From positions 865,909 to 889,908 of the forward strand of contig CAVZNZ010000012.1 in assembly GCA_963776815.1 (NCBI GenBank): a stretch of DNA of 24,000 nucleotides, read 5' to 3'. How positions within the stretch are numbered: the stretch's first letter is position 1; each line of letters starts with the position of its first letter. Made by a program: the position numbers and the translations under genes. The notes under the pieces are model-generated. The model worked only from the letters and a program-made list of their open reading frames with translations, was not told the origin of the DNA and made no database searches. This stretch comes from an uncultured Gammaproteobacteria bacterium. GTDB lineage: Bacteria; Pseudomonadota; Gammaproteobacteria; Steroidobacterales; Steroidobacteraceae. Shown here piece by piece: positions 1 to 24,000 of this stretch.

Positions 1-332
1 GTGCCGACCCAGACCGTGTTCGGGTCGCGCTGGTCGATGCGCACGGCGCCGATCGACTGCACCGGCTGGTCGTCGAACACGGGCTCGAATGTCGTGCCGC
101 CGTCGGGCGACTTCCAGACGCCGCCGCTCGCAGCGCCCACCCACAGAGTGAGCTTGCCATCCGGCATGTTGATTGCGTCCAGCGACGCGATGCGGCCGCT
201 CATCGCGGCGGAGCCGATGTTTCGCACGCCGAGGCCGGAGATCGTGCTGGCGTCGAACACCGGGGTGGCGGTGTCGGCGAGGGCAGCGGAAGCGGCGAGC
301 AGCGCCACGGTGATCAGGATCTTGCTGGTCAT
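1..332 (-). CDS. BNR/Asp-box (sortilin/VPS10-like) repeat secreted protein, N-terminal 110 codons; the gene continues past the window start
   Basis: Absent from the supplied ORF track because it is open-ended. A reverse-strand ATG at 332 reads MTSKILITVALLAASAALADTATPVFDASTISGLGVRNIGSAAMSGRIASLDAINMPDGKLTLWVGAASGGVWKSPDGGTTFEPVFDDQPVQSIGAVRIDQRDPNTVWVGT with no stop down to base 1. It has a signal peptide and an Asp-box (SPDGGTTF). The start lies 9 nt after the stop of the upstream gene at 342. Confidence 0.6.
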   Translation of the reverse strand, partial: MTSKILITVALLAASAALADTATPVFDASTISGLGVRNIGSAAMSGRIASLDAINMPDGKLTLWVGAASGGVWKSPDGGTTFEPVFDDQPVQSIGAVRIDQRDPNTVWVG

Positions 333-341
333 GGCGCGGCC

Positions 342-1083
342 TCAGTTCTTTGCCGTGACGGGAAACGAGAAGTAACCGGGGTCGAACTGCACGTTCACCT
401 CGACCTTGTCGTACTGGACCTTCGCCGGGTCGCTGTCGCCCTTGCGGCCGCTCGTGAGCGCGAGCGGCCAGTACACGCCCGCGACCTTCTCGTACTCGCC
501 GAGGTCCGTGACGATCGTGCGCTTCACGCCGCGCACCGTGCGCTGGCTCTCGATGCGGATCTCGAGGAAATAATCCGGGTCGAGGTAGACGTAACGCACG
601 TCACCCGACTTGCCGGTCAGCTTCAGCTTGTGCGCGGCCGTGCCGTCGATGTCCTCGGTGCCGAGGTACTCGAGCTCGTCGCCGCGCTGCCGGTAGCCGG
701 GCAGCGGGCCGCCGATCTCTGCGTTCTCGATCAGGCCCTTCAGGTCGTCTGCCGGCATCCTCTCGGGATCCTTGCGGCCGCTGAACGGGTCGATTTTCCA
801 GCCCTCCTTGCCGTCGTACGCCTCGACCTGCGTGAGCCCCTGCAGGCTGGCCTCCTCGCGAATCGAGCCGGGTCGCTGGCTCGCATCCATGATCGCGAGC
901 ACGAACTGCCCGCCGTTGATCGAGAGCTTGCCGCTGCGGCGTACGCTCTGCACCGCGTCTAGCGCTGCTGCGCCGCCCTTGGCCTCGATGTTCTTCGCCG
1001 CGAGTTCCTCGGCGGTGAATTGCCTGCGCCTGCGCGGCCACGCCGAGCAGCAGTGCGCACAAGGTCAGTTGCGTGCGAGTCAT
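342..1083 (-). CDS. LolA-like outer-membrane lipoprotein-sorting family protein, with an apparent +1 frame change between signal peptide and mature domain
   Basis: The 203-aa ORF 342..953 (…GKEGWKIDPFSGRKDPERMPADDLKGL…VYWPLALTS…) resembles LolA-like sorting proteins. The ATG at 1083 encodes the signal peptide MTRTQLTLCALLLGVAAQAQA in a different frame. Reading FTAEELAAKNIEAKGGAAALDAVQSVRR joins the two if one base is dropped at GCAATTC (1017-1022). Confidence 0.6.
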
Positions 1084-1254
1084 GGACGCTCCATTTGGCG
1101 ATGAACGGTATCGCGCCTGAGACGGGTAGGGTCCACATGGCGCGAGACGCGAGACTAACATCCGGTATGCGCATCGTCCTCTCGAACCGTCATTTCTGGC
1201 TGTTCATCGCCGCCTGTGGCGTCTCGCTGGGCGTGCTTCAGGGTGCAGCACCCT

Positions 1255-2895
1255 TCACCATGACCAGTCGCGGCTCGACTCCCGGCAGCCGCCGCCGTCC
1301 CGTCCTGTCCAGGCCCGGCCGCGGACGAACCGGCCGGGTTTCGCGCCAGTCGGCACGCCGGCCTTCAGTGCCAGCGTGCCGTTGACCAGCACTTCGGAGA
1401 CTCCGGTCGAGTACTGGTGCGGCTTCTCGAACGTCGCGTGGTCCTGGATCGTCTTCGGGTCGAGCACGACGACGTCGGCGAAATAGCCCTTTTTCAGCTG
1501 CCCGCGGTCGGCGAGCGACAGGTTCTGCGCAGGCAGCGCGCTCAGGCGCCGCACCGCTTCCTCGAGCGTGATGACGCCTTCGTCGCGGACATAGCGGGCC
1601 AGCACGCGCGAGAAATTGCCGTAGGCGCGTGGATGCGGATTCGACAGCAGGAACACGCCCTCGGGCGCCATCGCCTCGGCGTCCGAGCCGAAGCTCATCC
1701 AGGGCAGCGCGACCTGCCGGCGCACGTTGTCCTCGGACATCAGCATGTACGCCGTGCCGACGCGCGAGCCGTCCTCGATCACGAGGTCGATCGCCGCGTC
1801 CTCGGGCGATACGCCGCGTTCCTTCGCCACCGACGCGAGCGTGCGGCCCGTGAGCGGCTTCAGCTTCGGGTTCTTGAAGCTGAGCAGCAGCGTCTGGTCC
1901 GCGCCGGCGTGGCCCAGCAGGTTTTCCCAGTCGGGCGACGGGTTGCGCATCTCGGCGATTACGCGCGCGCGGATCGCAGGGTCCTTCAGCCGCTCGATCC
2001 ACGCCTCGAGGCCGCCATCCTGCACCCAGGTCGGCATCGCGGCATTGAGGCCGGTGGCGCCGCCGACGTACGTGTACATGTCGGCGCTGATGCGCACGCC
2101 CGAGCGGCGTGCCTGCTCGATCATCGCGACGACCTGGTCGAGCTTGTTCCAGTTGGCGCGCCCGGCGAGCTTCAGGTGGTAGATCTCGGCCGGCGCGCCC
2201 GAGGCGCGCGCGATGTCGATGGTCTCCTGCACCGACTCGACGAGCCGGTCGCCTTCGCTGCGCATGTGCGTGATGTACATGCCGCCGCAGCGCCCGGCCT
2301 CCGTGACCAGCGCGATCAGCTCCGGCGTCTTCGCGTAGGTCGCGGGCGCGTAGATCAGCGACGAGCCCACGCCGAGCGCGCCTTCCTCCATCGCCCGGCG
2401 CACCAGGCCCTGCATCTCGGCGAGCTGCTCCGGCGTGGGCTGCACGTCCTTCTCGCCGAGCACGTACTCGCGCACCGTGGTCGCACCGACGAACGAGGCC
2501 ACGTTCTGCGCCACGCCGCGCGCCTCGAGCTTCGCCAGGTACTCGCCGAGCGTCGTCCAGTCGACCGGGTAATGCACGTCGACCTGGCGCCGGACCGCGA
2601 GCTCGCGCATGCGCTCGTTCAGCGGCCCCATCGACCAGCCTTCGCCCATCACCTGCAGCGTGACGCCCTGGCGCAGCTCGCTCTGGCCCAGTCCGTCCTG
2701 GATCAGCGATTCGTTGGACCAGGAGAGCATGTTGACGAAGCCTGGCGTCACGGCCTTGCCGCGGGCGTCGATTTCCGTGCGCCCGCGCGAGCCGCGCGGC
2801 TTGCCGACGTACGTGATCCGGTCGCCGTCGATCGCGACTTCGCCGGCGTAGGGCTTGCCGCCGCTGCCGTCGTAGATCGTGCCGCCCCGGATCAC
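1255..2895 (-). CDS. N-acyl-D-amino-acid deacylase (D-aminoacylase) family amidohydrolase
   Basis: The 546-aa ORF reads IRGGTIYDGSGG…DGDRI…GKAVTPGFVNMLSWSNESLIQDG…GVTLQVMGEGWSMGPL…YTHMRSEGD…, typical of the D-aminoacylase-like amidohydrolase subfamily. Upstream in the same frame is a signal-like segment (RNRASALCTTGIAVIALLAADPAGSA) with no canonical start codon. The ATG at 3005 is 1 nt out of frame, so the true N-terminus probably extends to about 3005. Confidence 0.8.
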   Translation of the reverse strand: MIRGGTIYDGSGGKPYAGEVAIDGDRITYVGKPRGSRGRTEIDARGKAVTPGFVNMLSWSNESLIQDGLGQSELRQGVTLQVMGEGWSMGPLNERMRELAVRRQVDVHYPVDWTTLGEYLAKLEARGVAQNVASFVGATTVREYVLGEKDVQPTPEQLAEMQGLVRRAMEEGALGVGSSLIYAPATYAKTPELIALVTEAGRCGGMYITHMRSEGDRLVESVQETIDIARASGAPAEIYHLKLAGRANWNKLDQVVAMIEQARRSGVRISADMYTYVGGATGLNAAMPTWVQDGGLEAWIERLKDPAIRARVIAEMRNPSPDWENLLGHAGADQTLLLSFKNPKLKPLTGRTLASVAKERGVSPEDAAIDLVIEDGSRVGTAYMLMSEDNVRRQVALPWMSFGSDAEAMAPEGVFLLSNPHPRAYGNFSRVLARYVRDEGVITLEEAVRRLSALPAQNLSLADRGQLKKGYFADVVVLDPKTIQDHATFEKPHQYSTGVSEVLVNGTLALKAGVPTGAKPGRFVRGRAWTGRDGGGCRESSRDWSW

Positions 2896-3061
2896 GACGT
2901 CGTGGCGCGTGGCCGAGCCTGCCGGATCGGCCGCCAGCAGCGCGATGACGGCGATGCCGGTCGTGCAAAGCGCCGAGGCGCGGTTGCGATCTGAGTGGCA
3001 GCATGGAATTCCCGCGCTCGCGTGGACTGGATCGCCGGATGATAGCGGCTAGACTCCACGC

Positions 3062-3067
3062 AGGAGG
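3062..3067 (+). promoter_or_regulatory. Shine-Dalgarno site for the AlaX-like gene
   Basis: AGGAGG lies 8 nt upstream of the ATG at 3076. This supports that ATG as the true start, and therefore supports the downstream frame change. Confidence 0.6.
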
Positions 3068-3075
3068 ACCCTTCG

Positions 3076-3784
3076 ATGGCCGTGACCGAACCGCTTTTCC
3101 AGCAGGACGCCTACCTTCGCGAATGCAGGGCGCGCGTGATCGAAGTACTCGGCCGAGGGAGTGGTGCTCGACCGCACGGTCTTCTATCCGCTCGGCGGCG
3201 GGCAGCCCGGTGACACCGGTGCGCTTCGATCCACCGATGGGCGCGAATGGCGGGTGCAGGACGCCCGCAAAGGGGAGGGCGGTCGCATCGTGCACGTGCT
3301 TGCCGCCGGCGACCCGCCGCCCGAGGTCGGGGCGGAGGTGGAGGCGCGGCTCGACTGGGAGCGGCGGCACGCGCACATGCGCATGCACAGCTGCCTGCAC
3401 CTGCTCGGGTCGGTGCTGCGGTTCGGCGTCACCGGGGGCCAGATCACCGCGGACAAGGGCCGGCTCGATTTCGACACCCAGGAGGAGATCGACCCGGTCC
3501 AGGTGACCGCCGCGGTCAATGCGCTGGTCGAGGCCGACCACCCCACCCGGTCGACCTGGATCACCGACGAGGAACTCGACCGCCAGCCCGGGCTCGTCAG
3601 GACCATGTCAGTGCAGCCGCCCCGCGGGGCCGGCCGGATCCGCCTGCTGGAGATCCCCGGTGTGGACCTGCAGCCCTGCGGCGGGACGCACGTCGCCCGG
3701 ACCGGCGAAATCGGCCGGGTCGCGGTGACCCGCGTCGAAAACAAGGGGCGGCACAACCGGCGGGTATACGTAGCCTTCGCCTGA
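3076..3784 (+). CDS. AlaX-type alanyl-tRNA editing protein (mischarged tRNA-Ala deacylase), with one apparent +1 frame change near codon 27
   Basis: The ATG at 3076 gives MAVTEPLFQQDAYLRECRARVIEVLGRG. The ORF 3161..3784 then continues VVLDRTVFYPLGGGQPGDTG…, with the zinc motifs HSCLH and CGGTH. The two parts are offset by one base at GAGGGAG (3155-3160). Confidence 0.8.
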
Positions 3785-3885
3785 CCCCCACTGGTCCGGG
3801 GGCCGGGGGCAAACGGGCGGCCAATGCGCTACCATTCCCCGTTCCAACCGATGATCCGCGGGCTGCGGGACTGGACAAGGCGGGA

Positions 3886-4488
3886 ATGGCGCCCGGCACG
3901 GCATCAGGACAACGCAGGGGCGTGGCGACGATCAGGGGCGCGGACTTCACGACGGTGCCGAACCTGGTCTCCCTCGCGCGCATCGTCGGCGTGTCCGCCG
4001 CGGTCCTGCTCTATTTCGCCGGCTATCCGCGGGTGACCGTGGTGCTCGGCACGCTGGCATGCCTGACCGACCACCTGGACGGTTACCTCGCCCGCCGCCT
4101 CAACCAGGAGACCGCATTGGGAGCGATGCTGGACCAGGCCGCCGACAGCTTCACGACCGCGATCGCGCTCGCGATGCTGGTGATCGCCGGCGGCTTTCCG
4201 TTCGTCTTCCTGCTGGTGTTCCTGGCTCGCGAGTTCTGGGTGGCCACGGTCCGGCGTTTCGCGGCCATGGGCGGCGTGGAGATCCCGTCGCACGGTTCCG
4301 GCAAGTTCGCCACCGCATTCATCTACTGGGCGCTGCTGCTGATGGCGGTCGCCCTGATGCTCGACGTGCCTGAGACGACCGCGGCCTGGCTGAAGCCACT
4401 GGCGTTCGCGAGCATGGGCGCCGGCCTGCTGCTCAGCTGCCTGGCCGGGTGGCGCTATACGCGCGTGCTCGTCGGGAGTGCGGCATGA
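3886..4488 (+). CDS. CDP-alcohol phosphatidyltransferase, PgsA-like
   Basis: This is the C-terminal 200 aa of ORF 3247..4488, starting from the ATG at 3886. It has the full motif D-x2-DG-x2-AR-x8-G-x3-D-x3-D (DHLDGYLARRLNQETALGAMLDQAAD). It contains several hydrophobic helices. The preceding part of the ORF is Arg/Gly/Pro-rich junk that overlaps the AlaX gene. Confidence 0.8.
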   Translation: MAPGTASGQRRGVATIRGADFTTVPNLVSLARIVGVSAAVLLYFAGYPRVTVVLGTLACLTDHLDGYLARRLNQETALGAMLDQAADSFTTAIALAMLVIAGGFPFVFLLVFLAREFWVATVRRFAAMGGVEIPSHGSGKFATAFIYWALLLMAVALMLDVPETTAAWLKPLAFASMGAGLLLSCLAGWRYTRVLVGSAA

Positions 4489-5633
4489 CGTCGCCGGTCG
4501 TTCGGGCGCGGACCGACGTGCTGCTTTGTCCCGGGCCGGTGATGCTGTCGCCCGGAGTCAGGAAGGCGCTCGGCCAGTGCGACGTCGGCCATCGCGACGC
4601 ACGCTTCTCGCAGATCGTTTCCCGGCTGCGCCGCAACTGCGCGACGATGCTGGGCGCCGGCAGCGAGCACAGCGTGCTGTTCATCACCGGTCCGGCGACG
4701 GCGGGCATCGAGGCCACGTGCGCGTCGCTGTTCCCGGAGGACGGGACGGTCGTCGTCCCGGTGAACGGCGCGTTCGGGGAGCGCATCCTGCAGATCCTCG
4801 CGGTGCATGGCATACCGTCGCTGCCGGTCGATTTCGGGTTCGGGCAGCCATTCGACCTCGCGCGGATCGAGTCGGCGCTCGCAACGAGCGGGGCAATGCG
4901 GGTTTCGGCCGTCGCGATGACGCACCACGAGACGTCATGCGGGCTGGTGAATCCCGTGGCAGCCGTCTGCGAGATTGCGAAGCGCCACGGCCTGCGCACG
5001 TTCGTCGATGCGACATCGAGCGCCGGGGCCGAGGACCTGCACGTGACCCGGGACCGCATCGACGTCTGCGTCACGTCGTCCGGCAAGTGCCTGCACGGCG
5101 CGCCGGGCATCGCGCTCGTCTGCGTGCGGCGCGACTGGCTCGCCGAGAGGACGGACGCCCGCCCGCGGACGTTCTCGCTCGACCTGCGCCGCTATCACGA
5201 CCAGCTCGAGCTGAACTCGCAGACGCCGTTCACGCCCGCGGTGCCCGCCTTCCTCGCGCTGGATCGCGCGATCGAGGAGTTGCTCGAGCAGGGTGGCGTC
5301 GCCGAGCGCCGCCGCCAGTACCTGCGGCGCCGTTCGTACCTCGCCCAGGGGCTCGCGCGGCTCGGCCTGTCGCTGCTGCGACTGCCCGCGGGCAGCGAGG
5401 CGTGCTCGATACTCACGGTCACCGTCCCGGCATCGCTCGAGTTCGCGGACCTGTACGCCCGGATGCGCGAGCGCGGCTACGTGATCTACGGCGCGAAGGC
5501 GCCGCTGGCGCCGCGATATTTCCAGCTTGCGGTGATGGGCGACCTGACCGATGCCGACCTCGCCGGGTTCCTGGCGGCGCTCGAGTCGGTGTTGTCAGGC
5601 CCGGCGACGCATTACCGCGCCGCGACGGCGTAG
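4485..5633 (+). CDS. Class V (fold type I) aminotransferase, similar to 2-aminoethylphosphonate:pyruvate and serine:pyruvate transaminases
   Basis: The ATG at 4485 overlaps the previous stop (ATGA). The sequence contains LLCPGPVMLSPGVRKAL, HRDARF, AMTHHETSCG, DATSS and the PLP-lysine context SSGKCLHGAPG. It is 382 aa with no frame breaks. Confidence 0.8.
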   Translation: MTSPVVRARTDVLLCPGPVMLSPGVRKALGQCDVGHRDARFSQIVSRLRRNCATMLGAGSEHSVLFITGPATAGIEATCASLFPEDGTVVVPVNGAFGERILQILAVHGIPSLPVDFGFGQPFDLARIESALATSGAMRVSAVAMTHHETSCGLVNPVAAVCEIAKRHGLRTFVDATSSAGAEDLHVTRDRIDVCVTSSGKCLHGAPGIALVCVRRDWLAERTDARPRTFSLDLRRYHDQLELNSQTPFTPAVPAFLALDRAIEELLEQGGVAERRRQYLRRRSYLAQGLARLGLSLLRLPAGSEACSILTVTVPASLEFADLYARMRERGYVIYGAKAPLAPRYFQLAVMGDLTDADLAGFLAALESVLSGPATHYRAATA

Positions 5634-5676
5634 CCGGCGCGCGAGCCCGGGCGCCAGGCAGCAAGCGGCGAACGCA

Positions 5677-6162
5677 GTGTTCGACCTGGCCATCAACTCC
5701 AACGTCTTCCGCAACTGGCGGCACTGCCTCGCGTTCGGCTTCGGCAGCGGGCTCGCGAAATACGCCCCGGGTACTTTCGGCACGCTCGTCGCGATACCGC
5801 TCTATCTCGCGATCAGCGCGCTGCCGGCCTGGCTCTATGCCGTGACCGTCGTCGCCGCGTTCGCGCTCGGCGTGTGGATCTGCGACACGGTGTCGCGTGA
5901 CCTCGGGGTGCACGACCACGGCGGCATCGTGTTCGACGAGTTCGTCGGCTTCTGGATAACGATGTTCCTGGTGCCGCCGAGCGCGCTCGCGGTACTCGCG
6001 GGATTCGCTCTGTTCCGGCTGTTCGACATCTGGAAGCCGGGTCCGATCCGCTGGTGCGACCGCAACGTGCAGGGCGGATTCGGCATCATGGTGGACGACG
6101 TCGTTGCCGGCGTGGTCGCGTGCGCGGCGTTGCACCTGCTGCTGCGGGTGGTGGGCGCGTAG
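5677..6162 (+). CDS. pgpA: Phosphatidylglycerophosphatase A
   Basis: The sequence contains LAFGFGSGLAKYAPGTFGTL…VHDHGGIVFDEFVGFW…FRLFDIWKPGPIRW…GGFGIMVDDVVAG, which is collinear with E. coli PgpA. The start is taken at the GTG at 5677 to give about 161 aa. The start is less certain than the gene identity. Confidence 0.85.
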   Translation: MFDLAINSNVFRNWRHCLAFGFGSGLAKYAPGTFGTLVAIPLYLAISALPAWLYAVTVVAAFALGVWICDTVSRDLGVHDHGGIVFDEFVGFWITMFLVPPSALAVLAGFALFRLFDIWKPGPIRWCDRNVQGGFGIMVDDVVAGVVACAALHLLLRVVGA

Positions 6163-6164
6163 AC

Positions 6165-7025
6165 GTGGCGAGACTCGGGCTGCCTGCAGCGCTCGCGCTG
6201 GCCATCGTGTCCGCGATCGTGGCGCTCCTGCTGCTGCCACGAGGCCACCACGCATCGCCGACCGAACTGGCGTTCGTTGCGGTGGCCGTACCCGCGCTGC
6301 TCGCGCCGCTGTTCTGGCCGCGCGAGTGCCCGTCTGTCCGCAGGTTGCTGGTCTCGGCGCTCGGTCCGGTCGCCGCATTCGTGGTGACGTGCTGCGTGCT
6401 GCGGGTCCTGCACGGCGCCGTTGCGCTGCAGGGCGTCGTGCTCGCGGGACTCGTCGCGGTGCTGATGCTGGCCGTGCTGCACCAGCTCGCCGCCTTGATC
6501 GAGCCTGTCGTCCGGCGCCTGGGGGCGAGCGAGTCGTCGGCCCGCGAGTGGTCGCTGTGGAGCGTGACGGCACTGCTGTGGCTGGCCGCGGCCGCGCCTG
6601 CCTGGCTCGGTCCCGCGGCCGACCTCGGTGCCAGGACTGACCCGCGGTGGCCGTCGTTCGTGCTCGGGTCGAGCCCGCTCGCGCACCTGGCGTCGGCTTC
6701 CGGCTACGACGTGCTGCGTGGCCAGTGGTTCTATGCGCACTCGAGTCTCGGCGCGCTGCAGGTCGACTATCCGCGCGTCGCGACGCTGCTGATCGCCTAC
6801 GCGCTCGCACTGGTGGCGCTCACTCTGCTGGGTCGCGCCGAAGCTGCGCATGCTGCGTGCGCTGGCGCTGCTGGCCGTGCTCGGTGCAGCGAGTCATGCC
6901 GCGCACTCTGCGACCCCGCTCGATCTGGAAGTGGTGCCAGCCTGGGACGGCTGGACTCGTCCCGGGCGCATCACCGAACTCGATATCCGGCTGCGCTCGC
7001 AAGCAGCGGGATGCCGTGCGGGTGA
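6165..7025 (+). CDS. Polytopic membrane protein of unknown function; the 3' end is uncertain, and it may end near 6849 or be fused to the next ORF
   Basis: The GTG at 6165 lies 2 nt after the pgpA stop. About six hydrophobic segments are present (LPAALALAIVSAIVALLLL, FVAVAVPALLAPLF, GVVLAGLVAVLMLAVL, WSVTALLWLAAAAPAWL, TLLIAYALALVALTLL). After about 6845 the frame reads like an off-frame shadow (Arg/Ser/Cys-rich) of the next gene. Confidence 0.45.
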   Translation: MARLGLPAALALAIVSAIVALLLLPRGHHASPTELAFVAVAVPALLAPLFWPRECPSVRRLLVSALGPVAAFVVTCCVLRVLHGAVALQGVVLAGLVAVLMLAVLHQLAALIEPVVRRLGASESSAREWSLWSVTALLWLAAAAPAWLGPAADLGARTDPRWPSFVLGSSPLAHLASASGYDVLRGQWFYAHSSLGALQVDYPRVATLLIAYALALVALTLLGRAEAAHAACAGAAGRARCSESCRALCDPARSGSGASLGRLDSSRAHHRTRYPAALASSGMPCG

Positions 7026-8327
7026 CGCTGAACTCGGGTTCGAGCAGGGTTCGGACGGTCGTGCAGCTGGAGCCGGGACAGCAATCGAGCAGCGTGATTC
7101 CGGTGCGGGCGGCCGAGGTGATCGGTGTCGGGGTGGGCCGTGCTCGCGACTTGAATGCGTCACGTACAGTCCGTCTTGCGCTGTCCGAATCGCCATTGCT
7201 GGCGTGGGCCGCGGGCGTGCCGGCCCCTGGCGAGCTCGCCGGATTCCACACGGTGATGCTCGAGCCGGGCCAGCTGCCGCGCACCTCGTCGGCATACTCG
7301 AGCATCGACGCACTGGTCATCGACCGCCGTGTCGTGGCCGCTCTCGGTCAGCAGCAACTCGCGGCGCTGCTCGCATACCTGTCGGGTTGCGGCCGCGCCG
7401 TGCTGATCAGTGCTGCGTCGCGCGACGAGGGGCTGTTCCGCTCAGTGGCCGGCTGCGGAGGACGGGGCTTCGCGGTCGCCGCCAATGGACAGCAGGCGCT
7501 GACGCAGCTCGCGGGTATCCTTGCCACACCCTCGGCCGACACGCTGGAGCCCGCGGCGCTCGCATCCGTCATGGGGCCCGACCTGCGCTCGTGGAATCTC
7601 GTCGTGGCGTCGCTCGCGCTGTGCGCGGCCGCAATCGTAATTCTCGGGATCTTCACGTCGTCGCTGCTCGCCGCAGTCGCCTTGCCGGCGCTGCTGGCTG
7701 CTGCTGCGCTCGGGCTGGTGCAGACGAGATCGCCGATGGAACGACTGACGGTCTGGGCGGAAGCGGGTGCGGGCGAGCGGATTGCACAGTATCGCGGGCT
7801 GCAACAGGTGACCGGGCTGCGTCGCGGCCGGGCGGACGTGCGTGTGCTCGACGTGCTCGCGCGGCCAGCCGCCTGCCGCGCAGAAGATCGCGGCCAGTGG
7901 ACCTGGGACGCCGCCGCGCGCCGCTACTCCGGCGTTCACTTCGACAGCCGCCTGTTCGCCGGCGCCACGCTCTGCTATGCGGGCGAGTTTCCGGTAGCTC
8001 GTGAAGCCGCGGTGCATGTGACGCCGCAAGGCCGTTTGCTCCTTGCCAATGAAGGTGCCTCAGGCCTGCCGGCTGGCAAGCTTGCCTGGAACGGCCGGCT
8101 GTTCGAGGTCGATGCGCTCGCCGCGGGGCAGCAGGTCGAACTCGATCCCGGCCCGTGGCTCGATGCCGGCGGACGGTGCGCAAGCACTTGCACTCGCCCG
8201 GACACCGGTCGATGCGCAGGCGGTGCTGTGGCCATTGGAACTGCAGCGTGTTGCCGGTGCGCCCGCGCAGTCACAAGCATGGTTGCTCGTGAGTGCAGCA
8301 CAGGACCGCGCGGCGGTGATTCAGTGA
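6850..8327 (+). pseudogene. Unknown exported or membrane protein of about 490 aa, with a GATase1-like segment and central TM helices; two +1 frame changes as sequenced
   Basis: The ATG at 6850 gives MLRALALLAVLGAASHAAHSATPLDLEVVPAWDGWTRPGRITELDIRLRS. The sequence continues in the frame of ORF 6647..9712 (RDAVRVTLNSG…IDALVIDRRVVAALGQQQLAALLAYLSGCGRAVLI…two TM helices…LFEVDALAAGQQVELDPGPWLDAGG). It ends in the frame of ORF 8043..8327 (GAQALALARTPVDAQAVLWPLELQRV…AAVIQ*). The junctions are at about 7000-7010 and about 8170-8176. Confidence 0.5.
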
Positions 8328-8795
8328 GCACCCGACTCGGTCTCGCGCTGGGTCTGGCACTCGCCGGTGCCGTGGCGGCCTGGTGGCTCATCGCCAGCCG
8401 GATTGCGCTGCAGTCGGGCATCGATGCCGCGCTGCCTGCGGGCCAGGCGCTGCTCGTGCTCGCGGTGACGCGAGGCATGCTGGTCGCGGTGATCGCACCC
8501 AGGATCGCAGCGGTCGGCGGCTACGTCGCCGGGCTGCGTGTGTGCCTGCCGATCGTTGCGCTAGGGTGGCCGCTGGTGGCGCTGTCGTGGGCCGCGAGTT
8601 CGGCCGACACGTTGCGCACATTGTCCGCTGGAGGCTGGCCTGCTTGGGCTCGCGGCGCTGCTGCCGCTCGCCGGGCGTGCGCTGGCGCGACTGATGAAGC
8701 AGGGCCCGGTCACCGAAGCCGTGGCCGCGGCGGTCGGCGTGCTGCTCGCGTGCGGCGTGTGGCTCGTGCTGACGGGGCCGCTGCACGGCTCGTAA
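8324..8795 (+). pseudogene. Small polytopic membrane protein of unknown function, with one +1 frame change
   Basis: The GTG at 8324 overlaps the previous stop (GTGA). It reads VSTRLGLALGLALAGAVAAWWLIASRIALQSG…GWPLVALSWAASSADTLRTL. After about 8615-8630 the hydrophobic sequence continues in the next frame (LEAGLLGLAALLPLAGRALARLMKQGPVTEAVAAAVGVLLACGVWLVLTGPLHGS*) to the TAA at 8793-8795. Confidence 0.45.
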
Positions 8796-8878
8796 GGCAG
8801 GCGTGCGGCGGCAGCGGCGGAATCGTACGATGCCGGAGCCGCGCGCTTGCACGGCGTACGAGGGACGACGCGAGCATC

Positions 8879-9712
8879 ATGGGTAACATCGTCTGGCTGG
8901 CCTCTTACCCCAAGTCCGGCAACACGTGGCTGCGGGCGTTCCTCGCGAACCTCGTGGCCGACACGGAGGCACCGGTGCCGCTCGCCGAGCTGCCGCAGTA
9001 CTGCGACGACGAGGCGCGGCCCGAGCTCTTCACTCAGCTTGCCGGCCGGCCGAGCACCGAGCTCACGTTCGACGAGATCTGTGCGCTTCGTCCGCGCGTG
9101 CACGCCGCGATCGCGGCGCAGGCGCCCGGCACGCGACTCGTGAAGACGCACAACTGTGCAGGCTTCGTCGAGCGCTACCCGCTGCACGAGGGGGCGGTCA
9201 CGGCCGGGGCAATCTACGTGGTGCGTGACCCGCGTGACGTGGCGGTGAGCATGTCGCATCACTTCGGGCTCGACCTCGACGGGGCCATCGAGCGGCTTGG
9301 CGATGACCGGGTCGCGACGGTCAACGACGAGCTGTTCGTGACCCAGGTGCTGGGCTCGTGGTCACATCACGTCAGCAGCTGGGCCGATCTCGCCGGTCCG
9401 CGCGTCGTCGTGCTGCGTTACGAGGACCTGGTCGAAAACCCCGTCTTCGAGTTCACGAAGGCGGCGCGGCTGCTGAAGCTCGACGACGAGCGCGCGAGGA
9501 TCGAGCGCGCGGTGCGGCACGCGTCTTTCGAATCGCTTGCCGGACAGGAACGCGCCGAAGGCTTCGCCGAGGTCTCGGACAAGGCACGGCGCTTCTTCCG
9601 CGACGGCCGCTCGGGCCAGTGGCGAACCGAGCTCACGATGGAGCAGTCGGCGCGCGTGCTGGCAAGGCACGGCGCGCAGATGCAGCGCTTCGGCTACGCG
9701 GCGATGCGCTGA
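8879..9712 (+). CDS. PAPS-dependent sulfotransferase-domain protein (cytosolic type)
   Basis: The ATG at 8879 gives MGNIVWLASYPKSGNTWLRAFL, which is the 5'-phosphosulfate-binding loop. It is followed by IYVVRDPRDVAVSMSHH, the 3'-phosphate-binding motif. It is 277 aa, intact, and has no signal peptide. It is embedded as the last third of the artefactual 1021-aa ORF. Confidence 0.8.
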   Translation: MGNIVWLASYPKSGNTWLRAFLANLVADTEAPVPLAELPQYCDDEARPELFTQLAGRPSTELTFDEICALRPRVHAAIAAQAPGTRLVKTHNCAGFVERYPLHEGAVTAGAIYVVRDPRDVAVSMSHHFGLDLDGAIERLGDDRVATVNDELFVTQVLGSWSHHVSSWADLAGPRVVVLRYEDLVENPVFEFTKAARLLKLDDERARIERAVRHASFESLAGQERAEGFAEVSDKARRFFRDGRSGQWRTELTMEQSARVLARHGAQMQRFGYAAMR

Positions 9713-9770
9713 GGCGGGAGCCCGGCGGCGGCGTCCTGCCCGGTGCGTATGAAGTCGTAGCTCGAGGCGT

Positions 9771-11216
9771 TCACCCGGCGCGTCTGAGCCAGTAGCGCCA
9801 CGTCGACCACGGCCAGATGCTGAAGATGCGGCCATCGGACTGCCGGTAATAGCTCGCGCAGCCGGAAGACCAGACGGTGCCGCGCAATGCCTTCTGCACC
9901 CGTTCGTTGAAGCGGACCTGAGCCTGGGGCTTCACTTCCATGTAGTCCGCGCCGAGGCGCTTCAGGGTGCGGATGCAGTCGAGCACGTAATTCACCTGCG
10001 CCTCGATCATGAAGATGATCGAGTTGTGGCCTAGCGCGGTGTTGGGCCCGACCAGCTGGTGCAGGTTCGGGTAGCCGGCGACGTTGATGCCGTAATACGC
10101 CTCGGCGCCGTCCTTCCAGTCCTCGGTCAGCGTGTGGCCGGGCAGGCCCGTGATCGGGAAGTGCTGCATGTAGACGCGCGGGTCCACGACGAATCCGGTG
10201 CCGAGGACGATGCAGTCGACCGGGCGCTCGACGCCGTCGTCGGTCACGATCGAATCCGCGCGGATTTCGCGGATGCCGTTCGTCACCAGCTCGACGTTCG
10301 GTCGGTTGAACATCCTGAACCAGTCGTTCGAGATCAGCACGCGCTTGCAACCGAACGTGTACCCGGGCGTGAGTGCCTTGACGATCGCGGGATCCTTGAC
10401 CTGGTGTGCGAGGAAACGCCGCGACATCGCCTCGGGCATGCGTGCCAGTGCGGGGTGCAGCAACCCGATCAGTCGCGACTCGTTCTGCCAGTACAGCTGC
10501 CAGCGGTGCAGCTTCCTGAGCAACGGGAAGCGCGCGAAGCGACGCTTCTGCTCCTCCGTGTAGGTGCGCCTGTCGCGCGGGATCACCCAGGCCGGCGAGC
10601 GCTGGAAGACGTACAGCTTGCCGGTCCTCGGCGCGATCTCGGGGCAGTACTGGATTGCGCTGCCTCCAGTGCCGATCGACGCAACGCGCTTGCCCGCGAG
10701 GTCATAGCCATGGTCCCAGCGTGCCGAGTGGAACACCTTGCCACTGAACGACTCGAGTCCCGGGAGGTTCGGGATGTGCGGCACGTGCAGTGGTCCCGTC
10801 GCAAGGACGAAATGCCGCGCCGAGAGCTCGAGGCCTGATTTCGCGCCGATCCTCCAGCGGCCGCTTGCCGCGTCGAAGTGCGCCGAGTTCACTTCCTCGC
10901 CGAACCGGACGTAGCGGCGCACGCCGCGCCGCTCGGTCGTGTCGAGAATGTACTGCTGGATCTCCTCCCAGCCCGCGTAACGCCTGCTCCAGTCCGGCTT
11001 GCCGGCGAAAGAGTACGAGTAGAAATGCGACTGCACGTCGCACGCAGCTCCTGGATAGTTGTTGTCGCGCCAGGTACCGCCGACTTCACTGCCCTTCTCG
11101 AGAATCACGAAATCGCGGATACCGGCCTCGAGCAGCCTGATACCCATGCACAATCCGCCGAATCCGGCGCCGACGATGGCGACTTCGACCTCGTGCGCGG
11201 TGTGTGGGTCTTTCAT
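9771..11216 (-). CDS. Flavin-dependent Baeyer-Villiger-type monooxygenase (type I BVMO / FMO family)
   Basis: The ATG at 11216 gives MKDPHTAHEVEVAIVGAGFGGL (FAD GxGxxG motif). The sequence also has GGTWRDNNYPGAACDV, the BVMO fingerprint FSGKVFHSARWD, and a second dinucleotide motif (SIGTGGSA). It is 481 aa and intact. Confidence 0.85.
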   Translation of the reverse strand: MKDPHTAHEVEVAIVGAGFGGLCMGIRLLEAGIRDFVILEKGSEVGGTWRDNNYPGAACDVQSHFYSYSFAGKPDWSRRYAGWEEIQQYILDTTERRGVRRYVRFGEEVNSAHFDAASGRWRIGAKSGLELSARHFVLATGPLHVPHIPNLPGLESFSGKVFHSARWDHGYDLAGKRVASIGTGGSAIQYCPEIAPRTGKLYVFQRSPAWVIPRDRRTYTEEQKRRFARFPLLRKLHRWQLYWQNESRLIGLLHPALARMPEAMSRRFLAHQVKDPAIVKALTPGYTFGCKRVLISNDWFRMFNRPNVELVTNGIREIRADSIVTDDGVERPVDCIVLGTGFVVDPRVYMQHFPITGLPGHTLTEDWKDGAEAYYGINVAGYPNLHQLVGPNTALGHNSIIFMIEAQVNYVLDCIRTLKRLGADYMEVKPQAQVRFNERVQKALRGTVWSSGCASYYRQSDGRIFSIWPWSTWRYWLRRAG

Positions 11217-11368
11217 GCATGATTGCGGGGCCCGGGGTGGCCTGCCGGCTAGTCCGGCCACGGGCGCATGATGCCCGAATCGAGCCGCTTCGGGGCCGCA
11301 CCGCGGCCGATCATATACTGCAGATCGTCGGCGCGGCGGGCGCCGGCGCGGCAGACGGGACTCCGACC

Positions 11369-12453
11369 ATGCTCAAGGCCTACGGAAGATTGCGACGGCG
11401 CTGGTGATCTGCGCCGTGCTTCCGGCCTGCAAGGCCACGGATTCTCCCGAGGCTGCGGGATCGCCCTCCGCTTCGACGATCGGCACTCAAGGGCTGCGCC
11501 TCCCCGCGACATTCCCCGGCGACCTGCCGTGCTGCGACTGCAGGCTGTCCGCTATCACCTCGACCTGTGGCCGGACCACGGCTACCAGTTGCGCCGCGTA
11601 TGGGTCGGGCGCGACCTCGAGCGTGACGAGGTCGGCGGGTGGCGCATCGATCCGGGTGGCAACGGGCTGATGCTGTACGGCGCCAGCGAGATGCCACTGC
11701 AGTTCGAGATTCTCGCGCCCGACAGGCTGCGGCTGCTGGACACGCTGAACCAGTCGCTGTCTTCCCATGAGCTGGTGAGCGACGGAACCTTCAGTCCTGC
11801 CGACGTGACACTGACGCTCGGTGGCGAAATGACGTACATGGCGGACGCGGCGAGCTTCACCGAGTGCATGACCGGTCGCAGCTACCCGATCGCGATCGGA
11901 AGGGTGACTTCGTGCAGCTGGAGCGCGCTTATGTCGCGGCCGTCGCATCGCCGGGCGCGAGACTCTACGTCACTTTCGACGGCTCGATCGTCGATCGTCC
12001 GAAGATGGAAGGAGAGGGCTCGAGCGCACCGTCGTCGTGAACCGGTACATCAACGTGTGGCCCGGCGAGCAATGTGAGCGCGCGAGGGCGCACGCATCGC
12101 TGTCGAACACCTACTGGCGCGTCGTTCGTCTCGGCGACGAGGCTGTCCGTGCGGCCGAGGGTCATCGCGAGCCCCACCTTGTCCTTCGCGAAGGGGACGG
12201 GCGGCAGGATTACACTGCCACCGTGGGCTGCAACAAGCTGGCAGGCGGTTACTCCGTGGATGTCGAGTCGATCAGATTCACGCCAGCCGCGTCGGCGCTC
12301 GCGCCCTGCGCGCCGCCACTCGCCGCGATGGAACGGTCGCTTGCGGCCATGCTCGCGAAGGCTGAGCGCTGGAGCATCACTGCCAGCACGATGGAGTTCT
12401 TCGATGCAGCGGGCCAGCCTGTCGCGCTGTTCGAAGCCGTGTACCTGAGATGA
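11369..12453 (+). pseudogene. Lipoprotein combining an NlpE N-terminal-like domain and a C-terminal META (HslJ-like) domain; four -1 frame changes as sequenced
   Basis: The ATG at 11369 (MLKA…) is followed by RKIATALVICAVLPAC, which contains a lipobox. Next comes ATFPGDLPCCDC, then AVRYHLDLWPDHGYQLRR…LRLLDTLNQSLSSHELV (NlpE-like), then GDFVQLERAYVAAVASPGARLYVTFDGSIVDRPKMEGEG. The final part is LERTVVVNRYINVWPGEQCE…LSNTYWRVVRLGDEAV…GCNKLAGGY…MEFFDAAGQPVALFEAVYLR* (META domain). The junctions are at about 11372-11385, 11538-11545, 11895-11902 and 12012-12020. Confidence 0.65.
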
Positions 12454-14218
12454 GCGAGGCCGCGCGACCGGCGCGCAAGCATCCGCTGCGCGATTTCTGG
12501 CGCCTGGCGGGCCCCTACTGGAACTGCGAGCGGCGCGGCAGGGTTCGTGGCGCGACGTTGCTGCTGTTCCTGCTCACGGTGGCGCAGGTCGGGCTGACCG
12601 TCTGGGGCAACTACTGGAACCGCGCGCTGTTCGACGCTCTGGAGCAGCGCACTGCGCGTGGCGTGCTGGTGCAGGTGGCGGTGTTCGCGCTGATCTTCGC
12701 GATCTCGATCGCAGTGACGGCTGCGCATCTCGTCGTGAAGCGCTGGCTGCAGCTGGACTGGAGAGCCTGGCTGACGGAGCAGCTGGTCGGCCAGTGGATG
12801 GCCGATGGACGCCACTACCGGCTGCTCTTCAGCAGCGGCGAGCACGACAACCCGGACCAGCGCATCGCGGAGGACATCCGCATCGCCACCGAGACCGCGG
12901 TCGCGCTGGCGCACTCGCTGGTTTTCTCGCTGATGGTCCTCGTGATGTTCGTGGACATCCTCTGGTCCGTGTCGGGCTCGATCGTGGTGCCCGGTACCGA
13001 CGTCGAGGTGCCGGGCTACATGGTGCCGCTGGCGTTCGTGTACGCGGCCGTCGGTGGCGCACTCGGCTGGATGGTCGGCCGCCCGCTCGTGCGCACGACC
13101 AACGCGCTGCAGTCGGCGGAAGCGACGTTCCGGTTCGGCCTGTCGCGCGCCAGGGAACACACCGAGGCGATCGCGCTGATGCACGGCGAGCCGCTCGAGC
13201 AGGCCGGCTCGCAGACGCGATTCCGCCGGATCGTGCGCGACTGGGACCGTCAGACGCTCGCCTTCGTGGGACTGGTTTCGTTCGGCACTGCGTACGGCGC
13301 GCTGATGCCGGTGTTCCCGATCCTGATCGCGGCGCCGCAATACATCGCCGGTGCGATGTCGCTCGGCGTGCTGATGCAGGCGGCCCAGGCGTTCCAGGGC
13401 CTGACTTCAGCGCTGTCGTGGCCCGTGAACAACATCGGCGAGATCGCCCGCTGCCGCGCATCCGCCGACCGCGTGCTCTCGCTGCACGAGGACATGCAGC
13501 AGCTGGATGTCGAGGCGCGGGCACCGCAGGCCGCATCGGATCGTGCTCGAACGGGACGGGCGCGATCGCCTGGTAATCGATGACCTCTGCATCGCGGAGC
13601 CGTCCGGTCGCGTGCTGCTCGAACGGTTCAGCGCGGAGATCCGGCGTGGTGAACGGGTGCTGGTCAAGGGTGATCCCGCGGTTACCGGCAGTCTTCTTCA
13701 AAGTCGTCGGCGGGCTCTGGCCATGGGGCGCGGGCCGGGTCGTGCGGCCGCAGGACGACGACGCGCTGTTCCTGCCGCAGCGCCCGTTCCTGCCCGAAGG
13801 CACGCTGCGCGCCGCTTTGTGGTATCCACGCGCGCCGGACGAATCCGCCGACGCAGATGTGCGGACTGCGCTCGAACGCGCGGGCGTCGGGTGGCTTGCG
13901 CGCGAGACTCGACGACCAGGACAACTGGGAGCAGTCATTGCCGCTGGGTGCGCAGCAGCGGCTCGGCTTCGCCCGCGTGCTGCTGCACCGGCCCGCGTGG
14001 GTGTTCATGGAACAGGCGACCGACGCGTTCGACCCGGACGGGGAGCGGCTGATCTTCGAAATGCTCCACCGCGAACTGCCCAATGCCGCGCTGGTGACGG
14101 TGAGCTTCCATCCCGGCCTCGAGGCCCTGCACCACCGCGAACTGGTGCTGACGCAGATGGTCGAGACGAAGTACCTGTTCGATGGCCGCCGGCGCAACGG
14201 CGACAACGATCACGATAG
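12450..14218 (+). pseudogene. Fused ABC permease/ATPase with an SbmA-BacA / ABCD-type membrane domain and a degenerate nucleotide-binding domain; at least three +1 frame changes; 3' end uncertain
   Basis: The ATG at 12450 overlaps the upstream stop (ATGA). The membrane domain contains EHDNPDQRIAEDIRI. The NBD is split across frames: IVLERDGRDRLVIDDLCIAEPSGRVLLERFSAEIRRGERVLVKGDPAVTGS, then LFKVVGGLWPWGAGRVVRPQDDDALFLPQRPFLPEGTLR, then RLDDQDNWEQSLPLGAQQRLGFARVLLHRPAWVFMEQATDAFD. The junctions are at about 13535, 13695 and 13898. The stop is taken as the TAG at 14216-14218 after a further frame change near 14155. Confidence 0.7.
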
Positions 14219-15309
14219 CGCGACGGCATCCAGCCGCGCTCCACGCACTCGCGGAAGCACCAGGCGGGCGTGGTATCGTGCGGTAACTCCAGAAGAACCA
14301 GCCAAGATAGTGCTCGAAGGCGAGCAGCTGTGCCGCGGCATATCCGCGCAGTGCCACGGCTTCCTGGAACGCATCCAGCGGCTGCAGTGCGTGGTGGAAC
14401 GGACCGTCGGCCCACAGGGAGACGACCTTGAGGTCGAGGCCGAGGCTCCATTCACCGGCGATGGCCGGGACGCCGAGCTCGCGCTGGATCGTGTCGGCTT
14501 CGTCCCTCCAGGTCACGCCGGCCTTGTGCAGGTGACCTTGGACGTCCATGTCCAGGTCCGCGCGCTCGAAGCACTGGTAGCGGTGGACGTCGAAGATCAC
14601 GTTCTCGAGGTTGCCTGCGCGGAAGAATGGCAGGAACTCACTGTGCGGCCGGAATCCGTCGTGGAACACCACCGCGACGCGGTCGGGCGGACAATGCACG
14701 CGGATCGCGTCGTAGGCGCGACGGTAGTACTGCTCGAGCAGCTGCGTCGGCACGTCCCAGCGCGGCTCGTTGAGCACCTCGATCCCGTACAGGGCCGGGG
14801 CCGACGCGGTAGCGCTCCGCCAGCCGGCCGACCACGTCGACCGAGTGCGCGAGGTATTGCTCCTGCGTGTGCCACTCGCAGACACCCATGATGCCGCCAT
14901 TGTCGAAGCCGTTCTGGCAGCCGGGCGCCGCGTGCAGGTCGAGCAGGACGCGCAGGCCGAACTCGTCCGCCCATTCGAGGGCCCGGTCGACGACTTCGAT
15001 GCCACCCTCGACGAACGGGTGCGGGTCCGCGCCGTACTTCGGGTGATACGGATAAGGCGGGCCGAAAATCCAGTGGCCGATCGGGAGCCGGACGGCGTTG
15101 ATCCCACGCGAGGCGAGCCACGCGAAGTCGTCGCGCGTGATGAAGCTGTCCCAGTGGGCGCGCAGCCGCGCTGGCGCGTCGCGTCCGAGCTCGGCGCACC
15201 ACGTGGTCTCGTCGGTGGCGGCGAGGCCCTCGAACAGGCCTGGCGTCATCCACTTCTCGAGGACCAGCCAGCCGCCGAGGTTCACGCCGCGCAGACGGAC
15301 CGGGGGCAT
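14210..15309 (-). pseudogene. Glycoside hydrolase family 5 (exo-beta-1,3-glucanase/cellulase-like), with at least two frame changes
   Basis: MPPVRLRGVNLGGWLVLEKWMTPGLF…HWIFGPPYPYHPKYG…LLDLHAAPGCQNGFDNGG comes from ORF 14638..15369. ALYGIEVLNEPRWD (acid/base Glu), FHDGFR and AIAGEWSL (nucleophile Glu) come from ORF 13935..15107. DTTPAWCFRECVERGWMP is in a third frame. The junctions are at about 14805 and about 14275. The stop is probably the TGA at 14210. An alternative TTG start exists at 15369. Confidence 0.7.
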
Positions 15310-15448
15310 TGTTGCGGGAGCTTTCACTGCGCGACTCACGACCTCTTGCCGGCGACGATCTCCAGTCAATGATAGCGCCAGCGGGCAAGGCGCCGAGCCT
15401 CGTTGCGAATCCGCACGCGCCGGGCGTGCGAACTGCGTTAGGCTTTAC

Positions 15449-15478
15449 GACGCATGGCCATTTCGGTTGCCATGCGTC
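15449..15478. promoter_or_regulatory. Perfect 10-bp inverted repeat with a 10-nt spacer, in the divergent GH5/epimerase intergenic region (candidate operator or 5'-UTR hairpin)
   Basis: GACGCATGGC-catttcggtt-GCCATGCGTC. It ends 30 nt upstream of the epimerase ATG at 15508. Confidence 0.35.
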
Positions 15479-15507
15479 CGAGTACTTCGTCACCCCGGGT
15501 CACGCGC

Positions 15508-16396
15508 ATGAGAGTTCTAGTCACCGGCGGAACGGGATTCATCGGCCAGGCGCTGTGTCCGCGGCTTGCCGCGGCGGGCCATCAGGTTGTGGTCCTGACT
15601 CGGCAGCCGAATCCGAGGCTGCCGAAAGGCGTCGCGAGTTCCGTGAATCGGCTCGACGACGTCGATGCCGGCAGTGTCGACGCAGTAATGAACCTCGCCG
15701 GTGAACCGATCGGCGATGCCCGCTGGACCGACGCGCGCCGCAGGTTGCTGCTCGAGTCTCGCGTCGGCACGACGTCGCGGCTCGTGCAGTGGATGCGGGG
15801 GGCGAAGCGCCCGCCGCAAGTCCTGGTGTCGGGATCGGCCGTCGGCTACTACGGCGAGCAGGGCGACCGGGTCATCACGGAGGACACGCAGCCTACGCCC
15901 GGATTCACCCATGACCTGTGCGCGGCGTGGGAGCGGGAAGCGGACAAGGCGTCCGAGTTCGGCGTGCGCGTATGCCTGATGCGTACCGGTGTGGTGCTCG
16001 ATCGCGAAGGCGGGGCGCTGGCGAAGATGCTGCCGGCGTTCAGGATGGGTGCGGGCGGACGCCTGGGCTCCGGCCGGCACTATTTTCCCGTGGATACATC
16101 GCGAGGACATGGCTTCGATCTGCCAGTGGCTGCTGGAGAACCCTCGCGCGAAGGGCGCCTACAATTGCAGCGCGCCGAATCCGGTGACCAACGCGGAGTT
16201 CACGAAGGCGCTTGGCCGGGCGATCGGCCGGCCCACGGTGCTGCCGATGCCCGAAGCGGCGCTGAAGCTGCTGTTCGGCGACATGTCCGAACTGCTGCTG
16301 GTCAGCGACCGGATGGTGCCGAAGCGCCTGCTGGACGAGGGGTTCGAGTTCCGTTACCCGGATCTCGAGCGCGCACTCGCCGCGATCTTTCGCTGA
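15508..16396 (+). pseudogene. TIGR01777/YfcH-type NAD-dependent epimerase-dehydratase family protein (SDR with C-terminal DUF1731), with one +1 frame change
   Basis: MRVLVTGGTGFIGQAL…VMNLAGEPI…VLVSGSAVGYYG…GGRLGSGRHYFP is in ORF 15454..16608. It continues as WIHREDMASICQWLLENPRAKGAYNCSAPNPVTNAEFTKALGRAIGRP…FEFRYPDLERALAAIFR* in ORF 15989..16396. The junction is at TTTCCCG (16084-16091). Confidence 0.8.
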
Positions 16397-16398
16397 AC

Positions 16399-16415
16399 GC
16401 CGGCTGCGGGCCGGC
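16399..16415. terminator. GC-rich hairpin between convergent genes (possible bidirectional terminator)
   Basis: GCCGGC-tgcgg-GCCGGC sits in the 30-bp gap between the epimerase stop (16396) and the acyl-CoA synthetase stop (16427). There is no U-tract, so support is weak. Confidence 0.25.
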
Positions 16416-16426
16416 CCCGACCAGGG

Positions 16427-18109
16427 TCACGTCCACAGCACTCGCTTGCCGCTTGCGTACCAGCCCTCCACCTGCGAGGCCACCACGGACTCGATCCGCG
16501 CGCGTTTCACCTTCATCGTCGGCGTCAGGCAGCCGTTCTCGATCGACCACGGCTCGCGCACGACGACGAACATCTGCAGCCTCTCGTAGTCCGCGACCTC
16601 GGCGTTGACCTGCCGCAGCAACTGCTCGAGTTCGCGCTCGACCTCGTCCCGCACCGATTGCTCGCCCAGGTCCTTGCGGATCTCCTCCGCGAGGACGACG
16701 AGCGCATAGGCCGCGGGCTGGCCGACGCCGGAGACGAGCGACAGTTCGACCATCGGGTGCGCGTTGATCCGGTTCTCGATCGGTGCCGGCGCCACGTACT
16801 TGCCCTTCGCGGTCTTGAACAGTTCCTTCGCGCGGCCGGTCAGCCGGAGCATTCCGTCGGCCCGTCGCTCGCCGAGGTCGCCGGTGCGGAAGAATCCATC
16901 CTCGGTGAACGAGGCCGCGGTGAGTTCCGGCTGCTTGAAGTAGCCGCTGAACTGGCCGGGCGACCGGATCAGGATCTCGCCGTCGTCGGCGAGACGCACC
17001 TCGACGCCGGGCAGCGGCACGCCGACGTACCCGGGCTCGCTGAAGTCCGCGTTCGACGTGTGCGAGTACGCGCTGTCCTCGGTCATCGCGTAGCCCTCAT
17101 AGAGGCGCAGCCCGAGGCGTCGATACCACTGGATCAGGTCCGGCGGGATTGGCGCCGAGCCGCTGCCGGCCATCGCGACTTCGCTCAGCCCGAGCCCGCC
17201 GAGCACCTTGCGTCCAACGATGCGGCCGATGATCGGGATGCCGAGCAGCCGGTCGAGCCGCTGCGGCGGCATCTTCGCGAACACGCCCTGCTGGAACTTG
17301 AGCCACAGCCTCGGCACCGAGATGAACAACGTCGGCCGGGCGCGGCGCAGGTCGTCGACGAACGTGTCGAGCGACTCGGCGAAGTAGACGCGAGCGCGAC
17401 CGTCCACCAGCGATGCGGCCTCGACCCACGAGCGCTCGAACGCGTGCGCCAGCGGGAGATACGAGAACAGCCGACCGTCCTCGTCGCGTCCGAGGCGACG
17501 GCGCACTTCCGCGGCGATGCCCTCCGCCGCGCGAGTGATCGCGGCGAACGTCACCATCACGCCCTTGGGTTGCCCGGTGGAGCCGGACGTGTACAGCAGC
17601 ATCGCGAGCTCGTCGGGTCCGCGCCGCGGCGACCGCCGCGAGCGGCTCGGTGCGCGCGACGATCGCGTCCCAGGCCTCGAAGTCCGGTGGGCGGTGCGAG
17701 CGGCAGCGCGATGCAAGGCAGCGACTCCGGCACGCCGTGTCTTCTGCTGTGGCCACGTGTCGAGCTTGCCGACGAAGAGCAGCGTCGCCTCGCTGTGCTC
17801 GAGCACGTAACGAACGGTGCTCGCGGTCTCGGTGGGGAAGATCGCAACCGTCGTGCAGCCAGCCATCCAGATCGCGAGTTCTGCGACGATGAAGTGCGCG
17901 CAGTTCTTCGACAGGATCGCGATCCGGGCGCCCGGCGGAATGCCCATGGAGCGCAGGTGAGCCGCCATCCGGCTCGCCTCGTCGACGACCTGCGACCAGG
18001 TGAGGTCGACGACCTTGCCGCCGCCGATCGGCTGCGTGAGATAGATCCGGTCGGGGTGCCGCGACACATGGTCGAGCACGTAGTCGAGCAGCAGCCGTGG
18101 CTGATTCAC
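16427..18109 (-). CDS. AMP-dependent (long-chain) acyl-CoA synthetase/ligase; the ORF stays open, but an internal stretch of about 45 codons is read out of frame
   Basis: The GTG at 18109 is preceded by GGGAGA. The AMP-binding motifs are YTSGSTGQPKGV, EGYAMTE, TGDLG and KELFKTAKGKYVAP. Residues of about 124-170 (TRRAGVAALHRAAARTAHRTS…) are low-complexity. The expected sequence appears in the other two frames (GVPESLPCIALPLAP, then DFEAWDAIVARTEPLAAVA). Confidence 0.85.
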   Translation of the reverse strand: MNQPRLLLDYVLDHVSRHPDRIYLTQPIGGGKVVDLTWSQVVDEASRMAAHLRSMGIPPGARIAILSKNCAHFIVAELAIWMAGCTTVAIFPTETASTVRYVLEHSEATLLFVGKLDTWPQQKTRRAGVAALHRAAARTAHRTSRPGTRSSRAPSRSRRSPRRGPDELAMLLYTSGSTGQPKGVMVTFAAITRAAEGIAAEVRRRLGRDEDGRLFSYLPLAHAFERSWVEAASLVDGRARVYFAESLDTFVDDLRRARPTLFISVPRLWLKFQQGVFAKMPPQRLDRLLGIPIIGRIVGRKVLGGLGLSEVAMAGSGSAPIPPDLIQWYRRLGLRLYEGYAMTEDSAYSHTSNADFSEPGYVGVPLPGVEVRLADDGEILIRSPGQFSGYFKQPELTAASFTEDGFFRTGDLGERRADGMLRLTGRAKELFKTAKGKYVAPAPIENRINAHPMVELSLVSGVGQPAAYALVVLAEEIRKDLGEQSVRDEVERELEQLLRQVNAEVADYERLQMFVVVREPWSIENGCLTPTMKVKRARIESVVASQVEGWYASGKRVLWT

Positions 18110-18154
18110 GTCGGTCTCCCCCCGTCGCGCCGCGTGCGAAGCGGCGCTGGCTCG

Positions 18155-19873
18155 TCAGCGCCGGAAAAAGCGCAGCAGCGGCGTCAGACGCAGCGGACGG
18201 CCGTGGCCGAACCAGTGCCACGCCAGCAGTGTGCCCCAGCTCGCAGTCGCCGCGATCGCCAGTACCGCCGCAGTGAGCATGCGCGGCGTCGAAGCGGTCG
18301 TCTCCGGCATGGCGATCGCCGTCGCGATCGTGGTCGCCGAAGCGAATGCGGCGAGCGTCAGTCGCCCGCCGAGCGCATGCAGGCGTCGCGGCACGTCGTC
18401 GAGCTGCGGGGTCACGGCGCGGACCATGATGTTGCCGGTCTCGAAGTCGTGCATCAGCTGGTCGATCTGGCCAGGCACCGTGCGCAGCATCGAGCCGATG
18501 CCCGAGGCCTCGCTCATCATGTTGCCGAGGATCCGCTGCGGCGACAGGCGCCGCTGCACGATGTCGTCGAGGAACGGCCGCGCGATGCCGATCAGGTCCA
18601 CGTCGGGATGCAGCGTGCGGATGATGTCCTCGAGCGTCGCGGCCGCCTTGCGCGAGGATCGACATTTCGCGTGGCGAGCTTGATCCGGTAGCGGCCGGCC
18701 GCCTTGGCGAACTCCTCGATGAACCCGGCCGAGTCGTACTCGCCGAAGTTCTTCGACCACCAGGTGCTTGGAGCGGATCCGCTCGATGTCGGCCTTGAGC
18801 TCGTTCAGGTTCACGCGCTGCGTGGGCGTGCCCATCTTCAGCAGCAGCCGCGCGACGGTCGTCGAGTCGTTCGAGATCGTCGCGATCATCAGCGTCACGA
18901 TGTCGTCGCGCTGCTCGGCCGAGACCCGGCCGACCATGCCGAGATCGATCATGCAGACCGTGAGATCATCGTCGTACAGCAGGTTGCCGGCGTGCGGGTC
19001 GCCGTGGAAGACGCCGTCCACGAACACCTGCTTCAGCGCCGCATGCACGATCTCGTTGACCACGGCCTGCGCTTCGGGGCTCTTCGGCTCGAGCTTGCGG
19101 ATGGGCCGGCCCGCGAAGAACTGCATCGTGAGCACGGTGCGCGTCGAGAGTTCCGGGTGCGGGCGCGGCACCGCGACCTTGCGCTCCGGGTCGAGGTTGC
19201 GCTGGAACTCGAGCAGGTTCGAGAGTTCCTCGGTGAAGTCGAGTTCGCGGATCAGGCCTTTCTCGAATTCCTCGACGATCGACACCACGCCGAACAGCTG
19301 CATCTCGTCGATGCTGGCCTCGAGAGCCTGCGCCGCGAGATACAACAGGTCGAGGTCCGAGCGCATCGTCGTCTCGATCCCGGGCCGCTGGACCTTGACC
19401 ACCACTTCCTCGCCGTCCTTCGTGCGCGCGCGATGCGTCTGCGCGATCGACGCGGTGCCGAGCGGCTCCTCGGTGAACGAGGCATACAGGTCCTCGAGCC
19501 TGCCGCCGAGGCTGGCCTCGACCTGCTCGCGAATCGCCGTGAACGGCAGCCGCGGAGCGTTGTCCTGCAGCGTCTCGAGCGCACTGATCCAGTCCGGCGA
19601 GAACAGGTCCTTGCGCATCGACAGGATCTGCCCGAGCTTGATGTAGGTCGGGCCCAGTGCCGCGAGCAGCTTCGCGAAGCGTACCGGCGCACTCTGCTCG
19701 CGCAGCGACGCGTCGCCTTCGGGCGCCTTGTCGAACAGCCGGCGTCCGAGCGGCATCCGCATCAGCAGCGGGCCGAAGCCGTGCTTCGCCACGATGACGG
19801 CGACGTTGCGCAGGCGGGCGAGGTCGCGCACGGCGACCCCGACCAGCGAAGGCGATTCCCGGGTGGCGTTCAT
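18155..19873 (-). CDS. ABC1/UbiB-family atypical kinase with C-terminal TM helices; the ORF stays open, but an internal stretch of about 35 codons is read out of frame
   Basis: The ATG is at 19873. The sequence contains FAKLLAALGPTYIKLGQILSMRKDLFSPDW…PLGTASIAQTHRA…VVVKVQRPG…GVFHGDPHAGNLL…IDLGMVG. The segment EELRRVRLGRVHRGVRQGGRPLPDQARHAKCRSSR should read KNFGEYDSAGFIEEFAKAAGRYRIKL / REMSILA, which is found in the other two frames. Confidence 0.85.
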   Translation of the reverse strand: MNATRESPSLVGVAVRDLARLRNVAVIVAKHGFGPLLMRMPLGRRLFDKAPEGDASLREQSAPVRFAKLLAALGPTYIKLGQILSMRKDLFSPDWISALETLQDNAPRLPFTAIREQVEASLGGRLEDLYASFTEEPLGTASIAQTHRARTKDGEEVVVKVQRPGIETTMRSDLDLLYLAAQALEASIDEMQLFGVVSIVEEFEKGLIRELDFTEELSNLLEFQRNLDPERKVAVPRPHPELSTRTVLTMQFFAGRPIRKLEPKSPEAQAVVNEIVHAALKQVFVDGVFHGDPHAGNLLYDDDLTVCMIDLGMVGRVSAEQRDDIVTLMIATISNDSTTVARLLLKMGTPTQRVNLNELKADIERIRSKHLVVEELRRVRLGRVHRGVRQGGRPLPDQARHAKCRSSRKAAATLEDIIRTLHPDVDLIGIARPFLDDIVQRRLSPQRILGNMMSEASGIGSMLRTVPGQIDQLMHDFETGNIMVRAVTPQLDDVPRRLHALGGRLTLAAFASATTIATAIAMPETTASTPRMLTAAVLAIAATASWGTLLAWHWFGHGRPLRLTPLLRFFRR

Positions 19874-19886
19874 GTCGCGTTACCGG

Positions 19887-22800
19887 TCAATACACCTCCG
19901 CGCGGGGTTCGTCGGCGCGAATGCCGAGGTTGCCGTAGCGATGGTAGTCGGTGCTGATGCTCTGCTCGCGCACGTACCAGAGCAGTTCGAGCCGGCCCTC
20001 GGCCGACACGGGCACGCTCACGACGCAGCCATTGGCCGCGTTGCCGGCCTGCAGCACTTCGAGCGACGCCCGGTCCGGGCGCGGCATAGCGGACGCGGTC
20101 CACCTGTCCCGCGCGCGATCGACCTGCGCCAGTTGCGCGTCGGACTCCTCGACGAACTCGATCGCGCCGGCCCAGGACTCCGTCAGCGCCTCCAGCCTCG
20201 CGACGATGGCCGACTCGAGCCCGGGCGGCGTGCTGATCACGACGCCGCAGCCGGCGACATGCGCCGCGCACGCGCGGGCGAAGACGTCGAAGGCAGTGTC
20301 GTCCGGATGCACGCGAACCCGCACGCTGCCGACCGGCAGGTAGCGCCGGACGTTGTCCTGGCCGACGAGCCGGAAGTGATCGTGCTCGACGCCGAACTCC
20401 TCGCGCTGGTTGCGTTCGTAGCTCACCGCCGCGGCGCGTATGCGCGCGTCGTCCCGGGTCGGGCCTGCGTCCGAGCCCGGCGCACAGCGCTGCGAGGCTC
20501 GGCAGTGCGCGGCGAACCGTCCGCCGGTGCCGTGGCCACGTCCTCGAAGTCCATGAACTGCGCGACGTAGTTCGGCCCGCCGGCCTTCATGCCCGGGCCG
20601 AAGCCCGACTTGCCCATGCCGCCGAACGGCTGGCGCAGCACGATCGCGCCGGTGGTGACGCGGTTGATGTAGAGGTTGCCGGCGCGGATGTGCTCCTTCC
20701 AGTAGTCCCACTCGCGCTCGTCGAGGCTCTCGAGGCCGCTGGTGAGGCCGTAGCCGGTCTGGTTCACGAGCGCCACGGCCTCGCTCAGCTTCTCGAACCG
20801 CATCACGGCCAGCACCGGGCCGAAGAACTCCGTCAGGTGCGTGAAGCTGCCGGGCCGCACGCCGTACTTCACGCCGGGCGTCCACAGGTACGGGTTGCCT
20901 TCGACCGGCTGCGGCATCACGGCCCATTCCTCGCCGGGCTCGAGCACCTTCAGCGCGGTCTCGAGGTCGCCGCGACGGCGGCCGGATCAGCGGCCCCATC
21001 TTCGTGTCGAGCTCCCACGCCGAGCCGACCTTCATGCTCTGCACGGCCTCGCACAGCGCGCGCCGGAACGCCGGATCGTCGTAGACCTCGGCCTGCAGCA
21101 GCAGCAGCGACGTCGCGGAGCACTTCTGGCCCGCGTGGCTGAACGCCGAATGGAGGATGTGCTTGATCGCCTGGTCGCGGTCGGACACCGCCGTCACGAT
21201 CGTCGCGTCCTTGCCGCCGGTCTCGGCGAACAGGCTCGAGCCGCGGGTTGTCGTTCAGCATCGTCAGCGCCGTCTCGGTGCCGCCGGTGAGGATGACGGC
21301 GTTGACCTTCGGGTGGTTGACGAGCTTGCGGCCCTCGCGTGCGCCGGAGCACGGCACGAACTGCAGCGCCTGCTTCGACACGCCGGCGCGCCAGAAGCAC
21401 TGGCACAGCTCCCATGCGACGAGCACCGTGTCGGAGGCCGGCTTGATGATGACCGTGTTGCCCGCCGCGAGCGCCGCGGCCACGCCGCCGCACGGAATGG
21501 CGATCGGGAAATTCCACGGCGGCACCACGACGACCACGCCCTTCGGCCGCGCCCGCAGCGACGGCATCTGCTGCCACCAGCGCGCCGTGTCGCGGTAGAA
21601 CTCGAGGAAGTCGATCGCCTCGGAAACTTCGGGATCGGATTCCATCAGCGTCTTGCCGCCGTCGGCCAGCGCCGCGCCCATCAGGTCGCCGCGCGCCACG
21701 CGCAGCTCCTGCGCGACGCGGCCGAGCACTTCGAAGCGCTGCTCGACCGGCATGGATCGCCAGCCGTCGGGATCGGCCGCGGCGCATTCGACGGCGCGCG
21801 CGATGTCGGCGCTCGGTCGCCTGCCGATAGCGGCCGACGACCACGCCGGGACGCGAAGGGTCGAGGCACTCGCGGACCGGGCGGCCGTCGAACATGTCCT
21901 CGCCGGCGATCACGAGCGGCACCTGCACCGCCGCGTCGCCGCAGCGCGGCTGCCACGCGGCGACGATCTGCTCGCCCCACTCGCCGTTCTGCGGCAGCGC
22001 GAAGTCCGTGTCCGGCTCGTTCTCGAGGTGCTGCCAGCCGCGCGCGAGTGCGGCGGGCACGGCGGGCGGCTGGTTGCGGTCCTGGTCGCGACGCGGCGCA
22101 TCGCTCGACCGTGTCGATCGCGTCGAACGCGGCGAGGAAACCCTGCTCCAGCTTGCTGCCACTCCGGGCTGTCGACCTCGATCTTGAACGCGTGGCGCAG
22201 GAAGTTCTCGGGCCCGGTGTTCTCGTCGAGCCGGCGGATCAGGTAGCCGATCGCGTTGATGAAGTTCTCCTTGCGGCAGGCCGGCGCGTACAGCAGCAGG
22301 TTGCGCGACAGCTCGAACAGCGCGCGGCGCTGCGCGTTCGCCATGCCTTCGAGCATCTCGAACTGCACCTTGTCGAGCGCGTCGCGCTCGTGCGCGAGCA
22401 CCAGGCCGTAGGCGAGGTCGAACAGGTTGTGCGACGCGACGCCGACGTCCATCGCGGCGAGGTTCTCCGGCTTCATCACCTCGTGGACCATGCGCTTGTA
22501 GTTCGCGTCCGTCTCGAGCTTGGTCCGGTACGGCGCCTGCGGCCAGCCGCGCGACCGAGGACTCGGCGCGCTCGCTCTCCATGTTCGCGCCCTTGACGAG
22601 CCGGATCGTGATGCGTCCGCCGCCCGCGGCGACGCGCCGCGCGCGCCCACGCCTGCAGCTCGAGCAGCGTGCGGTACGAGTCGGGGATGTAGCTCTGCAA
22701 CGCGATGCCGGCGCGCACGTGCCCGAGGCCGTCGCGGTCCAGCGTGCGCATGAACGCCTCGGCGGTGAGTTCCTTGTCGCGGTACTCCTCCATGTCGAGG

Positions 22801-23542
22801 TACACGAACTTGGGCACCACGGTGCCGTCCGGCCGCGTGAACCGCGCGCGATCCGCGGTGCGGAACAGGCGCTCCAGGCGATCGCACAGCACGCTGACGG
22901 TGTGCTCGCGTGCCAGCGGCGAGATCTGCGAGTACAGCGTCGAGATCTTGATCGAGACCACCTCGATCTCGGGCCACTGCAGGCCCTGCAGGTACTGCTG
23001 CAGGCGCCGCTCGGCCTCGGGCTCGCTCAGGATCGCCTCGCCGAGGAAGTTCACGTTCATCCGCACGCCCTCGGCGCGCCGCTCGCCGAGGTGGCGCGTG
23101 AGCATCGTCCTGCTCGCCGGGCAGGATGACGTTGGCGGTCTCCTTCTGCATGTGCTCCTTCACCAGCGGCAGCGCGACGCCGGGCACGAAGCCGCCGAAC
23201 GACTGGAAGCCCTTCATCAGCGTGCGGTCGATCGGCCCGAAGAAGCGCGGCACGCCCTGCACGTCGAGGATGTGCGTCAGGTGCTCCACGGCGCGTGCGG
23301 GATCGCTGGTGCGGAACGCCTGGTCGGTCATCAGCGCCAGCGTCGCCTTGTCCGACGGCGTCTGGAGCATCCGGTCGAGCTCGGCCTGCTGGCGACGCTC
23401 CGAGGGCGTCTGCAGCGCGCGCGCGCGTTCCTGCAGGCGGCGTGCCAGCAGCAGCGCTTTCTGCACGGTAGCCTGGATACCGCGAGGCCGGGTCGGGCAC
23501 GAACGCGTCTAGCAGTGCATGGAGCGAGTCTGTGTTGGGCAT
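19887..23542 (-). pseudogene. putA: Bifunctional proline dehydrogenase / L-glutamate-gamma-semialdehyde dehydrogenase PutA (about 1214 aa), split by about 11 +1 frame changes
   Basis: PutA sequence is collinear across ORFs 23057..23569, 21910..23466, 22476..23105, 21194..22582, 20950..21753, 19887..21197 and 20423..20947. Recognisable segments include MPNTDSLHALLDAF, IQATVQKALLLARRLQ, NVNFLGEAILSE, ITIRLVKGANMESERAE and APYRTKLETDANYKRM. Further segments are EGMANAQRRAL, PPWNFPIAIPCGG, FAETGGKDATIV, HAGQKCSATS, RQPFGGMGKSGFGPG and a C-terminal domain. The length of 3656 nt minus 11 equals 1215 codons. Confidence 0.9.
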
Positions 23543-23698
23543 GTCGGGTGACCGTGGAATGGGCGGCAAGGCCCGTTGTTCGTTCTGGGCAATGCGGACA
23601 GCGGATTATTCAGGAGGTTACACGGCCGCCGAATCGCCACAAACCGAGGGAGGGCAGGGCGGCAGGCGGCGTCCGCCCGGGGCCGGCTCAGGATGTGC

Positions 23699-24000
23699 CT
23701 AGTGACCCGATCCGAACAGGAACACGAGCGGCTGGTCGAGCCGTGCGCTCCACGCGTTCTCGCTGTGCTCTGCGCCTTCGAAGCGCAGGGTCCGCCAGTT
23801 CGCCGCCGTGTACCCCCGGTCTGCCATCACCGCGTCGGCCCGGGCCTGCAAGGGCGGATAGGCGGCGTCGAGCGTGGCCGTTCCGTGGTCGAAATAGATG
23901 CGGTGCGTGGCGGGGTCGGGCAGCGATTGGCGCATGTAGTCGAAGAACGCCTGCGGGACCGGGTTGTCCGCCGCGTCCACGGCGCCTGGCCAGTGCGTGG
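23699..24000 (-). CDS. Alpha/beta-hydrolase (putative esterase family), C-terminal about 100 codons; the gene continues past the window end
   Basis: The frame is open from base 24000 (…THWPGAVDAADNPVPQAFFDYMRQSLPDPATHRIYFDHGTATLDAAYPPLQARADAVMADRGYTAANWRTLRFEGAEHSENAWSARLDQPLVFLFGSGH*). The family call rests on general resemblance only. Confidence 0.5.
   Translation of the reverse strand, partial: THWPGAVDAADNPVPQAFFDYMRQSLPDPATHRIYFDHGTATLDAAYPPLQARADAVMADRGYTAANWRTLRFEGAEHSENAWSARLDQPLVFLFGSGH

Follow-up and report, generated by a model that had tools for sequence, protein, structure and literature searches.

A conserved transferase–aminotransferase–PgpA gene trio in uncultured bacteria as a candidate pathway to an amino-alcohol glycerophospholipid

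Gene organization of the locus

Six genes, all on the + strand, lie at positions 3886–9712 of the window, the 24,000-nucleotide stretch of DNA analyzed here. Gene 1 (3886–4488) encodes a 200-amino acid PgsA-like CDP-alcohol phosphatidyltransferase (Pfam PF01066, 97.6 bits), gene 2 (4485–5633) a 382-amino acid class V (PhnW-like) PLP aminotransferase (Pfam Aminotran_5, 80.6 bits), and gene 3 (5677–6162) a 161-amino acid lipid phosphate phosphatase of the PgpA family (Pfam PF04608, 150.1 bits). They are followed by homologues of two membrane protein genes, p719 (6165–8327) and p156 (8324–8796), and by a gene (8879–9712) for a 277-amino acid PAPS-type sulfotransferase of the cytosolic SULT type (Pfam Sulfotransfer_1, 101.8 bits). 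Direct reading of the sequence reveals an ATGA overlap between the stop of gene 1 and the start of gene 2 (4485–4488), TAG-ac-GTG at 6160–6167, leaving a 2-nt gap (6163–6164) between the PgpA and p719 genes, and GTGA at 8324–8327, a 4-nt overlap between the p719 and p156 genes. Gene 3 starts at GTG 5677, a position fixed by the 161–163-amino acid orthologues in loci L001 and L004, 43 nt 3' of the aminotransferase stop, and the sulfotransferase gene starts at 8879, 82 nt 3' of the preceding gene. Coding in the called frames is supported by a third-position GC frame plot.

The p719 and p156 frames are broken in the window. In the intact relatives L001 and L004, the region 6165–8327 corresponds to one gene of 715–719 amino acids, and 8324–8796 to one of 149–156 amino acids. 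A tblastn alignment with the intact L001 protein runs through frames 3, 1, 2 and 3 of the p719 region, with insertions near 6846, 7001 and 8147, and the p156 alignment passes from frame 2 to frame 3 at about 8626, with an insertion near 8625. These four single-base insertions are probably sequencing errors.

An earlier note on this DNA had described six or seven genes with almost no spacing. The shared strand, the tight spacing and all three junctions were borne out, but there are six genes, not seven, and the 43-nt and 82-nt gaps are wider than described. Its family assignments stand: profile searches recovered CDP-OH_P_transf, Aminotran_5, PgpA and Sulfotransfer_1, the CDP-alcohol motif of the PgsA-like protein is complete, 2-aminoethylphosphonate (AEP) transaminases are nearest to the aminotransferase that it had placed in a PhnW/AGXT-type class V group, and the sulfotransferase motifs of the last gene are present.

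Conservation and distribution of the three-gene core

The conserved unit is the first three genes (3886–6162) rather than all six. In 35/35 related loci, the transferase gene lies directly upstream from the aminotransferase gene; the spacing ranges from −19 to +15 nt, and the two genes most often overlap by 1 or 4 nt. The PgpA gene lies directly downstream from the aminotransferase gene in 36 of 39 loci, nearly always within 45 nt (a lone value of 459 nt, at L008, is an artefact of frame handling by the script). This order and spacing persist across aminotransferase identities of 51–94% and in genomes of 54–72% GC; the flanks are unrelated among distant loci, and an opposite-strand gene has been seen right after PgpA. 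Recurring in 35/35 and 36/39 independent loci, the arrangement is far beyond chance, which supports the functional unit of transferase, aminotransferase and PgpA claimed in the earlier note; the block that it had proposed to compare between relatives is conserved for genes 1–3, but not for the genes downstream. Three loci (L013, L034 and L038) have no PgpA gene adjoining the aminotransferase gene, which counts against the pathway that we favor below.

The hosts belong to uncultured lineages only, represented by MAGs or metagenome contigs, and many are uncultured soil bacteria. Across 185,579 species genomes scanned, the only real relatives came from 32 MAG loci (L007–L038); two matches in isolates were weak (29–31% identity).

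The downstream genes

The p719 and p156 genes lie beside the trio only in relatives with an aminotransferase identity of at least 74%, p156 always accompanying p719. Neither protein matches a Pfam or NCBIfam family, and p719 has only 33 homologues among 5.8 billion proteins. In the AF2 model of p719 (pLDDT 81), a membrane domain of several helices at the N terminus precedes a beta-sandwich and an alpha/beta domain, after which come a pair of transmembrane helices and a C-terminal domain rich in beta structure; Foldseek found no meaningful match to this model in the PDB. Distant p719 homologues sit in MoxR/DUF58/BatA/VWA clusters without lipid genes, and are followed in L048 and L049 by a 158–165-amino acid gene of about the size of p156. 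The two genes are probably a separate envelope cassette that neighbors the trio.

Among solved structures, the sulfotransferase comes closest to human SULT1A1/1B1 and the Teg12/Teg14/StaL enzymes; it is linked to the trio within one clade only, in which it might modify the product of the trio. Its gene is present at L001, L002, L004, L007, L009, L011 and L050, and the identical six-gene order at these loci (aminotransferase identity 74–94%), together with the single strand and the short junctions at 6163–6164, at 8324–8327 and before 8879, could be taken to indicate one pathway, in which genes 1–3 would make a lipid, the sulfotransferase would sulfate it and the membrane proteins would flip, export or otherwise handle it. 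The free hydroxyl or amine of serinol would be a chemically reasonable sulfate acceptor. We nevertheless give such a pathway only a small chance of being correct. The whole extension, including the sulfotransferase, is missing from all loci with an aminotransferase identity of 71% or less; the sulfotransferase gene is missing from L008 and L010, although both carry p719 and p156 (in L008, the gene after p156 encodes an amino-acid permease); a DUF2147 gene separates p156 from the sulfotransferase gene in L050; the distant p719 homologues and their similar-sized small gene keep other company; and the sulfotransferase is of a generic small-molecule SULT type. The clade with the six-gene order also retains an AlaX gene upstream and an FMO gene downstream, so the co-occurrence may be inherited gene order only. 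The sulfated head group and the participation of the membrane proteins, both suggested in the earlier note, are thus not upheld.

The PgsA-like transferase and the PgpA phosphatase

Gene 1 contains ARRLNQETALGAMLD within the full motif D-x2-DG-x2-AR-x8-G-x3-D-x3-D, and resembles PgsA in size and helix pattern. Its best NCBIfam match is pgsA and its closest families are the CDP-diacylglycerol (CDP-DAG) users PgsA and ClsA, but it scores 77.6 bits against TIGR00560 (cut-off 109.1), 44 bits against the proteobacterial model NF008090 (cut-off 304) and 29 bits against the PIPSynth model (cut-off 170). Among 1.84 billion proteins searched with gene 1, only six cluster representatives reached E ≤ 1e-30, and canonical PgsA sequences ('DPLADK...GKxKT') surfaced only at about 66 bits. 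In the numbering of Staphylococcus aureus PgsA, D57, D60, R65, G74, D78, D82, R110, R118 and K135 are retained in 35/35 orthologues, whereas K75 is replaced by Ala, K83 by Ser (34/35) and K137 by Ala (35/35). Three cationic residues surround the 3'-phosphate (terminal phosphate) of PGP in S. aureus PgsA, and K83 and K137 are two of these (PMC8640168). Position 83 is also not Lys in many uncharacterized PgsA-like proteins, so an amino substrate cannot be deduced from this change by itself; the loss of both lysines leaves a less positively charged predicted pocket, which would fit a substrate bearing its own ammonium group. Judged by these comparisons, gene 1 is a divergent paralogue and not a canonical pgsA. 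Gene 3 has PgpA as its best NCBIfam match, and scores 184.4 bits against NF008288, under the cut-off of 226.

The locus might simply serve ordinary phosphatidylglycerol synthesis, with gene 1 as PgsA, gene 3 as PgpA and the aminotransferase as an unrelated passenger. The best family matches of genes 1 and 3, and the intact catalytic motif and R110/R118, agree with this explanation, but it is improbable given the scores of gene 1 below both pgsA cut-offs, the family-wide replacement of K83 and K137, the tiny group of orthologues (six representatives at E ≤ 1e-30, with MAG loci L007–L038 only in the genome scan) and the translational coupling of the aminotransferase to gene 1 in 35/35 loci. The rarity of these orthologues, seen in the genome scan in MAGs only, implies that related bacteria must use another pgsA; a separate housekeeping pgsA in the host genomes is an assumption, which leaves some room for the ordinary route.

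A product without diacylglycerol, either a soluble phosphodiester solute (as di-myo-inositol phosphate) or a phospho-amino-alcohol placed on LPS core, a glycolipid or a polymer, also seems unlikely. The CDP-alcohol transferase family includes enzymes with donors other than CDP-DAG and phosphorylated intermediates that are later dephosphorylated, and archaeal and DIPP synthase models match gene 1 weakly. However, the nearest families, PgsA and ClsA, use CDP-DAG, the transferase has PgsA-like dimensions, and the PgpA family consists of membrane lipid phosphatases. The annotated operon neighborhoods contain no cytidylyltransferase that could supply another CDP-alcohol, making ready-made CDP-DAG the natural donor.

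The aminotransferase

The closest solved structures to gene 2 are the AEP transaminases 7E7G, 9KK8 and 1M32, with which it has the fold, the PLP lysine and the aspartate in common, and JGI labels its homologues 2-aminoethylphosphonate–pyruvate transaminase. Its scores are nonetheless under both PhnW cut-offs (299 bits against 360.8 for TIGR03301; 228.7 bits against 400.8 for TIGR02326). In 24 family members, D175, K201, T250, H36-R37 and Q347 do not vary. It weighs against the head group proposed below that its identity depends on residue readings for which genes 1 and 2 were aligned to remote structures (about 30–38% identity). In 4/4 solved AEP transaminases, the position of Q347 is occupied by the Arg of the FR(V/I)G strand, which aligns with Arg340 of the Salmonella enzyme, the residue that we take to bind the phosphonate. 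The aligned Arg347 of Arabidopsis AGT1 binds the substrate carboxylate and is said to be 'found in all aminotransferases'. H36-R37, in place of Trp-Asp in PhnW, aligns with Tyr35'-Arg36' of AGT1 and His41'-Arg42' of Escherichia coli phosphoserine aminotransferase (PSAT). On this evidence, gene 2 is a divergent class V aminotransferase and not a canonical PhnW.

A PSAT-like distal-anion site combined with the absence of an Arg for the alpha-carboxylate fits what DHAP and serinol phosphate would require, as these compounds are phosphohydroxypyruvate and phosphoserine with CH2OH in place of COOH. The carboxylate of the amino-acid donor would also have no conserved Arg to bind it, which counts against the DHAP reading. 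The top NCBIfam and PDB matches, all AEP transaminases, and the JGI label could instead point to a true AEP transaminase in an operon making or remodeling a phosphonolipid. We consider this highly improbable: both cut-offs are missed, the position of Salmonella Arg340 is Gln in 24/24 members, the PEP mutase motif 'EDKx5NS' was not found in the 695 kb that the window and 47 other loci make up, and neither phosphonopyruvate decarboxylase nor cytidylyltransferase occurs in the annotated neighborhoods. Moreover, a C–P bond offers PgpA nothing to hydrolyze, and AEP has no hydroxyl with which to attack CDP-DAG.

Proposed pathway and comparison with known systems

The reading that we favor, with about as much doubt as confidence, is that the trio would make an amino-alcohol glycerophospholipid by the two-step logic of phosphatidylglycerol synthesis. 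The soluble PLP aminotransferase would transaminate a phosphorylated keto compound to give an amino alcohol phosphate; DHAP to serinol phosphate is the most economical case, the substrates and product being inferred. The PgsA-like membrane enzyme would couple the free hydroxyl of the amino alcohol to CDP-DAG, releasing CMP, and PgpA would take off the terminal phosphate to yield 'phosphatidylserinol', phosphatidylglycerol with an amine in place of the 2'-hydroxyl. CDP-DAG might also react with DHAP first, with transamination on the lipid second and an identical end product. Glyceraldehyde-3-P, erythrose-4-P and pentulose phosphates are possible alternative substrates. The earlier note's amino-alcohol head group made from a keto-phosphate is thus kept as the most economical reading, with which the residue changes agree, but without the six- or seven-gene pathway; the note knew of no characterized pathway with this gene set, and the searchable literature holds no described pathway or paper with it. 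Such a lipid would be an undescribed membrane lipid, and phosphatidylserinol, if made, would be net neutral like phosphatidylethanolamine (PE), without PssA/Psd.

The closest parallel is the PgsA/PgpA route (E. coli; S. aureus PgsA, 7DRJ/7DRK), in which a phosphorylated alcohol is likewise coupled and its terminal phosphate then stripped. The trio differs in its dedicated, translationally coupled aminotransferase, the family-wide replacements at K75, K83 and K137, a transferase and a PgpA under equivalog cut-offs, and its restriction to rare operons of uncultured lineages. Phosphatidylinositol is made in Actinobacteria and Bacteroides by phosphatidylinositol-phosphate synthase and a PIP phosphatase; there too, a dedicated enzyme encoded nearby provides a PgsA-like enzyme with a phosphorylated alcohol other than glycerol, and the coupled product is then dephosphorylated, but the head group is inositol, supplied by a synthase rather than an aminotransferase. 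The MprF aminoacyl-phosphatidylglycerol synthases and the PssA/Psd route to PE also put an amine on a phosphatidylglycerol- or PE-like head group and make the membrane less negative. They are functional analogues in outcome, with entirely different enzymes, and the trio would involve neither tRNA-dependent transfer nor decarboxylation.

[quoted passage not shown] These systems have in common with the trio the chemistry proposed here (DHAP transamination, attachment through the free end, phosphate removal). They yield rhizobitoxine and an amide decoration of a capsule sugar rather than a lipid, and Cj1435 is a HAD-type phosphatase, whereas the trio has PgpA.

Gene content and conservation of the operon

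The conserved unit in this part of the window (G+C content of about 69%) consists of three genes on the plus strand: a PgsA-like transferase (gene 1, 3886–4488; CDP-OH_P_transf, PF01066, 97.6 bits), a class V aminotransferase (gene 2, 4485–5633; Aminotran_5) and a PgpA (gene 3, 5677–6162; PF04608, 150.1 bits for a gathering threshold of 28, profile positions 2–140 of 141). They are preceded by an AlaX-like alanyl-tRNA editing gene with a tRNA_SAD domain (3161–3784), and followed by genes for a membrane protein of 715–719 aa (p719; 6165–8327), a membrane protein of 149–156 aa (p156; 8324–8796) and a sulfotransferase (8879–9712; Sulfotransfer_1, PF00685, 101.8 bits for a gathering threshold of 22). 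An earlier note had described this region as a six- or seven-gene operon for an aminated or sulfated phospholipid head group. Its four family assignments are borne out by Pfam, and the complete CDP-alcohol phosphatidyltransferase motif is present around ARRLNQETALGAMLD. The ATGA overlap at 4485–4488, the TAG-ac-GTG junction at 6160–6167 and the GTGA overlap at 8324–8327 were all read directly in the sequence, and the frames of the Pfam-matched genes are supported by a third-position GC plot. Scanning 3600–9900 for promoters and terminators gave nothing informative. The gene calls had to be amended in two respects: PgpA starts at the GTG at 5677, and the stretch 6165–8796 contains two genes rather than three or four.

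When 185,579 species, each represented by a single genome, were scanned with an alignment of aminotransferase homologues, 34 loci were returned. Thirty-two are real relatives (L007–L038), every one of them from a metagenome-assembled genome (MAG); the label is Steroidobacteraceae or Gammaproteobacteria for most of them, and the GC content of a second clade is 54–58%. The remaining two matches come from isolates, Buchananella felis and Peptidiphaga gingivicola, and are only 29–31% identical. In tblastn searches with the proteins of the window against 41 non-redundant loci, the window included, the transferase gene was immediately 5' of the aminotransferase gene in all 35 loci for which sequence was available, with gaps of −19 to +15 nt, mostly 1- or 4-nt overlaps, and PgpA was immediately 3' of the aminotransferase in 36 of 39 loci (the exceptions being L013, L034 and L038). 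In distant relatives, these genes stand alone, with unrelated flanks and an opposite-strand gene directly after PgpA. The conserved unit is, thus, made up of three genes, and adjacency by chance, an objection that the earlier note had raised against its own proposal, is refuted by this constancy of order. The notion of a block conserved as a unit holds for the transferase, aminotransferase and PgpA genes, but not for p719, p156 or the sulfotransferase.

The AlaX-like gene is found 5' of the operon in Steroidobacteraceae-like loci but not in other clades, and its position is a matter of lineage synteny rather than a functional link. One MAG (MFD00905.bin.3.435) carries two copies of the operon, L009 and L036, with aminotransferases 77% and 65% identical to gene 2, reflecting either true paralogy or mixed binning. 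The clade with 54–58% GC that has the three-gene operon (L020, L022, L024, L027–L030, L032 and L035) comprises bins labelled delta proteobacterium, Anaerolineae, Candidatus Angelobacter and Pyrinomonadaceae. Their transferases are nearly identical despite these varied labels, which suggests mis-binning or recent horizontal spread.

Divergence from PgsA and PhnW

The PG route follows the same two-step logic as the three genes, the nearest sequence relatives of which are PgsA and PgpA, plus PhnW for the aminotransferase. The PI route via PIP also shares this logic. Gene 1 and gene 2 differ from PgsA and PhnW in their sub-cut-off scores and in their substrate-binding residues. Gene 1 retains the metal-binding residues D57, D60, D78 and D82, together with R65 and G74, in 35 of 35 orthologues, but scores only 77.6 bits against the pgsA model TIGR00560 (cut-off 109.1) and 44.4 bits against the proteobacterial pgsA model NF008090 (cut-off 304). 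In Staphylococcus aureus PgsA, the 3'-phosphate of PGP is held by K83, R110, R118, K137 and Y181, and K83 and K137 form, with R110, an electropositive pocket at the terminal phosphate of PGP (PMC8640168). When the orthologues of gene 1 are aligned with this protein (Y181 lies outside the alignment), R110 and R118 are kept, whereas K83 is replaced by Ser in 34 of 35 and K137 by Ala in 35 of 35. Plain PG synthesis, which the two-step logic and the likeness to PgsA and PgpA might suggest, is weakened as an explanation by these scores and by the replacement of the two lysines and, judged by its sequence, gene 1 falls outside the canonical PgsA proteins. HMMER, run with gene 1 over 1.84 billion cluster representatives, retrieved only six at E ≤ 1e-30, and sequences with the canonical PgsA signature ('DPLADK...GKxKT') appeared only at about 66 bits. 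The scan also brought up a sizeable group of uncharacterised PgsA-like proteins (P0160–P0199), 34–45% identical to gene 1, with signatures such as 'LDQFSDL...GKLKTN' or S/A variants (P0166, P0217), from which the canonical Lys83 is absent; these proteins may be further non-PG head-group transferases.

In the gene 2 family, the PLP lysine K201 and the aspartate contacting the pyridine nitrogen, D175, are invariant, and in the alignment K201 occupies the position that the catalytic Lys has in 1m32, 7e7g and 9kk8. The scores of gene 2 are below the PhnW cut-offs for TIGR03301 (299 vs 360.8 bits), NF010006 (243 vs 296) and TIGR02326 (228.7 vs 400.8). Position 347 is Gln in all 24 family members aligned, and in all four solved AEP transaminases this position is occupied by the Arg of an FR(V/I)G strand. 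In the AEP transaminase 1M32 this residue is Arg340, which presumably binds phosphonate or carboxylate; a literature search on Arg340 found no paper. Arabidopsis AGT1 also differs from the gene 2 family at this position, where it has Arg347, a binder of the substrate carboxylate described as 'found in all aminotransferases' (PMC6797613). His36-Arg37, invariant in the gene 2 family, appears to correspond to Tyr35'-Arg36' in AGT1 and to His41'-Arg42' in the phosphoserine aminotransferase of Escherichia coli, a mapping derived from the match coordinates with 6PK1 and from the agreement in position of D175, K201 and T250. A role in phosphonate metabolism, the reading that would go with a PhnW-like aminotransferase, is weakened by the Gln347 found in place of Arg and by the absence of the PEP mutase motif (EDKx5NS) from 695 kb of related loci; the annotated neighbourhoods have no genes for PEP mutase, phosphonopyruvate decarboxylase or phosphonatase. 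On these residues and scores, gene 2 does not qualify as a canonical PhnW, and 'PhnW' is probably a misannotation in these metagenomes. Gene 3 also falls short of the model for its E. coli equivalog, with 184.4 bits against NF008288 (cut-off 226).

A predicted pathway to an amino-alcohol phospholipid

The donor would be CDP-DAG, the sole CDP-alcohol at hand without a dedicated cytidylyltransferase, given that no such enzyme is encoded by the operon; the alternative of a product other than a diacylglycerol lipid is weakened. The action of a PgsA-like enzyme and then of PgpA suggests an acceptor with a phosphate as well as a free hydroxyl, and the aminotransferase, having no partner dehydrogenase, would draw its carbonyl substrate from central metabolism. 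DHAP appears to be the best-fitting carbonyl, and its amination would yield serinol phosphate, which is glycerol-3-phosphate with an amine in place of the 2-hydroxyl. The putative aminotransferase site, phosphoserine-aminotransferase-like for the distal anion and with no arginine for the alpha-carboxylate, would agree with DHAP, and a transferase pocket minus two positive charges would agree with serinol phosphate. The predicted product is phosphatidylserinol, a net-neutral PG analogue. The order of the steps may be different, with DHAP coupled first and transamination occurring on the lipid, which would lead to the same product. The transamination of DHAP to serinol phosphate is established for RtxA and Cj1437, and Campylobacter jejuni takes off the phosphate only once the group has been attached; the comparison is made at the level of chemistry (PMC3222319, PMC11800397).

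Comparative genomics makes the three-gene pathway a well-supported hypothesis, and there seems to be an even chance that these genes constitute an amino-alcohol phospholipid module. It is possible, with the balance somewhat against it, that they produce an undescribed lipid class, an amino-alcohol PG analogue (phosphatidylserinol or a lipid close to it), which would arise in a 'transaminate, couple, dephosphorylate' version of the PG pathway and might be sulfated in one clade; that the head group is serinol specifically is doubtful. A full-text literature search found no paper on a phosphatidylserinol-type lipid or on a transferase/aminotransferase/PgpA gene set. Few bacterial phospholipid head-group routes are known (PG, CL, PS/PE, PC, PI and aminoacyl-PG), and this pathway, if true, would add a new lipid class to them. 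It would also bring a new specificity to each of two much-studied enzyme families, the PgsA-like transferase acting on an amino-alcohol phosphate and the class V transaminase working without the 'universal' carboxylate-binding Arg. Uncultured soil Steroidobacteraceae-like bacteria would gain from it a lipid that resembles PE or neutralises charge, and that requires neither PssA/Psd nor MprF. A neutral PG analogue would alter membrane charge and, thus, how susceptible the cells are to cationic peptides and to lipopeptide antibiotics. Although all the natural hosts are uncultured, the hypothesis is directly testable in E. coli with three small genes.

Membrane proteins, sulfotransferase and broken reading frames

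Close relatives (L001, L002 and L004, from JGI and ENA metagenomes, aminotransferase identity 78–93%) have the gene order AlaX-like, transferase (200 aa), aminotransferase (382 aa), PgpA (161–163 aa), p719 (715–719 aa), p156 (149–156 aa; neither membrane protein has a Pfam family), sulfotransferase (277 aa) and, on the opposite strand, an FMO-like gene. The pathway of the earlier note, in which six genes produce a sulfated lipid, corresponds to this arrangement, and is weakened by the limited distribution of its last three members: p719 and p156 join the three conserved genes solely in loci with an aminotransferase identity of at least 74%, and the sulfotransferase is present in only a subset of these loci (it is lacking in L008 and L010). 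In another related locus, L050, a DUF2147 gene lies between p156 and the sulfotransferase. The sulfotransferase has readable PAPS-type motifs, 5'-PSB (PKSGNTW) and 3'-PB (RDPRDVAVS), and resembles cytosolic small-molecule SULTs.

The p719 family has 33 members among 5.8 billion proteins, and the most distant of these (36–42% identity) lie in MoxR-AAA+/DUF58/BatA/VWA clusters without lipid genes. Distant sequences homologous to the C-terminal portion of p719 (~490 aa) occur in L048 (2654–4665) and L049 (647–2574), beside genes for MoxR-type AAA+, DUF58, BatA and VWA proteins, and each distant homologue is followed by a gene for a protein of 158–165 aa, likened to p156 by size alone. The arrangement suggests an envelope cassette that is uncharacterised and akin to Bat/MoxR systems. 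In L048, a gene weakly resembling the C-terminal domain of squalene-hopene cyclase lies upstream of the p719 homologue. A specific tie of p719 and p156 to the lipid operon is rejected in view of the distant homologues; the two proteins belong to a separate cassette with a putative envelope role. Pfam and NCBIfam searches with intact p719 and p156 gave no family, only a sub-threshold match to DUF6232. The AF2 model of p719 is confident (pLDDT 81) and comprises a multi-helix membrane domain, a beta-sandwich, an alpha/beta domain, two further membrane helices and a beta-rich C-terminal domain, and its comparison with the PDB gave no informative match.

In the window, the p719 gene has three frame changes and the p156 gene one, caused by single-base insertions at about 6846, 7001, 8147 and 8625. 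Insertions were called relative to relatives 90–93% identical, and most of those in the window fall within short homopolymeric or dinucleotide stretches. An SbmA/BacA-type ABC transporter gene is likewise disrupted (insertions at 13536, 13694 and 13900), as is an NlpE/META gene; the affected positions include about 11897–12019, and PutA, on the minus strand, is split into several ORFs (19887–23466), with separate Pro_dh and Aldedh ORFs. This spread of disrupted genes across the window suggests sequencing or long-read assembly errors rather than pseudogenes or a specific loss of p719 and p156; several of the relatives are long-read MAGs. Selective pseudogenisation of the membrane-protein genes is rejected, because the ABC transporter, NlpE/META and PutA genes are also split. 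A contig from the same population, against which the frameshifts could be checked, was sought by an exact-pattern scan (no matches) and a protein-guided metagenome scan (best match only 87% identical), and no exact match was found for the aminotransferase of the window. An ABG_transport (AbgT-type) gene is missing from the window at 11262–11500, the equivalent region of L001 being 8074–9729; in L001, L002, L004 and L050, this gene sits between the FMO and NlpE/META genes.
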